This document shows positions 1 through 64,000 of a stretch of DNA of 64,000 nucleotides, one piece after another. Both the position numbers and the translations under genes were made by a program. The DNA is taken from the NCBI GenBank assembly GCA_943354165.1, contig CALRBH010000003.1:5149-69148 (forward strand), written 5' to 3'. The notes under the pieces were generated by a model. That model had not been told where the DNA came from and made no database searches. It was given only the letters and a program-made list of their open reading frames with translations. This stretch comes from Candidatus Uhrbacteria bacterium RIFOXYB12_FULL_58_10 (GTDB lineage Bacteria; Patescibacteriota; Patescibacteriia; UBA9934; GWF2-40-263). Position 1 is the first letter of the stretch. Each line of letters starts with the position of its first letter.

Positions 1-23
1 TAATGTGCTAAGGTGAGGGGCGT

Positions 24-1142
24 ATGAAAGCGCCCCTCATTTTTGTTTTGTTTTCGCTTGTCCTGCTCGGAGCCGGTTGCGCTCCATCGTCGCCGTTCCC
101 TGAGCCGATGGCGATCACTCCCGAGCCCACGCACGCCGAACCTCTCCATCTCCCCACGCCGGAAGAGGTGCGTGGAATCTATTGGACCGGCCAAACGGCC
201 GGAACCAAGCGGGCGGATGAGCTCCTTGCGTACATGACGCAGACCGGTCTGAATGCGGCCGTCATCGATCTCAAGATGGACAACGGCCAGCTGGCATTCG
301 CTCCCAATGACGTTTCGCTCGCTCCCTATGCGATGGCAAAACCGGCGATCAAGGACCTTGAGGCGCTTCTCCTTAACTTAAAGGCGCAGGGGATTTATCG
401 CATCGCAAGAATTGCCGTCATGCGCGATTCTGCGTATGCGGCCATTCATCCGGACCTTGCCTTTCATTACGCGGGCGGTTCGCTGTGGCGCGACAACACG
501 GGGGCGGCCTGGGTGGATCCTGCGGCCGCGGACGTGGCGGAATACGCCGTCGCCTTGGGGAAGGAAGCCTATGCGCGCGGGTTCGACGAGGTGCAGTTCG
601 ACTACGTCCGGTTTGCTTCCGACGGAAAGCTCTCTTCCATCCGCTATCCTGTCTATGACGGGAAGAAGACGAAGGTTGCGGTGATGCAGGAGTTTTTCAA
701 GACCGTCGGAGGTGCGATGAAGGCGGACAAGATCCCCGTCTCGTTCGACGTCTTCGGCATGACGTACGAAACGAATGATGATTTCAACATCGGTCAGCGT
801 CTCATCGATGTCTATCCGGAAGCCGATTGGGTTTCGCCGATGACCTATCCATCGCACTATGCAAACGGATTTATGGGGTACAAGAATCCCGCCCTATTTC
901 CTTACGAGGTCCCAAAACATTCATTCGACTCCGGTGCGGCGATCCTCTTAAAAGAACTGGGGATTCCGGAATCGGAAAGCCGTTCGCATACGCGCCCTTG
1001 GATCCAAGACTTCGACATTGGTGCCATCTATACCGCCGCGCGCATCGAGGCACAGATCAAAGCGGTACGGGACGCGGGGGCATCAGGCTGGATGATTTGG
1101 AATGCGCGCAACGTGTACGAGCCGGCAAGGTACGTTCCGTAG
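24..1142 (+). CDS. Secreted lipoprotein with glycoside-hydrolase-like TIM-barrel domain (DUF4015/GH-like)
   Basis: 372-aa ORF with ATG start. N-terminal signal peptide with lipobox LLGAGC. Body resembles DUF4015/glycosyl hydrolase-like family proteins. Confidence 0.55.
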   Translation: MKAPLIFVLFSLVLLGAGCAPSSPFPEPMAITPEPTHAEPLHLPTPEEVRGIYWTGQTAGTKRADELLAYMTQTGLNAAVIDLKMDNGQLAFAPNDVSLAPYAMAKPAIKDLEALLLNLKAQGIYRIARIAVMRDSAYAAIHPDLAFHYAGGSLWRDNTGAAWVDPAAADVAEYAVALGKEAYARGFDEVQFDYVRFASDGKLSSIRYPVYDGKKTKVAVMQEFFKTVGGAMKADKIPVSFDVFGMTYETNDDFNIGQRLIDVYPEADWVSPMTYPSHYANGFMGYKNPALFPYEVPKHSFDSGAAILLKELGIPESESRSHTRPWIQDFDIGAIYTAARIEAQIKAVRDAGASGWMIWNARNVYEPARYVP

Positions 1143-1155
1143 TATAATACCCCCC

Positions 1156-2553
1156 ATGCCCCGTCTTCTTACTGAGCAGACGTTTTATCAGTACCTAAAA
1201 TGCCCGCATTGGGTCTATTTTGACGCGCATGCGGATGCGAAGAACCCACACGATCCGCTGCTTGCGGAGCTCGTGAACGAAGGGCTTATTGAGGAAAAAC
1301 AGCGTGCGCTTCTCGCGCACAAGCCCGACCTCGCCGAGGTTATGGCGGAGGATCCAGAGTCAGCCTTCAAGCAAACCCTCGCATTCATGCGCGAGGGGAG
1401 AGAGACTATTTATCGCGGCGTGCTCATTCATGGGCACTGGGTTGGCCATCCCGACGTGCTCGAGCGCGTAGAGGGGGCGTCGCATCTTGGCGGCTGGTAC
1501 TACGTAGCCGCGGATATCAAGCGCATGCGCGACGTGCGCGACGAGTATAAGTTTCAGGGCTGCTTCTATGCCGAACTGCTCCAACGCGTGCAGGGAATAA
1601 AGCCGTACCGTGGATACGTGATCACGCCGGATAACGAAGCGATCCCGTATGAGATCGAGACGTTCGAAGCGGAGTTTCGTCTGACGCTCGACGAGATTGA
1701 ACGCATTCTTGCGGGTCAGAAGCCGCCACATTTTTCCACGTCCGGGTGCAAGCAGTCTCCGTGGTTTATGGAGTGCCGTGGGGAATCACTCGCGTGCAAC
1801 GACATTTCGCTTTTGAATCGCGTGTGGCGTGAGGAAGTGGCGCGGCTTCAGGAGGCGGGGATCAAAACGATCGACGACGTTGCCAAGCGTTCCATCGTGG
1901 ATCTCGAAAATAAATGTCCGGACCTGCGTCCTGACAGATTGCTCACCATCCGTGATCAAGCCGTCGCCATTCGTGACGGAAAACACACCATCAAGGGCCG
2001 CATTGAATTTCCAAAGGCAAACGTCGAGCTCTACTTCGACATCGAAAGCGACCCGCTGCGCGACTTCGATTACCTGTACGGCTTCCTCATTTGCGAACGC
2101 GGAAAGGAAACGTACCAATCGATCTTCGCCAAGGACGAAGCCGGCCTCGAGCAGGCCTGGCGCGAGATCTGCACGCTCCTCGAGTCGTATCACGACGCGC
2201 CCATTTATCATTATGGCTCCTTTGAGGTCGATGTCCTGAAGAAGCTCATCAAGAAATTCGGTTCGTCTTCCATCGTCCGAGAGGTCGTGGAGCGGAACCT
2301 CATCGATGTAAACCAATCGCTGCGTCCGGTGGTGATCTTCCCATTGTCGTTTTATTCCCTGAAAGACATTGCGGCTTATCTGGGGTTCAAGTGGCGAAGC
2401 GATGACGCCTCGGGGGCGAACTCGGTCGTATGGTTTGAAAATTACCTCGTCAAGAAGGATCCGGAACTCAAGCGCAAGATCGTTGAGTATAATGAGGATG
2501 ATGTGCGTGCGACCAAGCTCGTGAAGGATTGGCTCGTAAAAAACGCCGTATGA
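1156..2553 (+). CDS. RecB-family (Cas4-like) nuclease, TM0106-type
   Basis: N-terminal QYLKCPHWVYFD motif and C-terminal Cys cluster typical of the TM0106 RecB-like nuclease family. RNase-H-like C-terminal YFDIESDPL motif. ATG at 1156 follows the upstream stop. Confidence 0.6.
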   Translation: MPRLLTEQTFYQYLKCPHWVYFDAHADAKNPHDPLLAELVNEGLIEEKQRALLAHKPDLAEVMAEDPESAFKQTLAFMREGRETIYRGVLIHGHWVGHPDVLERVEGASHLGGWYYVAADIKRMRDVRDEYKFQGCFYAELLQRVQGIKPYRGYVITPDNEAIPYEIETFEAEFRLTLDEIERILAGQKPPHFSTSGCKQSPWFMECRGESLACNDISLLNRVWREEVARLQEAGIKTIDDVAKRSIVDLENKCPDLRPDRLLTIRDQAVAIRDGKHTIKGRIEFPKANVELYFDIESDPLRDFDYLYGFLICERGKETYQSIFAKDEAGLEQAWREICTLLESYHDAPIYHYGSFEVDVLKKLIKKFGSSSIVREVVERNLIDVNQSLRPVVIFPLSFYSLKDIAAYLGFKWRSDDASGANSVVWFENYLVKKDPELKRKIVEYNEDDVRATKLVKDWLVKNAV

Positions 2554-2975
2554 GAGAAGATCATCGCCTCCTCGCCTTTTTCGTTCTCTGCTTTGTTGTG
2601 ATCATCACAGCGGTTACAGTTGCACTGAATCGCTCCGCCGTGATTCCGACCGTGCCGCTCGATGAGCTTCCCGTCGCTGCGCCGGTGAATGCGGTTGTTC
2701 CAACCGCAGAAGCATGCCAAGCTGCTGGAGGTGCCGTCGCGTATGAACGCGGCTCAGAATGTGTGAGTATCCCAAGCGTGACGGACGCCTGTGACTGGGG
2801 AATCCCCTGTTTCTTTCTGAGAAATGAACCTAATTGTCGCGAGGTTCGCCGTATGTACTGCTCCTGTACGAAGGCATCCCAGTGTCCATCGGGTTACGTG
2901 TGTAACACGTATGGACGCGAGGGGCGTTGCGAATCCATTCCCTCCTATCCTTATGCGCCGAAACCGATCCGTTAA
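2550..2975 (+). CDS. Hypothetical membrane-anchored cysteine-rich small protein
   Basis: ATGA start/stop overlap with the upstream gene. One TM helix followed by a Cys-rich ectodomain. No recognisable family. Confidence 0.4.
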   Translation: MREDHRLLAFFVLCFVVIITAVTVALNRSAVIPTVPLDELPVAAPVNAVVPTAEACQAAGGAVAYERGSECVSIPSVTDACDWGIPCFFLRNEPNCREVRRMYCSCTKASQCPSGYVCNTYGREGRCESIPSYPYAPKPIR

Positions 2976-3786
2976 TAAAATTTGGCTGGTTGTCCCGGTC
3001 ATTATTGCTGTTTGCGTTATCGGCTGGATGAAGCGCGGAGCTTTGATCGATGCGGCCAATGAAGCGGCGAAAACACCACTTCCCCCCGCGGTGAGTTTTG
3101 AGGAGGTCAAAAATCCTCCTCCGATTTCTGTCCCCGTTCCAACTCCACCTCCACCTCCAACTCCTGCTCCAGCCCCAACACCTGCTCCTACGCCCACTCC
3201 TACGCCCGCTCTTCCATCCGAAATCAACCTTGCGGTTCCATTTATCGTCCAAGCCCCGTTCGCCAACTGGGATGAAACCCATGAGGAAACCTGCGAGGAA
3301 GCGTCCGTATACATGGTCGCTCTCTACTACAAGGGCGTGAAGCCGGGTGCGACGAGCGAACAGGCGGCGGAAGACGAACTCCAGAAACTTGTGAAGCTGC
3401 AGGAATCGCTGTTTGGATATTTTGAGGACACGACAGCGAGGGAAACGGCCTTGTTTGCAAAACGACAGTACGCCCTCACGTCACGTCTTCTTGTTGACCC
3501 GACGCTTGAGGAGATCAAGAAGGAGCTTGCCGCTGGGAGGCCTGTCATCGTGCCGGCCGCAGGACAAGAGCTTGGGAATCCGTACTTCACGCCACCCGGC
3601 CCCATCTATCACATGATTGTTCTGCGCGGGTATACCAAGGACGGATTCATTACAAACGATCCAGGGACAAGACGCGGGGAAGGGTTCGTCTACTCCTTCG
3701 ACACCGTCATGAATGCCATTCACGACTGGAATGCGGAGGATATTCAGAAGGGAGGAAGGGTGGTGATCGTTCTAGAAAAGAAATAG
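2953..3786 (+). CDS. Membrane-anchored C39-like peptidase domain protein with Pro/Thr-rich linker
   Basis: Signal-anchor helix, PTPAP-rich linker, then a VQAPFANWDETHEETCEEAS motif resembling Peptidase_C39_2-like domains. Confidence 0.5.
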   Translation: MRRNRSVNKIWLVVPVIIAVCVIGWMKRGALIDAANEAAKTPLPPAVSFEEVKNPPPISVPVPTPPPPPTPAPAPTPAPTPTPTPALPSEINLAVPFIVQAPFANWDETHEETCEEASVYMVALYYKGVKPGATSEQAAEDELQKLVKLQESLFGYFEDTTARETALFAKRQYALTSRLLVDPTLEEIKKELAAGRPVIVPAAGQELGNPYFTPPGPIYHMIVLRGYTKDGFITNDPGTRRGEGFVYSFDTVMNAIHDWNAEDIQKGGRVVIVLEKK

Positions 3787-3862
3787 TTAGTAGTAAGTAG
3801 ATAGTAGTTAGTAGAGTTAGTCGACGAAAATCCTACTAACTACTTACTACTATCTACTAACT
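3785..3862. repeat. AGTAGWW-heptamer palindromic element, copy 1
   Basis: Left arm 3785-3820 (agttagtagtaagtagatagtagttagtag...), loop, right arm 3833-3862 (ctactaactacttactactatctactaact). Overlaps the TAG stop at 3784-3786. xseA ATG follows at 3874. Confidence 0.85.
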
Positions 3863-3873
3863 GCGTTTCGCAT

Positions 3874-5085
3874 ATGCCCGACCCAGCGGTTCTCTCCGTA
3901 GGCCAATATCTCGAACTAGTAAACGACCGCCTGCGCGAAGCGGCGGCATTTGAGTTTTCCATCGAGGGTGAAGTCTCGGATTTTCGCGTCGCGCAGGGAA
4001 AATGGGTGAGCTTCGATTTGAAGGATGAACTCGCGCAGGCCGTACTCAAATGTTTCATGACCGCCTGGCAGCTTCCGCATAAGGTCGAGGACGGGATGCG
4101 CGTGCGCGTGACGGGAGCCCCGAAAGTGTACGAACGGTTCGGGACATTGAAGCTCAATGTGCAATCGCTCGAGCTGGTGGGCGAAGGCGCGCTGCGCCGG
4201 GCGTATGAGGCGCTCAAGAAAAAGCTCGTTGATGAGGGACTCTTCGATCCTTCGCGCAAGCGCCAGCTCCCGCGCTTTCCCGAGCGCATCGGGCTCATTA
4301 CAAGCCGGGATGCCGCCGCATACGGCGACTTTTTGCGCATTGTGAATAACCGGTGGGGAGGGGCGGAAGTGATGCACGTGTCCGTTCATGTGCAGGGAAA
4401 GGAAGCGGTTCACGAGATCATCGAAGCCTTTCAGTACTTCAACGCGCTCGCTCCGGAGGATCGCCCTGATGCGCTCGTCCTCATTCGCGGCGGCGGCGGG
4501 CTTGAGGATCTCCATGCGTTCAATGATGAAGCTGTGGCGCGTGCGGTATACGGAAGCGCGGTGCCTGTTGTGTGCGGTGTCGGCCACGAACGCGACGAGT
4601 CGCTCTGTGATTTCGTCGCGGACGTGCGCGCGTCTACGCCGAGCAACGCGGCCGAGCGCGTGGTCCCAAGCCGCGAGGACGTCGGCTACGAGATCGCGAT
4701 GACCGAACGTCTGTTCGAGGACCGCATGCGCGAAATGATTGACCGGATGCGCCGGCCTATCGAACGGCTGTCGGCGAGCGCGGAACTTCTTGTGCAAGGG
4801 AAGGCGCTTCGCTTCTCGCAAGTGACGGGCAGTTTCGAAGCCAGCTTCAGCCGGTTCCTTCCGCGCGTGAGCGAACGTCTGCTCGCGAGCGAGCGCGTGC
4901 TGCGTTCCGTAAGTCCGGAGCGCGTTCTCGAACGCGGATACGCGATCGTACGTTCCGGCAAGGGAATCGTCCGCGATACGGGCGCCCTCGACATCGGATC
5001 CGATATTTCTGTACAATTGGCCGAAGGAAGCTTTGAGGCGGAAGTCCAGAGGGTGGAAGGCAAGGGGAAAACGAAATTGTTCTAG
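3874..5085 (+). CDS. xseA: Exodeoxyribonuclease VII large subunit
   Basis: N-terminal OB-fold and catalytic region typical of XseA. 403 aa. Followed directly by xseB. Confidence 0.9.
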   Translation: MPDPAVLSVGQYLELVNDRLREAAAFEFSIEGEVSDFRVAQGKWVSFDLKDELAQAVLKCFMTAWQLPHKVEDGMRVRVTGAPKVYERFGTLKLNVQSLELVGEGALRRAYEALKKKLVDEGLFDPSRKRQLPRFPERIGLITSRDAAAYGDFLRIVNNRWGGAEVMHVSVHVQGKEAVHEIIEAFQYFNALAPEDRPDALVLIRGGGGLEDLHAFNDEAVARAVYGSAVPVVCGVGHERDESLCDFVADVRASTPSNAAERVVPSREDVGYEIAMTERLFEDRMREMIDRMRRPIERLSASAELLVQGKALRFSQVTGSFEASFSRFLPRVSERLLASERVLRSVSPERVLERGYAIVRSGKGIVRDTGALDIGSDISVQLAEGSFEAEVQRVEGKGKTKLF

Positions 5086-5086
5086 T

Positions 5087-5296
5087 ATGGCCAAAAAACC
5101 ATTGCATTTCGCCAAAGCCTTTGAGGAGCTTGAAGCCATTACGGAATGGTTTGAGCGCGGGGACGCGGATCTCGAGGAAGGGCTCAAGAAGTTTGAGCGC
5201 GGCCTTGAGCTTGCGAGCGCCTGTCGCGAAAAGCTCACGGAGGTGGAAACCAAAGTCAAAGAGATTCGCCTTAAGTACACCGTAACCCCCGCGTAG
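5087..5296 (+). CDS. xseB: Exodeoxyribonuclease VII small subunit
   Basis: 69-aa helical protein (MAKKPLHFAKAFEELEAITEWFERGDADLEEGLKKFERG...) immediately downstream of xseA. Confidence 0.85.
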   Translation: MAKKPLHFAKAFEELEAITEWFERGDADLEEGLKKFERGLELASACREKLTEVETKVKEIRLKYTVTPA

Positions 5297-5297
5297 T

Positions 5298-5648
5298 ATG
5301 CAGTTAGTCTTTCGATGGGTCATCAACGCGCTCGCGATTCTCGTGATTGCAAACGTGGTGCCAGGGATCGAGGTCGCCTCGCTCTACACGGCGCTCGTTG
5401 CCGCTCTTGTTCTCGGCCTCGTGAACGCGCTCATCCGCCCGATTCTTTTCGTCCTCACCTTGCCGGTCACGGTCGTGACCCTTGGCCTGTTCGCATTCGT
5501 CATTAACGCGCTCATGGTGTGGCTCGTGAGCACGGTCGTGAAGGGATTCACGGTGGAAGGATTCGTTCCGGCGCTTATCGCCGCACTCCTTCTCTGGGTG
5601 GTCAGCCTCGCGACCAACTCCTTACTCAAACAAGCGAAGGAAACATAA
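5298..5648 (+). CDS. Phage-holin-4_2 family membrane protein (YvlD-like)
   Basis: 116 aa with four hydrophobic helices. The VINALAILV...LIRPILFVLTLP pattern is characteristic of PF04020. Confidence 0.55.
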   Translation: MQLVFRWVINALAILVIANVVPGIEVASLYTALVAALVLGLVNALIRPILFVLTLPVTVVTLGLFAFVINALMVWLVSTVVKGFTVEGFVPALIAALLLWVVSLATNSLLKQAKET

Positions 5649-5655
5649 ATTTCAT

Positions 5656-5680
5656 CCCCCGCCGTTGGCGGGGTTTTTCT
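5656..5680 (+). terminator. Rho-independent terminator
   Basis: GC hairpin ccccgcc-gttg-gcgggg followed by a T5 run. Confidence 0.6.
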
Positions 5681-5690
5681 TCCCCAGACT

Positions 5691-6398
5691 ATGAAGATTG
5701 AGAAACAACCTGTGATGGTGCTCTCAGTAGGTGGTTCGATCTTGGCACCGCAAAGCGGAATCGATACAGCCTTCATTAAGGGTTTCAAGAAGCTGCTGGA
5801 ACGCCACATCCACCGCGGCTGGAAATTCGTCATCGTCGTCGGCGGGGGAGCGGCGGCAAGGCAGTACCAGGCGGCGGCAAAGGACATTGGCTCCCTTACG
5901 CGCGACGACCTCGACTGGATCGGGATTCACGCCACGCGATTGAACGCGCACCTGTTGCGCACCGTGTTCCGTCGGCTTGCCCACCCAGTCGTCGTAAAAG
6001 ATCCGACGCGCATTCCAAAGAAATGGAAGGAACCAGTTCTCGTCGGCGCCGGCTGGAAACCTGGTTGGTCCACCGATTACGTCGCCGTTCGCCTGGCGAA
6101 ACGACTTGGAGCCCGTATGGTCGTGAACCTTTCAAACGTCGATTACCTCTACACCGAGGATCCAAAGAAGAACCCCGCCGCCGAACCTATCTGTGAGATC
6201 GATTGGCCGAAGTTCCGGAAGATGGTGGGAAGCAAGTGGGATCCGGGGATGAATGTTCCTTTCGATCCAGTCGCGTCGAAGCTGGCCCATGCGTCGAAAT
6301 TGCAGGTGGTTCTCGCCAACGGCACCAAGCTCGAAAATCTCGATGCGCTCCTTTCTGGAAGGAAGTTTTTTGGGACGATGATCGGGGAATCCAAATAA
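5691..6398 (+). CDS. pyrH: UMP kinase-like amino-acid-kinase family protein
   Basis: VLSVGGS...VIVVGGG glycine-rich motifs of the aspartate/glutamate/uridylate kinase fold. 235 aa, archaeal-type PyrH-like. Confidence 0.65.
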   Translation: MKIEKQPVMVLSVGGSILAPQSGIDTAFIKGFKKLLERHIHRGWKFVIVVGGGAAARQYQAAAKDIGSLTRDDLDWIGIHATRLNAHLLRTVFRRLAHPVVVKDPTRIPKKWKEPVLVGAGWKPGWSTDYVAVRLAKRLGARMVVNLSNVDYLYTEDPKKNPAAEPICEIDWPKFRKMVGSKWDPGMNVPFDPVASKLAHASKLQVVLANGTKLENLDALLSGRKFFGTMIGESK

Positions 6399-6440
6399 AC
6401 CCATTTGACGGGCGTCTTGATGAGTCTTGACGCCCCCAAC

Positions 6441-6472
6441 CCGGCCTGATATCCTCTTCCCATCAATCGAAT
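6441..6472 (+). promoter_or_regulatory. Candidate rplJL promoter (TTGACG-17-TATCCT) followed by a ~120-nt leader
   Basis: Sequence pattern only. The leader at 6475-6596 may be the L10 autoregulatory leader. Confidence 0.3.
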
Positions 6473-6596
6473 AGCCGCAGAAAACGAGCCGAAGGTCCTG
6501 AGCGAAAGCGAAGGATCTCCAGAAGTCTCGTCGAGGCACATCATCTCTTCTGCGACATTTTGGTTGGCAGAATTTTTTATTAACGTCCGTGTTTCT

Positions 6597-7097
6597 ATGG
6601 CCAAAAGCCGAGCACAGAAAGCGGCTACCATGAGTGGGATCACTGACATGTTCCGCTCCATGAAGTCCGCGGTGTTTACCAGTATTTCTGGATACACCAT
6701 GACGGATGCAGACGCCCTCCGTGCCAAGGGTCGCGAGTCCGGGGTTTCCCTGACGCTTGCGAAGAAGACCCTCCTGGTGCGCGCGCTGAAGGACGCCGGC
6801 ATCGAAGTGTCCAAGGACGCTCTCGACGGCAGCATCCTCTCCGCCGTGGGGACGGAAGACGAAGTCGCCGCCGCCAAGCTCATCGCTGACTTTGCGAAGG
6901 GCCGCGACGCGATCAAGATCGTGGGAGGATTCGTGGAAGGGAAGTTCATCGACGGACCGGCCGTCGTCTCGCTCGCGAAACTCGTGAGCAAGCATCACCA
7001 GCTCGGCCACGTGGTCGGCACGCTGAACGCCCCGATTTCCAGCTTTGTCCGCATTCTCGAGGCTGTACGGGTATCGAAGGAACCAGCTGCGGTTTAG
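6597..7097 (+). CDS. rplJ: 50S ribosomal protein L10
   Basis: MAKSRAQK... L10 signature. Precedes rplL. Confidence 0.9.
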   Translation: MAKSRAQKAATMSGITDMFRSMKSAVFTSISGYTMTDADALRAKGRESGVSLTLAKKTLLVRALKDAGIEVSKDALDGSILSAVGTEDEVAAAKLIADFAKGRDAIKIVGGFVEGKFIDGPAVVSLAKLVSKHHQLGHVVGTLNAPISSFVRILEAVRVSKEPAAV

Positions 7098-7100
7098 CGC

Positions 7101-7186
7101 AGTAAGTAGAAAGTAGTTAGTAGTAAGTAGGGTTTAACCCACGAACTGCCGACTACTATCTACTAACTACTATCTACTAACTAACT
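7101..7186. repeat. AGTAGWW-heptamer palindromic element, copy 2 (between rplJ and rplL)
   Basis: Left arm 7101-7130 (agtaagtagaaagtagttagtagtaagtag), right arm 7153-7186. The right-arm 30-mer ctactatctactaactactatctactaact is identical to copies 4 and 6. Confidence 0.85.
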
Positions 7187-7194
7187 ATCCAAAT

Positions 7195-7590
7195 ATGTCC
7201 GACGAAATCAAGAAGGAAGTTCCAGCCAAGTTCGCCAGCATCGTTTCTGAAGTGGAAAAGATGTCCGTGCTCGACCTCGCTGAGCTCGTGAAGGTGCTTG
7301 AAGACAAGTTCGGCGTTTCCGCGGCCGCTCCAGTCATGATGGCTGCAGCTGGCGGTGGCGCGGCTGTTGCGGAAGAGAAGTCTATCTTCGACGTTGAACT
7401 CACCGCTGCAGGTGCCGCTAAGATCAATGTGATCAAGGCTGTGCGCGAAATCACCGGTCTCGGCCTCAAGGAAGCCAAGGACATCGTGGACGCAGCTCCA
7501 AAGGCTGTGAAGACGGGTGTCGCGAAGGCTGAAGCTGAGGAAATGAAGAAGAAGCTCGAGGAAGCTGGTGCTACAGTTACATTGAAGTAA
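7195..7590 (+). CDS. rplL: 50S ribosomal protein L7/L12
   Basis: Ala-rich hinge and C-terminal domain ([13 protein letters not shown]) typical of L7/L12. Confidence 0.95.
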
Positions 7591-7591
7591 A

Positions 7592-7678
7592 CGACAAATA
7601 AAAAACGACAAACGACAAAAAAAGACAGAAACGACAAAGGGTAAAACCTTTGTCGTTTTTCGTTTGTCGTTTATCGCT
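7592..7678. terminator. Bidirectional terminator hairpin built from ACGACAA heptamers
   Basis: Left arm contains (acgacaa)n, loop gtaaaacc, right arm contains (ttgtcgt)n. Lies between convergent rplL (+) and the 7677-9854 (-) gene. Confidence 0.6.
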
Positions 7679-9854
7679 ATAAGTGGCTCAGGCGGACGGC
7701 GTAAAGCTTTGTTCCGGAGAGGATATAGGCAGTTTTTGTTGCTTCATCAATGATCACATCAAGCGCGTTTTCAAACGTGGGAGAGACGATTTGTGAGGTA
7801 AACGTTCCGGATTCCTTGGTATAGATCAGCAGACGCTTCTGCGCGGGCTCAAGGACATAAAGCCAGGTACTTGAGACGTCGGTCCAAATATCGGTTCCGG
7901 AGGACAGGGGTGGATCCACCACACTCGGCTTCCATCCCATCTGCCCACCGCTCGAGAACCGGACGACGTCCGAGCCTGTGAGGATGAAGACGGTGGCGTC
8001 GATGGCAAACGACCTGGCCTTTTCGAGGGTTACGGCTTTTGAACGAATCCACGGGCTTGGCGCGCTCCATCCACTGCCGGCGCGGGCGAACCGTTGGATC
8101 TGTCCGTCCGTTCCATTGGTTTCCAGGAGATAGAGTTTGTCCGCGTAAATCGTGAGATCGTTCCATGATGTTCCTGCCGCAGGAAGGAGGTCTGAGACAT
8201 GAAGGCCGTTGTCTTTGAAATCGAATCGCGAGAGGCCTGGTCGGTCGTCGAGGAATAAGATGCGGTCCGCGTCCAACGCAGCCTCGCGAGCGCTTCCTAC
8301 TTCGCCAATCGCGGCGATGATCGGCTCCGCCTTCTTTGCCGCCGGATCTATGCGGAAGACATGCTTGTCTGCCGAGAGGACATAAAGAAGTCCATCCTTA
8401 GAAATTAACGTACGGGCATCGGTGACCCCGAGGACGGCCAGGTCGGTGACAAGCGGAGGGTCTGGAATATTTACCGCCCGGCGTAGCTCATCAAGGCTCT
8501 GGGCAATGGACACCTTCAGCTCGTTTGCCGATTGTCCACGCTCTTCCGTGTCTGCAGGAAGTACTTCCGTAAGCGCAGATGCCTGTTGATAAAGGGCACG
8601 TGCTCTGGATTCATCTTGATAAATGACGGCCGCAGCGGCCTGTTCGCGCAAATCTCGGATCTGATCGATTTGCGCGGCATAGGTGGCATCAAGTTCCGCT
8701 GTTGCATGGGAACGGGAGAGGAAGGAGATGCTAAGAATGAGCGCAAAGACGACGCCGCCTGCGGCAACAAGAAGATATTTGCTACTAGGAGGAAGTTTAC
8801 GCAAGGATCCGAACGCCTTTGTGGCCGCCCGATCCGCACGGACCTTTACGCCTTCTGAGATGGCATAACGCGTCTCCTTATCAATGCCTTTTGGAAGAAC
8901 GGATTTTCCATGCCGCGTAATGCTTGCAATGCGTGTCTTTGTGGCAAGGAAGAGTCCGGAGATCCTGGCAGCCCTGCGCAGGAGGGCAGGCATCGTAGGT
9001 CGTTCGGCGCCGGCGACCTTTGGCTTTCGGCTGCGCAACCAGTTTCCGATGATGGTGAATGCGTTTCCCGGACGAGGACTCTGATCTTCAAGCAGACGTG
9101 TGGTTTCATCGCGTTTGTCGTGGAGGTTGGTAAGGGAACGCTCGGAGCTTGGCTTGGCCGTCTCAAAGGTGCTTCCGACGGAGGTGGCGCAGACCACGAA
9201 CACACTTACGCCCCCCTTGGGAGGGAAGTATTGGCGGATTTTGGCAGCAGCCCCGGTTGGCGGGAGCGTGGAGAGAATGGAACACAGCTCATCCGTGTCG
9301 ATGGTGGGCTGGAGATCCCGGTTGGCCACGCACAGCACGTCGCCTTCGTGCAGCTCGCCATCGAGCACAACCGCAAACGCTTTCTCCCAGGTGGGAAGTG
9401 CCTGTTCGGTTCGGATCGATCGTGACAGGTTGAACACCTGGTAGCGCTGCTGGGGCGTGCGATGCAGGAACATCGCCGTCACATCGCCGTTTCCGGAAAG
9501 GTACATCGTCTCTCCTTCCGCAATGCCGACCACGGCAAGAAAGGAGCCGATCGGCAACGACCACTCGGAATTTTTTACCGTGAGTGCGATGGTCTCGTTC
9601 AGCGAGGCTAAAAATTGTTCAAACCGGTGCTGAGCGTGTGCGTCCTCTCCAAACGAGTCGGCAAGGCGCTCAATGTGCTCCTCAATGATGGTCCGCAAAC
9701 GCTCCGCATCCATGGCGGATCGTCCCTGGGCGTCACAAAGCGCAAACGCGAATCCCATCCGCCCTTCGAGCGGTCGGACGATAACCATACGGCCCTCTTC
9801 CTTGCCTGCGAGGGGTGGATCCGTGAATTGTCCAGCTTTTAGCTCAATTTCCAT
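7677..9854 (-). CDS. Transmembrane protein with N-terminal cytoplasmic PP2C-like (probably degenerate) phosphatase domain and C-terminal extracytoplasmic beta-propeller-like domain
   Basis: 725 aa. N-terminal motifs resemble the PP2C fold (GFAFALCDAQG, YLSGNGDVTAMFL, GDVLCVANRDL) but lack the DGxGG metal-binding motif. One TM helix (YLLVAAGGVVFALILSISFL). Confidence 0.55.
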   Translation of the reverse strand: MEIELKAGQFTDPPLAGKEEGRMVIVRPLEGRMGFAFALCDAQGRSAMDAERLRTIIEEHIERLADSFGEDAHAQHRFEQFLASLNETIALTVKNSEWSLPIGSFLAVVGIAEGETMYLSGNGDVTAMFLHRTPQQRYQVFNLSRSIRTEQALPTWEKAFAVVLDGELHEGDVLCVANRDLQPTIDTDELCSILSTLPPTGAAAKIRQYFPPKGGVSVFVVCATSVGSTFETAKPSSERSLTNLHDKRDETTRLLEDQSPRPGNAFTIIGNWLRSRKPKVAGAERPTMPALLRRAARISGLFLATKTRIASITRHGKSVLPKGIDKETRYAISEGVKVRADRAATKAFGSLRKLPPSSKYLLVAAGGVVFALILSISFLSRSHATAELDATYAAQIDQIRDLREQAAAAVIYQDESRARALYQQASALTEVLPADTEERGQSANELKVSIAQSLDELRRAVNIPDPPLVTDLAVLGVTDARTLISKDGLLYVLSADKHVFRIDPAAKKAEPIIAAIGEVGSAREAALDADRILFLDDRPGLSRFDFKDNGLHVSDLLPAAGTSWNDLTIYADKLYLLETNGTDGQIQRFARAGSGWSAPSPWIRSKAVTLEKARSFAIDATVFILTGSDVVRFSSGGQMGWKPSVVDPPLSSGTDIWTDVSSTWLYVLEPAQKRLLIYTKESGTFTSQIVSPTFENALDVIIDEATKTAYILSGTKLYAVRLSHL

Positions 9855-9932
9855 GTTGTTCTTGATGATTCCGGTACCGTTGTGTAGATTATACGCAACA
9901 ATTCCGGGGGAGCCAACGTATCAATCCTATTT

Positions 9933-10547
9933 GTGTCGAATCCGGATTTCAAGCTTGAACATCTCTTTGGTTCAAAAACCCGCGCGCGTCTGCTCGGGCT
10001 CTTCTTGATGCACCCGGAAACCGCCTTCTTTGTCCGTGAACTGACCCGTAAAATCGATGCCCAGCTCAACTCGGTCCGCCGCGAGCTCAAGAACCTTATT
10101 GATCTCGGACTAGTGGTGGAACGCGTCGGGGACGTGCCTGTGAAAACCGGAGCTGCGCTTTCGGAAAAGAAAAAGTATTACATCGTGAACGTAGACTTTA
10201 TCTTGTTTGAGGATTTGCGCCAGCTGTTCAAGAAGGTCCAGCTGCTTTTGAAGAACGGTCTTGTTCAAGACCTGTCTAAGGTCGGAGGCGTTGACTACCT
10301 CGCGTTCACGGGTCGTTTTATTGAACGCACGGACATGCCAACGGATTTGTTCATCGTCGGATCAGTGTCCGTTGAAGACGTTCAGCGTACAGTGGCCGCC
10401 CTCGAGAAGGAACTCGGTCACGAAGTGAACTATACCCTTATGTCACGGGAGGAGTTCAAGTATCGTCGAGAATTGAATGATCGGTTCATCCAGTCCATTG
10501 TCCGTCCAGAGAACATTGTGACCGTGAACACGATTGATGTCGTATGA
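9933..10547 (+). CDS. Winged-helix DNA-binding domain protein
   Basis: GTG start. N-terminal wHTH (FVRELTRKIDAQLNSVRRELKNLIDLGLV). Overlaps the downstream tsaB-like start (ATGA). Confidence 0.5.
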   Translation: MSNPDFKLEHLFGSKTRARLLGLFLMHPETAFFVRELTRKIDAQLNSVRRELKNLIDLGLVVERVGDVPVKTGAALSEKKKYYIVNVDFILFEDLRQLFKKVQLLLKNGLVQDLSKVGGVDYLAFTGRFIERTDMPTDLFIVGSVSVEDVQRTVAALEKELGHEVNYTLMSREEFKYRRELNDRFIQSIVRPENIVTVNTIDVV

Positions 10548-10945
10548 CGCTCGTCGTATGCGGACAGGATATTACCCGTCTTGAGTTAGCCCTCTTGGAC
10601 GGGTCTTCTGTTGTTCAGGTGAAAACCGTTGCGGCCCCGCCTGAACAGTATCTTTCCACCATCGCCAAGTCGTTGGCCGCCTGGAACATCGACCCCGCCG
10701 ATCTCACGGAACTGATCGTGGTCTCTGGCCCCGGAGCGTTCACTTCAAGCCGACTTTCCACAACCTTGGTGAATACGTTTGGATTTGTTCACAACATTCC
10801 GCTGTTTTCCGTGGCAAACGAGGAACGCCTTCCTTTGGCTGTGTTTATAGAAAATGGCGCCCTCGCCAAGAAGGAATCGGTACGTTATGCACAGCCTGTC
10901 TACGACCGGCCCCCAAACATCACCTTGCCACGACCTGTAAAATAG
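10544..10945 (+). CDS. tsaB: tRNA threonylcarbamoyladenosine biosynthesis protein TsaB-like (short)
   Basis: VSGPGAFTSSRLSTTLVNTFGF matches the TsaB/YeaZ GPGSFTG-RIG motif region. Confidence 0.55.
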   Translation: MTLVVCGQDITRLELALLDGSSVVQVKTVAAPPEQYLSTIAKSLAAWNIDPADLTELIVVSGPGAFTSSRLSTTLVNTFGFVHNIPLFSVANEERLPLAVFIENGALAKKESVRYAQPVYDRPPNITLPRPVK

Positions 10946-10981
10946 CTTCAGAATAGAGGATATTCTTATCCACACACTTAT

Positions 10982-11671
10982 ATGGCCTCACCCGCGATGT
11001 CGTCGATCAGCGTTTTCCGTGATTCATTGTTCAGCCTTTGGCAGAGCGTTATTGAAGCGTTGCCGATCGTCGCTGGAGCCATCGTCGTATTCGTCCTCGG
11101 TCTCGTAGTCGCGGGTGTGCTCAGCCGCGTCGTACTGAAGGTGGTTGAAGTGCTTCGTCTCGATGAGTTGGTGGGGAAGCTAGATCTCAAGGCAACACTT
11201 GAGCGCGTAGGCATCCGCTTGCGCGTAGGCATCCTCCTTGCCTGGATGGTCCGTTGGTTCTTCATCATTGTCTCCCTGATTGCCGCCACCGATATTCTCG
11301 ATTGGGACCAGGTGACGGATTATCTCAAGCAGGTGGTCACCTACATCCCGAACGTGATCATCGCCGTCATTATTCTTCTTGCCGGAATCCTCCTCGGAAA
11401 CTTTGTCCGTGGCGTGGTGAAGTCGTCCGTGGAAGCCGCGAAGCTTTCCTCCGCGGAATTCCTCTCCGGCATGGCGAAGTGGGCCATCCTGGTGTTCAGC
11501 TTCATGGCAGCACTTGTCCAGCTCCAGATTGCTCCAGACCTCATCCGTACGCTCTTTACCGGGCTTGTGGCGATGCTGGCGCTCGCAGGTGGGCTCGCCT
11601 TCGGTCTTGGGGGCAAGGAGCATGCGGCACGCGTTATGGACCGTTTGCGCAAGGATATTTCCTCCAATTAA
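10982..11671 (+). CDS. Membrane protein with conserved-TM-helix repeats (MscS-associated TM_helix family)
   Basis: 229 aa with multiple hydrophobic segments and repeated charged loops. Family assignment is tentative. Confidence 0.5.
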   Translation: MASPAMSSISVFRDSLFSLWQSVIEALPIVAGAIVVFVLGLVVAGVLSRVVLKVVEVLRLDELVGKLDLKATLERVGIRLRVGILLAWMVRWFFIIVSLIAATDILDWDQVTDYLKQVVTYIPNVIIAVIILLAGILLGNFVRGVVKSSVEAAKLSSAEFLSGMAKWAILVFSFMAALVQLQIAPDLIRTLFTGLVAMLALAGGLAFGLGGKEHAARVMDRLRKDISSN

Positions 11672-11685
11672 GCCAAAGGACGATG

Positions 11686-11709
11686 AAACGGGGCATTGCC
11701 CCGTTTTTT
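11686..11709 (+). terminator. Rho-independent terminator
   Basis: aaacggggc-att-gccccgttt hairpin plus T-run. Confidence 0.6.
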
Positions 11710-11773
11710 CGATGAAATTTTGCCGTTGCCTTTGGCGCACAAGTCGATATACTCGATAGATACCTGATGGTGT

Positions 11774-12787
11774 ATGCCAGATATCCCCATGCCTAATAGT
11801 GCCGATTTTCTCTTGTACACCGGCCCGGACGGGGCAGTGCGGATTGACGTGTTCATGCGAGATGAAACGGTCTGGCTTACGCAGAAGCGGATGGCCGAGT
11901 TATTTGGCGTAGACAGAAGCGTCATTACGAAGCACTTAAGCAATATTTTTGAAGAAGCTGAGTTGAGCGAAAAAACAGTATGTGCAAATTTTGCACATAC
12001 TGCCGCTGACGGAAAAACCTATGAAACGCAGTTTTATAGTCTGGACGCGATCATTGCGGTTGGCTATCGCGTGAACTCCGAACAAGCAACGCAATTTCGT
12101 ATCTGGGCGACCAAGACCCTCAGTGGATACGTTGTAAAGGGGTTTGCGATCGATGACGAACGCCTTAAGAACGGACAGCACTTCGGGAAGGATTACTTCG
12201 ATGAACTGCTCGAGAAGATCCGGGAGATCCGCGCGAGCGAGCGCCGTTTCTATCAAAAGATCACGGACCTCTACGCGCAAGCAAGCATTGATTACGACAA
12301 GGCTTCCGAAACGACTTTTACGTTTTACAAGACCGTCCAGAACAAATTGCACTGCGCGATTCATGGGCACACAGCTCCTGAACTGATCGTGGAACGTGCA
12401 GATAGTGCGAAGCCAAAGATGGGACTTACGACGTGGAAGAACGCCCCTGCAGGGAAGATCCTCAAGTCCGATGTGGCCGTTGCAAAGAATTATCTGGAGG
12501 AGAAGGAGCTGACCGAACTCAATCGTGTCGTCTCCATGTATTTGGATTACGCCGAAGGGCAAGCGAAGAAACAACGGACGATGACCATGTGTGATTGGGC
12601 GGAAAAACTCGATGCGTTTCTTGCCTTCAATGAATACGATCTGCTGCGCGATGCGGGAAAAATCTCCGCAGAGGTGGCGAAGAAGTTGGCGGAGGAGGAA
12701 TACGAGAAATATCGCATTATCCAGGATCAGCAGTTTGTTTCAGATTTTGACGAGACGACGCGAAAATATCTTGAGGGAGGTGTATGA
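11774..12787 (+). CDS. RhuM-family protein
   Basis: N-terminal LLYTGPDGAVRIDVFMRDETVWLTQKRMAELFGVDRSVITKHLSNIF is the hallmark of the RhuM (PF13310) family, which is often island-borne. Confidence 0.75.
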   Translation: MPDIPMPNSADFLLYTGPDGAVRIDVFMRDETVWLTQKRMAELFGVDRSVITKHLSNIFEEAELSEKTVCANFAHTAADGKTYETQFYSLDAIIAVGYRVNSEQATQFRIWATKTLSGYVVKGFAIDDERLKNGQHFGKDYFDELLEKIREIRASERRFYQKITDLYAQASIDYDKASETTFTFYKTVQNKLHCAIHGHTAPELIVERADSAKPKMGLTTWKNAPAGKILKSDVAVAKNYLEEKELTELNRVVSMYLDYAEGQAKKQRTMTMCDWAEKLDAFLAFNEYDLLRDAGKISAEVAKKLAEEEYEKYRIIQDQQFVSDFDETTRKYLEGGV

Positions 12788-12802
12788 TTTTCCTGTTAGA
12801 CT

Positions 12803-14767
12803 GTGTGCAACCTTGACTCAAGATATCCACATATGCCCGAACGCCCCGGCCCTGGCCCAGAATTCCTAAAGAAGAAATACGACCTCCATAACACCCCGGA
12901 GGTCGCTTCGGCAGTGAAACGCACCGAGATTCGTACTGGCGAAAAGGCCCCGCAAGACCCGACTGTTCGCATCCAGAACTATCTCGACCGGCTCGAGCGA
13001 CTTGTCCTCGATACAGAAAAAACGCAGCGGCGGAAAAAACTGAAGGGAGGACGGGATGATGCCGAACGCCCACGAGCCATGACCTTGCTACGGGAAATGG
13101 TCATGAACAAATACGTTCGTCCTCAGAAGGAAAAGATGGCGCAGGCCGCTACTCGTGTGGAAGAACGCGCGGCAGGGGAACTCGGCATCAACATGCGTTA
13201 CACAGAAGAACAGCGAGAGCAGCGCGGCGACATCGCCGTAGAGGACGTGGAAGGCTCTCTCGACCAATGGATCAACTATCTTTCAGATCCGAACGAACCG
13301 TATCCGACCTGGTTTCGCTATTACGCCTTCCGAAACATTTTGGATCTGGGCGAGTACGACAAGGACAAAGGCGCGTTCCCAGAACGTTCTGCAGGAACCA
13401 TCCGCCTGTTTCCTGACATCGACCGGGGAGCCTTGGCCCACATGCAGGACCTTATCGAGGCTGATAAAGACTCAACCGTCTTTGATCGCTTACGGCATGC
13501 CCAGATGGAAACGCAGACACCGGCCGACCAGCTGCTAACCAAGGAAAAGGTTAAGGCGTTCGCAAACCTTTCCTTCGCCAAACAATACGCCGAAAGTATG
13601 AAGGAAGCGGGAGAAATCACTCCCGAGCTTCGAGCCGAAACCCGGGGATCGTGGGTGACATATCCAAAGGATTCAGACCCCGCTCCTTTGTGGAAGTCCC
13701 TTCAAAACAAAGGGGCTGCCTGGTGCACGAAAGGCTACGGCACGGCCGCGAACCAGCTGAAGGATGGAGATTTTCACGTTTATTACACCTTAGACAAGCA
13801 AGGGAACCCGACCATTCCTCGCATCGCCGTTCGGATGGTGGCTGAAAAGGTTTTTGAAGCGCGGGGAGTTGCCGACACGAAACAAAATCTTGAAGCCAAC
13901 ATGGCGGATATTGCTGAACAGAAGCTAAATCAGCTCCCCGGTGCGGAGAAATACCGCAAAGCAAGTGCGGACATGAAACAGCTCACCGACATCGGGAACA
14001 AGACTGAGAAGGAAACCGCTCTTACCAAGGCCGAACTAACGTTCCTATATGAGATCGATGGGTCGATCGAAGGGTTTGGGTATGGCCAAGACCCACGCAT
14101 AAAGGAGATTCAAGCCAAGCGTAATACCAAGGAGGATGCTCCTATTGTTCTTGACGTCGCTCCGGAAGAAATCGCCTGGAGCAAGAGTGAGATCGATCCA
14201 ATCCTCACCCGTGCCTACATCGGCCCATTGTTCCCGGGTGTATTCGAGATAAAAAATCTTGAACATTTGTACACAACTTTTCCTGCACGCGAAATTACGA
14301 CGACCACCCTCGAAGTCGGTGGGAAGACTCCGAAGCAATACGCCACCGAACTCACTAAGGCCGGTTTCAAGATTTACGACTACGCGCAGCAAATGCTCGA
14401 TAGAGCCGAGAAGGAAAAACTGTTTGTTGCAAAACGAAGTGAGAAAGATATTGTCCGTCTCACAGTAGCTGATCTCGGATTTTCGAATGGAGCCACGAAC
14501 CAGCAGATATGGGATCGCGGAATAGAGCTAGGCCTCGATCTGTGCCCTCCCGAGGTTGGACCAGAACTTCGTCTCTCCATGAAAGATCAACCACAAGGTG
14601 ATTATGTGGTTGTTATGATGAAACCCATCGCGGTCGCTGGTGGCGGCCTGGACGCGTTCGGCGTGTATGCGCGTGGCGGCGACCGCTGGCTCTTCGACGA
14701 CGATGGTCATCCCGGCCGCAGGCGGGATACCGACGATGCCGTTGCCTTCCTCCGTCGCAAGCATTAG
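12803..14767 (+). CDS. DGR target protein (variable C-terminal CLec/FGE-like region)
   Basis: 654 aa (alternative ATG at 12833). C-terminus ...YARGGDRWLFDDDGHPGRRRDTDDAVAFLRRKH resembles RGGSW...GFRL of FGE-type C-type-lectin folds that host DGR VRs. No signal peptide seen. Confidence 0.75.
   Translation: MCNLDSRYPHMPERPGPGPEFLKKKYDLHNTPEVASAVKRTEIRTGEKAPQDPTVRIQNYLDRLERLVLDTEKTQRRKKLKGGRDDAERPRAMTLLREMVMNKYVRPQKEKMAQAATRVEERAAGELGINMRYTEEQREQRGDIAVEDVEGSLDQWINYLSDPNEPYPTWFRYYAFRNILDLGEYDKDKGAFPERSAGTIRLFPDIDRGALAHMQDLIEADKDSTVFDRLRHAQMETQTPADQLLTKEKVKAFANLSFAKQYAESMKEAGEITPELRAETRGSWVTYPKDSDPAPLWKSLQNKGAAWCTKGYGTAANQLKDGDFHVYYTLDKQGNPTIPRIAVRMVAEKVFEARGVADTKQNLEANMADIAEQKLNQLPGAEKYRKASADMKQLTDIGNKTEKETALTKAELTFLYEIDGSIEGFGYGQDPRIKEIQAKRNTKEDAPIVLDVAPEEIAWSKSEIDPILTRAYIGPLFPGVFEIKNLEHLYTTFPAREITTTTLEVGGKTPKQYATELTKAGFKIYDYAQQMLDRAEKEKLFVAKRSEKDIVRLTVADLGFSNGATNQQIWDRGIELGLDLCPPEVGPELRLSMKDQPQGDYVVVMMKPIAVAGGGLDAFGVYARGGDRWLFDDDGHPGRRRDTDDAVAFLRRKH
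14631..14760 (+). repeat. DGR variable repeat (VR)
   Basis: Aligns with TR (offset 449 bp) over 130 bp. All 19 mismatches correspond to A in TR. The last ~40 bp are identical including unmutated As (IMH-like). Confidence 0.85.
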
Positions 14768-15079
14768 TACTTAGTCCTCGATTTTTTTAGATCTAGCCCT
14801 CAGTTCCTATGCCCTAAAAAACTTTTAGGATTTATACGTGTGATAGAATTGGAGAGGTAGTAGGCGAATCTTGCGAGAGATCACGGTTTCCCGCGGCCGA
14901 ATCCAGCATCTGTACATCGAGAATGTCTTCGATCACGGTTGGAGACAGGGTGGTGTATATGTCTTTCAAAAAATTGAAGATGCTTGGTGTGGGGTGCTAG
15001 GGCATTATGATGCCGAATTCGATTCAGCCCTGAGAATGGTCAAAGGGCGGTGTTTTGGAAGGCGCTCCATACATACGGA

Positions 15080-15209
15080 CGGACGCTGATGGCGACCTGA
15101 ACGCGTTCAACGTGAATGCGAATGACGGCGACCGCTGGCTCAACAACGACAATGGTCATCCCGACAACAAGCGGAATACCGACGATGCCGTTGCCTTCCT
15201 CCGTCGCAA
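15080..15209 (+). repeat. DGR template repeat (TR)
   Basis: Contains AAC/AAT codons (caacaacgacaat, cccgacaacaagcggaat) opposite varied VR codons. ORF 15055-15324 spanning it is probably not a protein. Confidence 0.85.
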
Positions 15210-15214
15210 CCACT

Positions 15215-15553
15215 TCATTTCTCTTCCGTCGCGGCAGACACGGAAGAGTTTTGTTTTTTGTTCAGTTGGCCGTCCCATCCGCCGAGGTTTCTTCCAATTT
15301 CATCTAGGAGTTCCGATAGCGTGATATATTTCTTGTTATCGAGCGATCCTGTTTCCCATAGGATCATCAGGAGAATTTTAGCCGTGTCGAGTTTGCGGAT
15401 CGCAAATCGGACCAGAGGAGATTTTTCCGGCTTCGGTAAAAAAGCAGCAACAGCAAGTGTCTCTATAACTTCTACAAATAGGCAATCTACCCGGATACCG
15501 AGCGAGTAACGGTGAGTTTTCGGGATCGTCTGGAGATAATTAAACCAAAGCAA
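15215..15553 (-). CDS. avd: Avd-like four-helix-bundle protein (accessory variability determinant candidate)
   Basis: ...KYITLSELLDEIGRNLGGW... closely matches the four-helix-bundle (IVS/Avd) family ending EIGKMLGGWIKS. TTG start; frame open to 15610, so helix 1 may start further upstream. Opposite strand to the RT. Confidence 0.6.
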   Translation of the reverse strand: MLWFNYLQTIPKTHRYSLGIRVDCLFVEVIETLAVAAFLPKPEKSPLVRFAIRKLDTAKILLMILWETGSLDNKKYITLSELLDEIGRNLGGWDGQLNKKQNSSVSAATEEK

Positions 15554-15618
15554 GTATGCACGTTTGGATTTCTCTAAAACTGGCAGTAATTGCGTTGGGG
15601 GGGGGAAAACTTAATTGA

Positions 15619-16620
15619 ATGTCGAATCGATTCGTCCATACGTACGAGGATATCATCTCGATCGAAAACCTGCTTGCGGCTTGGGAGGAATTTACGGTTG
15701 GTAAACGAGGACGGATTGATGTGCAGGAGTTTGGATTGAATCTGATGTCCAATATATTTGCCTTGCGTCGGGATCTTGTTGGCAAAACGTATGTTCACTC
15801 GCCGTATCATGCGTTTAACATCTCTGATCCAAAGCCACGGAATATCCATAAGGCAGCCGTAAGCGATCGTCTGCTGCATCATGCCGTTTATCGGATGCTC
15901 TATCCGTACTTTGACGCCAGGTTCATTGCGGATTCGTTTTCTTGTCGATTGGGGAAGGGGACGCATCGGGCGTTAGATCGGTTTCGTTCGTTCGCAAACA
16001 AGGTTTCACTGAATCACATACGAACGGTTTGGGTATTGAAGTGTGACATTAGGAAGTTCTTTGCGAATATCGATCACACCATCCTCTTAGGGATCCTGGG
16101 ACGATCAATCACTGACAAGGACATCAAGTGGCTGTTGGGGAGGATTGTCGGAAGTTTTTCGTCGACTCGGCACGGCGTCGGTTTACCGCTCGGGAATCTC
16201 ACCTCCCAGTTATTCGTGAATATCTACATGAACGAGTTTGATCAGTTCGTGAAAAAGAAACTGCACGTGAAGCATTACGTCCGATACGCTGATGATTTCG
16301 TCTTTCTGAGTGAAGATCGGAGCTGTTTGATCGGGGCCCTTACAGATATTGCTAACTTTCTCGGATCTCGATTGAGACTTTCATTGCATCCTGACAAGGT
16401 TTTTATTCAGACTTTTGCCTCGGGTGTAGATTTCCTTGGTTGGACCCATTTTCCTGATCACAGGGTCTTACGGACGACGACGAAACGGAGGATGATGAAC
16501 AGGATCAGTGAGGGGGTTGGAGATATGACCAAGGCCTCGTATCTCGGCCTGCTTATACATGGAAATGCGTTTGAAGCACAGCAGAAGATATCAAATACAC
16601 CTAACATCATTTTTGCTTGA
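15619..16620 (+). CDS. DGR reverse transcriptase
   Basis: 333 aa. Motifs FSCRLGKGTHRAL, VLKCDIRKFFANIDH, GLPLGNLTSQLFVNIYMNEFD (DGR-specific I/LGxxxSQ) and VRYADDFVFL (YxDD). Confidence 0.9.
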   Translation: MSNRFVHTYEDIISIENLLAAWEEFTVGKRGRIDVQEFGLNLMSNIFALRRDLVGKTYVHSPYHAFNISDPKPRNIHKAAVSDRLLHHAVYRMLYPYFDARFIADSFSCRLGKGTHRALDRFRSFANKVSLNHIRTVWVLKCDIRKFFANIDHTILLGILGRSITDKDIKWLLGRIVGSFSSTRHGVGLPLGNLTSQLFVNIYMNEFDQFVKKKLHVKHYVRYADDFVFLSEDRSCLIGALTDIANFLGSRLRLSLHPDKVFIQTFASGVDFLGWTHFPDHRVLRTTTKRRMMNRISEGVGDMTKASYLGLLIHGNAFEAQQKISNTPNIIFA

Positions 16621-16653
16621 TTTTCCACACATTTCTGCTAGGATACGCCCGTT

Positions 16654-18141
16654 ATGCAAGGCTTTTACGGGTATAGCTACGGGAAGATGCGTTTCTGGGA
16701 AATGCTCCCGGGCCTCCTCACCTGGGGAACTATTCTTCTGGCTATTCTGTTGTCCTTGTTTGCGCCAGTCGTCGCCATCGTCGCCATCATAGTCTTTGAC
16801 CTCTATTGGCTGACGCGGGTCGTCTATTTCGTCATTGTGCTGATCGCTTCGTATCGTTCCTACCGTCAGGCGTTGCGTGCGGATTGGAAACAGAAGCTCG
16901 GTGAAGTTTCAGGGGCTGACCGATTGCACCACCTCATCTTCCTGCCAACCTACAAGGAAGACCTTTCGATTATCCGTGCCACACTTCATGCGCTCGCGAG
17001 CCAAACCTTTCCGGCGAAGCGGATGATGATCGTCCTTGCGGGCGAGGCGAAGGATCATGAACGGTTTCAGAAAAACGCCGCCGCGGTGGTGCGCGAATTC
17101 AGTCAGGTATTCAAGCGCGTTATCATCACAGAACATCCATCCGGATTGCCAGAGGAAATTCCAGGGAAGGGATCCAATCTTCACTACGCCGGCAACAAAG
17201 TGGCAGAGATTCTCGCCAAGGAGGAACCAGCGCTTCGTGATGAAGACATCATTGCGTCTTCGTTCGATGTGGATACCATCGCGCATGCGGAATATTTTTC
17301 TTGTCTCGCGTATTTGTACGCGACAGTTCCGGATCCAACGCGCGCGTCCTATCAGCCGGTCGCGTTATTCTCGAACAACATCTGGGACGCTCCAGCCCCC
17401 GTACGCATCGCCGCGTTCGGGACCACGTTCTGGCTCATGGGCGAGCTCGCACGCAGCGAACGCCTTTGGACGTTCTCGTCCCATTCCATGCCATGGACCA
17501 TGCTGAAGGATGTCGGATTCTGGCAGAAGGACATCGTGTCCGAAGACTCGCGGATTTTCCTGCAGGCGTTCGTGCACTATGGCGGGGACTATCGCGTGGT
17601 GCCCATGTATCTTCCTGTGTCGATGGACACGGTCGCTGGCGTCGGCTACTTGGCATCGCTCAAGGCGCTCTACAAGCAGCAGCGCCGTTGGGCTTGGGGC
17701 GTGGAGCATCTGCCGGCGATGATCGCCGCGTTCCGCGTACACAAGGAAATTCCGTTCAAGCTGCGCGCCCGTGCCATCTTCAATCATGTGGAAGGCATGT
17801 TCACCTGGGCCACGGCTCCGCTCCTGATTTTCATCCTTGGGTATCTCCCACTCCAAATCGTTTCAGATCCGGAGGTGTTGGTTCAGGCGGCTCCGTATAC
17901 GCTGCAAGCGATTATGCGTTTCGCCACCATCGGTGTGTTCACTTCCGCGATCCTTTCGCTGTTCCTGCTCCCGAAGCGTCCGTCGTCCCATTCTCGTTGG
18001 ACGGGCCTCGTGATGTTGGCTCAATGGCTCCTGCTCCCGGTCACGTTCGTCTTGTTCGGGGCGCTGCCCGCCATCGATGCGCAAACACGGTTCTTGTTCG
18101 GTCGCTATCTCGGGTTTAACGTCACACAGAAAAAGCGCTGA
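16654..18141 (+). CDS. Membrane glycosyltransferase family 2 (processive beta-glycan synthase-like)
   Basis: N-terminal TM helices, GT2 core (FLPTYKEDLSIIRATLHAL, DVD, QxxRW-like QQRRWAWG) and C-terminal TM helices. Confidence 0.75.
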   Translation: MQGFYGYSYGKMRFWEMLPGLLTWGTILLAILLSLFAPVVAIVAIIVFDLYWLTRVVYFVIVLIASYRSYRQALRADWKQKLGEVSGADRLHHLIFLPTYKEDLSIIRATLHALASQTFPAKRMMIVLAGEAKDHERFQKNAAAVVREFSQVFKRVIITEHPSGLPEEIPGKGSNLHYAGNKVAEILAKEEPALRDEDIIASSFDVDTIAHAEYFSCLAYLYATVPDPTRASYQPVALFSNNIWDAPAPVRIAAFGTTFWLMGELARSERLWTFSSHSMPWTMLKDVGFWQKDIVSEDSRIFLQAFVHYGGDYRVVPMYLPVSMDTVAGVGYLASLKALYKQQRRWAWGVEHLPAMIAAFRVHKEIPFKLRARAIFNHVEGMFTWATAPLLIFILGYLPLQIVSDPEVLVQAAPYTLQAIMRFATIGVFTSAILSLFLLPKRPSSHSRWTGLVMLAQWLLLPVTFVLFGALPAIDAQTRFLFGRYLGFNVTQKKR

Positions 18142-18142
18142 T

Positions 18143-19192
18143 ATGACTACGCGCGTTATTGTCACCATCGTGGCCTGGAACGGCCTCCGGTATCTTAAGG
18201 AGCTTCTGCCATCCATGGATGCGCAGACGTTTCGGGATTTCCAACTAATCATCATCGATAATGGATCTACCGATGGCACGCTCGAATGGCTTCGCGCGAA
18301 CCATTCTCGCATCACCCTGCTTCGTAATACGCGCAACATCGGATTTGGTCCTGGGCACAACCAAGGAATTCGGTACGCGCTGGATCATTGGAAAGAGGCG
18401 CCGCTCGCTGACCGGTATATTCTGACGCTCAACCAGGACAGCATTTTGGCTCCCGCATTCCTTGATCGGCTCGTGGCCGAGGCGGAAGCCCACCCGGAAG
18501 CGGCTTCCTTTGGCGGGAAGCTCCTGCGGGCGTTCGGAGAGAACCTGCATGATGAAGTCATGCGCGAAACGGTAAAATCCGACATGATCGACACGACCGG
18601 ACTGACCGCGCACCGTAATCGCACATTTACGGAGCGCGGAGCAGGGGAGATGGACACGGGGCAATATAACGAAGCGGGGGAAGTATTCGGTCTTTGTGCG
18701 GCTGCCTGTTTGTATCGGGTGAGTGCGCTCGTTGAGGCGAAGTATAAGGAGGAATACTACGATCATGATTTCTTTGCGTACAAAGAAGATGTCGATCTCG
18801 CCTGGAGGTTGCGGTTGCTTGGGTGGGGTGCGCGTTACGTCCCCGGGGCGGTGGGATATCACTATCGCGGCGCCTATGGAAAGGAACAGATGGGTTGGCG
18901 TGAGCGATTAAAGAATCGCCGTGGGAAGGCTCAGGAACGGAATTTTGTTTCCACGCGCAATCACTGGAACCTGCTCATGAAGAACGAGCTGTTCGTAAAT
19001 GTGTTTCTCGCCCTGCCGTTCATCGCCTTTTCAGAAATTCGGCGTATCCTCTTTGTCTGCCTGTTCGAGCCCCGCACGATCCCGGCATTTTTCCAGGCGA
19101 TCGGACGTGTTCCGACGATGGCCCGTAAGCGACGTTCCATCATGCGGCGCAAGCGCGTAACGGCCATCGACCTGCGTAAATGGTTTATCTAA
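18143..19192 (+). CDS. Glycosyltransferase family 2
   Basis: VTIVAWNGLRYLKELLPSMDAQTFRDFQLIIIDNGSTDGT is a classic GT2 N-terminus. Confidence 0.75.
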   Translation: MTTRVIVTIVAWNGLRYLKELLPSMDAQTFRDFQLIIIDNGSTDGTLEWLRANHSRITLLRNTRNIGFGPGHNQGIRYALDHWKEAPLADRYILTLNQDSILAPAFLDRLVAEAEAHPEAASFGGKLLRAFGENLHDEVMRETVKSDMIDTTGLTAHRNRTFTERGAGEMDTGQYNEAGEVFGLCAAACLYRVSALVEAKYKEEYYDHDFFAYKEDVDLAWRLRLLGWGARYVPGAVGYHYRGAYGKEQMGWRERLKNRRGKAQERNFVSTRNHWNLLMKNELFVNVFLALPFIAFSEIRRILFVCLFEPRTIPAFFQAIGRVPTMARKRRSIMRRKRVTAIDLRKWFI

Positions 19193-19195
19193 CGT

Positions 19196-20017
19196 ATGGA
19201 CGTCTCCATCCTTATCGTGCACTACAACACCCCCGGCCTCCTGCGCCAGACCCTCAAAGGGATTCGCCGGAGCCTGCCTTCGGTTGTCCACGAGGTGATC
19301 GTGGTGGATAACAATCCAGACGCGCGCATTGGGGAGATGATGAAGGAATTCCCGGAAGTGAAACTCATCGAGAGCGCAAAGAACGCCGGATTCGGCGCCG
19401 GCATGAACGCGGCGATGAAGGTGGCGACCGGCCGATATCTTTTCGTCTTCAATCCCGACATCGCCCTTTTCTCCGGTGTGCTTGAGGAACTCGTGCGCTA
19501 CATGGACGCCAATCCAAAGGTAGGGATGTGTGGTCCGCAGCTTTTGAATCCAGACGGAAGCCTGCAGCTCAGCTGTTATCGCTTCATGCGCCCGATGACC
19601 GTCATTGGTCGTCGCGTGAGCTTCTCGCGCCTTGTACCAAGTGTCCGTGCGGATCTCGACGCCTACCTTATGAAGGATTGGGACCACAAGGAAACGCGCG
19701 ACGTTGATTATCTTCTCGGCGCCGCCATGTTCGCGCGCCGCGAGGCGATTGAAGCCGTCGGCGGATTCGATGAAGCGTTTTTCGTCTATTTTGAGGAGCA
19801 GGATTGGTGCCGCCGCTTCTGGAAAGCCGGGTGGCGTGTGGTGTATCACCCCGCAGCCAAGCTCGTGCATTATCACCGTCGCGAAACCGCGGAAGGCGGC
19901 CTGTTGGCGCAACTTTTGAACCCGCTTACCCACATCCAAATCAGAAGTGCGATATACTACTTCCGTAAGTACAGGAACGAACCGCATCCCTCTGCCGGGG
20001 TATGTCCCACCGCCTAA
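19196..20017 (+). CDS. Glycosyltransferase family 2
   Basis: ILIVHYNTPGLLRQTLKGI...VVDNNPD GT2 motif. Confidence 0.75.
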   Translation: MDVSILIVHYNTPGLLRQTLKGIRRSLPSVVHEVIVVDNNPDARIGEMMKEFPEVKLIESAKNAGFGAGMNAAMKVATGRYLFVFNPDIALFSGVLEELVRYMDANPKVGMCGPQLLNPDGSLQLSCYRFMRPMTVIGRRVSFSRLVPSVRADLDAYLMKDWDHKETRDVDYLLGAAMFARREAIEAVGGFDEAFFVYFEEQDWCRRFWKAGWRVVYHPAAKLVHYHRRETAEGGLLAQLLNPLTHIQIRSAIYYFRKYRNEPHPSAGVCPTA

Positions 20018-22023
20018 ATTTTCTCCATGAGCAGGAGCCGGCCTCGCACGCGCCCGTACATCATGCGCGCCAGGCTTCTCCTTCTTCGCGTCGCGCCCGG
20101 GTGATCGGGCTGATTGTTGTCGTGTTGCTCGCGGGCACCGTGTTCATTGGTGTGTCGGTGGCGCAGGTGTTCACCGGCGCCGTTGCTGGACGCGATGCGC
20201 TGTTTTCGGCCCGCGCAAAGGCGGAGGTATTGGATTTCGAAGGCGCCGCAGCGGATGTTGAACGTGCGCAATCGATGTTCGAACGGGCGGAACGCGGAAC
20301 GGTTGTGCTTACGCCGTTTACGATCATTCCGTTTCTCGGGCCACACATTGAAGCGGCGAATATTGCTGCGCACACTGGCGCCACGCTTTCCGCTTCGCTC
20401 AAGAATATTTTAGAAATCGGCGCCGATGTGGTCCGGCTCGCAGGGCTTACACGCGAGAATCTTTTCACGCTCGCGGAAGGCGCGGATCCGGGTATGAAGT
20501 TCGGCGACCTGCCGGGGGAGACGAAGCGCGCCATTCTCGCGCGTCTTGCGGCATCCGCCGGAGATTTCGAAGTGCTCGCGGCACGCATTCATATCGCCCG
20601 TGAAGAATTCGACCGGCTTCCGCAGGACGAACTGTTCGGGCCGGTGAAAACCGCTCTCGCACCGTTCTCGCGCCAGCTCGGCGAAGCGGAATCGCTCGTC
20701 ACGCTCGTGGCAAACACTGCGCGCATCCTCCCGCAATTTGCCGGACTCGACGGCCGCTCCGAGCAACTACTTCTTTTTTTGAACAATAACGAGCTGCGCC
20801 CTGGAGGCGGGTTCATCGGCTCGTTCGGGGAACTCGCGATGCAGTACGGAGACATCGCCGCGCTTGAAACGTTCGACGTATACGCGCTCGATGACAGGGC
20901 TCAGGCGTCCGTAAAACTCGTGCCGCCGCCAGCCATCACCCGATACCTCTCCTCCTCCAAGTGGCTCTTTCGCGATAGCAACTGGTGGCCGGATTTTGCG
21001 ATGAGCGCGCGCTTCGGCGTGGAACGGTATCGCGCGGAATACACGGCCGTGCACGGCAAAGACCGTGCCGTCAGTTCCGTCATCGCCGTCACCCCGACGT
21101 TCGTTTCAGATCTTCTTGCAATTACGGGGCCCATCGAGGTGCGCGGGCAGACGTTCCGGCCGGAGAACGTGGCAGACCTGCTGGAATACCAAGTTGGTTT
21201 CGGATTCGTGAAGGAGGGAATCCCGCTCGCGCAACGAAAGGAGATATTGGCCGATCTTGTTAGTGCGCTCAAGGATAAATTGTACGCGCTTCCGCTCGCT
21301 TCGTGGACCAGAGTGGCCGATGTCACGGAACGCGCGATTACGCGCAAGCAGTTCATGTTGTGGAGCGCAGATCCGCGCACGCAATCCGCCATCGAGACCG
21401 CTCACTGGGGCGCGCGCGTCTCGCCTGTCGCCGGGCATGATCTGCAGCTGGTCGCGGACGCTAACCTCGCGAGCTTGAAGTCTGACCCGGACGTGAAGCG
21501 TTCCATGAAGTACGAAATTTTCCGAAACACTTCCAAACAGTGGATAGGACGCACGACCATCCGCTACGTGCACAACGGAACATTCGATTTCAAGACCACG
21601 CGCTACCGAACGTTCATGCGCCTGTACGTCCCGGCCGGAAGCCAGTTCGTGCGCGCTACCGGAACGCTTGCGGATGACAAGCTGAAAAATCCGTCCAAGG
21701 CTCCCGGAACCGTGGACATCGGCTCCGAGATGGGGCTCACCGTGTTTGGGGCGTTCACGTCCGTTGAGCCGGGAGAAACGCGGGATGTTTCGTTCGAATA
21801 CGTCCTCGCTCCAAGCGTAGTTTCCGCCATCGAAGCCGGCGGCTATAAGCTCGATGTCCTGAAGCAGCCGGGCGCCCGGGAACGCGGGTTGACCCTCCAC
21901 CTCGACTTTGATAAGAACCTTACAGGCGCATCTCCGGGTGAGGACAGGAATGCCTGGGGAGATGACATATACGAATTGACGACATCGTTTGATACGGACC
22001 GCTCATTTGAGGCGGACTTGTAA
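20002..22023 (+). CDS. DUF4012 domain membrane-anchored protein
   Basis: Single N-terminal TM helix. LLLFLNNNELRPGGGFIGSFG motif typical of DUF4012, which is often found in cell-wall polysaccharide loci. Confidence 0.7.
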   Translation: MSHRLNFLHEQEPASHAPVHHARQASPSSRRARVIGLIVVVLLAGTVFIGVSVAQVFTGAVAGRDALFSARAKAEVLDFEGAAADVERAQSMFERAERGTVVLTPFTIIPFLGPHIEAANIAAHTGATLSASLKNILEIGADVVRLAGLTRENLFTLAEGADPGMKFGDLPGETKRAILARLAASAGDFEVLAARIHIAREEFDRLPQDELFGPVKTALAPFSRQLGEAESLVTLVANTARILPQFAGLDGRSEQLLLFLNNNELRPGGGFIGSFGELAMQYGDIAALETFDVYALDDRAQASVKLVPPPAITRYLSSSKWLFRDSNWWPDFAMSARFGVERYRAEYTAVHGKDRAVSSVIAVTPTFVSDLLAITGPIEVRGQTFRPENVADLLEYQVGFGFVKEGIPLAQRKEILADLVSALKDKLYALPLASWTRVADVTERAITRKQFMLWSADPRTQSAIETAHWGARVSPVAGHDLQLVADANLASLKSDPDVKRSMKYEIFRNTSKQWIGRTTIRYVHNGTFDFKTTRYRTFMRLYVPAGSQFVRATGTLADDKLKNPSKAPGTVDIGSEMGLTVFGAFTSVEPGETRDVSFEYVLAPSVVSAIEAGGYKLDVLKQPGARERGLTLHLDFDKNLTGASPGEDRNAWGDDIYELTTSFDTDRSFEADL

Positions 22024-22044
22024 TGGAGGGAACGGATATCGCGT

Positions 22045-23049
22045 ATGTTTGCAAAAAAAATCGGGATTGACCTTGGAACCACCACCGTACTTGTTTACGT
22101 ACCCAAGCGGGGAATCATCATTCATGAGCCGTCCGTCGTGGCCGTGAGCACTATCGATCAGAAAGTGCTCGCCGTGGGGAAGGAAGCTAAGGACATGCTT
22201 GGCCGCACGCCGGACACCATCGTCGCGCGCCGCCCGCTCAAGGACGGCGTGATTGCGGACTACCGCACCACGGAAGCCATGCTTCGCTACTTCATCAATA
22301 AAGCCCTCGGTGGGTTCCGTCTGTTCCGTCCGGAAGTGATGGTGGCCGTGCCGGGAGGCATCACCTCTACGGAACGCCGCGCGGTTATCGACGCGACGCT
22401 CGCGGCTGGAGCGAAGGCCGCGTACATCATTAAGGAACCGATCGTCGCTGCCATTGGCGCAAACATTCCTATCGGTTCTCCATCGGGCCACATGATTATC
22501 GATATCGGCGGAGGGACGTCCGAGATGGCCGTGATCAGCCTCGGCGGAATTGTCGCGTCAGAATCCGTGCGCATCGGCGGGGTGAAGATCGATGCAGCCA
22601 TTACGGAATACATCCGTCGCAAATACGGCCTTGCCATCGGGGAGCGCACCTCGGAGGACATCAAGATTCAGATCGGCTCCGCCATGTACATGCCGGACAA
22701 GCTCACGATGGAGGTAAAGGGACGCGATATGGTCACAGGCCTTCCGAAGATCGTGGAGATTTCTTCCGATGATGTGACGGCCGGCATCCAAAACGAACTC
22801 GAAGGCATTATCGCCACGGTGAAGGAAGTGCTGCACAAGACGCCGCCGGAACTTTCCGCGGACGTGATGGACAAGGGAATCGTGTTGTCCGGCGGATCGA
22901 GCCAGCTCCGCAACCTCGACACGCTTATTTCGGAGGCGACCGGCGTCCCAACGTTCGTCGCAGAAGATCCGCAGCAGTGCGTGGTGAAGGGAACCGGCAT
23001 CGCGCTCGAGAACCTCGAGTCGTATAAGCGAAGTATTTTTACGAGCTAA
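22045..23049 (+). CDS. mreB: Rod shape-determining protein MreB
   Basis: IGIDLGTTTVLVY..., actin-like ATPase motifs. 334 aa. Confidence 0.9.
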   Translation: MFAKKIGIDLGTTTVLVYVPKRGIIIHEPSVVAVSTIDQKVLAVGKEAKDMLGRTPDTIVARRPLKDGVIADYRTTEAMLRYFINKALGGFRLFRPEVMVAVPGGITSTERRAVIDATLAAGAKAAYIIKEPIVAAIGANIPIGSPSGHMIIDIGGGTSEMAVISLGGIVASESVRIGGVKIDAAITEYIRRKYGLAIGERTSEDIKIQIGSAMYMPDKLTMEVKGRDMVTGLPKIVEISSDDVTAGIQNELEGIIATVKEVLHKTPPELSADVMDKGIVLSGGSSQLRNLDTLISEATGVPTFVAEDPQQCVVKGTGIALENLESYKRSIFTS

Positions 23050-23054
23050 CGAGA

Positions 23055-23127
23055 GATAGTAGTAAGTAGATAGTAGTAAGTAGGCTGACGGAAAACTACT
23101 AACTACTTTCTACTAACTACTTACTAC
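23055..23127. repeat. AGTAGWW-heptamer palindromic element, copy 3
   Basis: Left arm 23055-23083 (gatagtagtaagtagatagtagtaagtag), right arm 23096-23127. Lies between the mreB stop (23049) and the GT4 ATG (23134). Confidence 0.85.
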
Positions 23128-23133
23128 GCACCT

Positions 23134-24255
23134 ATGACGATCGCGATCGACGCGAGTTCTGCGGCGAAGGGGGAAAAGACGGGGATCGAACGGTATGCGT
23201 TCGAGTTGATTCAGGCGATGAAGCGCGAACCGCTTCAGCCTGGCGAGCAGGTCGTTTTGTATTCGCTGTCCCCGCTGCCGGAACCGCTTTCGCAATTACC
23301 GGCTGGATGGAGTTCGAAGGTACTCAACTGGTCGTTCAATCGCGGATGGATGCAGGGAAGGGTGTCTCTGGAAATGCTTCGGCACGCTCCGGATGTTTTG
23401 TTCGTGCCCGGACAATCGCTCCCGATGTTTCTCCCAAAGAAATCCGTCACGACGATTCATGACCTCGGATTCCATGAAGTGAAGGACGCGTACACGTCGA
23501 AGCAGCGGAACGAGCAAGGCAAAGCCACGCGCCGCGCCGTGCGCCGTGCGACGAAGATCATTGCGCCATCGACGTTCACTGCGGATGAACTCGTGCGCAT
23601 TTATCACGCGAAACCAAATCAGCTCGCGGTCACGCCGCTCGCCGCGGATCCAGCCGTGTTTCACCGCGTCGACGAACCAGCCATTGCAGAGGTTCGCGCG
23701 CGTCATCGGTTGGGAAGAAATTATTTCCTGTACGTCGGCCGGGTGGAAACGAAAAAGAATATTGTAAATCTGATCCGCGCCTTCGACATCTTCAAATCCA
23801 CACGCGGGATCGGAGATCCGTTTGAACTCGTCCTTGCTGGGAAACCAGGCGTTGGCTATCAGACGATCCGTCCGTTCATCGATCTTTCCGTTAATAAGCA
23901 GGCGATCCGCGAGCTTGGGTATATTTCCGACACGGATGCGGCAGCACTCATGAGCGGAGCCATGGTGGTGACGTTCGTCTCTCAATACGAAGGGTTCGGC
24001 TTCCCTATTCTTGAAGCCGCCTTGTGTGGAACGCCAGTGATTGCTTCCGACATTCCGCCCTTCAGGGAACTCATGGGAAGTGCAGGGGCCGTGTTTGTGG
24101 ATCCGATCAATGCAGATGCGATCGCACGCATCATGACCGACCTCGTCCACAACCCGCCCATGCGTGAAGCGCTCGTGATGGAAGCCGGGAAGCGCGCTCT
24201 GCTATACTCTTGGCAGGAAACCGCACGTAGGACCTTCGCAGTGCTCAGGCGATAG
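23134..24255 (+). CDS. Glycosyltransferase family 1 (GT4-like)
   Basis: C-terminal EGFGFPILEAALCGTPVIASD motif of retaining GT-B glycosyltransferases. Confidence 0.8.
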   Translation: MTIAIDASSAAKGEKTGIERYAFELIQAMKREPLQPGEQVVLYSLSPLPEPLSQLPAGWSSKVLNWSFNRGWMQGRVSLEMLRHAPDVLFVPGQSLPMFLPKKSVTTIHDLGFHEVKDAYTSKQRNEQGKATRRAVRRATKIIAPSTFTADELVRIYHAKPNQLAVTPLAADPAVFHRVDEPAIAEVRARHRLGRNYFLYVGRVETKKNIVNLIRAFDIFKSTRGIGDPFELVLAGKPGVGYQTIRPFIDLSVNKQAIRELGYISDTDAAALMSGAMVVTFVSQYEGFGFPILEAALCGTPVIASDIPPFRELMGSAGAVFVDPINADAIARIMTDLVHNPPMREALVMEAGKRALLYSWQETARRTFAVLRR

Positions 24256-24333
24256 ATAGTAGAAAGTAGTTAGTAGTTAGTAGGGTTTCCTACGAATTAT
24301 CGTCTACTATCTACTAACTACTATCTACTAACT
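24253..24333. repeat. AGTAGWW-heptamer palindromic element, copy 4
   Basis: Left arm 24253-24283 starts on the TAG stop. Right-arm 30-mer 24304-24333 is identical to copies 2 and 6. The next gene starts at 24335. Confidence 0.85.
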
Positions 24334-24334
24334 C

Positions 24335-25120
24335 GTGATCCAACGTATGGACGAACTCCTCAGACATCTCATGCACCTCGGCCTCTCCGAAAAGGAAGCG
24401 GCCGTGTACGTTTCCGCGCTTGAACTCGGTCCTTCCACCGTTCAGGACATTTCGCATAAGGCCAAGGTGAACCGCGCCACCACATACGTGATGATCGAGT
24501 CGCTCGTCGGCCGCGGGCTCATGTCGAGTTTTATAAAAGGAAAGAAGCGGTATTTTTCCGCAGAGTCGCCGGACCGACTTTCCTCGCTCCTGCGTTCCGA
24601 GAAACAGGTGATCATCGAGAAGGAAGACGAACTGCAGAAAGCCCTCCCTATGCTGATGGCCCTTTTCAACGTGGAAGGAGCCAAGCCGCAGATCCGCTAT
24701 CTCGAAGGGCTCGAGGGGAAGGCGAGCGTGCGGGAAATTTTTCTTGGGCTGAAGGGGGAGTACGTCCAAATCGTTCCGCTTGACGACGTTCAGCAGAGGC
24801 CAGAAATCATGGAGACTCGTCCTAAACATATCGCGGACGTTGAGGCACAAGGAGCGTTTCATCGCGCGATTCTTGTGACAAGCGAGCAAGCCGCGGCAAA
24901 TCTCCCGCGCGTAAAAAATGGAGAGGTGCGTTATCTTCCTCCGGACAAGTTCCCTTTGCATGCCGAAATTACCGTCCGTGAAAATCACGTCTTCCTGTTT
25001 TCGTTCAAGTCGGCCACGCTTTCCATCATCATCGTCAGTAAGGAAATTGCGGACGCGGTTCGCATCATGTTTGATCTTGCCTGGCAGGGAGCGTCGGAAT
25101 ATCCCGTTCACAAGGTATAA
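24335..25120 (+). CDS. TrmB-family transcriptional regulator
   Basis: GTG at 24335 (or ATG 24347). N-terminal wHTH (LSEKEAAVYVSALELGPSTVQDISHKAKVNRATTYVMIESL) typical of TrmB. 261 aa. Confidence 0.7.
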   Translation: MIQRMDELLRHLMHLGLSEKEAAVYVSALELGPSTVQDISHKAKVNRATTYVMIESLVGRGLMSSFIKGKKRYFSAESPDRLSSLLRSEKQVIIEKEDELQKALPMLMALFNVEGAKPQIRYLEGLEGKASVREIFLGLKGEYVQIVPLDDVQQRPEIMETRPKHIADVEAQGAFHRAILVTSEQAAANLPRVKNGEVRYLPPDKFPLHAEITVRENHVFLFSFKSATLSIIIVSKEIADAVRIMFDLAWQGASEYPVHKV

Positions 25121-25124
25121 AAAA

Positions 25125-25340
25125 ATACGGATTCCTTGAGGGAATCCGCGTGCAGTCGGGAGCGGTCGTAGCACTAACCACCTTCGCCAGGGGACATCGC
25201 CTGTGTCAGGAGCCGATGGTGCCTCCGGACGGTCAGAGGGGTCATCGGACGGCGTTCCTGGTCGGTTTTCTTCATGGTGCTGCTCGTATTGTTCGTCGAG
25301 CCCGGATAGCCGACGGCCGCCACGCGTTGTGAGCGACTGC
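25125..25340 (-). ncRNA. Candidate small transcript (sRNA or 33-aa peptide mRNA), bounded by a promoter and an intrinsic terminator
   Basis: Minus-strand terminator hairpin cggattccctcaaggaatccg plus T7 run at 25128-25149. Unit length ~200 nt. Contains only a weak 33-codon ORF without RBS. Confidence 0.3.
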
Positions 25341-25342
25341 AT

Positions 25343-25371
25343 AATCTAGCAAAGGATTCCAATAATGTCAA
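25343..25371 (-). promoter_or_regulatory. Candidate sigma70-like promoter (minus strand: TTGACA-17-TAGATT)
   Basis: Read on the reverse complement as ccTTGACAttattggaatcctttgcTAGATTatg. Lies at the edge of an unusually AT-rich ~90-bp divergent region. Confidence 0.4.
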
Positions 25372-25443
25372 GGGAAACTGACAAGGAAATACATATATAA
25401 TACTAAGGAAATCTGTAAGAAGCTAAATATCGACCATGGACTC

Positions 25444-25472
25444 TTGACAGTTTCCGGCGATTGGGATAGTCT
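25444..25472 (+). promoter_or_regulatory. Candidate sigma70-like promoter (TTGACA-17-TAGTCT)
   Basis: ctTTGACAgtttccggcgattgggaTAGTCT. Divergent from the minus-strand promoter across the AT-rich spacer. Confidence 0.4.
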
Positions 25473-25479
25473 AGCGGGT

Positions 25480-25692
25480 CCCTCTGGAACTCCAGGGGAC
25501 ACCCGCGGGCTCATCCTGCGGTTAAGTCCTCCTTCGCTCCTGAAAGGGAGCTTCGGAGGATCCGCCATTTCTCTATTTGGGGAGTGGTGGGCGGACTAGT
25601 GCCGAGGAGAGAGTATCGGCATAAATCCCATCTTGTCGTGCCGGTTAAAGACCCGTTGTGAATTCAAACCTCACTCCGGGTCTTTTTCGTTT
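25480..25692 (+). ncRNA. Candidate structured ncRNA (~210 nt) with 3' intrinsic terminator
   Basis: No ATG-initiated ORF. Stable stems (gcgggt...acccgc; tcctcc ttc gctcc-tgaaa-gggagc ttc ggagga). Terminator agacccg...cgggtct plus T5 at 25650-25692. Class not identified. Confidence 0.4.
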
Positions 25693-25764
25693 TCCCCTTA
25701 AATGAAAACCGACCCCAGAGATTGGGGTCGGGCGGAACACTGGGAGAACCCAGTTTCCTGCGAG

Positions 25765-26301
25765 CTACTTCGTGAAGAACTCCTCCACGTCTTCGGTCGA
25801 GACGATGTCGACCATCGTTGCACGGCTGAGCGCCTTGGCGAAGATGGGCGAGCCCTTCTTTTTCAAGATGCGCAGGTGACGCATGGCTGCGTTGTTCAGT
25901 GCCTCGGGGCGGAAGTCGGCCGACACCAGGAGCACAGGCTCCTTGGTCTCGTCCGAGAGTCGGATGAGGACGTCAAAGCGCTCGTCCTTTTTGTTCAAGT
26001 CGACCCAGAAGGCGGCGGTCTTCAAACGGAGCCTGATTTCCTCCGCGGAGTCGAGTTCGAGGTCACGGAGCAACATCCAACACTGGTGGAGCATCCCCTG
26101 AAATTTGAGCGGGACGCCGTTCGGGATGTCGGGGTGCAGGATGTTTTTCGCGAGCTTCTGCTTCGGCGTCGACGCGGGCTTTTGGGCTTGCGTCTCGAAC
26201 TTCGGCTGCGGCGTGACTGCTTCGGCGGCGCGGATCTCGGCTTGCAGCTCGAGGTTGCTTTCGAACTGAGCGAGGGGGTTCGGGACAGTGGTCGTGGTCA
26301 T
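25765..26301 (-). CDS. Hypothetical protein
   Basis: 178 aa. ATG preceded by aggagag RBS 8 nt upstream. No recognisable family. Confidence 0.55.
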   Translation of the reverse strand: MTTTTVPNPLAQFESNLELQAEIRAAEAVTPQPKFETQAQKPASTPKQKLAKNILHPDIPNGVPLKFQGMLHQCWMLLRDLELDSAEEIRLRLKTAAFWVDLNKKDERFDVLIRLSDETKEPVLLVSADFRPEALNNAAMRHLRILKKKGSPIFAKALSRATMVDIVSTEDVEEFFTK

Positions 26302-26454
26302 GGGACTCTCCTGTATGTGGTCGCATTACTGCGACGTTCTGGATGGCTCATCGGGATGATGGCCAGGTCTGGACGGACGAGCGTGAGCTCATCGTTCCGG
26401 ATCCGGCACGCATCGTTTTTAGGCGATGCGGCGAGAAGAGTTGGTTGTGAGGTT

Positions 26455-26844
26455 CTAGTTGCTCAGGTCGATGCCGACGTTGGCGAAGTCCTGGTAGGCG
26501 CGCGGCAGGTACTCTTGGTACTCGGGCCGTTCGCCTTTCTTGAGGACGCGGGCGATGGCTTCGCGCAGCGTCTCCGGCTTGCCGGTGACGTCGATGCGGA
26601 GCGGGTCGGTGAGGAAGCCGTTGGCCCAGAGGAAGAGCTGCATGTAGCGCTCGTCCACTTTGGCTTGTTCTTCGACGAAGCGGTTGGCGACGTCCTGGAA
26701 CAGGCGGTCGGCAGTCCACTCGCAGAGGTCGGCGACGTGGATTTTCACGGCGATCGCGTAGATCGCGTTGGCGAAGTCTTCGTCGGTGTCGGGGGGCAAG
26801 TTGATGTTGGGTTCGGTGTGGGAAACGAGCTGGAGCATCATCAT
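26455..26844 (-). CDS. Hypothetical protein
   Basis: The C-terminal ~130 aa of the 210-aa ORF look protein-like. Start taken at MMM (26844); the upstream 80 codons look like non-coding read-through. Confidence 0.45.
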   Translation of the reverse strand: MMMLQLVSHTEPNINLPPDTDEDFANAIYAIAVKIHVADLCEWTADRLFQDVANRFVEEQAKVDERYMQLFLWANGFLTDPLRIDVTGKPETLREAIARVLKKGERPEYQEYLPRAYQDFANVGIDLSN

Positions 26845-27414
26845 GTGGAACCTGCTGGGGAACAGTCGCCGGGCGACCGCCGTGGGCACTTTTAGAGTGG
26901 CCAGGTATGAAGGGAAGAGATGTTCTTCCACTCGTATCTGGCCTCTCACTACACGTTGGCAGTGAGAGGCAGAGAAGCACGTGTTCAGCGCTTCTGTTGG
27001 GAACGTTCTGTGTCTGCATGGAGTACTCGGTGGTGATGACCAGTGGGCGCGGTCGGTGTTTGGAAATGGTTGTTGCCCAGCAAGCAATCAACAAGACGTT
27101 CTTATCAATTCTTTGCTAGGCCTGTGTCTCACGACAGCGGGCGAGTTTGGAAGGAAGGATTAGTATGCGATCTTCTTCTGCTGAGGCGGGAGTGCCTCAG
27201 CCTTCTTAATCGCGAGCGGTGTTTCGTACGTTTCAGGTTCGGGAATCTGGAGGGTGATGGCACATTGACCTGGGCAAGCCCTGGTGTGCGCCGTGGACAT
27301 CAGGCATATGGAGCGAGCGAGCCGAAGCCCGGTCAATCCATTTGATGTCCGTCCACTACGACCGAGGCCGCAATGGGGTTCACTCTCTCCCCCAGATTTC
27401 CGAACCCAAATTTG

Positions 27415-27593
27415 GTACAAAAAACCGACGGATGTCTGCACTCGTTTCTGTTAATTGAGTACAGGCATCCGCCGGCTCAGAATCACGTTTAGGTACGATG
27501 ATTCTAGGGATCGGTGAAAAACCAGATACTCTCTCCCGTTATGAAATTGTTTAGCTTCGGGCTTCGTAGTCCCTCGGCCGATGAACATTTCAA
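27415..27593 (-). ncRNA. Candidate sRNA or terminated leader (~180 nt) ending in an intrinsic terminator
   Basis: Minus-strand hairpin cggatgcctgtactc...gagtgcagacatccg followed by T6 (27415-27470). Contains only a 45-codon ORF with no RBS. No riboswitch class recognised. Confidence 0.35.
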
Positions 27594-27599
27594 CGCGCT

Positions 27600-27629
27600 A
27601 TTTATACCACATTTTGGCAACTTTGTCAA
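27600..27629 (-). promoter_or_regulatory. Candidate strong sigma70-like promoter (minus strand: TTGACA-17-TATAAA)
   Basis: Reverse complement reads gctcTTGACAaagttgccaaaatgtggTATAAAtagc. Confidence 0.45.
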
Positions 27630-27677
27630 GAGCTAAGCGAAGTAATTTGGCTGGGTTGGGGCTTGGAAAGTGTACGC

Positions 27678-27755
27678 AGTTAGTAGTCAGTAGAAAGTAG
27701 ATAGTAGAGTTATCCTTCAAAAACTACTAACTACTTTCTACTAACTACTAACTAA
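27678..27755. repeat. AGTAGWW-heptamer palindromic element, copy 5
   Basis: Left arm 27678-27707 (agttagtagtcagtagaaagtagatagtag), right arm 27724-27755. Lies upstream of holB (ATG 27779). This is the only copy not preceded by a plus-strand CDS. Confidence 0.85.
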
Positions 27756-27778
27756 AGATCCCATGCTATACTCCGCCC

Positions 27779-28696
27779 ATGAATCTCTTTTCCACCATCA
27801 TCGGCCATGAGCAGGCCAAATCCATCCTTTCCCGTCAGATGGAGGGAAACCAGCTTTCCCATGCCTATCTGTTTGTAGGCCCAAACGGGGTAGGACGGAC
27901 CACGATGGCCCATGCCCTCATGCGGGATTTTTTAGGCCTCGTCCCAGGGAGCCAGCTTTCGACCCACCCGGATGTCCTTTGTCTTGAGCGTGAGGTCGAT
28001 GAAGATGGAAAGCGTAAAACGGAAATCGTGGTCTCCGACGCCCGCACCTTCGTGGACTGGTTTTCGCTCTCACCCATTATGGGATCGCGCAAGGCAGCCT
28101 TCGTGGAAGAAGCGGAGCGTCTCAATACGTCGGCAGCAAATGCGCTCCTAAAAACCATCGAGGAGCCGAAAGGGGATACGCTTCTCATTCTTCGTGCTCC
28201 GTCGCTCGACGCGCTTCCGCTTACCATCGCCTCCCGTTGTCAGGTGATGCGCTTCGCGCCGGTGCCGATGAAGACGATCGCCGAAGCCGTCGAAAAACGC
28301 GGACTCGATAAAACAGAAGCGGCTTCCATTGCGCAGATGTCCTTGGGTCGCCCAGGACATGCCATTCGGTTCATTACGGACGGCGCCTTTCGCGCGGCCT
28401 ATGAAGTCGCACAGACACGTGTGCGCGAATGGCACACGTTACCGATCTATGCGCGCGTCCGAGCGGTCGCCGATCTTCTCCCAAAGGAAGAAGCCGACAA
28501 ACGCACCGTCCTTGAAGAAACGTTGAGCGGATTGGAACGCGCGGCACGTGCAGAATTAGTACGATGCGTGGAATCGGATCCGCAAGGGGCGCAGCACTGG
28601 AGCCAGGCTCTGACACGTATCCGCGACGCCCGTCTGGCCGCCTCGCATAACGGAAATCCCCAACTGTGTCTCGAACATGCCGTTTTTGCGCTATAA
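27779..28696 (+). CDS. holB: DNA polymerase III delta-prime subunit
   Basis: AAA+ clamp-loader motifs: HAYLFVGPNGVGRTT (P-loop), SRCQVMRF (sensor). Confidence 0.8.
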   Translation: MNLFSTIIGHEQAKSILSRQMEGNQLSHAYLFVGPNGVGRTTMAHALMRDFLGLVPGSQLSTHPDVLCLEREVDEDGKRKTEIVVSDARTFVDWFSLSPIMGSRKAAFVEEAERLNTSAANALLKTIEEPKGDTLLILRAPSLDALPLTIASRCQVMRFAPVPMKTIAEAVEKRGLDKTEAASIAQMSLGRPGHAIRFITDGAFRAAYEVAQTRVREWHTLPIYARVRAVADLLPKEEADKRTVLEETLSGLERAARAELVRCVESDPQGAQHWSQALTRIRDARLAASHNGNPQLCLEHAVFAL

Positions 28697-28718
28697 TGAT
28701 CCGAACTCATCACAACTT

Positions 28719-29777
28719 ATGAAACACATGAAACTTGCCGTGCCGTTTATTGCTCTCGCCCTTATGGGACTTGGATGCGGTTCAGGCGGCAGCGGTTCCA
28801 AGGCGGCGGACGGAGGCATCTGGAAAACCACAGATGCCGGCGTGAAATTTGCGTCCGCTAACGTACTTTCGGGCGGAAAGAGCATCGGCTCGCTCGCAAC
28901 GGCAAGCGTCATGAACATCGAGATGGATCCGCATGACAGCCAAATCCTGTATGCCTCCACGCGCGAACACGGACTGCTCGTTTCAGAAGACGGCGCCTCC
29001 ACCTGGCAGCAGCCGCGCCAGGCAGCGTTGCGGACCGGATCGGTCGTGGATGTGGAAGCGGATCCAAAGGAGCTTTGCACTGTCTACATCGCCACCCCCA
29101 AACGGCTCATGAAGTCCGACACCTGTCTGCGCACGCTTTATGAGCAAGTGTACGTGGAGAATCGCCCGACCGCCTCCATTACGGACGTGGAAGTGGACTG
29201 GTACAACGCCTCCGCAGTGTGGCTTGGCATGGGCAACGGCGACATCTTCAAGAGCGAGGACGCCGGCAAGACTTGGCGCAAGATCATCACCCTCAAAGGA
29301 GCGGTAACGCAGATGATGGTGTCCAATGCGGACAGCCGTCAGGTGCTGGTTGGGACGGATAAGGATGGCTTATGGAAAACGGTAGATGCGGGCGTCTCTT
29401 GGGTTCAAATTGAGAAGGAGTTGAAAGATTTCCGAAACGGCAATAAGGTGTGGTCTCTCGTACAGGACAAGACTTCGGCCACCGTAGTTGCCGCCACCCA
29501 GTACGGTCTCCTGCGTTCGCAGGATTTCGGCTCTACTTGGGAGGGAATCGCGCTGCTTACGGCCCCTGGCCAGATCACCATCAAGGCGCTCGCGATGGAT
29601 CCGGAAAACGTGAGCAGCATCGCCTTTGCCAGCCTCGGCACGCTTTATTCAACCACGGACGGCGGGGTCACCTGGAAGACAGTGAAGCTTCCAACGGCCC
29701 GTATTCCGGAAGTCCTCATTGCCGATCCGCTTCGTTGGGAAACCATGTACCTCGGCGTTTCCGCCCCACTCAAATAA
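28719..29777 (+). CDS. Lipoprotein with BNR/Asp-box beta-propeller repeats (Ycf48-like)
   Basis: Signal peptide with lipobox LMGLGCGSG. Repeated Asp-box motifs: TTDAGVKF, SEDGASTW, SEDAGKTW, TVDAGVSW, SQDFGSTW, TTDGGVTW. Confidence 0.7.
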   Translation: MKHMKLAVPFIALALMGLGCGSGGSGSKAADGGIWKTTDAGVKFASANVLSGGKSIGSLATASVMNIEMDPHDSQILYASTREHGLLVSEDGASTWQQPRQAALRTGSVVDVEADPKELCTVYIATPKRLMKSDTCLRTLYEQVYVENRPTASITDVEVDWYNASAVWLGMGNGDIFKSEDAGKTWRKIITLKGAVTQMMVSNADSRQVLVGTDKDGLWKTVDAGVSWVQIEKELKDFRNGNKVWSLVQDKTSATVVAATQYGLLRSQDFGSTWEGIALLTAPGQITIKALAMDPENVSSIAFASLGTLYSTTDGGVTWKTVKLPTARIPEVLIADPLRWETMYLGVSAPLK

Positions 29778-29780
29778 TGT

Positions 29781-30335
29781 ATGCATCCGTTCGTCGTCAG
29801 CAAGCAGTCCTCGTTTAAGGCCGTCATTGAACATCTCCAACACGAGCTGTCTTCATTGCGTACCGGCCGGGCCAATCCCGCCATCGTAGAAGACATCAAG
29901 GTGATGGCGTATGAGAGCACGATGGATTTGAAAGGCGTTGCGTCCATCACCGCACAGGACACAAAAACTCTCGTGGTGCAGCCATGGGACAAGTCGCTTC
30001 TGCAGGCGATTGAAAAAGCGATCCGCGACGCGGACATCGGCATCAATCCGGCCGTGGACGGCGGTATCGTTCGCCTCAACTTCCCGATGATGACGGAAGA
30101 GAATCGCAAGAAGCTGGTGAAGACCATGAAGGAATGGTGCGAAGAATCCCGCGTGGCCCTGCGCCAGGTGCGCGAAGCCTCCCGCGAGGAAGTGATGAAG
30201 ATGGAAAAGGCCGGCGACATCGGAGAAGACGAAAAGTTCAAGATGCTCGACGAGCTCGATGAGTACACCAAGGAGCTCACGCGCAACATCGATGAAATCG
30301 CCGAATCGAAGGAGAAAGAAATCATGACGATATAG
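29781..30335 (+). CDS. frr: Ribosome recycling factor
   Basis: 184 aa with typical RRF sequence (LRTGRANPAIVEDIKV...). Confidence 0.9.
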   Translation: MHPFVVSKQSSFKAVIEHLQHELSSLRTGRANPAIVEDIKVMAYESTMDLKGVASITAQDTKTLVVQPWDKSLLQAIEKAIRDADIGINPAVDGGIVRLNFPMMTEENRKKLVKTMKEWCEESRVALRQVREASREEVMKMEKAGDIGEDEKFKMLDELDEYTKELTRNIDEIAESKEKEIMTI

Positions 30336-30415
30336 AGTTAGTAGTAAGTAGTTAGTAGTAAGTAGTTTTACTTACGATCTTTCGACTACTATCTACTAAC
30401 TACTATCTACTAACT
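30336..30415. repeat. AGTAGWW-heptamer palindromic element, copy 6
   Basis: Left arm 30336-30365 immediately after the frr TAG. Right-arm 30-mer 30386-30415 identical to copies 2 and 4. glyQS ATG at 30423. Confidence 0.85.
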
Positions 30416-30422
30416 TCGCACT

Positions 30423-31745
30423 ATGTCAGAAGTCACCATGGATAAGCTCGTCGCTCTTTCGAAGTCACGCGGGTTTGTATTTCCGGGATCCGAAATTTAT
30501 GGCGGGATGGCCAACTCCTGGGACTACGGTCCGCTCGGAGCCGAATTGAAATTCAACGTGAAGAAGGAATGGTGGAAGATGTTCGTGCAGGAGCGTTTGG
30601 ATATGGTCGGCATCGATGCCGCGCTCATCATGAACCCAAAAGTTTGGGAGGCGTCCGGCCATGTAGCCACGTTCACGGACCCGCTCGTGGAGTGCAAAGA
30701 ATGTCATGAACGCTATCGCGCGGACCAGATCGATTTGAAGGCGGCGTGCGCCAAGTGCGGACGCAAGGGAACCTTCACGGAACCGTCGTCCTTCAACCTC
30801 ATGCTGAAAACCTGGATCGGTCCGAAGGAAGACGCCTCGGCCGTTGCGTACTTCCGTCCTGAAACTGCGCAGGCGATGTTCGTCGACTTTCCACAGGTTC
30901 TCCAGACTTCACGCAAGCGCATTCCATTCGGCATCGCGCAGATCGGGAAAGCATTCCGAAACGAGATCACACCAGGAAACTTCATCTTCCGCACCCGCGA
31001 ATTCGAGCAAATGGAAATCGAATATTTTATTCATCCATCCACTTGGGAGACAGTGTTCGAGGAATGGCTCGCCCAGATGAAGCGCTGGATCAAGCACGTC
31101 GGGATCGATGCGGCAAAAATCCACGACCTCGAAGTCCCTGCGGCCGACCTCGCCCACTACTCTAAGCGCACGGTTGATCTTGAGTTCGAGTTCCCGTTCG
31201 GGATCAAGGAACTCTACGGCATCGCGTACCGCACCGACTTCGACCTCAAGAATCATGGGACTCACACGGGGAAGGAGATCACCTATCTCGATCCTGAAAC
31301 GAACGAGAAATACACCCCGCACGTCGTGGAGCCAACCTTCGGTGTGGATCGCACCGTGCTCGCCATCATGTGCAGCGCGTACCACGAAGAAACGCTGACC
31401 GATGAAAAAGGCGAAACAGATACGCGCGTGGTGATGCGTTTCCCGAAGTCCATCGCTCCCATCAAGATCGCCGTCCTCCCGCTCTCCAAGAAAGACGAGC
31501 TCTCTTCCGTCGCACGCCCGCTCGCCGAGCGTCTCGCGAAGCTTTGGAAGACGGAATACGATGAGACGCAGTCCATCGGCAAGCGCTATCGCCGTCAGGA
31601 CGAAATCGGCACGCCGTACTGCATCACGGTGGATTTCGATACGCTGAACGACAACGCCGTCACCGTCCGCGACCGCGACACCATGAAGCAGGAACGAATC
31701 GCTCTTTCTGAACTGGAAGGATATCTCACAAAACAGTTCAACTAA
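30423..31745 (+). CDS. glyQS: Glycine--tRNA ligase (homodimeric class II, GlyQS type)
   Basis: N-terminal SKSRGFVFPGSEIYGG...WDYGPLG motifs of archaeal/eukaryotic-type GlyRS. 440 aa. Confidence 0.9.
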   Translation: MSEVTMDKLVALSKSRGFVFPGSEIYGGMANSWDYGPLGAELKFNVKKEWWKMFVQERLDMVGIDAALIMNPKVWEASGHVATFTDPLVECKECHERYRADQIDLKAACAKCGRKGTFTEPSSFNLMLKTWIGPKEDASAVAYFRPETAQAMFVDFPQVLQTSRKRIPFGIAQIGKAFRNEITPGNFIFRTREFEQMEIEYFIHPSTWETVFEEWLAQMKRWIKHVGIDAAKIHDLEVPAADLAHYSKRTVDLEFEFPFGIKELYGIAYRTDFDLKNHGTHTGKEITYLDPETNEKYTPHVVEPTFGVDRTVLAIMCSAYHEETLTDEKGETDTRVVMRFPKSIAPIKIAVLPLSKKDELSSVARPLAERLAKLWKTEYDETQSIGKRYRRQDEIGTPYCITVDFDTLNDNAVTVRDRDTMKQERIALSELEGYLTKQFN

Positions 31746-31786
31746 TTCCTTCCAAACCTCCCGGACCTCCAAAACCTTCCCAACCT

Positions 31787-33061
31787 ATGTCCGTCGCTCA
31801 CACGCTTCAAAACGGTTTTCGCGTCCGCCTCATTCCATTCGAAGGGACAGACGCCGCCACCGCCCTCATTCTTTTTAAGGTTGGTTCCCGCTACGAGTTC
31901 GAGGAAATCAACGGTGCCGCGCACTACGTTGAGCACCTCATGTTCAAGGGCACCAAGCGCCGCCCTTCGACGACCGATATTTCCAAGGCGCTCGACGGCA
32001 TTGGCGCGGAGTACAACGCGTTCACCAGCAAGAGCTGGACCGGCTACTACATCAAGGCCGAGGCGTCGCATCTTCCGCTCGCGCTCGACATGCTGCACGA
32101 CATGACCTTTCATTCCGTCTACGACAAGAAGGAGATGGACCGCGAGCGTTCCGTGATCATCGAGGAAATCAACATGTACCGCGACAACCCCATGATGCGC
32201 ATCGAGGAACTTCTCGAGGAGCGCATGTTCGAAGGTCCGCTTGGATGGAACATTGGTGGAAGCGAACATACGATGCGGACGATGACACGCAAGAATGTCC
32301 TTGCGTTCCGCGACAAGTTTTACACCCCAGATCGCGCCGTAGTAGTGCTGGCGGGAAAGGTTGGAGAGAACACCATGCCTGTCATCGAAAAGACCTTCGG
32401 ATCTGTGAAGGCTCATGTCGGTGATGCGGCCGCGCCGTTCGTTCCGTACCGCTTGCGCCCATCAACGAAAGGGCATCGGACGATCATTGAAAATAAGGAT
32501 ACGAAGCAGATCCAACTCGCTCTTGGATTCCCGAGCTACGCCATTGGGGATAAGCGCAATCCAGCCGTGAGCTTGCTTGGGAACATTCTCGGTGGCACCA
32601 TGAGCTCAAGGCTCTTTATCAACGTCCGTGAGCGTCGAGGACTCTGCTATTTCATTCGAGCGGGGAATGATCCAATGGAGGACGTAGGCGTATTTACCAT
32701 CAAGTCCGGCCTCGAGTCTGCACGCATGCCGCTTGCAACAAAGACTATTTTCCAGCAGGTGGAGCTCATGAAGAAAAAGGGCGTCACGCCGCGTGAAGTG
32801 CGCGAGGCCAAGGAAAACATCCGCGGCCGGCTGCTCCTCTCTATGGAAGACTCCTCGGACCGTGCCGATTGGTACGCTCACCAGGAACTGTTCCAGAAGG
32901 AGGTTAAGACTCCGGCACAATTCCTTGAGACCATCGCCAAGGTCACGCCCAAGCAGATCCAAGCCGCCGCGAACGACATTCTCAACCGCTCAGAAATGAC
33001 CGTCGCCGGCATCGGCCCCTTTAAGAATGAATCCGATTTCCGAAAAAAGTCCGCCCTGTAA
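31787..33061 (+). CDS. M16-family zinc peptidase (insulinase-like)
   Basis: Inverted zinc motif HYVEH plus downstream E. 424 aa. Confidence 0.8.
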   Translation: MSVAHTLQNGFRVRLIPFEGTDAATALILFKVGSRYEFEEINGAAHYVEHLMFKGTKRRPSTTDISKALDGIGAEYNAFTSKSWTGYYIKAEASHLPLALDMLHDMTFHSVYDKKEMDRERSVIIEEINMYRDNPMMRIEELLEERMFEGPLGWNIGGSEHTMRTMTRKNVLAFRDKFYTPDRAVVVLAGKVGENTMPVIEKTFGSVKAHVGDAAAPFVPYRLRPSTKGHRTIIENKDTKQIQLALGFPSYAIGDKRNPAVSLLGNILGGTMSSRLFINVRERRGLCYFIRAGNDPMEDVGVFTIKSGLESARMPLATKTIFQQVELMKKKGVTPREVREAKENIRGRLLLSMEDSSDRADWYAHQELFQKEVKTPAQFLETIAKVTPKQIQAAANDILNRSEMTVAGIGPFKNESDFRKKSAL

Positions 33062-33091
33062 CTACTGCCCACTGCCTACTCCCTACTGCCT

Positions 33092-33865
33092 ATGAAAACC
33101 ATTGTCGCCAACTGGAAAATGAACGTCGGAACCCGCGAGAGTATCGCGCTCGCTCGATCCGTCCTTTTGGTGCTGCGCGGGAAGAAAGTCATCCCGTCGC
33201 TGGTGGTCTGTCCGCCGTTTACTGCGCTCTCGGAGGTGCGTAAGATCGTCGCGCGTTCGCATGTTGCTCTTGGCGCGCAGGACGCGTCCTGGGAAGCGCA
33301 GGGGAACTTTACGGGCGAGATTTCACTCCGCATGCTCGCCGAACACGGCGTAACGCACGTGATCGTCGGCCATTCGGAGCGCCGTCGCGTTCTTGGGGAG
33401 ACCGATGAAATGGTCGGCAAGAAGTTTGCTGCGGTGCTTGCCGGTGGCCTGACACCTATCCTCTGCGTGGGGGAGACGAAGGCGGAACGCGAGGCCGGGG
33501 AAGCCGAGGCGGTGGTGCGCCGCCAGCTCACAAGCGCCCTGCGCGCGGCTGGAACCGTGCGGAAGGCCATCTGGATCGCTTATGAGCCCGTGTGGGCCAT
33601 CGGAACCGGGGTTTCCGCAGAACCGGCGGATGCGGTAAAGATGCATAGCGCGATTCGATCGATGATCGCCGATATTCTGCCATCCCTCAAAAACCAGGTC
33701 ACCGTGCTGTATGGGGGAAGCGTGGATCCCAAGAATGCCTATGCGTTTCTTCGTGAACAGGAAGTCGATGGCGTGCTCGTCGGCGGAGCGTCCGTGAAAG
33801 CAAACCAATTTGCGGAAATCGTGCAGGCAGGGGTACAGGTCATGGAGGCACAATCGGAAGTATGA
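33092..33865 (+). CDS. tpiA: Triosephosphate isomerase
   Basis: ANWKMN..., IVGHSERR, AYEPVWAIGTG, YGGSV motifs. Confidence 0.9.
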   Translation: MKTIVANWKMNVGTRESIALARSVLLVLRGKKVIPSLVVCPPFTALSEVRKIVARSHVALGAQDASWEAQGNFTGEISLRMLAEHGVTHVIVGHSERRRVLGETDEMVGKKFAAVLAGGLTPILCVGETKAEREAGEAEAVVRRQLTSALRAAGTVRKAIWIAYEPVWAIGTGVSAEPADAVKMHSAIRSMIADILPSLKNQVTVLYGGSVDPKNAYAFLREQEVDGVLVGGASVKANQFAEIVQAGVQVMEAQSEV

Positions 33866-34683
33866 TGTCACTCTTTTGGATCATTCCGCTCATCTTTTTT
33901 GCGGCAGCGAGCCTCGTTGCCCTCGTGGTTGTGATTCGGAAAATTCCGCAGCTCACTGTAGTGGACGCTTCTACTGCCGTAGGAGCGCGCGAGCACAAGG
34001 TGAAAGAGAACATCATCATGCAGCGGTTTGACCGCCTCGGAACGCAAAAGCTTTCCAAGGTCGCTTCGATGGCAACCGCATCGGTGCGTGGGGCCTCCAA
34101 TATCGGACGTCGCGCTGTGCAGCGTCTGTATGCCTTGGAGCAGTATTACCAGAAGCTCAAGAAGATTCCCGGCGCATCCGTCGCCGATCCTGACGCGGTA
34201 AAAAAACTTCTCGCTGAGGCGGAAGCCTTCACGAAGGAAGAGGAATACATCCAGGGGGAAAAGCGGTACATCGAAGTGATCGGACATAATCCAAAGATGG
34301 TCGATGCGTATGAAGGGCTCGGGAACTTGTACCTCAAGGCCAAGCAGCTCGGGCAGGCACGCGAAACGTTCGTGTTTGCGTTGCACCTCTCTCCGGACGA
34401 CGCAAGTATTCACATGAGTTTGGCGGATCTCGATGTCCTGGAAGACCATCTCGAGGACGCGATGAAGCACCTCAGAATTTGCGTGATCAAGCGCCCGAAC
34501 AATCCGAAGTACCTCGACACCTACATCGAAACCGCCCTGAGCGCAAAGTCGATTGAAGATGCAAAGAAGGGAATTACGAGCCTCAAAGCAGCGAACCCGG
34601 AAAACCAGAAGATTGAGGAGTTTGAGCGCAGGCTCGCGGAAATCACCCCATCCCCACCCACAGCACCTTCACAGGAGGCCTAA
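33862..34683 (+). CDS. TPR-repeat membrane-anchored protein
   Basis: N-terminal TM helix, then TPR-like helices (YEGLGNLYLKAKQLGQARETFVFALHLSPDD). Confidence 0.55.
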   Translation: MMSLFWIIPLIFFAAASLVALVVVIRKIPQLTVVDASTAVGAREHKVKENIIMQRFDRLGTQKLSKVASMATASVRGASNIGRRAVQRLYALEQYYQKLKKIPGASVADPDAVKKLLAEAEAFTKEEEYIQGEKRYIEVIGHNPKMVDAYEGLGNLYLKAKQLGQARETFVFALHLSPDDASIHMSLADLDVLEDHLEDAMKHLRICVIKRPNNPKYLDTYIETALSAKSIEDAKKGITSLKAANPENQKIEEFERRLAEITPSPPTAPSQEA

Positions 34684-34763
34684 GGTTTGTTACCATCGCG
34701 ACCAGCCTACGCTCTTGAGAGAGCTTCGGCTGGCAGGCGTTCCCTAAAAAAGAATGCCATAAC

Positions 34764-34839
34764 GCCGACATAGCTCAGTTGGTAGAGCGCATCCATGGTA
34801 AGGATGAGGTCATCGGTTCAATCCCGATTGTCGGCTCCA
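34764..34839 (+). tRNA. tRNA-Thr (anticodon GGT)
   Basis: Manual cloverleaf: acceptor gccgaca/tgtcggc, D-stem gctc/gagc, anticodon stem catcc/ggatg, loop atGGTaa, T-loop ttcaatc. CCA encoded. Confidence 0.85.
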
Positions 34840-34925
34840 GGGCAGGTACCCAAGCGGTCAAAGGGGGGAGACTGTAAATCTCTTGGCTTACGCCTACGTG
34901 GGTTCGAACCCCACCCTGCCCACCA
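34840..34925 (+). tRNA. tRNA-Tyr (anticodon GTA), type II with long variable arm
   Basis: Acceptor gggcagg/cctgccc, anticodon loop ctGTAaa, long variable arm, T-arm gggttcgaacccc. CCA encoded. Confidence 0.85.
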
Positions 34926-35011
34926 TCCTTCGCTCCTTGAGAGGAGCTTCGGCTGGCGGAGCCTGGCAGCGAATGCTGCCGCACCGCCGGACGTAGCCTT
35001 AGCGAAGTCCG
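34926..35011 (+). other. Highly structured 86-nt tRNA spacer containing the recurring gctccttgagaggagcttcgg hairpin motif
   Basis: Outer pairing ccttcgct/agcgaagg. Internal hairpins gctcc-ttgag-aggagc and ggcagc-gaat-gctgcc. Confidence 0.4.
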
Positions 35012-35087
35012 GCCGCCTTAGCTCAGCTGGTAGAGCAACAGTTTTGTAAACTGTAGGTCGTCGGTTCAAATCCGACAGGCGGCTCCA
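35012..35087 (+). tRNA. tRNA-Thr (anticodon TGT)
   Basis: Acceptor gccgcct/aggcggc, anticodon stem acagt/actgt, loop ttTGTaa, T-loop ttcaaat. CCA encoded. Confidence 0.85.
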
Positions 35088-35138
35088 TTGACAGAAACCG
35101 GCTGATCCCGTAAGGTTTCGGCAATTCACCTGATATAT

Positions 35139-35294
35139 ATGTCTCAAGATAATCTCATCAAGCTCGAGTGCATCGAGTGCAAGAAGGTTGGGTACAACAC
35201 CCACAAGAACAAGAAGATGCTCAAGGAACGTCTTGAGCTCTCCAAGTTCTGCAAGTGGTGCCGCGCCCACAACAAGCACAAGGAAACCAAATAA
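35139..35294 (+). CDS. rpmG: 50S ribosomal protein L33
   Basis: 51-aa ORF MSQDNLIKLECIECKKVGYNTHKNKKMLKERLELSKFCKWCRAHNKHKETK with the C4 zinc-ribbon pattern of L33. Below the ORF-track size cutoff. Confidence 0.85.
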   Translation: MSQDNLIKLECIECKKVGYNTHKNKKMLKERLELSKFCKWCRAHNKHKETK

Positions 35295-35332
35295 AAAAGA
35301 AGGCCGCCCAGAGAACCTGGGCGGCTTTTTTA
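35295..35332. terminator. Bidirectional intrinsic terminator
   Basis: A-run, hairpin ggccgcccag-agaa-cctgggcggc, then T6. Lies between convergent rpmG and the 35330-36037 (-) gene. Confidence 0.65.
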
Positions 35333-36037
35333 TAGGGAGTGACTCATCATAATGCGGACCGCACTCAAACGCTTTTTCATGGCACTCAAGTTGTGTGGTT
35401 CATGAGGATCCTTATTGACCCAGGAACCAACATGGGTGCTTCGCGCATGTTCGCCGCGACATCGAATAAGGAACAGCCCGTTCGCGAACACGACGTCTGG
35501 GCCGCCGTCCTTCGATTCACGCAGGATTCCGAGCTTGCGTGCCAGTCCCATGCTCGGAAAGCAGGGAAGGATCGGAAGGGATCCGTGGATGGTAATAGGG
35601 ATGGCTTCATCCCACGCGGTCCAGTGCTCGTTGGCAAACACGATGAGCGGAAGCGATTCTTCCAGACAAAATTGGATGAGAGGAAGCGTCAACATGTGCT
35701 GACGCTGCTTGTCATCCAACGGGGATGGAAGGGAATAAAAGGAACTGAAGGAAGCAATGAGACAGAGCGTTTCCTCCTTTCCGCGCTTCATGGGTTCGAT
35801 CAGCGTGCGGATTTCCGTACTCGGCGCAAAAACGAACGGATCATCTAGGAACGTGGGGACATAAATCTTATTCGGTCCCGGGGTCCCGTCAAATTCCTTT
35901 TCGAGGAGGTCGGGCAGGAATGTGACATGGAAAAGAGTATTGAATGTCGCCGTGTCGTCCGGCGGGGTGTCCGGATAGGAAAGATTTGCCGGATCCCCGG
36001 CAGGCGGCCGGGAATCGTTGGTCACAAGTATCTCCAA
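35330..36037 (-). CDS. Hypothetical protein
   Basis: 235-aa ORF with protein-like composition. Its plus-strand shadow ORF looks like junk. No family recognised. Confidence 0.4.
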   Translation of the reverse strand: MEILVTNDSRPPAGDPANLSYPDTPPDDTATFNTLFHVTFLPDLLEKEFDGTPGPNKIYVPTFLDDPFVFAPSTEIRTLIEPMKRGKEETLCLIASFSSFYSLPSPLDDKQRQHMLTLPLIQFCLEESLPLIVFANEHWTAWDEAIPITIHGSLPILPCFPSMGLARKLGILRESKDGGPDVVFANGLFLIRCRGEHARSTHVGSWVNKDPHEPHNLSAMKKRLSAVRIMMSHSL

Positions 36038-36130
36038 GTTGGTGAAGGTCGAATAGTGGTATATTCGGTGGTTTTGTCAATCCATTGCGCTTCACAAAAC
36101 CGAGAGAATCTGGCACACTGCGCCCCGCAG

Positions 36131-36204
36131 AGGGGCGTAGTGAAGTGGTATCACGCGGGTCTCCAAAACCCTCATTGTTGGTTCGATTCCAACCGCCCCT
36201 GCCA
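36131..36204 (+). tRNA. tRNA-Trp (anticodon CCA)
   Basis: Acceptor aggggcg/cgcccct, D-stem gtga/tcac, anticodon loop ctCCAaa, T-arm gttggttcgattccaac. CCA encoded. Confidence 0.8.
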
Positions 36205-36287
36205 GGCAACTGCCGCGGAGCCACAGATTCCACGCTCCGCGGCAACTGCCTGGCCTGCCATCGTATCGCAGAGTAAAATGGGTTCGT

Positions 36288-36578
36288 ATGTTTACGAGCC
36301 CATTTTACGTCTATGTCTGTATCAGTTTGAAGGACAAGAAACTGTATGTTGGCTCGACAAACAATCTTGAACGTCGACAAAAAGAACATGCGGATGGTCT
36401 TGTAACTTCGACCCGTCATCGACTTCCATTAGAACTGATTTACTACGAGGTCTACCTTCTTGAAAAAGACGCTCGTATGCGGGAAAGTTATCTGAAAGGT
36501 GGTGGACGAGCCCGAGCAAATTTATACTTACAGTTAACCGAAACACTTGCGAAGTATCGCCCAGAAATCTCCGCGTAA
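36288..36578 (+). CDS. GIY-YIG nuclease family protein
   Basis: FYVYVCISLKDKKLYVGSTNNLERRQKEH is the GIY-YIG/R/E core. 96 aa. The locus is locally AT-richer than its surroundings. Confidence 0.7.
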   Translation: MFTSPFYVYVCISLKDKKLYVGSTNNLERRQKEHADGLVTSTRHRLPLELIYYEVYLLEKDARMRESYLKGGGRARANLYLQLTETLAKYRPEISA

Positions 36579-36648
36579 ACAGTGGGGATTTTTGTTTCGG
36601 GGTAAGATCGTTGCGCGCATGTGGGTTTGTTGTTAACCTTTCAGAACT

Positions 36649-37143
36649 ATGTCCTCATTCCTGCACGATGTTCGTCGGAGCATATATGATCCTGCGTGGT
36701 ACGCATCATTGTTCCACATGCCTGCCAAGACGGCTTGGACGTATGCGGTAAAATTCCTCTGCACCACATTCGTCATCAGCTCCGTCCTGATTTCAATCCC
36801 GGTCCTCCGTGACCTGGAGGAGAAGACAGTTTCCAATGCCGCTATCGTACTTGCGACGGCACTCTTTTTTTCGATGATCGGAAGCCTCTTCCTGCTTGGA
36901 TTGAATCTGGTGTTTGCGTTACTTGTGATGGTGGTCGCACGTACGAAGAGTCGCTCCTGCACATTTCGCCAGGCATATCTCGTCGGGTTATTCGCAATGA
37001 CCCCCGTTCTTCTCCTCGAAGTCATTTCTAATATTGTGCTGAATTACACAGGGGTTTCGCTTCCGTCCGGCATTGGATTCAATATAGGTGTATTTCTCTT
37101 CTTCTTGTACCTGAACCTCTCCGGTCGTCGGATGGAGGGCTGA
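36649..37143 (+). CDS. Hypothetical multi-pass membrane protein
   Basis: 164 aa with 4-5 hydrophobic helices. Confidence 0.5.
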   Translation: MSSFLHDVRRSIYDPAWYASLFHMPAKTAWTYAVKFLCTTFVISSVLISIPVLRDLEEKTVSNAAIVLATALFFSMIGSLFLLGLNLVFALLVMVVARTKSRSCTFRQAYLVGLFAMTPVLLLEVISNIVLNYTGVSLPSGIGFNIGVFLFFLYLNLSGRRMEG

Positions 37144-37306
37144 GCCATGCATTCGTATTAAAGGAGAGTTCTAACCTCGTCCGCTAGCCCCTGCCACAAA
37201 AAATCTTGCTCAAAAAAGTAGGATTTTTTGTTTGGGAAGGTAGGAATGCAACAGATAGGCGAATTGCGCTTTAACAGGTAAGCTTCTTCCAAATTCTTTC
37301 TAGAGT

Positions 37307-39013
37307 ATGAACACACGTTTCAAACGATTTCAGGCTGGTCTCATTGGAATAGGTTGCCTCGCACTGGCGACGATCGCCTTTCATGTTTCCGCGGAGACCG
37401 TTGGATCCTGTCCCGTCCAGATGGGGAAGCCGTACCGCAGCGTGGAATCTTCCACGGTGTTTATTGTTACGCAAGAATGCGAAAAGCGTCCCGTCTTTAA
37501 CCCTGACGTCTTCTTTTCGCACTTCGCCTCCTTTAAGGACGTGAAGTTCGTGAAAGCGTCCATCCTCGCTTCTATTCCTGACTCCAAGCTCAAGTTCATG
37601 CCCTGGGGACCACTCCGGACATTTGGTACAGGTTCGCTTGTTAAAACGGTCACGGATCCAAAAGTGTACCTTTTGGTCGGTGCTAAAGCGCATCCCATCC
37701 GGAACGAACAGGGATTTACGGAACTCGGTCTGAAGTTTTCCGACATCGAAGACGTGACGGAGGACGTGCTCGTAAAATTTAAGAAACAGAAGATCGCTAT
37801 TCAAGGGACAGAAAACGTTCCGGAGTTCCTCGTATTTAAATATCCGAACAGCCCTGAAGTTTATTTGATTCGCCGCATTAACGGCGGCGAGCGCAAGCGA
37901 ACGCATATCACCACCATGGAGGAACTTAAGCGACTCGCCCGCTTGGATCGCATCATGGTTCTCCCACGTTCCGTTTCGTTCCCGCTTGATACGTCACCGA
38001 TCGCGACCCCTGTCACCGAACCAGTCGTGACACCAACACCAACACCAACGCCTACATCAGCTCCGACACCTACGCCAACAGCTGAACAGAGTGTCCATGG
38101 ACCAACCGGCGGGCCGCATATCGATGTATCCGCGATCCCGACAGGTCATCCTGGGGTAGATCATGTACGGATCATTCCGGCGCCGTTCGCGCGGAGAGTC
38201 GCGGATGGAGTTGGCGCATTCCGCACGCAGTGTCAGATGTCGCACATGAATTTTGACGACCCGATGGTCTTTCCAGGTCAGGTCGGTGCTTCGCACCTGC
38301 ACGCATTCTTCGGCCACAGTTCCATCGACGCGTTCCTGCAACCGGGACATCTCCGCGATGCGGGGGTGAAGAGCACGTGTGGGGGAGGTACCGCCAATAA
38401 TTCCGGCTACTGGGTTCCGGCCCTCATTGGCAAGGACGGCGTTCCGCTCGTTCCGACGAACAACATCGTGTACTACAAGAGCGGGTACGGCGGAGTGGAT
38501 CCAGAGGACGTGCAGGAATTCCCACAAGGGCTCCGCATGATCGCGGGGAACGCTAAATCGAGCGCATCACAACTGCCGCTTGCGTACTGGGAGTGCGTGG
38601 ACACGTCGAGCGAACATTTCGGCAGCATCCCAGCCACCTGCCCGTCAGGGACCAAGGAATTCCAGATGTCGGTAAGCTTCCCGCAGTGTTGGGATGGGAA
38701 GAACCTCGATTCATCGGATCACAAGAGTCACATGGCGTATCCGAATAACGGATGCCCATCAACGCATCCAGTGCCTGTTCCCGCCATCTCTTTCAATATT
38801 CGCTACGCCGTTCCTACAAGCGGAATGGCCAGTCTTCGCCTCGCCTCCGACATGTATTCGACGGATCTCCCGGGAGGACTCTCTGCCCACGGCGACTGGT
38901 GGGACGGATGGGACCACGAGATCGTAAAGAAATGGATGTTGAATTGCGTGAACGCCGGGATGGATTGCGGCGGGGGGCTTATCAGTGATACGGAATATCT
39001 CGAGCACGATTAG
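37307..39013 (+). CDS. Secreted protein with PT-rich linker and C-terminal DUF1996 domain
   Basis: Signal peptide. TPTPTPTPTSAPTPTPT linker. ...GASHLHAFFGHS... motif characteristic of DUF1996. Confidence 0.65.
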   Translation: MNTRFKRFQAGLIGIGCLALATIAFHVSAETVGSCPVQMGKPYRSVESSTVFIVTQECEKRPVFNPDVFFSHFASFKDVKFVKASILASIPDSKLKFMPWGPLRTFGTGSLVKTVTDPKVYLLVGAKAHPIRNEQGFTELGLKFSDIEDVTEDVLVKFKKQKIAIQGTENVPEFLVFKYPNSPEVYLIRRINGGERKRTHITTMEELKRLARLDRIMVLPRSVSFPLDTSPIATPVTEPVVTPTPTPTPTSAPTPTPTAEQSVHGPTGGPHIDVSAIPTGHPGVDHVRIIPAPFARRVADGVGAFRTQCQMSHMNFDDPMVFPGQVGASHLHAFFGHSSIDAFLQPGHLRDAGVKSTCGGGTANNSGYWVPALIGKDGVPLVPTNNIVYYKSGYGGVDPEDVQEFPQGLRMIAGNAKSSASQLPLAYWECVDTSSEHFGSIPATCPSGTKEFQMSVSFPQCWDGKNLDSSDHKSHMAYPNNGCPSTHPVPVPAISFNIRYAVPTSGMASLRLASDMYSTDLPGGLSAHGDWWDGWDHEIVKKWMLNCVNAGMDCGGGLISDTEYLEHD

Positions 39014-39082
39014 TTAGTAGATAGTAGTAAGTAGTTAGTAGGTTTCTTTTCGATAAACCCTACTAACTACTTACTACTAACT
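39013..39082. repeat. AGTAGWW-heptamer palindromic element, copy 7
   Basis: Left arm 39013-39042 overlaps the TAG stop. Right arm 39061-39082. Downstream small ORF ATG at 39093. Confidence 0.85.
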
Positions 39083-39092
39083 CTCGACCCCT

Positions 39093-39248
39093 ATGAACTG
39101 CCCAAACTGCAATAAGGCGATGAAATACCTGCGTGGAGATATGAGCACAGGCAAGCCGGGAAAGAAATATGATCGCTCATTCTATGAGTGTCGGTTTTGC
39201 GATGTCTGGGTGACAGTTGAGCTACCGCAGGAAAAGGAGGCTGAGTAG
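39093..39248 (+). CDS. Small zinc-ribbon protein (51 aa)
   Basis: MNCPNCNKAMKYL...YECRFCDVWV has a CxxC...CxxC pattern. Sits tightly between the element and engB. Not in the ORF track (<60 aa). Confidence 0.45.
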   Translation: MNCPNCNKAMKYLRGDMSTGKPGKKYDRSFYECRFCDVWVTVELPQEKEAE

Positions 39249-39266
39249 AGACAAATTGGGCTAGAA

Positions 39267-39857
39267 GTGGTAACTAGTACGGACATGATTGCTACGTTTC
39301 TCAAAAGCGTCACCGACCTGGCGGAGCTTCCATACGGGGAGAAGCCGCATATTGCCATGGTTGGACGGTCTAATGTGGGGAAATCCACCCTTATTAACCG
39401 TCTTACGCAGAAAAAGCACCTGGCGCGCGTGAGCTCGGCGCCTGGGCGGACGCAGACCATCAACCTGTATGACGTAGACGGGCGCGTCTACCTCGTGGAC
39501 CTTCCTGGCTATGGATTCGCTACGCGTTCAAAATCTGCCCGCGAGGTGTTCTCCCACATGATTTACCAGTACGTAGGGAAGACCAAGCAGGTGAAACTCG
39601 TCCTGCTCATCATCGACGCCCGCCGCGGCCTCATGGATCTTGATAAAGAGATGCTGGAATTTCTCCGCAAGTCACAGATCCCCTCGGTACTGATCACCAA
39701 CAAGATGGATAAACTCTCAAACTCGGAAGCGGGGGAGCTTAAGCGCACGCTCAAGCTCGCGTATCCGGATCTTCAGCTCATCCCGCACTCGGACGTGACC
39801 AGCAAGAACGTCGGGGAGATTTGGCTGGCGATTGAAAACGCAACTCGGGCGGCCTAG
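39267..39857 (+). CDS. engB: Ribosome biogenesis GTPase EngB/YsxC
   Basis: G1 GRSNVGKST, G3 DLPGYG, G4 TNKMD. 196 aa. Confidence 0.85.
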   Translation: MVTSTDMIATFLKSVTDLAELPYGEKPHIAMVGRSNVGKSTLINRLTQKKHLARVSSAPGRTQTINLYDVDGRVYLVDLPGYGFATRSKSAREVFSHMIYQYVGKTKQVKLVLLIIDARRGLMDLDKEMLEFLRKSQIPSVLITNKMDKLSNSEAGELKRTLKLAYPDLQLIPHSDVTSKNVGEIWLAIENATRAA

Positions 39858-41027
39858 ATGCCTATGAAAATCGCCTTCATTCACAATGAGAAAAAGATCG
39901 GCACCGGGGCGCACTACATCAATGACCTGATGAGCAAGTGCATGAAGGAGTCCGGTGTCACGGTGAAGAACTTTTATCCGACCCATCCGCTCATCGACCC
40001 GCCAGTGCATCTCAAAGGGCTTTACAACGTCCTGTTTTTCTACTCGCTTCTTGAGAAGAAAAATCAGATTCTTGGTTTTGACATCGTTCAGGGAACCACC
40101 TACACGCCGCTCGCGTTTCTCCCGTTTTCCATCCCGACTGTCAGTCATTTCGGTTCCACCACGTGGGGGTTCCTTCGGTCCGTGCCTGCAACGAAACCAC
40201 AGGAACCGCTCGGAGACATTTGGGTGCGATTGAAAAAGGACAGCGTGATCAAGCAGCTGAACCTGCGCACCAAGCGTCCGTTGCGCGACGTGGCGGAAAT
40301 CGAGAAGCTCGTGGCCACGCGCGTGGATGCGGTGATCGCCACCTCGGAAATCGTACGCAAAGACTTGCTCGATATTGGCGTTGAGCCGGACCGCATCCAT
40401 GTGGTTCCGAACGCGATTGAGGACTACTGGTTTGAAGGCAAGCCGCTGCAGATCGCCGAACAGCCTTCTTTGGTTTCGCTCGGCCGCATCGGTTCCGACG
40501 TGTTTACGCTCAAGCTGAAGGGGATCGATCGGCTGATCGACTGGTATCAAAACCATCCGTCGGTTCAGAAGCTCACCATCGGCATCACAGTGAATCATGC
40601 GCTCGTCAATTGGTTCCAGACCCATCTCCCAAACCACCGGTTTTTCCCGAACCTCGCCAAGGAACGGATCCCGGCACTGCTCGCAGAATATACGGGCGGC
40701 GTACTGCTCATTCCTTCCCGGTACGAAGGGTTTTCGTTGAGCCTTGTTGAAGGGATGTCCCAAGGCCTCATTCCGGTCGTGTATCCCGTCGGCATCGCCC
40801 CGGAGCTCATTAAGAACGGAGAAAACGGATTCCTCGTGGAGTCGCAGGCCGAAGGAAAGAAATTCATCAAGTACCTGCTGGCTCTGCCAAAAGAAGAACG
40901 TCTGCGTTTGGCGCTTGCGGCGCAGGAATCGGTAAAGAAGTTCAATTCGCGGATCATCACGAAGCAGCTCCTCGCCGTGTACGCCTCGGTACTCAAGCGA
41001 AAAGCTCGAGGTCCGTCGCCGTCTTAA
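39858..41027 (+). CDS. Glycosyltransferase family 1 (GT4-like)
   Basis: IPSRYEGFSLSLVEGMSQGLIPVV motif. Start overlaps the engB stop. Confidence 0.75.
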   Translation: MPMKIAFIHNEKKIGTGAHYINDLMSKCMKESGVTVKNFYPTHPLIDPPVHLKGLYNVLFFYSLLEKKNQILGFDIVQGTTYTPLAFLPFSIPTVSHFGSTTWGFLRSVPATKPQEPLGDIWVRLKKDSVIKQLNLRTKRPLRDVAEIEKLVATRVDAVIATSEIVRKDLLDIGVEPDRIHVVPNAIEDYWFEGKPLQIAEQPSLVSLGRIGSDVFTLKLKGIDRLIDWYQNHPSVQKLTIGITVNHALVNWFQTHLPNHRFFPNLAKERIPALLAEYTGGVLLIPSRYEGFSLSLVEGMSQGLIPVVYPVGIAPELIKNGENGFLVESQAEGKKFIKYLLALPKEERLRLALAAQESVKKFNSRIITKQLLAVYASVLKRKARGPSPS

Positions 41028-41043
41028 TGTATACTGGAGGCAC

Positions 41044-41445
41044 ATGAACCCGTTCCTGATTTTTCTCATCTATTCCGTGATCGGTTGGTTCCTCGATACG
41101 GCCTATCGGTCGCTGTACGACCACGAACTGTCCATTGGAAGTTATTTTAAGGCCCCGATCGCGCCGATCTACGGGTTCGGAGCGCTGCTGATTTTTTTTC
41201 TCCATCCGTACGTGGCTCAGGCCCCGCTTCTTTTGGAAGGCCTGCTGTTTGGGATCATGATCGCGGCGATGGAATATGTAGGCGGCGTGTATTGCGTGCG
41301 GGTACTCAGAAAAAAAATGTGGTGGTACAAGGGGAAGTGGACCATCGGCGGCCATACGCACGCGAACCGGATCTTGTTTTACGGCGTATTGGCCCTCATG
41401 ACCGTCTATATTGTTCATCCATTCATCGTAGCTCGTTTGCCTTGA
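41044..41445 (+). CDS. Small membrane protein (putative ABC-transporter type IV / PF06541-like)
   Basis: 133 aa, four TM helices. Similarity judged from motif memory only. Confidence 0.45.
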   Translation: MNPFLIFLIYSVIGWFLDTAYRSLYDHELSIGSYFKAPIAPIYGFGALLIFFLHPYVAQAPLLLEGLLFGIMIAAMEYVGGVYCVRVLRKKMWWYKGKWTIGGHTHANRILFYGVLALMTVYIVHPFIVARLP

Positions 41446-41938
41446 TCTTCTCGATGAGCGCTTCCGGTTCCAAGCGAATTTTAAAGGCACCGCCAATGGT
41501 GGCGTCGTACGTGGTGTGATGCGGGCGGATGACTTTTTCAAAATGTTCGCCTTGAAGTTCGAGGTCGGCGGCGAGTTCATCCATAGATCCGGACACGGGA
41601 AAAATTTCGATGTGGTCAAAGCCGCTTGCCTGGCTTCCGTCCGGTTTCTGATCGGAAAGTTCTAGGAACCAAATGTCGCCAAGCTCCGTGTTGATGGGCT
41701 GGGCGAATTTTATGATGGCGATGCGTCTTCCGGCGATGATCGACTGGTAGACGAATCCGCTCGTGGATTCGAAGAGGGCTCGCATCCGTTCGAACTCTGT
41801 CGAATCGGCGCACTTGTAGCAGATATGGTCGGCGATGGCAGATGGATGCATCTTCTGGTTCCAGGTGTTGAACATTTGGATGAACGGCTGTGCGGCTTCG
41901 AAAAAGTTTGCCACGGAAGCGAACATACTTAAATGCAA
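41423..41938 (-). CDS. VOC-family (glyoxalase-fold, YecM-like) protein
   Basis: 171 aa. Fold assignment tentative. Confidence 0.45.
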   Translation of the reverse strand: MHLSMFASVANFFEAAQPFIQMFNTWNQKMHPSAIADHICYKCADSTEFERMRALFESTSGFVYQSIIAGRRIAIIKFAQPINTELGDIWFLELSDQKPDGSQASGFDHIEIFPVSGSMDELAADLELQGEHFEKVIRPHHTTYDATIGGAFKIRLEPEALIEKIKANELR

Positions 41939-42927
41939 TACGTGCCATCCTTGTATACCACGACTCCGTCAATCGTGACGGTGGTAACATCGACGAATAC
42001 ATCGACATGATATCGGCTTGAGCGTTTCGGCATCCCCGCCTTCGCGTAAATCGTGTGCTTCTGGCCGAGGGAGAGGTGGATGCCGCACATGCGTTCGTAA
42101 CTACCTACGTCCACGAGCGTACGTGTCTTCGTGAGCGCGCGATTCATCCCGAAGCCGAGTTCACGGACCCAGACGGGTTCGTCGACACGAATCTGATCGA
42201 GAATTGCCAAGAAGGATTCTGGGGCGTCCGGTGCAGCGACGATCAGACCTTTTTCGATGATGACTGTGACAGGTTCGGGAGGGAAGGTGACCCGAAATTT
42301 TTCATCGCCGTACCCAAAAAGTTTGACGGTACCGTTCACACCATCGAGATTCATCGGTTCCGTAAACACTTCGCCAATAGGGAACATTCCACCGACATTT
42401 TTCATCTTCGAGTAGTCGCCGAGGTTCGGTTTTGCTGGTTCCATCGGTGTGTCATACACAAGCTCTGTTCCCGGGCAGGAGACGACAATGCGTTTAGCGT
42501 TGTTGATGAGCTCCATGAGTTTCGGTCCCAACGTCCGATAATACGTCGGATCATACGCAAGCGCGTCCACGTATGTCTCATGTTCGATGTCCGGAACGCG
42601 ACCGAGGTGAAGATGTTCGATCACTTTCAGTTTGCGATTGAACAGTTCAAGACGAAAGCGAAATTCGTTCAGGCGGAAACTCGACGACTGCACCATCACG
42701 ACGAGGTCGCCTGGCGACATGGCGTCGATCGCGCCTCGGACATCGCCCGGAGTCGTCTGTCCGAAGTCGATGAGCTGCGCGTCCGGAAGAATCGTCTTGT
42801 ACCCGGCGGTGAGGAGATTTCCGAGGACGGATTCCGTATCGAACACAAGTAGCGCCTTTGCAGGTGGGCTATAGGCGATGGCCGTAAACACGGTGTCCTT
42901 CAGGTTCTGTTCGAGGATGGATTTCAT
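41929..42927 (-). CDS. Hypothetical protein (possible aminopeptidase-like fold)
   Basis: 332-aa ORF with protein-like composition. Family uncertain. Confidence 0.4.
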   Translation of the reverse strand: MKSILEQNLKDTVFTAIAYSPPAKALLVFDTESVLGNLLTAGYKTILPDAQLIDFGQTTPGDVRGAIDAMSPGDLVVMVQSSSFRLNEFRFRLELFNRKLKVIEHLHLGRVPDIEHETYVDALAYDPTYYRTLGPKLMELINNAKRIVVSCPGTELVYDTPMEPAKPNLGDYSKMKNVGGMFPIGEVFTEPMNLDGVNGTVKLFGYGDEKFRVTFPPEPVTVIIEKGLIVAAPDAPESFLAILDQIRVDEPVWVRELGFGMNRALTKTRTLVDVGSYERMCGIHLSLGQKHTIYAKAGMPKRSSRYHVDVFVDVTTVTIDGVVVYKDGTYCI

Positions 42928-43020
42928 GCGAGGGACTCTAAACCAAAAACCTGGCGGTGGCCAGGCTTGAGACCCTTCAAGTCTGATGACCTTTAGGGTG
43001 ATTTCAGCCTAGGGCTGAAA

Positions 43021-43224
43021 TCACTTACAGCACTTGCACATCCCACAAGACATCTTCATCATCCCTGCGAGGATGAGCAGAACTGGCCAGGCGATATAAG
43101 CCGTACCTGCCTCCATGTAGCCGAGAGCCTTCAGAAGGAAGACGAGACCTATGAGGACGATGAGCAATGGGCCCATCTTGTGGTGCATGTAGCCGCACAT
43201 CCCGCCATGCATTCCTTCTAACAT
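43021..43224 (-). CDS. Small Cys/Met-rich membrane protein (hypothetical)
   Basis: 67 aa with two hydrophobic segments and a CGMCKCCK tail. Weak support. Confidence 0.3.
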   Translation of the reverse strand: MLEGMHGGMCGYMHHKMGPLLIVLIGLVFLLKALGYMEAGTAYIAWPVLLILAGMMKMSCGMCKCCK

Positions 43225-43304
43225 AGGTTGTGGATAAGGTATTCATACCTTCCAGTACACCTTAAAATATTCAAATTCGCCTCTTTCCACATTGAATCGC
43301 CATC

Positions 43305-44600
43305 GTGTTCATGAGACGATGCAGGGAATCCCTCATCGTTTTCCATATGAAGCACGATCCGCTGCGACAGCTTGTCCACCACATCAGTTTTCATCCGCGT
43401 GAACGGCTGGCGACGTTTCTGTCCCTCTCTATCCCCGAACAAGCGGAGATGCTTCGGCACGCGTCGAAACATATTCGCGCAGACATTCTTGCAAAGCTTC
43501 CAAACGATGCGGTCGTCGCCCTCCTCTCGTATCTCGATCCGGATGATGCGACCGACCTGGCGCGCCTGCTCTTGCCGCACCGCAGGGCGGAAGTGGTGAG
43601 GAACCTCAATGAGTCGCTCCAGCGCGATCTCACCGTACTTACCTCCTTTGATCCGGACACGGCGGCCGGCATGATGAATACGGATTACGTTCAGGTGCTT
43701 TCGACGAACACCATTGCGGAAGCAGCTGAACGGTTTAAGGTGCACGAGTCGCGCACCGGGCGTCCGCCGACGATCCTTGTGATGAAAGAGGGGAAGTTGC
43801 TCGGATACCTCCCGGGGCACGCCCTTGGCGTAGCCATGCCAAAGGATCACATCGAACGATACGTGAAGCACGTCTCAACGGTCGTACATGACGCCGACCA
43901 TTCCGCCGTCATCGATCTTTTCCGCAGTCACCCACATGACAAAGCCGTGGTGCTTGGAGTGCGGGGAAATGTCGTGGGAATTATTTTTGCCGATGACGTG
44001 CTCGACGCTCTCAAGGAACGCGAGACGGCCGCCCTGTATAACTTCGCCGGTATCCATGCGGAGGAAAGCGTCACGGATCCAATGTCGGTGAAGGTGAAAC
44101 ATCGATACAAATGGCTGATCATCAACCTGGGAACGGCATTTTTTGCGTCGTTCGTCGTGAGCCAGTTTCAGGATGTCATCAGTCAATTCGTATTGCTTGC
44201 CGTCTACATGCCGATTGTGGCGGGGATGGGCGGAAACGCTGCCACGCAAACCCTTGCGGTGATGGTGCGCGGAATTGCGCTGCGGAAAATCGATCTGCCG
44301 CACGCTTGGAAGGTGATGCGACGGGAAGTGGGGGCGGGGATGGTCAATGGCTTTATTAACGGCCTCATCGTAGCCACGGTCGTCATTGTGATGAACCGCG
44401 ATTTCAAAATCGCTTTCATCTTGGCGTTCGCTATGATGGCCAACCTCATTGTGGCCGCCTGCTTCGGAACCATCGTCCCGCTCATCATGCAACGGCTTGG
44501 GAAGGATCCTGCGGCCTCGGCAACCATTTTTATTACCACAGCGACCGACGTGCTCGGGTTCCTCGTGTTCCTAGGGCTTGCGCAGGCGATCCTGTTGTAA
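43305..44600 (+). CDS. mgtE: Magnesium transporter MgtE
   Basis: MgtE N-domain, tandem CBS, and C-terminal TM domain with PIVAGMGGNAATQT motif. Confidence 0.85.
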   Translation: MFMRRCRESLIVFHMKHDPLRQLVHHISFHPRERLATFLSLSIPEQAEMLRHASKHIRADILAKLPNDAVVALLSYLDPDDATDLARLLLPHRRAEVVRNLNESLQRDLTVLTSFDPDTAAGMMNTDYVQVLSTNTIAEAAERFKVHESRTGRPPTILVMKEGKLLGYLPGHALGVAMPKDHIERYVKHVSTVVHDADHSAVIDLFRSHPHDKAVVLGVRGNVVGIIFADDVLDALKERETAALYNFAGIHAEESVTDPMSVKVKHRYKWLIINLGTAFFASFVVSQFQDVISQFVLLAVYMPIVAGMGGNAATQTLAVMVRGIALRKIDLPHAWKVMRREVGAGMVNGFINGLIVATVVIVMNRDFKIAFILAFAMMANLIVAACFGTIVPLIMQRLGKDPAASATIFITTATDVLGFLVFLGLAQAILL

Positions 44601-44604
44601 TGAT

Positions 44605-45144
44605 ATGTCCGCCTCGCTCGAAGTCATCACCGGCTGCATGAAGTCGGGCAAGAGTGAAGAGTTCATGCGCCGCATTTCGCGCGCAAAGATTTTGCAGTTG
44701 GATACCATCATCGTGAAACCCATGCGCGACACGCGGGTGAAAGCACAGATCTGCTCGCGCAACGGCATCTGTATTGATGCGATCGAAATTGAAACGCCCG
44801 AGCAACTGCTCACCCTTGTCGAAGATCGCCACGCCATCGTCGGGATCGACGAAGCGCAGTTTTTTCCCGAGTCCCTCGTTGCCGTCGTGTCGAAGCTCGT
44901 CCATGAACGCAAGAAACGCGTGATCGTCTCCGGCCTCAATCTGGATTTCCGTGCCGAACCGTTTCCGGTGATGGCAAAACTCCTCGCCCTCGCGACGGAA
45001 GTGCACGTCGTAAAAGCCATCTGTGAAGCCTGCCGCAAGGCTGATGCGTTCCGTAGCCAAAAGATCGGCGGGAGTGCGGAGATCATTGAAATCGGGGATG
45101 TACAATACGAACCCAGGTGCTTAGAATGCTTTGTCCTTCCTTAA
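44605..45144 (+). CDS. tdk: Thymidine kinase
   Basis: P-loop GCMKSGKSEE. IDEAQFF. C-terminal CxxC...CxxC zinc ribbon. Confidence 0.85.
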   Translation: MSASLEVITGCMKSGKSEEFMRRISRAKILQLDTIIVKPMRDTRVKAQICSRNGICIDAIEIETPEQLLTLVEDRHAIVGIDEAQFFPESLVAVVSKLVHERKKRVIVSGLNLDFRAEPFPVMAKLLALATEVHVVKAICEACRKADAFRSQKIGGSAEIIEIGDVQYEPRCLECFVLP

Positions 45145-45155
45145 TTTCACATCAC

Positions 45156-45827
45156 ATGATCCTTCCAAAACATTTTTGGCCAACCCTTCTGGTTCTCGGA
45201 GTGATCGCCATCTTCGGCTATTCCTACGCCCTTCGTCCGCTTGCCGCGCCGAGTAAGGAGTCGGCGGTAGAATCATCGACGGAAGTGAATACGTTCCAAA
45301 TCGATCCGGCGGCTTCCTCCGCTTCGTTTACCGTTGGTGAAATATTGCGCGGCAAGCCATTCACGGTGGTCGGAACCACTTCGGACGTTTCCGGAGGCGT
45401 AAAACTCGATCCCAAAAACCTAGCGTCCGCGTCCATCGGGGAAATAAGGATCAACGCGCGTACCCTGAAAACCGACGCCGCAGGACGCAACTCCGCCATC
45501 GGACGCTTTATCTTGCAGTCCGAGAAACCAGAGAACGAGTTCATCGTATTTAAGGAGAAGAGCGTTGTCGGGCTGCCAAAGACGGCGACCATAGGTGATG
45601 AGCTCGCCTTCGATGTCATCGGCGACCTTACGGTGAAGGGGACCACGAAGGAAGTGAGTTTCCGCGTAACATCTAAGCTTGCAGACGCCGATACGCTTAC
45701 CGGACATGGGGAAGCCAAGATTCTGTACAAGGACTTCAACCTGACGATCCCTTCGGTTCCGTTCGTGGCAAGCGTGGAGGAATTTATGATGCTCTCGATC
45801 GACTTCACCGCTCGACACGCCAAATAA
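45156..45827 (+). CDS. YceI-family periplasmic protein
   Basis: Signal anchor plus YceI-like beta-barrel region (SASFTVGEILRGKPFTVVGTTSDVSGGVKLD). Confidence 0.7.
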   Translation: MILPKHFWPTLLVLGVIAIFGYSYALRPLAAPSKESAVESSTEVNTFQIDPAASSASFTVGEILRGKPFTVVGTTSDVSGGVKLDPKNLASASIGEIRINARTLKTDAAGRNSAIGRFILQSEKPENEFIVFKEKSVVGLPKTATIGDELAFDVIGDLTVKGTTKEVSFRVTSKLADADTLTGHGEAKILYKDFNLTIPSVPFVASVEEFMMLSIDFTARHAK

Positions 45828-45828
45828 T

Positions 45829-46764
45829 ATGCAACTCGCTCACGTAAAATACGTTCTTTCTGAGGAGGTCTTTACGGAGCATGCCGGCCGTGACGATTTG
45901 TTTTTGCTGTCGGTGAACCAGACGGCCACGTATCCGATGATCATGCTCACGGTGGCCGTTGTAGTCCTCGTCGCATTTGTGTGGGGAGGGAAGTTGAAAA
46001 TCGTAAAGCGCATTCATGAGGCGTTAGAGAAGAAGTGCAAGGAATACGAGCCACTCTTTCCATGGATGGCCCGATTGTCGCTTGGGATCGCCCTTATCGG
46101 CGCAGGATCGGCGGGTCATCTCCTGTCACCGGCACTTGAAGCTATTCCCGCCGTCGCCACCGCGGAAATCCTCTTTGGGTTCATGCTGCTCGCCGGGTTC
46201 CTCACGAATGCGGCCGCCTGCATGGTCCTTGTTCTGTGGCTGCTCGCCTTTTTCCATGGTCCATACGCGTTCGGTTCACTCGAGGTCGCGGCCCTTGCCC
46301 TTGTTCTTCTTGTCTCGCGCACGGAGAAACCTGGAATTGACGATCTGCTCGGCTTCCGCGCATCTCCGCACTTTGAACGGTTGACGAAATATACGCCGCT
46401 CATTTTGCGCGTCGGTCTCGGCTTCGCGTTTCTTTTTCTTGGGCTCTACGAAAAGATTCTGAACCCGCACGTCGCAGAAGAAGTCGTAAATCTCTACAAC
46501 CTCACGTCGATCGTTCATGTGAAGCCTGCCATGTGGGTTCTCGGCGCTGGCCTCATCGAGGCCGCGATCGGCCTCGCGCTCATTCTCGGCATCCGCACGC
46601 GCGCGGTCACCGCCATCGCCTTCTGTGTCCTCACCGCCTCGTTCTTCTTTTTCAGCGAAGACGTTTCCTCGCATGTGACAATTTTCGGCGCCCTCTCGAT
46701 CCTCTTCGTAACCGGCTCTGGTCCGCATGCGCTTGATGCGTGGATAAAGAAACAGGTGAAATAA
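45829..46764 (+). CDS. DoxX-family membrane protein (duplicated)
   Basis: Eight hydrophobic helices. DoxX-like pattern. Confidence 0.6.
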   Translation: MQLAHVKYVLSEEVFTEHAGRDDLFLLSVNQTATYPMIMLTVAVVVLVAFVWGGKLKIVKRIHEALEKKCKEYEPLFPWMARLSLGIALIGAGSAGHLLSPALEAIPAVATAEILFGFMLLAGFLTNAAACMVLVLWLLAFFHGPYAFGSLEVAALALVLLVSRTEKPGIDDLLGFRASPHFERLTKYTPLILRVGLGFAFLFLGLYEKILNPHVAEEVVNLYNLTSIVHVKPAMWVLGAGLIEAAIGLALILGIRTRAVTAIAFCVLTASFFFFSEDVSSHVTIFGALSILFVTGSGPHALDAWIKKQVK

Positions 46765-46765
46765 T

Positions 46766-47167
46766 ATGTCTGAAAAACGAAATCCTCCAACCGAAAGTAT
46801 GTCCTCCCCAGAAGTTTCCGAATCGCTCAAGCTTGCGAAAGAATATCTCGGAAAGAATGTCGAAGTTGTGATGGACCGTCCGCTTGGAAGCAAGCATCCC
46901 AAGCACGGCTTCGTTTACGAAGTGAACTACGGCTACATTTCAGGGACCAAGTCAGCGGACGGGGAAGAACTCGATGCCTATTTTCTTGGCGTCACAGAAC
47001 CAAAGGAATCAGCGAACGGCCGTTGCATCGCCATCATTCACCGGTTGAACGACGATGACGACAAGTGCATCGTTGTTCCAGAAGGAACCGAATTGACCGA
47101 CGAGGAAATCGATGCCCTTACGAGCTTTCAGGAACAGTTTTTCAAACATACGATTGTGCGGGAATAG
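46766..47167 (+). CDS. Short inorganic-pyrophosphatase-fold protein (PPase-like paralog)
   Basis: DRPLGSKHPKHGFVYEVNYGYISGT...DGEELD resembles the PPase core (PxNYGxIPxT..DGDPxD) in truncated form. Confidence 0.45.
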   Translation: MSEKRNPPTESMSSPEVSESLKLAKEYLGKNVEVVMDRPLGSKHPKHGFVYEVNYGYISGTKSADGEELDAYFLGVTEPKESANGRCIAIIHRLNDDDDKCIVVPEGTELTDEEIDALTSFQEQFFKHTIVRE

Positions 47168-47174
47168 TCGAGAT

Positions 47175-47678
47175 ATGCACCATCCGCAGAAAAACTACGC
47201 ATTTATCGACAGTCAGAATTTGAACCTTGCGATTCGCGCACAAGGATGGAAGTTGGATTTCAGACGTTTTCGAGTACATATTCAAGACAAGTATCACGTT
47301 CAAAAGGCCTATTTGTTTATTGGGTATATCAACGGGAATCAATCGCTATATACAATGCTGCAAGATGCCGGCTTCACTTGCATATTCAAACCGACATTAC
47401 AGTATAAGGACGGAACAACGAAAGGGAATTGTGACGCTGAGCTCGTTCTCTGGTCGATGATTGATTTTAAGGAATATGAGAAAGCAGTGATCGTTTCAGG
47501 AGATGGTGATTTCAACTGTTTGGTCGACTATCTCCTCAAGGAGAAAAAACTCGAGTGTGTATTGATCCCGGATCAACATCGATTTTCTGGCCTGCTGAAA
47601 TTTAAGAAGTTTCGGCCGTACCTTCGGTACATGAATGATTTGCGCGAGAGGCTTTCTACAAAAGAAAGGGCCCCGTAA
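47175..47678 (+). CDS. NYN-domain (LabA-like) putative ribonuclease
   Basis: YAFIDSQNL...VSGDGDF motifs of NYN/PIN-like nucleases. Locally AT-rich. Confidence 0.65.
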   Translation: MHHPQKNYAFIDSQNLNLAIRAQGWKLDFRRFRVHIQDKYHVQKAYLFIGYINGNQSLYTMLQDAGFTCIFKPTLQYKDGTTKGNCDAELVLWSMIDFKEYEKAVIVSGDGDFNCLVDYLLKEKKLECVLIPDQHRFSGLLKFKKFRPYLRYMNDLRERLSTKERAP

Positions 47679-47819
47679 GGACGAGACCTTACAGGGCTTG
47701 CTTTCCGTTGGTGATGAGGAAAGACTATCAGCATTTCCAGTTCCTGTCAACTTGACCCATCAACCAGTCACCCATACTGTATCTATCGTTTAGCCCCCTT
47801 ACCACCCTTACCACCCTGT

Positions 47820-48341
47820 ATGAACTATTCCAAACTTACCCCAGGAAAGGACGCTCCACGCGATATCTACGCCCTCATCGAAATTCCGATGGGTTCATCC
47901 ATCAAATACGAACTCGATAAGGAATCCGGCTCCATCTTCGTCGACCGTTTCCTATTTACTCCAATGGCGTACCCAGCCAACTACGGCGCCATTCCAGGCA
48001 CCATCGGTGGCGATGGGGATCCCGTCGACGTTCTCGTGATCGCGGACCAGTCCGTCGTTCCAGGAAGCGTGATTCGTTGCCGCCCAATCGGCGTCCTCAA
48101 GATGGAGGACGAGGGTGGCATGGATGAGAAGATCGTTGCGGTTCCGCACGACAAGCTCTCGCTCACCTACAAGGATGTGAAGGAACTCGGGGATCTTCCA
48201 GAGATCCAGGTGAAGCAGATGATCCACTTTTTCGAGCGCTACAAAGACCTCGAACCTGGAAAGTGGATCAAAGTTACAGGTCAAGGCGACGCGGCAGAAG
48301 CGATGAAATTGATTGAAGAAGGAATCGCTCGGGCGAAATAG
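47820..48341 (+). CDS. ppa: Inorganic pyrophosphatase
   Basis: YPANYGAIPGTIGGDGDPVDVLVI family-I PPase signature. Confidence 0.9.
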   Translation: MNYSKLTPGKDAPRDIYALIEIPMGSSIKYELDKESGSIFVDRFLFTPMAYPANYGAIPGTIGGDGDPVDVLVIADQSVVPGSVIRCRPIGVLKMEDEGGMDEKIVAVPHDKLSLTYKDVKELGDLPEIQVKQMIHFFERYKDLEPGKWIKVTGQGDAAEAMKLIEEGIARAK

Positions 48342-48347
48342 ACAAAC

Positions 48348-48382
48348 AGAAAAACGACTATCGAATATCGATAGTCGTTTTC
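48348..48382. terminator. Bidirectional terminator hairpin
   Basis: aaaacgactatcga-atat-tcgatagtcgtttt perfect palindrome between convergent ppa and the DEAD-box helicase. Confidence 0.6.
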
Positions 48383-48389
48383 GTTCCGG

Positions 48390-49925
48390 TTAAATAGGAC
48401 GCTTTGTTTTTCCGCGGCGCCAGCTGGTTGGTGGCTGGTAACGCTCTGGGTGGTTTTCTACCGGGTCCTTTGCGCGAGCCGGCGGTTTCTTGCCACGACT
48501 TCCGCCCTTGTAGGGTGGGCGGGAAGAGTTCGTTGATCCGGTTGAACCGGTCGAACCTGCTGATCGTGATCCGTATGAATTACCGGTGCGTGCAGGAGCG
48601 GATGTGCCTGTGCGTGCTGGATAGGCATTCCCTGTGCTTGTGCGTGCAGGGTACGAACTTCCGGTACGTGCCGGGTAGGCATTACCAGACGAACGCGCTG
48701 GAGCGGCGTTGCGGCCGTATCCGCCGGACGAACGACCACTCGATTGTCCGCCGCGGTATCCGCGGGCTGGTTCGCGTTCAATGTACGCGCCTGGAACGAG
48801 AGCCTCAGGCTTGTTGGTAGAAACGCGGGACTTCAGGGTGGTGCGGATCAGGCGTTCGATGAGGCGAATTTCGTTCTTCTCATCTGGCTGGACGAACGAG
48901 ACGGCCTTGCCGGTTTCTCCGGCACGGCCCGTGCGGCCGATGCGGTGCACGTAGTCTTCCGTCTGGTCAGGAAGATCGAAGTTCACGACGAGGGCAATGC
49001 CTTTCACGTCGATGCCACGCGCGGCAATGTCGGTCGCAACAAGTACGCGGACTTTTCCGGACTTGAAGTTGGCGAGCGCCATCTTGCGCTGGGAGAGCGA
49101 ACGGTCGCCGTGGATTTCATCGGCGGAGAATCCAGCCTTTACCAGCTGGAGCGCAAGGCGCTTGGCGCCAAACTTCATGCGGGTAAATACGAGCACGCTT
49201 CCGAGCTCCGCTTCAAGGATTTCCTTGAGTTCGGCAAACTTGGCGCGCTTCTCGACAATCACGATTTCCTGTTCCACGCGGTCCGCGGTGGAACCTTGCG
49301 GAGCGACCTCGATGCGAATGGGAGTACGCATGTGCTTGGACGCGAGGTCCATGATTTCCTTCGGCATGGTGGCCGAGAAGAGCATGGTCTGGCGCTCCTT
49401 TGGAATGAGGTCGAGGATGTGGCGAATCTGCGGCCAGAATCCCATGTCGAGCATGCGGTCCGCTTCATCAAGGATGAGCGTGTTGACCAGGTCGAGCTTC
49501 ATGGTGCGCTGCTCGAGGTGGTCGTTAAGACGACCTGGAGTTGCGACGATCACATGCGGCTTGGCGCCGAGTTCACGCTTCTGCATGCCCATGGAGGCAC
49601 CACCAATCACCACGGCGGTGCGAAGGCCGAAACCCATCGCGGCCTTTTTCAGCTCTTCATCCACCTGCAGAGCGAGCTCGCGGGTAGGAAGCAAAATAAG
49701 GGCCTGACCCTTGGTGCGCGAAATGCGCATGAGGGTTGGAAGGCCGAAGGCAAACGTCTTTCCCGTTCCTGTCTGGGCAATACCCACCACGTCCTTGCCG
49801 TCGATGGCGTGAGGAATGGCCTGGGCCTGAATGGGAGAGGGGATGGTAATCCCGCGGCGCGTGAGCGCCTCTACAAGCTTCTCGGACACGCCAAGTGCGG
49901 CGAATCCACTGGATTCGAGGGGCAT
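48390..49925 (-). CDS. DEAD-box ATP-dependent RNA helicase with C-terminal RG/Tyr-rich repeat tail
   Basis: Q motif, AQTGTGKT, DEAD, SAT, HRIGRTGR. C-terminal repeats NAYPARTG (x3). Confidence 0.9.
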   Translation of the reverse strand: MPLESSGFAALGVSEKLVEALTRRGITIPSPIQAQAIPHAIDGKDVVGIAQTGTGKTFAFGLPTLMRISRTKGQALILLPTRELALQVDEELKKAAMGFGLRTAVVIGGASMGMQKRELGAKPHVIVATPGRLNDHLEQRTMKLDLVNTLILDEADRMLDMGFWPQIRHILDLIPKERQTMLFSATMPKEIMDLASKHMRTPIRIEVAPQGSTADRVEQEIVIVEKRAKFAELKEILEAELGSVLVFTRMKFGAKRLALQLVKAGFSADEIHGDRSLSQRKMALANFKSGKVRVLVATDIAARGIDVKGIALVVNFDLPDQTEDYVHRIGRTGRAGETGKAVSFVQPDEKNEIRLIERLIRTTLKSRVSTNKPEALVPGAYIEREPARGYRGGQSSGRSSGGYGRNAAPARSSGNAYPARTGSSYPARTSTGNAYPARTGTSAPARTGNSYGSRSAGSTGSTGSTNSSRPPYKGGSRGKKPPARAKDPVENHPERYQPPTSWRRGKTKRPI

Positions 49926-50126
49926 ACTTCAAAAAAAGATAGCGACCCGACGCTGGGCCGCTTCTTGCGAATGCCACCAGGATCGAGTCCGTCCCGCATA
50001 AAGCGCGGGCACAACGCAGGAAGTATGCCATAAAATGGCTAAACCGTCAATGATCCCGGCCATGAGCTTGTCGAAGGGTTGCCCACCGCAACTTAGACGA
50101 GTAGGGTGGCAACGAGGAGGTGAACC

Positions 50127-50897
50127 ATGAAAGCAAGAATGCAGGTGTTGGCGTATTTCGCTCTTTTCGCTCCAGTGTTTGCTGTTTCCGTCCTGCATGG
50201 ATGGCTCATTATCCTTGAGAGCGGAACCTTGATGCGTCCACGACTGTCATGGTGGCGGCAACTGTGGGGAGGAGTATTTCTGAAGCTGTTCAGTTGGGTT
50301 GTGAATCTACGGATCACGTATGTGATGCCGTCAGAAGAAGATATTGGGTATCTGACCTCCGGCCCGTGCATCGTGGTATCGAACCATGCGAACGTACTGG
50401 ATGCGTTCCTGATTCCGTACGTGGAAGGGAAGCTCAGACTCGGTGAAGTCCGCTGGCTCATGAAAGAACCGCTCAAGCGTGCGTTCGGATTCGGGGCCAT
50501 GTTCCGCTATTCCGGGGCCGTGTTTCTTCAGCGGGAAAAAGGCTCAGAAGATATTTTGAATATCCAAGCAACGGCTGCTCATGCACGATCCCAAGGATTC
50601 TCGATGGGGATTCTTCCGGAAGGCACACGTGGCGCCGGCGCCCTGCTTCCTCCGAAGTCGGGCGGACTCAAGGTCATCGTGCGAAACATTCCCGATGTTC
50701 CCATCGTGAGCATCAGCATTGTGGGTGGTCCTCCGCTCGGATCAGGGAAGACGATGTGGGATGGGGTTGCGTTCTGCGGTCAGCGGATGCATGTCATCGT
50801 ACGGGTGCATCATCCGATCAAAGAAGAGCAGGTCGAGGCGTGGCTTGAGGACGAGTGGGAACGGAAACACGCAGAGCTTGCGGCGGGCCCTCCATAG
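50127..50897 (+). CDS. Lysophospholipid acyltransferase (PlsC-like)
   Basis: NHANVLD (HxxxxD) and PEGTR motifs. Confidence 0.7.
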   Translation: MKARMQVLAYFALFAPVFAVSVLHGWLIILESGTLMRPRLSWWRQLWGGVFLKLFSWVVNLRITYVMPSEEDIGYLTSGPCIVVSNHANVLDAFLIPYVEGKLRLGEVRWLMKEPLKRAFGFGAMFRYSGAVFLQREKGSEDILNIQATAAHARSQGFSMGILPEGTRGAGALLPPKSGGLKVIVRNIPDVPIVSISIVGGPPLGSGKTMWDGVAFCGQRMHVIVRVHHPIKEEQVEAWLEDEWERKHAELAAGPP

Positions 50898-50963
50898 CCC
50901 GCTTTTTTTACAAAGAAAAAGACGCACTGATGTGCATGGCAACCATGATTAAAGCTGAAGCAA

Positions 50964-52082
50964 TCAAGGGGAGAACGTGTTATCGAGCGCGCGCTCAGCT
51001 CCTTTCATGGAAGCATCCGTGAAATCCCAGAAAATATTTTTCGTGAAGTAATTCGTGACCCAGCCGTCTGGAAGAGAATTACGGACCGTGAACGCCAATC
51101 CTTTCGCATCGATCCACTGATGCATGGTTTTTCCGTCAGGACGATTGTGGGTCAATGCATCGTTCACCCCCATGTAACCAGCCCACTCGCTTGCGGTATC
51201 CACCCAGCGCTTATCAATCACAAGCTGACGCAATCCGCGCGTCGCTCGCAGAGCGTTGATCTCGCCGAGCCAATAGCGATTAAGCTCTACGACCTCGATC
51301 CCGGAAGGAACCGCTCCGATTTGAAAGGAGCTGGGAGTAATCGATTCGAACTCTCGCTCTATCAGAGGGGGAGCCGGAGGCATCAGCTGAGCTGAGTTCT
51401 GGGTGGGAGAACCGTCGAAGGCTTGATGAGAAGCGTTCGACTTGTAATCGCCGACAGGTCTGCATCCGTGATCCCTAAACTCTTCTCACGCATGAGCGTG
51501 TAGGCGGCCGGACCATCCTTCAAATAGAACACGCCGCCGTCTGGATGGATGTAATACGCTTCTCCGTGCAGCTGAACGCACAGGACAATGCGTCCCTTAA
51601 GCGAGTTGGTGCGCTCTCCTCCTTCACCAAGGAGGGGTTAGGCACCGCCATCGGGCGGGGCCCCGCCGCGGCGGTGGGGTGGTTGCCGTCGGTGTTGGAG
51701 CAGTCGTTGGTGTAGGGGTCGCGACGGTTGCGCCAGTGTGAGGGAACTTCGCTTCCACGATCGTACGGTCAGAATCCGTAAGCGAAATACTGCCCAGGTT
51801 CAGGAATGTGTTCCAAACCCAGCCAGTTGCTCCGCTCTGAAGGCGGATGAGATACCACTCATGATCTCCTGCGAGAACCATAACCTTCGCGCTGCTCGAT
51901 GCGGTCGCAACCACGGTCGTGTTCTCCTGACAGGGGCCAGTGTGCATGAATACCGCGCTCTTGATCGTCGCGCTTTCCGTCGCTTCACGGTAGGGCTCAG
52001 AGAAACATTCTCCCGCAAGCGCTGGGGCGGGGGAGGTAAAAGAGGCGACAAGGACGATGGCGAGCAATATTCGATATTTCAT
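50964..52082 (-). pseudogene. Secreted SH3b / PT-linker / unknown domain / CAP (SCP/PR-1) multidomain gene, split into three frames
   Basis: Minus strand. 52082-51628 has signal peptide, SH3-like domain and PT linker. 51627-51385 is protein-like in the +1 frame (LKGRIVLCVQLHGEAYYIHPDGGVFYLKDGPAAYTLMREKSLGITDADLSAI). 51383-50964 is the CAP domain in a third frame. First junction lies at a G/C homopolymer-rich run (51621-51675); second junction lies in 51386-51440. Confidence 0.45.
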
Positions 52083-52123
52083 AGAGAGGTGTATACTTCA
52101 TAACGATACGCTTCTAGCCGTAA

Positions 52124-53371
52124 TTGTTTATGAAACGCCCAACGCTTCTTCCTATTATCCTCACGGTATTCGTGGATTTGGTGGGATTCGGGATTGTAAT
52201 TCCCATCCTGGCGCCTCTCCTTATTTCGCCAGACAGTCCGGTGTTTTCGCCAGACACGCCGTTTGCCGTCCGTACCATCACCCTTGGTGTGATCATGGGT
52301 ATATATCCCCTTGCCCAGTTTTTCGGCGCGCCGATCCTTGGGGTATTCTCTGATCGGTATGGACGTCGATGGCCGCTTCTGTTCACGGTGTTTGTAAATG
52401 CCGTCTGTTACGCCCTGTTTGCTATTGGGATTTCCGCAGGTGCTTTATGGCTCATTATTGGAAGTCGAATCCTCGCAGGTTTCACGGGAGGAAACCTGTC
52501 GATTGCCTACTCGGCGATTGCGGACATCAGCAAGGAAGAGGAGAAGGCGCATAACTTCGGGCTGGTGGGCATGGCGTTCGGACTCGGGTTCATTATCGGG
52601 CCGATTATCGGCGGGCTGCTTTCCGGATCGGGGAGCGCGGCGATCTTTGGGGCGGCAACTCCGTTCTGGTTCGCGTTCATCCTTGGGATAGTGAACGTCG
52701 CCCTCGTGTACGTCCTGTTTCCGGAAACCTTGCAGGCGCGCGTGCGCATTCCCATGAGCCTGCTTACAGGCATGCACAATCTCCGCACGGCTTTTACGAT
52801 GCCGAACGTGCGCATCATGTTTCTCGTGGTGTTCCTGCTCACCTTCGGCTTCACGGCGTTCACGAACTTTTTTCAGGTGTACCTCATCGACAAGTTCCAG
52901 GTGACGGAGCTGCAGACGGGTCTCCTCTTCGGGTGGATTGGGATCTGGATTGCCCTTACACAAGGGGTGGTGACGCGAATATTTTTCCCAAAGACAAAGC
53001 CGACCTCCATTCTCACCTGGGCCATTTTCGGCCTCTCGATAGCCCTCATCGCCATCCTGTTCCCTGTGGAATATTGGCACCTGTATGTGGTAATCCCATT
53101 CATGTCCTTCTTCCAGGGTCTCACACAGCCGTATTCCACCGCCGTGATTTCGAACTTTGCAAATGCGGAATCGCAAGGGGAAGTCATGGGGATCAACCAG
53201 TCCGTCCAATCCATGGCGATGGCGATCCCCGCGCTTGCGGCCGGTGCGCTTTCCGCCTACTCGCCATCAGCTCCTATTATCGCTGCGGCCGTGGTAACCC
53301 TCGTGGCCTGGCTGGTGTTCGTCTTCGCATTTGACGCCAAACGCCGAACAAGGTTCCGTGAGGTTGCTTAG
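52124..53371 (+). CDS. MFS transporter (TetA-like)
   Basis: 12 TM helices. GxLSDRYGRR motif A. Confidence 0.8.
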   Translation: MFMKRPTLLPIILTVFVDLVGFGIVIPILAPLLISPDSPVFSPDTPFAVRTITLGVIMGIYPLAQFFGAPILGVFSDRYGRRWPLLFTVFVNAVCYALFAIGISAGALWLIIGSRILAGFTGGNLSIAYSAIADISKEEEKAHNFGLVGMAFGLGFIIGPIIGGLLSGSGSAAIFGAATPFWFAFILGIVNVALVYVLFPETLQARVRIPMSLLTGMHNLRTAFTMPNVRIMFLVVFLLTFGFTAFTNFFQVYLIDKFQVTELQTGLLFGWIGIWIALTQGVVTRIFFPKTKPTSILTWAIFGLSIALIAILFPVEYWHLYVVIPFMSFFQGLTQPYSTAVISNFANAESQGEVMGINQSVQSMAMAIPALAAGALSAYSPSAPIIAAAVVTLVAWLVFVFAFDAKRRTRFREVA

Positions 53372-53374
53372 CGT

Positions 53375-53800
53375 ATGCATACACGCGCCGCCGACTATTT
53401 ACGGGACCACGGATTGAAAGCCACCGCCCCGCGCGTGGCGATAGTTGCCGTTCTCCTTAAAGAGAAACGGCCGCTGTCCGTACAGGACCTGCTCGATGCG
53501 CTTCCAAAAAAGACCGCGGACCAAGCCACTGCGTATCGTTCGCTCGAAGCCTTCGCAGAGGCAGGTCTGATCCATCGATTGGATCTCGGCCAAGGAAAAG
53601 CGCTTTACGAACTTTCCGAGGAAGGGGAACATCACCATCATCTTGTCTGTACTTCATGCGGAAAAATTGAAGACGTGGAGGATTGTGAGGTGGAAGCGTT
53701 CGCGAGGCGTGCGCTTGAGGCATCGAAACGATTTGCCGAACTCCATCATCATTCGCTTGAGCTGTTCGGGATCTGTAAAGATTGCGTAAAAAAAAGATGA
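53375..53800 (+). CDS. fur: Fur-family transcriptional regulator
   Basis: N-terminal wHTH. HHHHLVCTSCGKIEDVEDC and ...HHHSLELFGICKDC metal sites. Confidence 0.8.
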   Translation: MHTRAADYLRDHGLKATAPRVAIVAVLLKEKRPLSVQDLLDALPKKTADQATAYRSLEAFAEAGLIHRLDLGQGKALYELSEEGEHHHHLVCTSCGKIEDVEDCEVEAFARRALEASKRFAELHHHSLELFGICKDCVKKR

Positions 53801-54580
53801 ACCACGAATGATCTCGTGATTCAGTGCGTGTGTGATGGTCAGTCGAGGGCCTTCTGCAGGCGTGCTCGTCTCTTTTGCCGGCTCTTCGACCGGAGGACCT
53901 TCGCTTGAGGAGACGGACAGCCCTTCAACGGACTTGAACGGGTTGTTCTCCCCAGAAAGGCTCGTGCCTTCCGGTGGCGTCTTCTCATCCGACACCTTTT
54001 CCTCCGGCGTTTTCCGGTCGTCGTCGACCACGTCGATCTCTTCCGTGGCGGCCGAAGGTTGCACAGGTTGCTGGATCGGATGGATCTCAGGGAGAACCAC
54101 CTCAGTGACATCGGCGTCGGGACCCACACGGCTGATGGCCCCATCTTCATGGGACATCACCAGTGGATGAGTCGCGCTTTTTTGCGTCCGGCCGCTTTCC
54201 TCGATCATCTGCGTTTTTAGCGCGCGAGCATCGCATCGGATCTTTGAGGCGTCTGACGATCTGTCCTTCACGGTCACCTTCGTGTCCGCGAAGCGAATCC
54301 AGTTTCCTCTCGAGCTTATCCGCACGAGATTTTGGACGTTGATGCGCAAACGGCGGTCAGGGAACTGAGCCGCGACTGCCTTCGCATCCAGACAGGAAAG
54401 CAGGTCGCCATGGCAGAAGAATTCCGTGATTTCCCCTGTAGGATCTTGATCCTTGAACGTGTGCGCAACCTGCGGAACCTCGTGTGTAGCATCGATGTAC
54501 CAGGCCGCAGGGTCGCCCGCGGGAATGATCGTGAACAGAAAGGCGCACATCTGCGCGGGGCCGATACAGATCGCGTTCAT
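53654..54580 (-). CDS. Hypothetical protein with acidic/Pro-rich disordered C-terminal half
   Basis: ATG at 54580 preceded by ggagga RBS. 3' end overlaps fur by ~147 bp on the opposite strand. Confidence 0.4.
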   Translation of the reverse strand: MNAICIGPAQMCAFLFTIIPAGDPAAWYIDATHEVPQVAHTFKDQDPTGEITEFFCHGDLLSCLDAKAVAAQFPDRRLRINVQNLVRISSRGNWIRFADTKVTVKDRSSDASKIRCDARALKTQMIEESGRTQKSATHPLVMSHEDGAISRVGPDADVTEVVLPEIHPIQQPVQPSAATEEIDVVDDDRKTPEEKVSDEKTPPEGTSLSGENNPFKSVEGLSVSSSEGPPVEEPAKETSTPAEGPRLTITHALNHEIIRGSSFFYAIFTDPEQLKRMMMEFGKSFRCLKRTPRERFHLTILHVFNFSA

Positions 54581-54694
54581 ATGTTCCTCCAGGGCTCGAT
54601 CCTGTCCCAATATATCGGTTTTGTAAATGGAAAAGAAACACGCCCCCGAGAGAGTGGGGGCGTGGAGCCAAGTGAAGGCCAAGGGCTGGAAGGA

Positions 54695-56008
54695 TCAGAA
54701 GAAGAGGTTACCGCCGAGCACTGAGAGGTTCCTGATGAAGGAACCATCGATGTTCGTGGCCTCGACGTCGTCGTCCCAGACAATGGCGGCATGGTCGTTG
54801 TCTTCTTCGTCAGTGATGTCGATACGAATCGAGTCGTCATCGATGGTACTTGCGCCTGTTGTGTCGACGCGGAGCACATAGGTTTTGGTTTGGCCGGCAC
54901 CGATCTCTTCCGAAGGATGGGACGCATCGTTTCGGAAGTCGATCAGTGCGAAGCCGAGAATCTCGCCGGCGCTGCATGGCTGCAGATCTGGGGTGAGAAA
55001 GGTCCAATCCGCGGCGTCGTCGAGCTTATCGCTCGCGTCGTCATTATTGAACAGTTCCCATTTTGCGGGGTCCGCAAAGTTTTCACATGCGTTCCAATCG
55101 TTGTCTGTAATATCGCTCGCATTGGCCTTGAACATCACCTGATGAAGGGTGACGAATCCGCGGCTGTCGGCGGCGACGTTGAAGCGCAAGGCCTCGTTGA
55201 ATCCCGGCACGGCCGCTCCCGAGGGGGAACCGGACGCGAGCGAGATCGTGGGTTTAGTCTTGCGGATCGTCATCGGCCTTCCGGTGACGTTGGCGTTGAC
55301 CTCTGATTCGGTCAGACGCGTTTCCGAGGTCAGGCCGAACGCTTCGAACGACCCAGGCGATACGGTGTCCAAGACGAGCTGGATCTGATCGCCCGAAGTG
55401 GCTCCCGACGGACCGACGACGTTCGTGTCGATGGTCATGTTGATCCGCGCGTTGCTCGGATCCTGCGGGAGCAGCAGCGACAGGTTGGTGAACCGGACCT
55501 GTCCTTCTGACAGGAATCCCGTCTTCGTCTGCGCGGCACCGCCGGTGTTGGTGTAAGAGATGCGGACCGCCGCAGCGACGTCGTCATCGAAAGTATTCTG
55601 GAACGAGAGTGTGTTCACCACGAATCCTTCAGCAGACGCGTGGAGGAAGAACTTGAGCACGCTCAAGTCCGTCGTGTTTCCGAGAATAATGGATTCTCTC
55701 GGACTGGTCGCATCGAGCGCGGCGGTGATCGGGCTCTCGCCTTCACCTTCGCCTTCACCTTCGCCTTCACCTTCGCCTTCACCTTCGGTGGGGGTCGGGC
55801 ATTGGCTCCGGTTGTCGACGATGCTGTCGTCGAGGCAGACAAAGCGCGTGATCTCGACGATCTCTTGATCGCAGGGATCGACGTCGCACTCAATCTCATT
55901 CTCGCCGCAGTAGCATTCGCGGACGGTCTCGGTCTTTACGACCTCGACGCGTCCGGCGCAAGCGCCAATCAGGGAGGCAATAAACAGAGACATGAAGAGA
56001 TTCTTCAT
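54695..56008 (-). CDS. Secreted lipoprotein with (Gly-Glu)n repeat
   Basis: Signal peptide plus lipobox LIGACAG. EGEGEGEGEGEGEGE encoded by a tandem repeat at 55738-55791. 437 aa. Confidence 0.6.
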   Translation of the reverse strand: MKNLFMSLFIASLIGACAGRVEVVKTETVRECYCGENEIECDVDPCDQEIVEITRFVCLDDSIVDNRSQCPTPTEGEGEGEGEGEGEGEGESPITAALDATSPRESIILGNTTDLSVLKFFLHASAEGFVVNTLSFQNTFDDDVAAAVRISYTNTGGAAQTKTGFLSEGQVRFTNLSLLLPQDPSNARINMTIDTNVVGPSGATSGDQIQLVLDTVSPGSFEAFGLTSETRLTESEVNANVTGRPMTIRKTKPTISLASGSPSGAAVPGFNEALRFNVAADSRGFVTLHQVMFKANASDITDNDWNACENFADPAKWELFNNDDASDKLDDAADWTFLTPDLQPCSAGEILGFALIDFRNDASHPSEEIGAGQTKTYVLRVDTTGASTIDDDSIRIDITDEEDNDHAAIVWDDDVEATNIDGSFIRNLSVLGGNLFF

Positions 56009-56426
56009 TTTCTTGTCTTTCTCGGCTCAATGGCCGGGGTTTGGTTGGGACAGGACAACTCAATTCTGCCCCTACAATATAGCACTTTTTTGATCTTTTG
56101 TCAATGGGAGTTAACAGATATTTTGGCTATGATTAGGCAAAAGAAACACCCTCCGTCGCTCGTGTGAGCTAGGGAGGGTGGAGCCAAGTGGCGGCTCAAG
56201 TCTGTCTTTCAGCGTGTGCAGCCTTCATCGACCTTGTCGTCGCAGTTGTTGTCGCGGCCGTCACACCGTTCGATGGCTTCGGGGTACATGATGTTGTTGT
56301 AGTCGTTGCAGTTACCTTGGTTTTCCGTGACACCGTCGAGATCATCGTCTCGATCCCGTGATCATTAGCTCGAGAGAGCGGCGGAAGGTGAGTCTGTTAC
56401 CCTCCGCCAGCGGTTGGCGGTCGTTG

Positions 56427-56894
56427 TCATGTTTCTTCGAGAAGCGCGTTGGCCTCCGCCTGGTTCAGGTTCGCGGTGGCGATGGCCTTCGCGAGATTCG
56501 GAACGATGAACGCGCCGTAGTCCCGGATGTCGTCAGCGAGGCTTGCCCCGCTCACGCCGGAACCGATCACGTAGAACCCATAGGTTGTTTCGTGGATGAG
56601 CTCGTATCCCGTTTGGGCGGCGAGCTTTTCCAGATCATAGAGGTTCCCAGTTCGGGGAATGCCTGCTTTGTCCGTGAAGATCATCATCCCACCCATGATG
56701 GGCAGGTCTACCTCGAAGTACGCGGTAATGACGTCCTCGTAGACGGTCCATCGGATCCGAAGCTTGTCCTGATCCGGGGCACGGAAGACTTCGTCGGGCT
56801 GGCGACACATGTCTTGGCTGAGTCTCTTCCACACGATGAGGAATGTCACCAAGGCAATCAATATCACAGTCAAGAACAATACTACCTGGTTCAT
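56427..56894 (-). CDS. Hypothetical membrane-anchored protein
   Basis: 155 aa with an N-terminal TM helix. Confidence 0.45.
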   Translation of the reverse strand: MNQVVLFLTVILIALVTFLIVWKRLSQDMCRQPDEVFRAPDQDKLRIRWTVYEDVITAYFEVDLPIMGGMMIFTDKAGIPRTGNLYDLEKLAAQTGYELIHETTYGFYVIGSGVSGASLADDIRDYGAFIVPNLAKAIATANLNQAEANALLEET

Positions 56895-57338
56895 GTGGAC
56901 TCCTGCTTGGCTAAGACAAAAAGAAAAGCCTGGGATGGGTACCAGGCTTACACCTAACGTTTTTAGCCACCTTTGGCCTTCAGGGGCGCGTGTATCGGCG
57001 GAGCGGGATGGAGAGGATGCGACGGCGAAGTTCGCCGTTGTGGAATTCCTTCCTCATCTCGCCGACCTTCGTCCGCACGGTTTGCATGCGGTTGGTGATT
57101 ATGACGATCCCCGCGATGCCGGTCACGACCGTGATGCCGACCGCAACCGTCGCCATGGAAACGAGCACGTCGCGCTTACGCGGCACGACGTCAGAAAAGG
57201 ACAAATCCTGCATGTAACCTCCTGGAGTGAACCGGCACTCTACCTGTGGACAACGGATCCGTCAATCCACCTTGCTTGTGCGGCATGGTCACGATAGTGT
57301 TCCTTCGGCCCTGTATCACACATTTAAAGGAGGATCAC

Positions 57339-58364
57339 ATGGCTTTGCAGGAGGTTCCGCGTATCGATCTTTCTCTCTTCAACACGCGCACGCGCGCGGG
57401 CCGCCAAAAATGCGGCACTGCCATTCTCGAGAGCTTCGTGGCCTACGGATTCGTACGGATCACCGGGCACCGCATCGGCATGAGTAAGCCGACGGTGCAG
57501 AACGTCTACGAGGAGGCAAAGAAGTACTTCGCCTTGCCGGAAGCGGAAAAGCTGATGCACATGTCGCCGTCCAAGGACTGCCAGGCGGGGTTCGCCCCGT
57601 TTGGACACGAACATGCGAAGGATTCCGCACACGTGGACCTCAAGGAGTTCTTCACCATCGGACAGGAACTCCCCTGGGGTCATCCGGTCCTTGATGACAA
57701 GCTGTACGTGCGGAACATCTGGCCGGACGAAGCGCGCGGCAACGAGAAGTTTCGGAAAGCCTGTCTCGATCTTTACCGAGAAGCCGAACAGCTCGCCGTC
57801 CTTATTCTCGGGTGCTTGTCGCTCGTTCTAGTGGAGGAAGAAGAGTGGCTGTCGTCGATGGTGTATTACGGCGACACCAAGATGCGGGTGATCCACTATC
57901 CGTCGCTTCGCAAGTGTCGAGAGCTACTCCCCGGAAAGGAGATCGATGGGGAGATCCGCTCCTCGCCGCATGAGGACATCAACCTGATCACGATCCTCCC
58001 ATGGGCGACCTCGGAAGGATTGCAGATCCTCACGCGCGAGAACGAGTGGCTGCCGATCCGGACGGAAGGAGAGGAGATGGTGGTGAACGTGGGCGACATG
58101 CTCTCGCGCATTACCAACAACCTGTTGCCGTCAACGACCCATCGAGTGGTGAACCCCGCGGACGAGAACGAGCATCGGCTGTCGATCCCTGTATTCATCC
58201 ATCCGCGACCTCGCGTGAGACTCGCGGTGCCGAAGGCGCTTCAGGATCGACGCCTGCCGTTCCCGCCGATGATCCTTGCCCGCACGTTCCTGTATGAGCG
58301 CTTGGTGGAGATCGGTAACATCGCGGATTCGGGCTTTGACCCTACGTCCTTGGAACGCGAGTAA
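57339..58364 (+). CDS. 2OG-Fe(II) oxygenase superfamily protein (isopenicillin-N-synthase-like)
   Basis: aaggagg RBS precedes the ATG. HxD...H iron-binding pattern (HEDINLITIL..., TTHRVV). Confidence 0.7.
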   Translation: MALQEVPRIDLSLFNTRTRAGRQKCGTAILESFVAYGFVRITGHRIGMSKPTVQNVYEEAKKYFALPEAEKLMHMSPSKDCQAGFAPFGHEHAKDSAHVDLKEFFTIGQELPWGHPVLDDKLYVRNIWPDEARGNEKFRKACLDLYREAEQLAVLILGCLSLVLVEEEEWLSSMVYYGDTKMRVIHYPSLRKCRELLPGKEIDGEIRSSPHEDINLITILPWATSEGLQILTRENEWLPIRTEGEEMVVNVGDMLSRITNNLLPSTTHRVVNPADENEHRLSIPVFIHPRPRVRLAVPKALQDRRLPFPPMILARTFLYERLVEIGNIADSGFDPTSLERE

Positions 58365-58433
58365 TACGCGCCCTTCTGTACGATCGCCTCCGTATCCACA
58401 CGGAGGCTCTTTTTTTTGGTACAATACGATCCT

Positions 58434-58907
58434 ATGAACCTTTCTGTTGGAACGGTCGCTCCGAATTTTTCTCTTTCCGACCAAGACAGCAAGATCCACG
58501 CCCTTTCTGACTACGCGGGGAAGTGGGTATTGCTGTACTTTTATCCGAAAGATGACACGCCTGGCTGCACGATCGAAGCCTGTACGCTCCGGGACTCTTG
58601 GAAAGAATTCGCTCCGCTGAACGCGGTTGTCCTTGGAATGAGCGTGGACTCGCCAAAGAGCCACGCGAAGTTCGTGGAGAAATACAAACTCCCTTTTACC
58701 TTGCTTGCCGATGAGGACAAAAAGGTCGTCGCGGCGTACGGCGTATGGGGAAAGAAGAAATTCATGGGCCGTGAGTACATGGGCATCAACCGCGTCTCCT
58801 ACCTCATCGATCCAGTCGGAACCATCGTGAAGGTCTACGAGACCGTGAAGCCCATGGAACATGCGAGCGAAGTCCTTAAAGATCTGGTAGAATTGCAGAA
58901 AGCCTAA
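58434..58907 (+). CDS. bcp: Peroxiredoxin Bcp (thiol peroxidase)
   Basis: FYPKDDTPGCTIEAC peroxidatic Cys motif. Preceded by an extended -10 tgGTACAAT at 58414-58423. Confidence 0.85.
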   Translation: MNLSVGTVAPNFSLSDQDSKIHALSDYAGKWVLLYFYPKDDTPGCTIEACTLRDSWKEFAPLNAVVLGMSVDSPKSHAKFVEKYKLPFTLLADEDKKVVAAYGVWGKKKFMGREYMGINRVSYLIDPVGTIVKVYETVKPMEHASEVLKDLVELQKA

Positions 58908-58916
58908 CCCCCACGC

Positions 58917-59093
58917 ATGCCGACGAAAAAAGAAGCCCTCAAACAGCGCCTTTCGGTTCTCGAAACCGGGATTGCCCAGGTGATGGAGCGCGTCGCCGGC
59001 ATTAAGGCGCGTATGAAGGACACAAGGGGCCGCATCGTCCGTGATCGGGACGCGCGGAAGATGCAAGCGATCAGAACTAAACTTGGAATCTAG
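58917..59093 (+). CDS. Small helical hypothetical protein (58 aa)
   Basis: ATG-to-TAG ORF sitting exactly between bcp and the next gene. Basic C-terminus. Confidence 0.35.
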   Translation: MPTKKEALKQRLSVLETGIAQVMERVAGIKARMKDTRGRIVRDRDARKMQAIRTKLGI

Positions 59094-59094
59094 T

Positions 59095-60198
59095 ATGGCC
59101 GAATCATTGCTCGAAAAAATGAAAGCCGCCCAAGAAGCCGCCAACCAAAAGCGGGCGGAGATGGAATCAAAACAAAAAGCCGAGCAAGAACAGGCTGCTC
59201 TTGAGGCGGCAAAATCTGTGAAAGAAGGTAAACGTTCGGAGTTGTCCGAGCAACAGGGACGCGTGGCTGCGGACGTCGTGAAAGCGGAGATTGCTGCCGC
59301 GGAAGCCGTCGATGTCGTCACGCAGGCAGAACTATTTGCCGCGGACCAAGGGGAACTTGTTGCCGATGAAGTAAAAGAACTGTTGGCGAATGCCAAGGCC
59401 GAGGCCACGGAAGCCAAGGCGATCGTGGAAGCCTTTCGTGGAGAGATGGAAAAGATCAAGGCAGAGCTCGCGCCACTCCTGAAAGAATCCGACCAGGGCG
59501 TTGATGAGGCAAAAGCGGAAGCTGTCGAAGCAAAACCGTCGCCTGGCGATCAATTGATCGCGGACAGGAACGCGTTCTCTGCGGCGATGGACAAGATATT
59601 TCCAGAGCAGCAAGGGCCGGCGGAAGCGACTCCGGAAGGGATTACGTCTGCGGGCGAGGCGTTAAAGGCAGAACGGGCAAAGGTCATGGAATCCGTTGGA
59701 GCGGTGGTTGCAGATGCGATCAAAAACATCGATACCATTCCTGGATCGCAAGCTCGAGATATTTTTATGAACACGATCCGGACATTGAACGCCGCCTCGG
59801 GTCCTGAAAATCGTCCCGACGCGCTTTCACAAGCCGTTGTGGCGGAAGGCCTCGATAAATTTTCTCCGGAGGAGAGTAAGAAGGTCTTGGAACTCGTCGC
59901 ATCACTTGGGAAGCTGCTTAATAAGCGTCGCGCGGAAACCGGTGATGCGTACGCGGACGATCAGGCCGAACTCTATGCGTTGGACGGGCTTGCGGCAGGT
60001 GCGCTCGAAAAGATGAGTAAGGAAGACCTTCAGGCCATTCGCGATAAGGTTGCCAAGGGATTCGATCAGAATAAGAATCGCGCGCCGTACGGAATGACGG
60101 GCGCGGGGACATCGGGATATTTTAAAAAGCAAAACGCCGTGAACAGCGATAGTTTCCTGGAAAATTTCGATCAGTTGATCTTGAAGAAGGCCGCATAA
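59095..60198 (+). CDS. Ala/Glu-rich coiled-coil hypothetical protein
   Basis: 368-aa low-complexity helical protein upstream of the HlyD-like gene. Confidence 0.5.
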   Translation: MAESLLEKMKAAQEAANQKRAEMESKQKAEQEQAALEAAKSVKEGKRSELSEQQGRVAADVVKAEIAAAEAVDVVTQAELFAADQGELVADEVKELLANAKAEATEAKAIVEAFRGEMEKIKAELAPLLKESDQGVDEAKAEAVEAKPSPGDQLIADRNAFSAAMDKIFPEQQGPAEATPEGITSAGEALKAERAKVMESVGAVVADAIKNIDTIPGSQARDIFMNTIRTLNAASGPENRPDALSQAVVAEGLDKFSPEESKKVLELVASLGKLLNKRRAETGDAYADDQAELYALDGLAAGALEKMSKEDLQAIRDKVAKGFDQNKNRAPYGMTGAGTSGYFKKQNAVNSDSFLENFDQLILKKAA

Positions 60199-60207
60199 GA
60201 ATCCGTC

Positions 60208-62082
60208 ATGCGCCGTTCCGTAAAACGACTCATCATCACCATTGTCCTCACAGCCCTCGCCGGTACTGTGGGATTTTGGTTCGCGTCCTCATCCAAGAAA
60301 CCTGCCGAACTCGTCACGGAGACCGTTCATATACGCAATCTTGTTCAGACCGTGGAAGCCACAGGAGCGATTGAATCGATCAGCGATGCCTCGCTTTCGT
60401 TCGATCTAAGTGGAACGGTGAAGGAAGTTTTTGTGAAAGTTGGCGATCATGTCGCGCTCAATGATCTTCTTGCCACGCTCGATACGTCAGAACTTGCCGC
60501 GGATGCGGAGAACGCCCGCAAGGCGGTGGAAAGCGCGCAGGCAAACCTTAACGCAAAGAATGCGGGAGCCGCGGATGTGACGGTCGCCATTTCGAGTGCG
60601 GGAGTCGCGGTCGCGCAGGCGAATCTCGCATCCGCAAAAATCGATGTGCAAAATGCCGAGCGAAAGTTGGCGTCGGCAATAACGCTCACGGAATCGGCTG
60701 TCAGACAATCTGAAGCAACGGTTTCAACGCGTCAAACAACACTCGCGAATGCCAAATTAAGCGTGGCACAGGACGAGAAGGAAACGGCCGAGGATTACGT
60801 GACGTCCTTGTATGATGCGGCCATTGCCGTGCGCAGCGGCCTGTCGGACGCCGACCGTGTGCTCGGGATCGACAACAGCCTTGCCACGACGGATTTCAGG
60901 AACGTCCTTTCCGTGACGGACGAGCAAGCGAAAATCAGTGCGGAAAACGCCTACCGCGCAGCAAAGATTACACGGAATGCCGCGGAGACCAAAGTATTTG
61001 CGCTGTCGTTTTCCGCACCCGCTTCTCAAACGAGCACCATCGTTCCGGCGGTTGAAGCCGCATTGAAGGATGCGGAAACCACTCTTCTCGAAACTCGTCG
61101 CGCCCTTGATGGTACCGTTATTGATACGGCAGATTTCAGCTTTACCGATTTGGTGAATTTAAAAACGGCCGTCGATTCCGCCCGCATCAACATCCAAGCG
61201 AAGCGTTCAGTATTGTTGAACGCCCGACAGGCTGTGCAGCGCGCGCGGATAGAGGGGGACGCATCGATTGGAAGCGCCGAGGAATCCGCCGTGGAAGCCG
61301 AACGAGCCTTTACGCAAGCAAAGGCCGATCGCGAGAATTCAATCGTCTCCGCACAGGCTTCCCTCGACGCGGCTCGTTCCGCGCTTGCAGTGCGCGAAGC
61401 GAATCTTTTACAGGATCAGGCGAGACTCACAGAGGCCGCCGCGCGCCCGCGCGCCGTAGATGTTGCCGCGCTCATTGCAGACGTTCAGCGTTCTCAGGCG
61501 TCCTATGAGGCATCGATGGCCCGGCTTGCAAAGGCCGAACTGCATTCGCCGATCGAAGGAACCGTAACGTCTGTGGAAATAGATCCAGGGGAACTCGCGA
61601 GCCCGTCCCTTGCGGCGATTGAGGTCGAGTCCAATGGGGAAGTATTCCGCCTTGTCGTGGACGTGGCAGAGGCCGATATCGCAAAAGTTCAGGTGCCCAA
61701 TTCCGCCGTCATCACTCTCGACGCGTTTGGCGAGGACGTTCTCGTCGTCGGGAACGTGACGAAGATCGATCCGTCAGAGAAGCTTGTTGAGGGAGTCGTA
61801 TTCTATCGGGTGACGTTGGACCTTACGGGAACTCTTCCGTCGGCTGGATTGAAATCTGGGATGTCGGCGAATGTGGTGGTTCAGACAAATGATCGGCAAG
61901 CGGTGGTTGCGGTTCCCCAGCGCGCGGTGCTTGAGCGCGCGGGGAAAAAATATGTGCGCGTATTCAACGGAGCGATCATTGAGCGCACGGTTACGACCGG
62001 ACTTCGCGCGGACAATGGTCTCGTAGAAATCCTCTCCGGACTCTCGGTCGGCGAAACGCTTATCGTGACCGTGCGTAATTAA
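60208..62082 (+). CDS. HlyD-family periplasmic adaptor (MacA-like) with long coiled-coil
   Basis: N-terminal TM, long Ala-rich coiled-coil, C-terminal beta-barrel (PIEGTVTSVEIDPGE...). Confidence 0.75.
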   Translation: MRRSVKRLIITIVLTALAGTVGFWFASSSKKPAELVTETVHIRNLVQTVEATGAIESISDASLSFDLSGTVKEVFVKVGDHVALNDLLATLDTSELAADAENARKAVESAQANLNAKNAGAADVTVAISSAGVAVAQANLASAKIDVQNAERKLASAITLTESAVRQSEATVSTRQTTLANAKLSVAQDEKETAEDYVTSLYDAAIAVRSGLSDADRVLGIDNSLATTDFRNVLSVTDEQAKISAENAYRAAKITRNAAETKVFALSFSAPASQTSTIVPAVEAALKDAETTLLETRRALDGTVIDTADFSFTDLVNLKTAVDSARINIQAKRSVLLNARQAVQRARIEGDASIGSAEESAVEAERAFTQAKADRENSIVSAQASLDAARSALAVREANLLQDQARLTEAAARPRAVDVAALIADVQRSQASYEASMARLAKAELHSPIEGTVTSVEIDPGELASPSLAAIEVESNGEVFRLVVDVAEADIAKVQVPNSAVITLDAFGEDVLVVGNVTKIDPSEKLVEGVVFYRVTLDLTGTLPSAGLKSGMSANVVVQTNDRQAVVAVPQRAVLERAGKKYVRVFNGAIIERTVTTGLRADNGLVEILSGLSVGETLIVTVRN

Positions 62083-62083
62083 T

Positions 62084-62797
62084 ATGTCGTCCATTATTCA
62101 CCTGACGAACGTGGTGAAGGAATATGTGAATGGCGACGTGGTGACGCCCGCCCTTCGTGGAATTTCGCTCGATATCGAGGCGGGAGAATATGTCGCCCTC
62201 ATGGGCCCGAGCGGTTCCGGAAAATCGACCCTCATGCACATCATGGGATTTCTTGATCATGCGACGCGCGGAGAATACCTGTTCGAAGGCGGTGACGTTT
62301 CCGTCCTCGATGACGATGCGCTTGCGAGAATGCGCCGTGACCGTGTCGGCTTCGTGTTTCAGGCATTCAACCTGCTTCCAAAGACGAGCGTCCTCGAAAA
62401 CGTCTCCCTTCCTATGATGTATGCGGGGGTCACAAACGGGGAACGTCGTCGTCGGGCCATGGAAGCGATTGAGGAGGTTGGATTAGGACATCGGGTGAAC
62501 TTTCTCTCCAATCAACTCTCCGGAGGAGAAAAGCAGCGTGTGGCGATCGCGCGCGCGATCGTAAACGATCCCGCGGTCATTTTTGCAGATGAACCCACCG
62601 GGAACCTTGATACGAAATCCGGAACTGACGTGCTAAACCTCCTGTCTGACTTAAACAATAAGGGGCGAACGATCGTGATGGTGACGCATGAGACAGAGGC
62701 AGCAGAACATGCAAAAAGAATTGTGCGCATGCGTGACGGACAGCTCCTCTCGGATTTGGTAACACATGATCGACGGACCGGTGGGTATAACAAGTAG
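62084..62797 (+). CDS. ABC transporter ATP-binding protein (MacB/LolD-like)
   Basis: Walker A GPSGSGKST, signature LSGGEKQR, Walker B IFADEPT. Confidence 0.9.
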   Translation: MSSIIHLTNVVKEYVNGDVVTPALRGISLDIEAGEYVALMGPSGSGKSTLMHIMGFLDHATRGEYLFEGGDVSVLDDDALARMRRDRVGFVFQAFNLLPKTSVLENVSLPMMYAGVTNGERRRRAMEAIEEVGLGHRVNFLSNQLSGGEKQRVAIARAIVNDPAVIFADEPTGNLDTKSGTDVLNLLSDLNNKGRTIVMVTHETEAAEHAKRIVRMRDGQLLSDLVTHDRRTGGYNK

Positions 62798-62798
62798 T

Positions 62799-64000
62799 AT
62801 GCATCGAGGCGACCTTCTCAAAACTTCTATAGCCTCCATTCTCCGCAACAAAGCGCGGTCGGTCTTAACGATCCTCGGCATCGTGATCGGTATTGCGGCG
62901 GTAATCCTCATGCTCTCCATTGGGCAGGGGGCGCAGCAGTACATTTTGAACCAGGTTTCAAACCTCGGTTCCGATGTGATCTTCATCGAACCGGCCTCCG
63001 GAGAAGGGACGAACGGTCCGCCGGATCCCTTTGTTGAACAGACCCTCACCATCAAGGACGCTACTGCCCTCGAAAAAAGCCCGTTTTTAGAGGCCGTATC
63101 CGCCGTCTACATTTCGAGCGCTCCCGCGAGTCACGAGGAGACAAGTAAGTTCGCCCAGATCGCTGGCGTGGACGAGGATTATCTGAAAATTTTTCCTGCA
63201 GACATCGGATTTGGAAGATTTCTGGATGCATCAGACGTTTCTTCCCATGCAAAAGTGGCCGTCCTTGGGATAAAAACCGCGAAGGATCTGTTCGGAGACC
63301 AGGATCCCATCGGGGGACGGATACAAATTAAGAATACGACGCTGCGGGTGATCGGGGTTTTCACGGAACTTGGGACGCAATTCTTCCAGAACTTGGATGA
63401 ACGAATTGTCATTCCGGTGACGACGGCCACCCGCGACATCTTTGGGGCAGACAACGTAAGTTTTATTTCGGCGAGAGCTTCGGGAGACATCGAACTCGCC
63501 AAGGAAGAAACCCAGTTTATCTTGCGTGACCGTCATAACATCAATAATCCCTCTGGCGATGTAGGGAAGGACGACTTCGCCGTCTCGTCGCAGAGCGATG
63601 CGGTCGCCACGGTCGCGGTTGTCGGTAACACGTTAAGTATTCTCCTTGCTTCGATCGCCGCGATCAGTCTCGTCGTCGGCGGGATTGGGATTATGAACAT
63701 CATGCTGGTGTCGGTCACCGAGCGCACGAGGGAAATAGGGTTGCGTAAAGCCGTGGGGGCGACGCGACGGGAGATTCTTTTACAGTTCCTCTACGAGGCC
63801 GTGCTCCTGACTTCCTTTGGCGGAGTCGTGGGTGTGGCTCTTGGAGTCGCGGTCTCCTGGACGTCAGCGACGATCGTGGCGCAGTTCGTCGACAAATGGC
63901 AGTACGTCCTCCCACCCGAGGCAATTTTCCTCGGCGTCCTTGTCGCGACGGTTGTGGGGCTCGTTTTCGGTGTCTATCCCGCCCGTCGTGCCGCAAAACT
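62799..64000 (+). CDS. ABC transporter permease (MacB/FtsX-like), truncated by window end
   Basis: Manual translation gives MHRGDLLKTSIASILRNKARSVLTILGIVIGIAAV..., a periplasmic domain, then the FtsX helix bundle. Runs off the window. Confidence 0.85.
   Translation, partial: MHRGDLLKTSIASILRNKARSVLTILGIVIGIAAVILMLSIGQGAQQYILNQVSNLGSDVIFIEPASGEGTNGPPDPFVEQTLTIKDATALEKSPFLEAVSAVYISSAPASHEETSKFAQIAGVDEDYLKIFPADIGFGRFLDASDVSSHAKVAVLGIKTAKDLFGDQDPIGGRIQIKNTTLRVIGVFTELGTQFFQNLDERIVIPVTTATRDIFGADNVSFISARASGDIELAKEETQFILRDRHNINNPSGDVGKDDFAVSSQSDAVATVAVVGNTLSILLASIAAISLVVGGIGIMNIMLVSVTERTREIGLRKAVGATRREILLQFLYEAVLLTSFGGVVGVALGVAVSWTSATIVAQFVDKWQYVLPPEAIFLGVLVATVVGLVFGVYPARRAAK

Follow-up and report, generated by a model that had tools for sequence, protein, structure and literature searches.

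Does this locus carry a diversity-generating retroelement (DGR), the known bacterial system in which error-prone reverse transcription rewrites the tip of one protein, and, if so, which known systems does it resemble and is it still at work? The question is raised by a pair of repeats: within the window (the whole 64-kb stretch of DNA that was analysed), a repeat search returned a sole direct-repeat family, with copies at 14631-14763 and 15080-15212 at a spacing of 449 and 85% identity. The first copy contains VR (variable repeat; 14631..14760, plus strand), which forms the final 45 codons of the target gene, and the second contains TR (template repeat; 15080..15209, plus strand), which is non-coding and has a base composition of 33 A, 41 C, 35 G and 21 T.

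An adenine-restricted repeat pair and its reverse transcriptase

Base-by-base comparison of 14631-14760 with 15080-15209 reproduced the alignment proposed in the first-pass annotation, gap-free at offset 449 with 130 aligned positions and 19 mismatches, and upheld its central claim that TR carries A at every mismatch (19/19; hypergeometric p = 2.7e-14) and VR a G, C or T (G 13, T 4, C 2). None of the 97 non-A positions of TR differ (0/97), mismatches of that kind being what the annotation had set against its own reading, and the two TR/VR example strings that it cited are both exact. The changed adenines occupy codon positions 1 and 2 (nine and ten, respectively) and never position 3, where TR is without any adenine; nine of the varied TR codons are AAC or AAT, the codons that had been pointed out. 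Homology ends, again as described, at 14760/15209, with the target stop codon 4 nt further on (14765-14767), and a possible 20th A-to-G difference lies at the 5′ edge (15079 A / 14630 G). A search of both strands of the 64-kb window, allowing up to 25 non-A mismatches, found no further VR of this TR beyond the two known copies. An ordinary partial gene duplication followed by point mutation, with the A bias a product of chance or of the mutational spectrum, has a negligible probability: direct repeats this long do arise in that way and 13 of the 19 changes are A-to-G, i.e., transitions, but the mismatch pattern is strand- and base-specific to the degree expressed by the p value above, no T, G or C and no third position has changed, and the same A-biased pattern recurs independently at 60 related loci beside the same reverse transcriptase (RT) and Avd. 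The lack of any non-A difference between TR and VR, moreover, favours a recent homing event over an old duplication.

The RT gene (15619..16620, plus strand; 333 aa) matches RVT_1 (E 1.2e-21) and phrog_1423 (E 4.6e-101), and the best PDB match of its product is 8ub7_A (E 1.2e-41, residues 4-298), which we take to be Bordetella bRT, with group II intron RTs at 1e-19. Its motifs LGNLTSQ and YADD align with IGSLTSQ and YMDD of bRT and, judged by motifs ([I/L/V]GxxxSQ, YxDD) and closest solved relative, the enzyme is an RT of the DGR type. The gene for Avd (accessory variability determinant; 15215..15553, minus strand; 112 aa) runs in the opposite direction to TR and RT; its product matches NF033474 DivGenRetAVD (E 1.9e-12) and PF22296 bAvd (E 7e-8), both with scores under the curated cut-offs, as well as PHROG 3206 ‘Avd protein of DGR’ (E 1.4e-10), and finds in a PDB profile search a sole match, to 4dwl bAvd (E 0.74). 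The RT and Avd ORFs are intact, the former with its catalytic motifs. That this RT comes from a different kind of retroelement (a group II intron, a retron or a defence RT) and lies near the repeat by coincidence is scarcely credible: the top NCBIfam match is indeed a group II intron RT model (E 9e-39, far under its cut-off), weaker NCBIfam matches are to Drt and retron models and public annotations label relatives as ‘retron-type’ or ‘group II intron’ RT, but Bordetella bRT is far closer (1e-41) than any group II or retron RT, for which the E value is 1e-19 at best, no maturase/X domain, endonuclease domain or intron RNA is present, Avd adjoins the RT and TR/VR pairs accompany the RT relatives.

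Indeed, the layout is conserved. We confirmed 574 RT relatives in species-representative genomes and kept the best 80 of these; the relatives share 59-69% identity and come from MAGs mostly labelled Patescibacteria. An A-biased TR/VR pair is present in 60 of these best 80 relatives, with VR upstream of TR, as here, in 59, and Avd is on the minus strand in 77/77 scorable relatives. Every testable DGR component was found at its expected place, which supports the identification made in the first-pass annotation, and we consider it highly probable (roughly 0.93) that the element is a chromosomal DGR of the type common in the tiny bacteria of the candidate phyla radiation (CPR; Patescibacteria), and an unexceptional representative of the B3 / clade 2 group already published.

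The target protein and the 3′ end of its variable repeat

The target (variable-protein) gene (12803..14767, plus strand) is a 654-aa ORF when read from GTG 12803, and a database copy (P0001) together with the family alignment suggests that ATG 12833 may be the real start (644 aa). Its homologues number more than 614; with lengths of about 640 aa and 54-61% identity, they are, where a source name is given, hypothetical proteins of Patescibacteria, and their alignment is conserved apart from the hypervariable last ~45 residues, which are VR. Searches of Pfam (including at E 10), NCBIfam, PHROGs and PADLOC and a PDB profile search gave no match for the protein, and inspection by eye reveals neither a signal peptide nor a transmembrane segment. 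An AF2 model of the target reaches pLDDT 82, and its C-terminal 190 aa (14195..14764, plus strand) include a predicted C-type-lectin-like domain carrying VR, so that VR is predicted to sit in such a fold at the C-terminus of the target. VR residues on a C-terminal CLec-type fold are the mark of the DGR variable proteins Mtd, TvpA, AvpA and TaqVP, to which the target may be akin. A ‘PcfJ-like’ identity of the target, a lead from Wu et al., is unsupported by the profile searches. One widely conserved, cytoplasmic-looking 640-aa protein family of Patescibacteria is a recurrent DGR target, and the role of CPR DGR targets is a question already raised by Roux et al. (2021; PMC8144416).

The last part of VR (14727..14760, plus strand) is identical to TR 15176-15209 and retains six unchanged adenines. 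The first-pass annotation had described an identical, adenine-containing 3′ segment of ~40 bp; identity and adenines hold, whereas the length is 34 nt and the string quoted for it 30 nt. Invariant 3′ blocks in the relatives commonly measure 14-34 nt and mostly have CGCAA at the end. It is reasonable to read the block as a putative IMH (initiation of mutagenic homing) region, with two qualifications: the VR and TR copies are the same, so the block alone cannot separate donor from recipient, unlike the Bordetella IMH/IMH*, and, since the conserved final strand of the fold is also encoded there, its constancy could be due to selection as well.

The zone that follows VR (14761..14829, plus strand) comprises the stop codon, short repeats of NTTAG/CTCAG type (14761-14812) and then a hairpin (14813-14829) that is weak, AT-rich and 7 bp long (CCTAAAA-AAC-TTTTAGG), 53 nt downstream of VR. 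Across 60 loci, the 110 nt after VR are enriched 17.7-fold in CTTAG and 9-fold in CTTTG, and most relatives have a hairpin of 10-18 bp beyond the pentamer zone, 50-90 nt after VR. In Bordetella, a GC-rich hairpin is needed for efficient homing. A hairpin or cruciform downstream of VR, which the first-pass annotation had suggested looking for, did not turn up in GC-rich form, and the fold of 14720-14900 is no better than that of shuffled sequences (z = -0.89). The Bordetella/Legionella definition of IMH (an IMH differing from IMH*, then a GC-rich inverted repeat) thus does not describe this site; identical IMH/IMH* are known to occur, however, and an inverted repeat is present in only 34% of DGRs, according to passages in Wu et al. 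(2018; PMC5758913), so that the combination of IMH and repeat is not universal. Loss of the VR-downstream hairpin by deletion relative to a related locus (L053) was also considered; it came from one pairwise comparison only and was reduced to ‘weaker hairpin’.

A structured RNA around TR

TR is embedded in a structured RNA of ~400 nt, predicted from covariation to span roughly 14856-15260. Immediately upstream lies an extended -10-like box (TGATAGAAT; 14841..14849, plus strand), a candidate promoter for the TR RNA; on inspection of the alignments, many relatives show a TGnTAnAAT-like box at the corresponding site, and a sigma-70/terminator scan of 14500-16800 yielded nothing informative near TR and no -35/-10 pair at this box. 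The conserved structured 5′ leader (14856..15079, plus strand; about 220 nt; RNAalifold, 57 loci) contains, all on the plus strand, helices P1 (14873-82/14885-94), P2 (14914-34/14937-56) and P4 (14987-98/15061-72), the last enclosing hairpins 15002-05/15010-13 and 15027-35/15040-48. A long-range leader:linker duplex, P3, closes TR by pairing a 5′ strand at 14975-80 with a 3′ strand in the linker at 15212-15217 (plus strand). The 3′ element (15210..15260, plus strand) comprises the 3′ strand of P3, a 9-bp stem-loop (15221-15229/15240-15248) and a U tract (15249-15260).

The 57 loci give 53 pairs, 48 of them with compensatory changes; pairing is kept in 90.7% of cells, compared with 41-50% for slid partners, double-change cells number 737, compared with 118-196, and none of 500 pair-count shuffles attained the observed values. 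Both P3 and the 3′ stem-loop covary, 50/60 loci have a stem of 6 bp or more that begins 7-16 nt beyond TR and is followed by a T-rich tail, and the copy in the window retains nearly all of the RNA helices. In P3, the last leader residue is not invariant, with AU in 35/57 loci, and we claim no priming site. Rfam has no family for the TR-flanking RNA: in the window, nothing but tRNAs reaches the gathering threshold, and the sole Rfam match in 14700-15700 at E up to 10, CRISPR-DR63 on the stem-loop, is spurious. An ‘Avd-binding stem-loop’ with an upstream/downstream duplex has been predicted for 207/278 Avd-containing DGRs (bioRxiv 10.1101/2023.10.23.563531), and the 3′ stem-loop and P3 are comparable to these two elements. 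The full non-coding RNA of the CPR clade is herein defined with covariation support, a prerequisite for reconstituting or re-engineering these compact DGRs.

We hypothesize that the non-coding TR would be transcribed within this RNA and that RT, together with Avd, would copy it into cDNA, misincorporating opposite template adenines; the cDNA would then replace the homologous VR with which the coding part of the target gene closes. Up to 19 codons might be recoded in this way on the ligand-binding face of the C-type-lectin-like domain, giving about 1e17 possible proteins, whereas the 34-nt invariant block and the remainder of the target protein would not change. The direction of transfer from TR to VR, the cis-priming of cDNA synthesis, the service of the 3′ block as homing boundary and the binding of Avd to the stem-loop are all modelled on the Bordetella paradigm and may hold here by analogy.

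Activity, a possible switch and comparison with known systems

In weighing the DGR explanation, we set against it the below-cut-off Avd profile scores, the absent GC-rich hairpin, the identical 3′ block of VR and TR and the identical VRs in related groups. Some of these points would also suit a genuine DGR cassette that is now an inactive fossil, its VR recording past homing while the cassette drifts or is switched off. There is one VR sequence only for this strain and hence no demonstrable population variation, VRs are identical between samples with identical RTs in three related groups (P0164, P0210 and P0201, plus the decayed P0221 group), decay is clear in one related lineage (L083-L089), where TR and VR differ by non-A mismatches and a 1-nt indel, and the window is without the strong hairpin that most relatives have after VR. 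Nevertheless, we regard fossilization as improbable at this locus, where no non-A position differs between TR and VR, the RT and Avd ORFs are both intact and nearly all RNA helices are kept; furthermore, consensus assemblies mask minority VR variants, such that identical consensus VRs are weak evidence on activity.

For a chromosomal DGR of CPR type, a possible means of control is suggested by a G9 homopolymer (15597..15605, plus strand) in the 65-nt avd-RT intergenic region, which ends 13 nt before the RT start codon; the 64-kb window has no other run of at least 7 G or C. A G5-G14 tract, usually of G7-G14, occupies the same spot in 70/78 relatives and another simple repeat is found there in six of the remaining eight; the non-G repeats, in other lineages, are (GT)n, (CT)n, (CTGG)n or heptamer repeats. 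Samples encoding identical RT differ by G10/G11 in 2/4 identical-RT groups, for which homopolymer assembly errors could be the source, a TAnnnT follows the tract in 25/68 loci (as a pattern match only), and a metagenome scan with the G-tract flanks for same-strain copies gave 0 matches. We propose, tentatively and with more doubt than conviction, a stochastic on/off switch on the mutagenesis machinery, in which slippage in the hypermutable avd-RT repeat may set the expression of RT and/or Avd; the avd-RT tract points to phase variation as a possible control on hypermutation. Apart from this, the RNA has a clade-specific architecture (the 220-nt covarying leader, the leader:linker duplex looping TR and the terminator-like stem-loop within about 50 nt of the TR end), with which any cis-priming site would be placed otherwise than with the 140-nt downstream spacer of Bordetella, in a topology nearer that of retron msr/msd.

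Simple-sequence-repeat contingency (phase-variation) promoters, such as those of Neisseria porA/opc and Haemophilus hifA/hifB, resemble this intergenic region in having a long homopolymer or short tandem repeat between divergent genes near a -10-like box, a repeat type that varies by lineage at one position and one-unit length differences between otherwise identical sequences. Unlike these established promoters, the switch here is putative, its promoter elements being pattern matches only, and to our knowledge no such switch has been described for any DGR.

The prototype DGR of Bordetella phage BPP-1 (mtd-avd-TR-brt) shares with the present element the adenine-specific TR-to-VR differences and AAY codon design, a bRT-homologous RT (E 1e-41, same motifs), an Avd homologue, a VR in a C-terminal CLec-type fold (predicted here) and an invariant 3′ block. 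Unlike the phage-borne BPP-1 element, the locus here is chromosomal and has a target other than a tail fibre. Its counterparts of IMH and IMH* do not differ, no GC-rich cruciform follows VR, and avd is inverted between TR and RT, so that RT cannot be co-transcribed with TR as it is in Bordetella. Most of the conserved structured RNA (about 220 nt) also lies upstream of TR and, where BPP-1 has a 140-nt spacer, a terminator-like stem-loop and U tract follow within about 50 nt downstream of TR.

Among the published CPR systems, DGR clade 2 is confined to Patescibacteria (Roux et al. 2021; PMC8144416), and passages in Wu et al. (2018; PMC5758913) give architecture B3 as 90% of the CPR DGR set; we infer from the wording of those passages that B3 denotes ‘target, TR, inverted avd, RT’. 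The element described here agrees with CPR B3 / clade 2, as far as those passages and Roux et al. (2021) portray it, in host group, in its components (target, TR and RT, accompanied by Avd as the sole accessory gene), in the placement of Avd and TR otherwise than in Bordetella, in a C-terminal VR and in a target without recognisable transmembrane or Pfam domain. Nothing essential differs, and the TR/VR pair itself is one more DGR beside the thousands catalogued in CPR bacteria.

Repeat pair and cassette genes

A direct-repeat search of 12000-19000 returned one long repeat (14631-14763 and 15080-15212, spacing 449), and base-by-base comparison of the variable repeat (VR, 14631-14760) with the template repeat (TR, 15080-15209) aligned 130 positions without gaps and with 19 mismatches, reproducing the alignment described in the first-pass annotation together with the two pairs of example sequences quoted there, both of which are exact. 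TR carries adenine at 19/19 mismatches, where VR carries G (13 positions), T (4) or C (2); adenine occupies 33 of the 130 TR positions, and the hypergeometric probability of this outcome by chance is 2.7e-14. Mismatches at non-adenine TR positions, named at the outset as evidence against a diversity-generating retroelement (DGR), are absent (0/97 changed in VR). In the frame of the target ORF, nine changes fall at first and ten at second codon positions, TR has zero adenines at third positions, and AAC or AAT stands at nine of the codons that vary, the asparagine design proposed. The invariant 3′ segment likened to an initiation-of-mutagenic-homing region is present and contains six adenines, with a length of 34 nt (14727-14760) rather than the approximately 40 nt first reported. 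One extra A/G difference lies on the 5′ edge of the pair (15079/14630), and no further TR copy was found in the window on either strand with up to 25 non-A mismatches tolerated.

The DGR reading was correct, and the cassette is complete: a target gene ending in VR, TR, an accessory variability determinant (Avd) and a reverse transcriptase (RT). The target ORF (12803-14767, + strand) encodes 654 aa, of which VR supplies the final 45 codons; the true start is probably the ATG at 12833, as in an identical 644-aa database protein (P0001). TR (+ strand) is non-coding DNA and is followed by the Avd ORF (15215-15553, − strand, 112 aa), which is matched by three libraries (PF22296, E 7e-8; NF033474, E 1.9e-12, both scoring under the curated cut-offs; PHROG 3206 'Avd protein of DGR', E 1.4e-10) and whose sole PDB match is Bordetella bAvd (4dwl, E 0.74). 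RT (15619-16620, + strand, 333 aa) matches RVT_1 (E 1.2e-21) and phrog_1423 (E 4.6e-101), and its best PDB match, over residues 4-298, is 8ub7_A (a 328-aa 'Reverse transcriptase', E 1.2e-41), which is presumably the DGR enzyme of Bordetella (bRT) from a cryo-EM study; the next matches, to RTs of group II introns and to chains titled as retron-type RTs, have E 1e-19 or weaker. Aligned to bRT, the RT motifs read GVGLPLGNLTSQLF versus GVGIPIGSLTSQLF and YADD versus YMDD. Residues I181, G182, Q187, D215 and D216 of bRT are template- or dNTP-contacting or catalytic (bioRxiv 10.1101/2023.10.23.563531).

Directly upstream of the target lies a RhuM-family gene (11774-12787; Pfam E 3e-112), which is hit as well by PDC-S05, a candidate defence family of PADLOC (E 4.5e-153). 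RT is followed by three family-2 glycosyltransferase genes in a row (16654-20017), with a DUF4012 gene next on the 90-kb source contig (ENA ERZ28613056, 'MEHR18-3 ... scaffold_207'), an ordinary chromosomal context in which no phage genes were seen. A cluster of four tRNA genes at 34764-36201 provides the window's only Rfam matches.

Related loci, target family and activity

Scanning one genome per species confirmed 574 relatives of the RT, and the best 80 of the 574 (59-69% identity) were compared. For most of them the source is a MAG with the label Patescibacteria, Paceibacterota or Parcubacteria; the labels of a few are different, possibly through mis-binning. A TR/VR-type pair (at least 80% A-specific mismatches) is present in 60/80 loci, and most of the loci without a detected pair are also without upstream sequence. 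VR lies 360-570 nt upstream of TR in 59 of the 60 pairs, and TR ends approximately 400 nt before RT; in the remaining one, L023, the repeat pair is atypical and placed elsewhere. A tblastn search with the window Avd located this gene on the minus strand, between TR and RT, in 77/77 loci having upstream DNA. The window element is a complete DGR of an already known Patescibacteria type and belongs to 'clade 2', a group confined to Patescibacteria with targets lacking recognizable domains (Roux et al., PMC8144416).

The target protein is unrecognized by Pfam, NCBIfam, PHROGs, PADLOC and PDB profile search. It has more than 614 homologues, all of approximately 640 aa and 54-61% identical, which where a source name is given are each a 'hypothetical protein' from many Patescibacteria lineages. 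Their alignment contains many invariant residues across the first ~600 positions (motifs EPYPTWFRYYAFRN, AWCTKG, GDFYVYYT and IPRIAIRM), whereas the final ~45 residues are hypervariable save for W, P and a terminal FVFRLRK-like strand, and this combination of conserved body and hypervariable tail marks the family as a recurrent DGR target. The full-length family was found at just two of the 80 RT loci, L013 and L056; several others have only the last ~150 residues in common with it, which fits the modular organization of DGR targets (Roux et al., PMC8144416). In an AF2 model of the full-length target (pLDDT 82.4), VR forms the last three strands of a predicted C-type-lectin-like domain, and the best Foldseek matches of the predicted structure in the PDB are Mincle C-type lectin domains, at weak scores (E 0.6, TM 0.43-0.45). 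Judged from these modest scores and a predicted model, a C-type-lectin-like fold of the VR domain is likely. Through the last changed codon, 19 codons contain adenine, which by computation would give access to ~1.3e17 stop-free protein variants.

The zero non-A differences between TR and VR argue for recent homing at the window DGR. The VR of the window's strain is represented by one sequence only, other copies of the strain were not found in a metagenome scan, and consensus VRs are identical between samples in related groups sharing the same RT. A second, independently assembled contig of this strain (L082, from Logan SRR7054680) begins at the TR boundary, 36 nt ahead of the avd stop; it probably broke at the TR/VR repeat, as assemblies typically do at repeats. 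In a related lineage with RT P0221 (L083-L089), TR and VR differ by a 1-nt indel and by several mismatches at non-A positions, VR is identical across five samples, and only (GA)5 stands in place of poly-G before RT; from its sequence, this lineage looks to be decaying.

Predicted RNA structure around the template repeat

The first-pass annotation had suggested a search for a hairpin or cruciform downstream of VR, and a GC-rich inverted repeat like that of Bordetella was looked for and not found 3′ of the window VR. Across 60 loci, the ~50 nt past the target stop abound in short CTTAG/CTTTG/CTTGG-type units (CTTAG 17.7-fold and CTTTG 9-fold over locus background), usually followed in relatives by a 10-18 bp hairpin and then the putative promoter region of the TR RNA. 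The window has this pentamer zone (14761-14812), after which its only hairpin is a weak, AT-rich one of 7 bp (14813-29). At most, the zone might help in recognition of the target.

We predict that TR is embedded in a conserved, structured RNA of approximately 400 nt (14856-15079 and 15210-15260) with very strong covariation. The non-coding DNA 5′ of TR is strongly conserved across the 57 loci aligned (235 nt upstream through 52 nt downstream of TR), in which RNAalifold predicted 53 pairs, 48 with compensatory changes. With the 3′ stem-loop and an AAA:UUU extension of the long-range helix P3 added to these, standard pairs fill 90.7% of 3322 cells (41-50% in controls with partners slid 1-3 columns), double-sided changes occur in 737 cells (118-196 in slid controls), the covariation score reaches 0.618 (at most 0.18 in controls), and 0/500 shuffles reached the observed values. 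This base-pair covariation points to RNA rather than protein constraint, so the three mechanical ORFs overlapping the leader and TR (14871-15089, 15055-15324 and, on the minus strand, 15040-15213) are probably not genes.

On the plus strand, an extended −10-like box of the TGnTAnAAT type (14841-14849), similar to boxes visible in many relatives, precedes the conserved GGTAGTAGGCGAAT (14856-14869) of the leader and the covarying hairpins P1 (14873-82/14885-94) and P2 (14914-34/14937-56), the latter next to an A-rich run. The 5′ strand of P3 (14975-80) pairs with 15212-17, a few nt past the TR end, and a nearly invariant UACUUGG-like linker separates this 5′ strand from the 12-bp P4 (14987-98/15061-72), which encloses two small hairpins; with P3 and P4 holding both sides, TR would form a closed loop. 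A 9-bp stem-loop 3′ of TR (15221-29/15240-48) is directly followed by UUUUGUUUUUUG (15249-60). In 50/60 loci, a T-rich tail comes after a stem of 6 bp or more that begins 7-16 nt past TR, and the stem-loop with its U tract is a putative terminator of the TR RNA.

No Rfam family matched the TR-flanking RNA in the window. A previous RNA analysis of DGRs took in 40 nt of upstream and 100 nt of downstream sequence (bioRxiv 10.1101/2023.10.23.563531); the window stem-loop and P3 fit its stem-loop and upstream/downstream duplex categories. The upstream partner of P3, ~100 nt before TR, falls outside the 40-nt span. The 220-nt leader (P1, P2 and P4) appears to be previously undescribed.

Simple repeat between avd and RT

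The 65-nt avd-RT spacer contains a G9 tract (15597-15605, + strand) that ends 13 nt before the RT ATG and is the sole G or C run of at least 7 in the 64-kb window. At this position, 70/78 related loci have a tract of G5-G14 (mode 10). Of the eight that do not, six have some other simple repeat in its place: (GT)n in two, and (CT)n, (CTGG)n, (TGATTGC)n or (GGCGGCT)n in one each. G/C runs of at least 7 number just 79 in 805 kb of related loci, roughly 70 of them at this site. A GGCAA-like motif stands before the tract in 46/68 loci and a TAnnnT hexamer directly after it in 25/68.

Tract length was compared between assemblies from different samples sharing an identical RT. It differs in RT groups P0164 (G11 in two contigs, G10 in two) and P0210 (G11 three times, G10 twice, with a TGGCAA-TAGAAT spacing of 18 or 17 nt), and is invariant in groups P0205 and P0201 and in the window's own assemblies. 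The repeat may switch expression of RT and/or Avd in a phase-variable manner, but the G10/G11 differences may also be homopolymer miscalls of short-read assemblies. Full-text literature searches found no paper linking DGRs to homopolymeric tracts or phase-variable control. The covarying RNA, this simple repeat and the recurrent conserved target family are comparative by-products that deserve pursuit. In its varied repeat types at one position and its one-unit length differences, the avd-RT site resembles contingency loci.

Follow-up and report, generated by a model that had tools for sequence, protein, structure and literature searches.

A hypermutable simple-sequence repeat at the 5′ end of avd, a candidate phase-variation switch of DGRs in CPR bacteria

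Can a run of nine G between a divergently oriented avd gene and the reverse transcriptase (RT) gene of a diversity-generating retroelement (DGR) serve as a switch and, if so, on which of the two genes would it act? The question is raised by a 64,000-nt stretch of DNA from Candidatus Uhrbacteria bacterium RIFOXYB12_FULL_58_10 (GCA_943354165.1, CALRBH010000003.1, positions 5,149-69,148 of the forward strand), which was analysed as a whole and is referred to below as the window. The original prediction held that the run lies in a spacer between avd and RT, where changes in its length through slipped-strand mispairing could switch the expression of either gene. As far as we are aware, the regulation of DGR mutagenesis is largely unknown. 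Recent work on Bacteroides describes some DGRs as "tightly regulated", with transcription as one of the levels involved (bioRxiv 10.1101/2024.11.15.621889). The reading that we consider probable is that the G9 tract is a contingency repeat located in the 5′ end of avd in a B3 DGR of the type found in the candidate phyla radiation (CPR) and that slipped-strand phase variation of this repeat gates mutagenesis.

A full DGR, i.e., a target gene with its variable repeat (VR), a template repeat (TR), a minus-strand avd (accessory variability determinant) gene and an RT gene, is present in the window (Table 1). The VR corresponds to the final 45 codons of the target ORF, whose product has no match in Pfam or NCBIfam. 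When VR and TR are aligned, 20 mismatches are found, and 19 of them are at adenines of the TR, the pattern by which a DGR is recognized. All 19 changes at adenine sites affect codon positions 1 or 2; the TR contains 34 adenines altogether, and the only mismatch at another base sits close to the 3′ (IMH-like) end. The VR records past DGR activity in this window. The RT carries the signature LGNLTSQ (in the context ...GLPLGNLTSQLFVNIY...), which fits the [I/V/L]GxxxSQ motif defined for DGR RTs (PMC7826257).

Table 1. Features of the DGR locus, with positions counted from the first nucleotide of the window.
Feature	Position	Strand	Remarks
DGR target gene	12803..14767	+	654 aa from GTG; alternative ATG at 12833
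VR	14631..14763	+	133-nt repeat shared with TR; C-terminus of target gene
TR	15080..15212	+	133-nt repeat; its end is 3 nt away from the stop codon of the oppositely oriented avd
Annotated avd ORF	15215..15553	-	112 aa, TTG start; end reads ...LDEIGRNLGGWDGQLNKKQ...
Avd four-helix-bundle coding frame	15215..15595	-	TQLLPVLEKSKRAY...EEK, stop; the annotated ORF is a truncated part of it
Avd N-terminal extension ORF, out-of-frame state	15574..15639	-	ATG 15639-15637, reads MDESIRHSIKFSPPQRNYCQF, stop
CTG codon	15584..15586	-	Leu position; of 118 relatives with Leu here, 62 use TTG
G9 (C9 on the avd strand)	15597..15605		Simple-sequence repeat; Pro codons within the avd N-terminal extension
Putative RT -10 box	15606..15611	+	AAAACT; TAnnnT in most relatives; predicted
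DGR reverse transcriptase	15619..16620	+	333 aa; RVT_1 E 1e-21
Putative extended -10 promoter for avd	15647..15655	-	TGATATCCT; 7 nt upstream of avd ATG; predicted
Second minus-strand ATG	15654..15656	-	Third frame, MISSYVWTNRFDIQLSFPPPNAIT..., stop; avd in frame with it at G8 or G11

The avd ORF was found on the predicted strand with the predicted TTG start and C-terminal motif, and its product is indeed Avd-like. In profile searches it matched Pfam bAvd PF22296 with E-values of 6e-8 to 7e-8 (33.3-33.6 bits; cutoff 40) and NCBIfam DivGenRetAVD NF033474 with an E-value of 2e-12 (47.4 bits; cutoff 80); the E-values are significant, but the scores stay below the curated cutoffs. PF22296 was also matched by all 48 of 48 aligned Avd homologues, with a best E-value of 1.5e-14. 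Since a PDB search by sequence alone with the Avd profile gave nothing at E <= 1, a comparison of folds was needed. The AF2 model of the extended avd frame (pLDDT 90.4) is a four-helix bundle with helices at residues 3-21, 26-50, 55-81 and 87-113, and Foldseek superimposed it on Bordetella Avd 4DWL (TM 0.70-0.86, rmsd 1.7-2.3 Å) and on the Avd chains of the DGR RNP structure 8UB7 (TM 0.72-0.83); 2GSC was paired with it as well. The gene is encoded beside a DGR RT and a TR, directly between the two. Judged from the modelled fold and this context, the Avd assignment appears sound even with the strict profile thresholds unreached.

The start codon of this gene had been suspected to be misplaced, and the comparison with homologues points the same way. 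The avd frame remains open upstream of the annotated start as far as 15610, as predicted, and is closed by a minus-strand TAA at 15613-15611; between this stop codon and 15553 it contains no ATG, GTG or TTG. In tblastn searches, the alignments of relatives begin at residues 1-4 of the extended frame and reach past the annotated TTG by as many as 14 residues on its upstream side. Given that helix 1 of the AF2 model spans residues 3-21, a start at the TTG would remove 12 of its 19 residues. The annotated start is probably wrong. The avd bodies are intact over ~115 residues and carry no other lesions.

The orientation of avd does differ from the avd-TR-brt order of Bordetella, as the original prediction stated, but it is not unusual: a minus-strand avd is found directly upstream of RT in 77 of 80 genome relatives of the RT, most of them annotated as Patescibacteria/CPR MAGs. 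In the parts of Wu et al. 2018 (PMC5758913) drawn on here, architecture B3 is described as TR-(avd)-RT with avd on the reverse strand and makes up 90% of their CPR DGR set; the same parts mention no repeat, frameshift or overlapping avd/RT starts, and the word "promoter" is absent from the text. The window, in which a reverse-strand avd separates TR from RT, conforms to B3, so that the layout is ordinary for the clade and already published. It has the target/VR, TR, avd and RT in the same order and orientation as other CPR-type B3 DGRs, a CPR/Patescibacteria host, adenine-specific mutagenesis and an RT with the [I/V/L]GxxxSQ motif. With the DGR of Bordetella phage BPP-1 (4DWL, 8UB7, PMC7826257) it shares the Avd fold (at ~21% identity), the logic of TR and VR, and the expectation that Avd and RT work together; in Bordetella, an Avd pentamer binds the RT and the DGR RNA and is needed for cDNA synthesis (PMC7826257). 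BPP-1 has its avd in front of TR, both on one strand (mtd-avd-TR-brt), and the TR-brt spacer provides the non-coding RNA that primes cDNA synthesis, whereas in the window avd is encoded antisense to the 400 nt that separate TR from RT.

The G9 tract is exactly where it had been reported. It is the sole G or C run longer than 6 in the 64 kb (G runs: 31 of 5, 3 of 6 and 1 of 9; C runs: 13 of 5 and 3 of 6). In dinucleotide shuffles, G8 was matched ~2 times per 64 kb; by composition alone the tract is not beyond chance, while against the real runs of the window it is an outlier. The annotated gap between avd and RT (15554-15618) measures 65 bp, as predicted, but it is probably not a non-coding spacer. 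Many full-length homologues (130-140 aa) start with M-x-x-L-x-x-x-H-x-x-x-(T/S)-P-P-P-x-x-LLPVL; their frame opens before the tract, and poly-C stands for Pro-Pro-Pro in it. The tract is therefore probably coding, with a head-to-head overlap of avd and RT. RT His7/8 and the avd ATG are reverse complements of each other. In the in-frame configuration the spacer disappears, because the two ORFs overlap by 21 nt.

In the window itself, G9 breaks the frame that starts at the upstream ATG. With a hypothetical G10 allele, the extension ORF reads MDESIRHSIKFSPPPTQLLPVLEK... into Avd and the avd frame MDESIRHSIKFSPPPTQLLPVL... is brought back; the product with one extra G, MDESIRHSIKFSPPPTQLLPVLEKSKRAY..., is colinear with the full-length homologues. 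The His codon of the extension at 15621-15619 is the reverse complement of the RT ATG. Another minus-strand ATG farther upstream is in the third frame (Table 1). The same two-ATG arrangement is found in the closest relative, L180 (RT 77% identical, G10), which is out of frame like the window. A homopolymer of at least 7 units in a promoter or in the 5′ part of an ORF is one mark of a phase-variable locus, and G9 lies both in the extension ORF and in the open avd frame.

We aligned avd-RT junctions of 160 related loci from genomes and metagenomes, 149 of which have a divergent avd. A simple-sequence repeat is present at the same site in 141 of these 149 loci. In 126 it is poly-G (G6-G14, mode 10), and the remaining 15 carry (GT)n (seven loci), (GA)n (three), (CT)n (one), (CTGG)n (two) or two different heptamers. 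Units of 3 or 6 nt are absent among the 141 repeats. The 141 assemblies are independent, come from many projects and have the repeat at interior contig positions. Since the type of repeat is swapped while its position stays fixed, selection appears to have acted for length instability rather than for a motif. In all three independent lineages that have neither a repeat nor a G run at this site, avd is in frame with an upstream ATG; the N-termini of these lineages are MNETTPIPNRATLP, MIYIRKKELLP and MNTLSSHTSPVAPLKLLPVL, and one lineage keeps a degenerate SPVAP where PPP stands elsewhere. In viral relatives, whose RT is 49-56% identical, the two genes are likewise arranged head to head, with an ordinary ATG and no repeat. 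The RT family is large, with at least 7,947 clusters at 90% identity (E <= 1e-60). We lean towards extending the proposal to a large clade of CPR DGRs, in which a selected hypermutable repeat in the first codons of avd would act as a heritable stochastic switch gating the mutator, within an unusually compact head-to-head overlap of two probably leaderless genes.

Far from being fixed, the repeat differs in length in six of 12 sets of loci with identical or nearly identical flanks, and in five of the six the frame is altered. The tract is G9 and in frame in L093 and G10 and out of frame in L094, with 0 mismatches in 1256 nt. L136 (G10, in frame) and L146 (G8, out of frame) are identical apart from the VR and one distant site, and L025 ((GT)9, out of frame) and L099 ((GT)8, in frame) are 99.7-100% identical over 300 nt on each side. 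Within groups of loci that encode the same RT protein, the pairs are G10 in frame and G11 out of frame (P0315; 0 mismatches in 2390 nt), G10 and G11 (P0361; 0 mismatches in 2426 nt), and (GT)9 and (GT)12 (P0288; 1 mismatch in 1789 nt). In L136 and L146, 16 other positions differ in 1.4 kb; because 15 of these substitutions cluster inside the VR, the DGR has been active in this lineage. Single-G differences in runs of G9-G11 could in part be assembly errors; this is less likely for the GT, 2-nt and 6-nt differences. A frame-changing polymorphism in repeat number between otherwise identical genomes, another mark of a phase-variable locus, is thus found in relatives of the window, whose own strain is represented by a single assembly that is recorded three times. 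The idea of a slipped-strand switch is strongly supported by the conserved site, the varied length and type of the repeat and this polymorphism; what probably has to be given up is its location in a spacer.

Several observations bear on whether the tract is translated, and they do not all point in one direction. In 140 of 141 loci, a minus-strand ATG leads into the repeat through an open frame, compared with 61% of control anchors in the RT body (p 3e-29), and RT His7/8 is encoded by CAT in 70 of 75 cases, compared with 58% in the RT body. The early Asp and Asn codons of RT are likewise T-biased (85-88%), which we attribute to an embedded avd promoter and which weakens the argument from the ATG. 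Among loci with a Leu codon directly after the tract, 53% use TTG for it, against 15% of Leu codons in the avd body (p 4e-21), which hints at a second possible start inside the gene; 60% of loci have a canonical start codon somewhere from the tract to helix 1, compared with a background of 32%. The window has no ATG, GTG or TTG between the tract and helix 1, only CTG, and the same canonical codons are absent there from 40% of loci, the window included; the CTG at 15586-15584 may serve as a weak start within the gene and yield a short Avd. In view of the TTG enrichment and of the canonical starts in 60% of loci, such a shortened protein may be produced whatever the phase, so that "OFF" may mean "low".

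Across the 141 loci, 34 are in frame, 106 are out of frame and one lacks the ATG. The in-frame share of 24% is near the 33% expected for a non-coding tract of random phase. When 118 G-tract loci were classified, 59 were one nt too long, 32 one nt too short and 27 in frame (p 5e-4, relatedness uncorrected), a skew towards one nt too long. Termination-reinitiation coupling is not supported, as the distances to the stop codon of out-of-frame extension ORFs resemble background and are not fixed near the internal TTG. Nor does the 13-nt spacer show codon periodicity; conservation there follows the TAnnnT of the -10 box instead.

Position frequencies on the minus strand, calculated over 115 loci, reveal TGnTATCnT at -16 to -8 relative to the avd ATG. 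In the window this putative extended -10 element sits antisense within RT codons 10-13. The wobble positions of RT codons 7, 11 and 12 are biased in favour of the ATG, the TAT adenine and the TG guanine, respectively, and codons 8-10 are unbiased. On the other strand, T(-13) A(-12) nnn T(-8) before the RT ATG is conserved in 31 distinct spacers; in the window the putative RT -10 box lies 7 nt upstream of the RT ATG, and G9 abuts it. The commonest distance from the tract to the RT ATG is 13 nt (35 of 126 G-tract loci). A Shine-Dalgarno-like motif is absent from 38 of 44 window genes. From these patterns, we infer two leaderless mRNAs whose starts would be 21 nt apart, with each promoter embedded in the first codons of the other gene.

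A role of the tract in setting a fixed -35/-10 spacing of an RT promoter is not supported: the lengths of tract and flank do not compensate each other (r -0.14, p 0.14), and their sum has a standard deviation of 2.3 against an expected 2.5. The CCA bias at the Pro codon, which might reveal the T of a putative -35 element, is weak (40% vs 30%). A scan of positions 14700-15800 for sigma-70 and terminator consensus sequences returned no terminator and one promoter-like match inside avd, as in shuffles; such a scan is uninformative for this organism. Rfam models matched four tRNAs in the window and nothing else.

The mechanism that we propose is as follows. Translation of avd would start at the minus-strand ATG ~21 nt inside the RT ORF, antisense to RT His7/8, and the ribosome would pass a short N-terminal extension, then poly-C (Pro-Pro-Pro) and then helix 1. 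Slipped-strand mispairing during replication would add or remove repeat units; since the unit length is never a multiple of three, slippage would move the Avd body in and out of frame with the ATG. Because the tract lies in the 5′ coding extension of avd and not in a spacer, it would be mainly a reading-frame switch, and, as Avd is required for DGR cDNA synthesis, the repeat should turn the adenine mutagenesis of the target on or off, or else raise and lower it. Such a switch would be stochastic, heritable and reversible. With G9 out of frame and no canonical start before helix 1, the majority genotype of the window probably makes little or no complete Avd, that is, the switch would be set to "off".

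The conservation of the tract could also mean that it is a cis element of the RT gene (a promoter spacer or extended -10, or a Shine-Dalgarno-like sequence), with Avd starting downstream at TTG or CTG. The length of the tract would then tune RT transcription or translation, and the extension from the upstream ATG would be an incidental antisense ORF, in frame one time in three, as the observed share of 24% roughly is. We consider this explanation unlikely, though a number of observations agree with it: the 3′ end of the tract lies exactly 13 nt from the RT ATG in the 35 loci mentioned above, the conserved TAnnnT follows the tract, a mean of 17.9 nt separates the conserved TGGCAA (antisense of Leu-Pro) from the -10 box, the Leu codon after the tract is TTG far more often than Leu codons in the avd body, and in L136/L146 the tract is 4 nt from a TTG start of RT and Shine-Dalgarno-like. 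On the other hand, the uncompensated lengths of tract and flank argue against a promoter spacer and the rarity of Shine-Dalgarno-like motifs in the window against a ribosome-binding role, while a downstream start of Avd is hard to reconcile with the 40% of loci that lack ATG, GTG and TTG there. Nor does a cis element of RT account for the in-frame avd of all repeat-free lineages, for the lack of 3- and 6-nt units or for the open ORF from ATG to repeat in 140 of 141 loci. The two explanations are compatible, and one repeat may act on both genes.

Less likely still is that the poly-C is a site of programmed recoding, with out-of-frame DNA as the intended state, at which slippage of tRNA-Pro (+1/-1) on CCC-C in a fixed fraction of ribosomes, or of RNA polymerases on the homopolymer, provides a constitutively low level of Avd. 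Poly-C read as poly-Pro is a pausing, +1-prone context, 75% of the assemblies are out of frame, and the 59 loci that are one nt too long are those that a +1 ribosomal shift on CCC-C would correct. However, the position also holds (GT)n, (GA)n, (CTGG)n and heptamers, none of which is a classical recoding site; the frame is intact in 24% of loci, and permanently so in some lineages; and changes of length at the DNA level, between identical flanks, bring loci into frame. As for a sequencing or assembly artefact, or an avd pseudogene decaying in a dead DGR, we regard these as highly improbable. Homopolymers are prone to error, the annotated avd is truncated, and G9 alone is unremarkable in shuffles, but neither an artefact nor decay explains a feature shared by 141 independent assemblies at interior contig positions, avd bodies intact over their length, a clean adenine-specific TR/VR pattern and a VR that varies between near-identical strains.

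The reading-frame switch that we favour can be compared with known repeat switches. In Haemophilus influenzae, the divergent promoters of hifA and hifB are separated by (TA)n, and homopolymers are present in promoters of Bordetella fim and Neisseria porA/opc; all of these act on the -35/-10 spacing. Similar to them, the DGR locus has one repeat between or within two divergent genes, or in the spacer of a promoter, with a potential effect on both transcription units; unlike in those loci, the main predicted effect of the DGR repeat is on the reading frame, and an effect on RT promoter spacing is unsupported by the length correlation. For BPP-1, we know of no repeat switch. A further parallel is to contingency loci of Campylobacter jejuni, Neisseria and Helicobacter (PMC3401435, PMC4965091), which also have a G/C homopolymer of 7-14 units early in the ORF, differ by one or two units between near-identical genomes with ON and OFF frames, and have the homopolymer substituted by other repeats with a unit that is not a multiple of 3; the modal homopolymer is G10 in the DGR loci and 9 in C. 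jejuni. In those host-associated pathogens, what the repeats govern are surface structures or restriction-modification enzymes, whereas here the controlled gene would be a hypermutation cofactor of uncultured CPR bacteria, with switching deduced from sequence comparison. As in phasevarions, which rely on phase-variable DNA methyltransferases (PMC5909438), a repeat switch in one gene would govern a downstream system that produces heterogeneity in the population; in phasevarions the outcome is epigenetic control of a regulon and here it would be targeted diversification of one protein.

DGRs are well known, as are the B3 layout and phase variation through repeats; the new part is the repeat tract in avd. 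In the literature searched, mostly titles and abstracts and with Paul et al. 2017, which is said to deal with CPR DGRs, outside its scope, we found no report linking DGRs or Avd to homopolymers, simple repeats, frameshifts or phase variation. If the proposal is true, DGRs would have their first described genetic on/off mechanism and CPR bacteria a phase-variation locus, and the truncated or missing avd in the automatic annotation of most such loci would be accounted for. CPR bacteria, which rank among the groups richest in DGRs, cannot be grown in isolation; an indicator of DGR state that is readable from sequence would therefore be of value. Should the repeat gate Avd, the phase of the tract in any metagenome would tell whether the DGR of that population is armed, and tracts locked ON or locked OFF would offer an engineering handle for reconstituting CPR DGRs. 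CPR bacteria would then join the users of contingency repeats.

Two metagenome contigs carrying the related loci L136 and L146 have the same sequence over ca. 2.4 kb save for the tract, the VR and one other site. The tract is G10 in L136 and G8 in L146. In the 1.4 kb on the left side of the repeat, 15 substitutions are all clustered within the VR, and the single additional mismatch is located 1245 nt from the repeat. Little other than repeat slippage and DGR diversification distinguishes the two populations.

The frame states of the tract were compared among 118 G-tract loci of the L001-L161 collection of related RT/avd loci. The tract was one nucleotide too long for the avd frame in 59, one too short in 32 and in frame in 27, which is a skewed distribution (chi-square p 5e-4, with the kinship of loci ignored). 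When relatedness is likewise ignored, the commonest length in this set is G10, with 30 of 40 such loci being one nucleotide too long, while 12 of the 21 G8 loci are one nucleotide too short. The skew could be caused by a mutational bias, by selection for the OFF state, or by +1 ribosomal frameshifting on CCC-C.

In both the window and L180, its closest relative, the tract is preceded on the minus strand by two ATGs (the second one in the window is at 15654-15656), which occupy both frames other than that of avd. An ATG would therefore be joined to avd in two of the three phases of the tract. The third phase, without an ATG-avd fusion, is the present state of both loci.

The positional counterpart of the spacer RNA that primes cDNA synthesis in the Bordetella DGR is here the ca. 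400 nt between TR and RT (15213-15618, plus strand). This interval is antisense to avd along its entire length, and any transcript of the TR and spacer would therefore be complementary to the avd mRNA. The DGR target protein (654 aa, 12803-14767) had no matches in Pfam or NCBIfam; in particular, its VR, which reads ...GLDAFGVYARGGDRWLFDDDGHPGRRRDTDDAVAFLRRKH, matched no C-type lectin, FGE-sulfatase or DUF1566 family of these collections.

A Shine-Dalgarno-like motif was absent upstream of 38 of the 44 long ORFs of the window, whose start positions were crudely assigned, and several of their 5′ regions consist of repetitive sequence with few G (CTACTAA..., CCTTACCACC...). It seems that Shine-Dalgarno initiation is little used by the source organism. 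The window also contains seven long intergenic hairpins of the form (AGTAGWW)n ... (WWCTACT)n, in which three or four tandem heptads make up each arm; 37 matches to the heptad pattern were counted, where 0 were expected. Four of the hairpins were folded as RNA, with energies between -34 and -44 kcal/mol and z-scores between -4.7 and -6.4. The hairpins are found between convergent gene ends and also between divergent starts, and some stop a few nucleotides short of an ATG. They are possible terminators, REP-like elements or 5′-UTR elements.

Neighbouring genes and heptad hairpins in the window
Feature	Positions	Remarks
RhuM-family gene	11774-12787	E 3e-112; directly upstream of DGR target
tRNA cluster	34764-35084 and 36131-36201	four genes
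Heptad hairpin	3780-3890	
Heptad hairpin	7095-7195	
Heptad hairpin	23054-23140	
Heptad hairpin	24250-24345	
Heptad hairpin	27667-27763	
Heptad hairpin	30320-30440	
Heptad hairpin	39009-39090	

Six viral-classified relatives on IMG/VR contigs (L162-L167) have RTs with 49-61% identity. The avd-RT junction is visible in five of them, the L166 contig ending there. At these five junctions, the divergent avd is kept and no repeat is present, the ATG of avd standing next to that of RT in the opposite orientation (CATATG or CAT-GGTT-ATG, for example). It seems that the repeat is restricted to the cellular CPR clade.

Follow-up and report, generated by a model that had tools for sequence, protein, structure and literature searches.

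A predicted family of structured small RNAs transcribed divergently from a probable small-protein mRNA downstream of trmB in Uhrbacteria

Two compact transcription units point away from each other across an AT-rich spacer in a contig of Candidatus Uhrbacteria, and the question that the locus raises is what each of them makes. We analysed a stretch of 64,000 nt of this contig, here called the window. An earlier note, made from the letters of the window, had described the locus as a divergent pair of small RNAs (sRNAs). For the plus unit, which is conserved, covarying and free of open reading frames (ORFs), that description stands: judged from comparison of related sequences it is a genuine, conserved and structured non-coding RNA, the representative of a previously undescribed family that is not in Rfam 15. 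The description does not stand for the minus unit, which is probably not an sRNA and most likely specifies a short leadered mRNA.

Both units start from a shared control region, which contains the following features.

25349-25443, no strand: AT-rich control region that separates the -35 boxes (GC 0.34).
25343-25371, minus strand: predicted promoter of the minus unit, TTGACA-17-TAGATT, found by consensus scan with 10 of 12 matches.
25444-25472, plus strand: predicted promoter of the plus unit, TTGACA-17-TAGTCT, read in the sequence.

The GC content is 0.34 in 25350-25449 versus 0.55-0.65 on either side, and the two -35 boxes are separated by 72 nt (25372 to 25443). The pattern TTGACA-N16-18-TAGNNT occurs three times on both strands of the 64 kb, against 0.08 occurrences expected from shuffles, and two of the three are the divergent pair. 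The AT-rich spacer and the near-consensus promoters on both strands thus lie where the earlier note had placed them. The plus promoter was missed by the consensus scan because its -10 box matches TATAAT at only 3 of 6 positions; it is conserved in L082, L086, L002 and about 20 more of the related loci (here numbered with the prefix L), most of which also have a strong promoter at the position of the minus promoter. The window and these loci have the gene order DUF4012-mreB-GT4-trmB ... holB in common, and the homologues of its TrmB, together with the loci themselves, place the organism in Candidatus Uhrbacteria / Patescibacteria. Inverted TGTCA/TGACA pentamers (TGTCAA-N7-TGACA, 25366-25383) adjoin the minus -35 box, and the second TGACA is retained in L082, L002, L003, L022 and L060. 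The predicted divergent-pair architecture is real and conserved: in 16 of 23 related loci the -35 boxes are separated by 69-72 nt. The promoters would be strong, back-to-back and of the sigma-70 type, about 72 nt apart and just downstream of the gene for a TrmB-family regulator. That both units are transcribed, and where their transcripts end, we infer from the sequence.

The minus unit has the layout of a promoter-to-terminator transcript of about 215 nt, with a 5′ hairpin, a leader of about 60 nt and a short ORF.

25316-25337, minus strand: predicted 5′-terminal hairpin of the transcript, GUCGCUCAC AACGC GUGGCGGC.
25174-25275, minus strand: 33-codon ORF, MKKTDQERRPMTPLTVRRHHRLLTQAMSPGEGG followed by a stop codon, the diverged positional counterpart of a small protein of Uhrbacteria.
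25119-25149, minus strand: predicted intrinsic terminator, with its stem at 25149-25127 (GCGGATTCCCTCAAGGAATCCGT) and T7 at 25125-25119.

The terminator and the 33-codon ORF (25275-25174) were both located as first described, and the T-run of the terminator overlaps the trmB-like stop codon (25118-25120). Similar hairpins beginning GUCGC are found at the same offset in L002, L005, L082, L086, L087 and L089. In about 35 relatives the same promoter leads into a leadered mRNA with a Shine-Dalgarno sequence (SD), an ATG and a conserved ORF of 34-52 codons. The encoded protein is charged and Arg-rich and ends in ...P(H/C)MHCPGG(G/S), with the Pro and the Cys of this C-terminal motif invariant. It is annotated in few loci, solely as a ‘hypothetical protein’ of Uhrbacteria, and searches of Pfam and NCBIfam gave no match for the small proteins.

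The window unit has the position and strand downstream of trmB, the strong promoter of its own and the 5′ hairpin of this family; it lacks the C-terminal Pro/Cys motif and a significant profile match. Six-frame translations of the window and of L082 were scanned with a profile of the small protein, and the window ORF scored 0.2 bits, which is not significant, as shuffled sequences reach 8.7 bits. What links the window ORF to the family is solely its in-frame codon correspondence with L086 and L082. Aligned by eye, it matches L086 in frame after the deletion of one codon and the insertion of another (C-termini, each followed by the stop codon: ...LTQAMS-PGEGG in the window, ...LKPHMHCPG-GG in L086 and ...PISCPGEGGC in L082). 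In the PGEGG codons the window and L082 have four differences, all of them synonymous changes at the third position. The ending ...QAMSPGEGG has lost both His residues and the Cys, and L082 has lost both His. Since the frame has been kept while these residues were lost, the window ORF appears to encode a derived or decaying small protein.

It could be argued instead that both units are non-coding sRNAs, the minus ORF being a dead remnant whose transcript now acts as RNA. The loss of the family's two His and its invariant Cys, the score near zero against the profile, the weak SD of the window ORF and the poor conservation of the transcribed region with L082 outside the last five codons all speak for this. 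Against it, the fold of the minus unit is no better than that of shuffled sequences (z = -1.3), the insertions and deletions that set its ORF apart from those of L086 and L082 comprise whole codons with the stop position retained, the PGEGG codons differ only at synonymous third positions, and the roughly 35 relatives clearly code for protein here. We regard two non-coding sRNAs as an unlikely outcome, and a short leadered mRNA remains our reading of the minus unit.

The predicted plus unit begins a few bases after its promoter and consists of six separate hairpins in a row.

25478-25500, plus strand: P1, predicted 5′-terminal hairpin of the sRNA, GUCCC-U-CUGG AACU CCAG-GGGAC.
25503-25521, plus strand: P2, predicted hairpin CCGCGGG CUCAU CCUGCGG.
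25526-25590, plus strand: two predicted extra, lineage-specific hairpins (25526-25561 and 25562-25590).
25599-25622, plus strand: predicted hairpin GUGCCGA / U(A)UCGGCAU with the GA motif GGAGAGAGU (25606-25614) in its loop.
25617-25643, plus strand: P3, alternative hairpin (CGGCA ... UGCCG) in the centroid structure, holding the conserved CUUGUCGUGCC (25632-25642).
25650-25693, plus strand: predicted intrinsic terminator of the sRNA, with its stem at 25650-25682, T5 at 25683-25687, then CG and TTTT.

The GA-motif hairpin, which is identical in L086 except for one A, and P3 compete for the CGGCA segment. The two extra hairpins are missing in L086, the closest homologue, and therefore fall outside the family core. 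The predicted fold of the whole unit reaches -101 kcal/mol (z = -5.8), and none of 200 shuffles folded equally well, in keeping with the strong stems reported before; the terminator, GACCCG...CGGGTC followed by T5, was likewise found in its reported place. The next gene (25765-26301, minus strand), which encodes a real but rare protein, is convergent with the plus unit and has its own terminator at 25731-25709. The possibility of a UTR of flanking genes, raised in the earlier note for the region, was checked for the plus unit and fails on these grounds; together with the lack of a shared ORF among the homologues they also bear out the note's independent promoter-to-terminator unit.

Two other ideas about the neighbouring DNA were rejected. 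The idea that 25700-27640 is one giant non-coding RNA whose ORFs are spurious does not agree with a 178-aa protein that has three distant homologues (best E = 5e-14), nor with L042, where an upstream ORF at the corresponding position loosely resembles, by eye, the 210-aa ORF of the window. An inversion of the 25.7-27.6 kb segment does not agree with L042 and L087, which show the same order and strands.

Searches with both units against 80 Uhrbacteria loci, using blastn and nhmmer, returned only the identical contig L001, which comes from run SRR7054680. Homologues of the plus unit were identified solely through motif and promoter anatomy: about two dozen Uhrbacteria loci have one in the same place downstream of trmB (L002, L003, L005, L006, L012, L018, L022, L023, L026, L036, L037, L039-L042, L044, L045, L047, L052, L060, L063, L082, L086, L087 and L089). 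A metagenome scan with GAGAG-N3-30-CTTGTCGTGCC gave at least 120 loci; among the matches listed, one is a further convincing member (L178), one other passed the filter, and the remainder look like chance. The family alignments were made module by module, a MAFFT alignment of the short members being unusable. Among the complete MAGs with the family is GCA_004297215.1. Across the family the predicted RNAs are 50 to 215 nt long, the core shrinking to 50 nt in L063, and every member ends in a terminator hairpin and T-run. The homologues compared have no ORF in common. The window copy shows the promoter with a GUYC hairpin at the family offset, the exposed GA motif, the terminator and the absence of a conserved ORF, and it lies downstream of trmB and divergent from the small-ORF gene.

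Covariation across homologous loci, which the earlier note had named as a check, was examined with few sequences and helices delimited by hand. Every one of the 17 sequences (the window and 16 loci) has the G of GUYC, with which P1 opens, as the sixth base downstream of the -10 box. P1 also covaries: its third pair is C-G in eight sequences, U-A in six and U-G in two, and its fifth pair is of four types. Cognate arms of P1 pair at -9.5 kcal/mol, versus -4.2 for swapped arms. P3 is found at the matching position in L082, L002, L087 and L089, with double changes in five of its eight pairs; all cells in these four sequences are paired (100%), compared with at most 50% in slid controls. Between the window and L086, compensatory double changes were counted by eye, two in P1 and one each in P2 and the terminator; P2 of L086 reads CCACAGG CUCAU CCUGUGG, a change of G-C to A-U. 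The sequence CUUGUCGUGCC is retained in L086, L003, L006, L012 and L047. Ten relatives were folded, with z-scores from -1.4 to -6.5, and in all ten the GA motif RGGAGAGAGU is exposed, either unpaired or in a loop.

These observations bear on a reading in which the loci share conserved promoter DNA and generic terminators and no structured RNA family. The promoter is indeed the part best conserved by sequence, and any unit of this sort would be expected to finish in a terminator hairpin, but pairing in P1, P2 and P3 has been kept through double changes, and within the transcript both the GA 9-mer and CUUGUCGUGCC have been preserved where TrmB itself is only about 57-60% identical. We consider this reading very improbable.

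Almost no weight can be given to the view that the plus unit is a divergent 6S, SRP or Y RNA, riboswitch or attenuator leader missed by the Rfam models. A strong consensus promoter, a length near 200 nt and a highly stable structure would suit such an RNA, and sequences from the Candidate Phyla Radiation (CPR) are often divergent. Rfam, however, matched only four tRNAs in the whole window at gathering score, none of them at the locus; three matches of 14-15 bits, attributable to chance, were all that it gave in 24900-25900 when filters were permissive and E was allowed to reach 10; and it had no match in 20 related loci. ARAGORN found neither tRNA nor tmRNA at the locus, and with these searches the note's failure to recognise an RNA class in either unit is borne out. 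The plus unit moreover has tandem hairpins instead of one long hairpin with a central bubble, a core of only 50 nt in L063, and a convergent gene next to it, so that no gene in the same orientation follows. Equally slight is the chance of a tiny peptide encoded in the plus unit, the GA motif being its SD: GGAGAGAG is SD-like and is followed within a few bases by AUG in L005 and L036, but a suitably spaced start codon is missing from the window, L082, L012 and L063, the downstream frames are unconserved, unequal in length and run into the terminator stems, and SD sequences are absent from most genes of this genome.

Read as a structured sRNA, the plus unit probably works through its exposed GA motif, which would bind a protein or pair with CU-rich targets. 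The 9-mer GGAGAGAGT occurs three times in the window, against 0.37 expected, always in RNA-like units; the copy at 25606-25614 lies in a predicted hairpin loop. Another is in a minus-strand promoter-to-terminator unit (27596-27426), and the third is at the junction of a four-way-junction RNA of about 180 nt (27412-27235, minus strand) that leads into a small operon. All three elements lie within 2 kb and are conserved in other Uhrbacteria. In a target search of the window, the GA region paired best with a site inside a 673-aa ORF, which was not convincing. Regulation of the divergent small mRNA by the sRNA was rejected, since cognate pairs average -22.8 kcal/mol versus -23.1 for non-cognate pairs, and so was pairing at translation starts in general (average -6.2 at starts versus -6.7 at controls, p = 0.75). 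A tblastn search for Hfq, CsrA and KhpA in the 64-kb window and related loci found none, and a literature search found nothing relevant on CPR sRNAs or CPR Hfq.

Taking both units together, we think it likely that the locus is a conserved Uhrbacteria module of a rightward non-coding RNA and a leftward leadered mRNA. The rightward transcript (about 25478-25692, some 215 nt) would be a stand-alone structured RNA whose core comprises, in order, the GUYC 5′-end hairpin, the accessible RGGAGAGAGU, an optional hairpin (which in the window copy contains CUUGUCGUGCC), an A-rich stretch and the terminator; the window copy would carry the two lineage-specific hairpins in addition. Stabilised by its 5′ hairpin and terminator, it may act in trans through the exposed GA motif, which might be bound by an RNA-binding protein recognising AG repeats or might pair with CU-rich targets at other genomic sites. 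The leftward transcript (about 25337-25120, also some 215 nt) would be a short leadered mRNA, translated in the relatives into the 34-52 aa protein ending ...P(H/C)MHCPGG(G/S); in the window and in L082, its closest relative on a long contig, the in-frame ORF would give the derived or decaying form. More speculatively, GGAGAGAGU could mark a post-transcriptional circuit specific to the CPR, an idea that we hold to be doubtful. If it were true, one RNA-binding protein (Hfq-like or new) or one CU-rich partner would tie the three elements into a regulon, and the sRNA would serve as a decoy for the leader RNA or compete with it.

CPR bacteria have very small genomes and do not grow on their own, and to our knowledge almost nothing is known of RNA-based regulation in them. 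The predicted anatomy of the sRNA family described here is clear, its place in the genome is conserved, and so, sharply, is its exposed motif; a family so defined offers a concrete starting point for metatranscriptomic work and for the search for RNA-binding proteins in these organisms. That a protein of about 40 residues with an invariant Cys near its C-terminus has been called in only a handful of genomes points to an annotation gap. As far as the evidence reaches, neither the sRNA nor the small protein is a new kind of biology.

Both units were compared with known systems. Type I toxin-antitoxin systems combine the ORF of a small, hydrophobic toxin with an antisense RNA that overlaps it, whereas the units here diverge without overlapping, the small protein is not hydrophobic but charged and rich in Arg, and there is no cognate pairing. 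The plus unit differs from riboswitch and attenuator leaders in having no gene of the same orientation downstream. 6S RNA is a single long irregular hairpin of about 185 nt with a large central bubble; the plus unit has six separate hairpins, members of its family are as short as 50 nt, and the 6S model has no match.

The minus unit is laid out like the small-protein mRNAs that have been mistaken for sRNAs and like the dual-function RNAs SgrS/SgrT and RNAIII/hld, from which it differs in that its protein family is unnamed and the window copy is without the conserved His and Cys.

Sponges of the CsrB/RsmZ type present many repeated GGA motifs in hairpin loops. The plus-unit family resembles them in its GGA-containing purine motifs in loops or single strands and in the duplication of the GA motif in L082, L002, L087, L089 and L022. 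It differs in carrying one or two GA motifs per RNA (one in the short members), and GAAGAGAGAGG of L006 has no GGA; its RNAs are also far smaller than CsrB, and no csrA is found in the window. The Hfq of Bacillus subtilis binds (AG)3A on its distal face (PMC3287200). The exposed AGAGAG of the plus unit, upstream of a U-tailed terminator (T5), resembles Hfq-binding sRNAs and by analogy is laid out as expected for distal- and proximal-face binding, which we offer as a lead only; the plus unit differs from them in that no hfq lies within the 64 kb.

Many Gram-positive sRNAs use a C/U-rich anti-SD seed, whereas the motif of the plus unit is purine-rich and SD-like. Generic trans-acting sRNAs have a 5′ stem-loop, a single-stranded functional motif and a Rho-independent terminator. 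The plus unit is like them in its own promoter, 5′ hairpin, exposed conserved motif and intrinsic terminator, in being free of ORFs, in its conserved synteny and in its fast sequence change outside the motifs; it differs in belonging to no described family and in its uncultivated CPR host. The sRNA family is new, but it is of an ordinary kind.

The TrmB-family regulator gene on the left and a convergent 178-aa gene on the right bound a 644-bp intergenic gap, in which the AT-rich spacer, two promoters and two terminators described in the earlier note are all present:

24335-25120, plus strand: TrmB-family regulator gene, trmB (Pfam TrmB, E = 6.6e-13)
25337-25120 (approximate), minus strand: minus unit
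25371-25343, minus strand: minus-unit promoter TTGACA-17-TAGATT, found by consensus scan
25444-25472, plus strand: plus-unit promoter TTGACA-17-TAGTCT, read in the sequence
25478-25692 (approximate), plus strand: plus unit, putative sRNA
25765-26301, minus strand: 178-aa gene, convergent to the plus unit

GC content of the spacer falls to 0.34 (25350-25449), and each unit, plus and minus, ends in a hairpin followed by a T-run. Compared with shuffles, the plus unit is much more stably folded (z = -5.8), in keeping with the strong stems claimed for it; the minus unit shows no such excess (z = -1.3). Rfam, at gathering and permissive thresholds, and ARAGORN both came up empty at the divergent locus, which agrees with the earlier remark that no known RNA class is recognisable here. 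Three matches to the pattern TTGACA-N16-18-TAGNNT lie in the window (0.08 expected), and the divergent pair makes up two of them. The third match (TTGACA-17-TAGTCT, 47750-47722, minus strand) is followed by about 60 nt ending in a hairpin, GCCCTGTAAGG...CCTTACGGGGC, and a T-rich run; this unit, at about 47660-47750, may be a further small transcript or attenuator. Long antisense ORFs of 342 aa (24314-25342, minus strand, opposite trmB) and 397 aa (25702-26895, plus strand, opposite the 178- and 210-aa genes) are apparently artefacts of high GC and would lead automatic annotation of the region astray.

Direct searches of 80 related loci (numbered with the prefix L, fetched via TrmB homologues) with either unit as query found no homologue, and so homologues were recognised by anatomy. 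Nearly all TrmB homologues and fetched loci carry Candidatus Uhrbacteria or Patescibacteria labels, and the gene order DUF4012-mreB-glycosyltransferase-trmB ... holB is common to them and the window; one contig, L001, is identical to that of the window.

About two dozen loci have a strong TTGACA-17-TAnnnT promoter a few hundred bases downstream of trmB and on its strand. After it come, in order, a GUYC hairpin, a purine motif, another hairpin in many of the members, an A-rich stretch and an intrinsic terminator. In all 17 sequences the first G of the GUYC hairpin falls six bases past the -10 box, which places the hairpin at or beside the expected transcription start. The purine (GA) motif has the consensus RGGAGAGAGU (25606-25614 in the window) and is single-stranded or loop-exposed; in ten relatives' RNAs, with folding z between -1.4 and -6.5, it is unpaired or in a loop in each. 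The shortest family RNA is that of L063 (50 nt) and the longest that of the window (215 nt); an Rfam scan of 20 related loci gave no match. A metagenome pattern scan added one member, L178; among the matches listed most others looked like chance.

The earlier note had proposed covariation analysis with related loci as a check, and compensatory changes are found in two helices, the 5'-terminal hairpin P1 (25478-25500) and the alternative hairpin P3 (25617-25643). The third pair of P1 is C-G in eight sequences, U-A in six and U-G in two, and the fifth takes four pair types. Mean pairing of the P1 arms is -9.5 kcal/mol for cognate arms versus -4.2 with arms swapped between genomes, and the cognate 3' arm never ranks below fourth of 16. 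For P3, compared in L082, L002, L087 and L089, all cells are paired and both sides have changed in five of the eight pairs, versus at most 50% pairing in slid controls. Both helices, delimited by hand and compared in few sequences, are supported by compensatory change.

The nearest homologue of the window RNA is in L086 (TrmB 67% identical), where reading by eye finds double compensatory changes in P1 (two), in P2 (25503-25521; G-C to A-U) and in the terminator (A-U to G-C). The GA-motif hairpin, GUGCCGA-GGAGAGAG-UUCGGCAU, and CUUGUCGUGCC are identical in the two. The window hairpins at 25526-25590 are absent from L086 and are thus a lineage-specific insertion. In both RNAs UCGGCAU has two possible partners: pairing with the upstream GUGCCGA encloses the GA motif in a loop of 8-10 nt, and pairing with the downstream GUGCCG leaves it single-stranded with P3 formed, as in L012, L003, L006 and L047. 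Its independent promoter and terminator signals, synteny, the covarying helices, a GA motif that is sharply conserved and accessible, and the lack of a shared reading frame among family RNAs back the earlier reading of the plus unit as an sRNA without an ORF, and on this comparative evidence it is a real, new and undescribed sRNA family of the ordinary kind.

A strong minus-strand promoter recurs at the corresponding place in nearly every related locus. Of the 23 loci having both units, 16 keep a distance of 69-72 nt between the divergent -35 boxes, and it is 72 nt to the base in the window, L082, L002, L012 and L042, so the divergent architecture noticed earlier is itself conserved. Within the fixed-length spacer an inverted TGTCA/TGACA pair (TGTCAA-N7-TGACA, 25366-25383) overlaps the minus -35 box, with counterparts in L082, L002, L003, L022 and L060; it may be an operator, the neighbouring trmB-family regulator being an obvious candidate binder.

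The minus transcript starts with a hairpin at a constant offset, GUCGCUCAC... in the window and GUCGC... forms in L002, L005, L082, L086, L087 and L089. In about 35 loci it continues through a leader and a GGAG-type Shine-Dalgarno (SD) sequence to an ATG and an ORF of 34-52 codons, always directly after trmB and in the opposite orientation, for example:

L004, about 3420-3560, minus strand: small-protein ORF
L012, 3366-3486, minus strand: small-protein ORF
L086, about 930-1236, minus strand: small-protein ORF

The products align well and end in ...(D/N)Pxx(F/L)xP(H/C)(M/Y)(H/I)C(P/G)xG(G/S)*, with Pro and Cys invariant. Pfam and NCBIfam hold no model for them. Only 13 entries were found among 5.8 billion proteins, so the gene is rarely called, and the few that have a name are listed as 'hypothetical protein', from Uhrbacteria or the Patescibacteria group. 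Of the earlier proposal that the minus unit is an sRNA, the promoter and terminator stand, and non-coding status gives way to a small-protein mRNA in these relatives.

The 33-codon ORF of the window (25275-25174, minus strand) ends at the position corresponding to the family ORF end.

Aligned ends of the small-protein ORFs
L086: ...L K P H M H C P G - G G *; CTC AAG CCG CAC ATG CAT TGC CCT GGT --- GGT GGA TAA
Window: ...L T Q A M S - P G E G G *; CTG ACA CAG GCG ATG TCC --- CCT GGC GAA GGT GGT TAG
L082: ...T P I S C P G E G G C *

The likeliest reading of the minus unit is an mRNA for a small protein that has diverged in the window. The unit could instead be a non-coding remnant, as the weak SD of this ORF would suggest, together with its score of about 0 bits, like that of the L082 ORF, against the canonical profile (shuffles reach 6-9 bits). 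A remnant fits less well with indels that are all whole codons, with a Glu insertion common to the window and L082 (TrmB proteins 77% identical), and with PGEGG codons whose four differences between these two are all synonymous, at third positions. These features argue that loss of the His-x-His-Cys signature did not end selection on the frame, and we rank the mRNA for a derived protein above the remnant, not by a wide margin.

The GA motif recurs nearby. GGAGAGAGT occurs three times in the window (0.37 expected), the other two copies lying 2 kb from the sRNA on the minus strand, in two adjacent elements:

27426-27630, minus strand: second promoter-to-terminator unit, promoter TTGACA-17-TATAAA at 27630-27602
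27412-27235, minus strand: ~180-nt element directly downstream

The RNA of the second unit runs from about 27596 to 27426, with a GA motif, GGGAGAGAGT, at 27537-27528 and the terminator ccggcggatg...catccgtcggTTTTTT; it has homologues in L029 and L042, and its 25-nt core, UCCCUAGAAUCAUCGUACCUAAACG (27510-27486), is 96-100% identical in L004, L008, L013 and L058. In its predicted fold the ~180-nt element (z = -7.0 on the minus strand, -4.6 on the plus) has a four-way junction, which carries GGAGAGAGT and is closed by a helix of ~18 bp. Its homologues by nhmmer are in L029, L050, L042, L039 and L058, and L052 and L006 give weaker matches. Neither matches Rfam. Both lie upstream of two small minus-strand genes (26455-27087 and 25765-26301), and given its place between the second unit and these genes the ~180-nt element may be a leader or riboswitch-like element. 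The overall arrangement is alike in L042 and L087. Between the second sRNA promoter and holB lies a nearly perfect ~80-bp AT-rich inverted repeat (27676-27755, tagttagtagaaagtag...ctactttctactgactacta), which matched miRNA models only, spuriously.

The terminator of the two small genes (25731-25709) faces that of the sRNA. Neither product matches Pfam; for the 178-aa protein, a set of 1.8 billion representatives yields just three homologues, all distant, and the true start of the 210-aa ORF (26455-27087) is probably further in, at MMMLQL.... By eye this ORF is loosely similar to a 199-aa ORF in L042.

Regulatory RNAs and small proteins of CPR bacteria are almost unexplored, which is a main reason for interest in the locus; another is that sharing of the GA motif may point to a partner in common. 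The sRNA would act in trans through its accessible GA motif. Of three pairing ideas for the motif none was borne out: its best complement within the window is deep inside a 673-aa ORF, cognate genome pairs of sRNA and neighbouring small mRNA pair no better than non-cognate ones, and start regions pair no better than gene interiors. Most window genes are without an SD, and in many cases the 20-30 bases preceding the start codon are rich in pyrimidines (e.g. before 23134, 31787, 33092 and 37307), so that a role as SD decoy is less obvious; in related loci the small ORFs do have GGAG. Since hfq, csrA and khpA are absent from the 64 kb, protein binding by the GA motif is a lead, not a result. The distal face of Bacillus subtilis Hfq is reported to prefer (AG)3A RNA (PMC3287200), and the AG-repeat of the sRNA, upstream of a U-tailed terminator, fits that preference.
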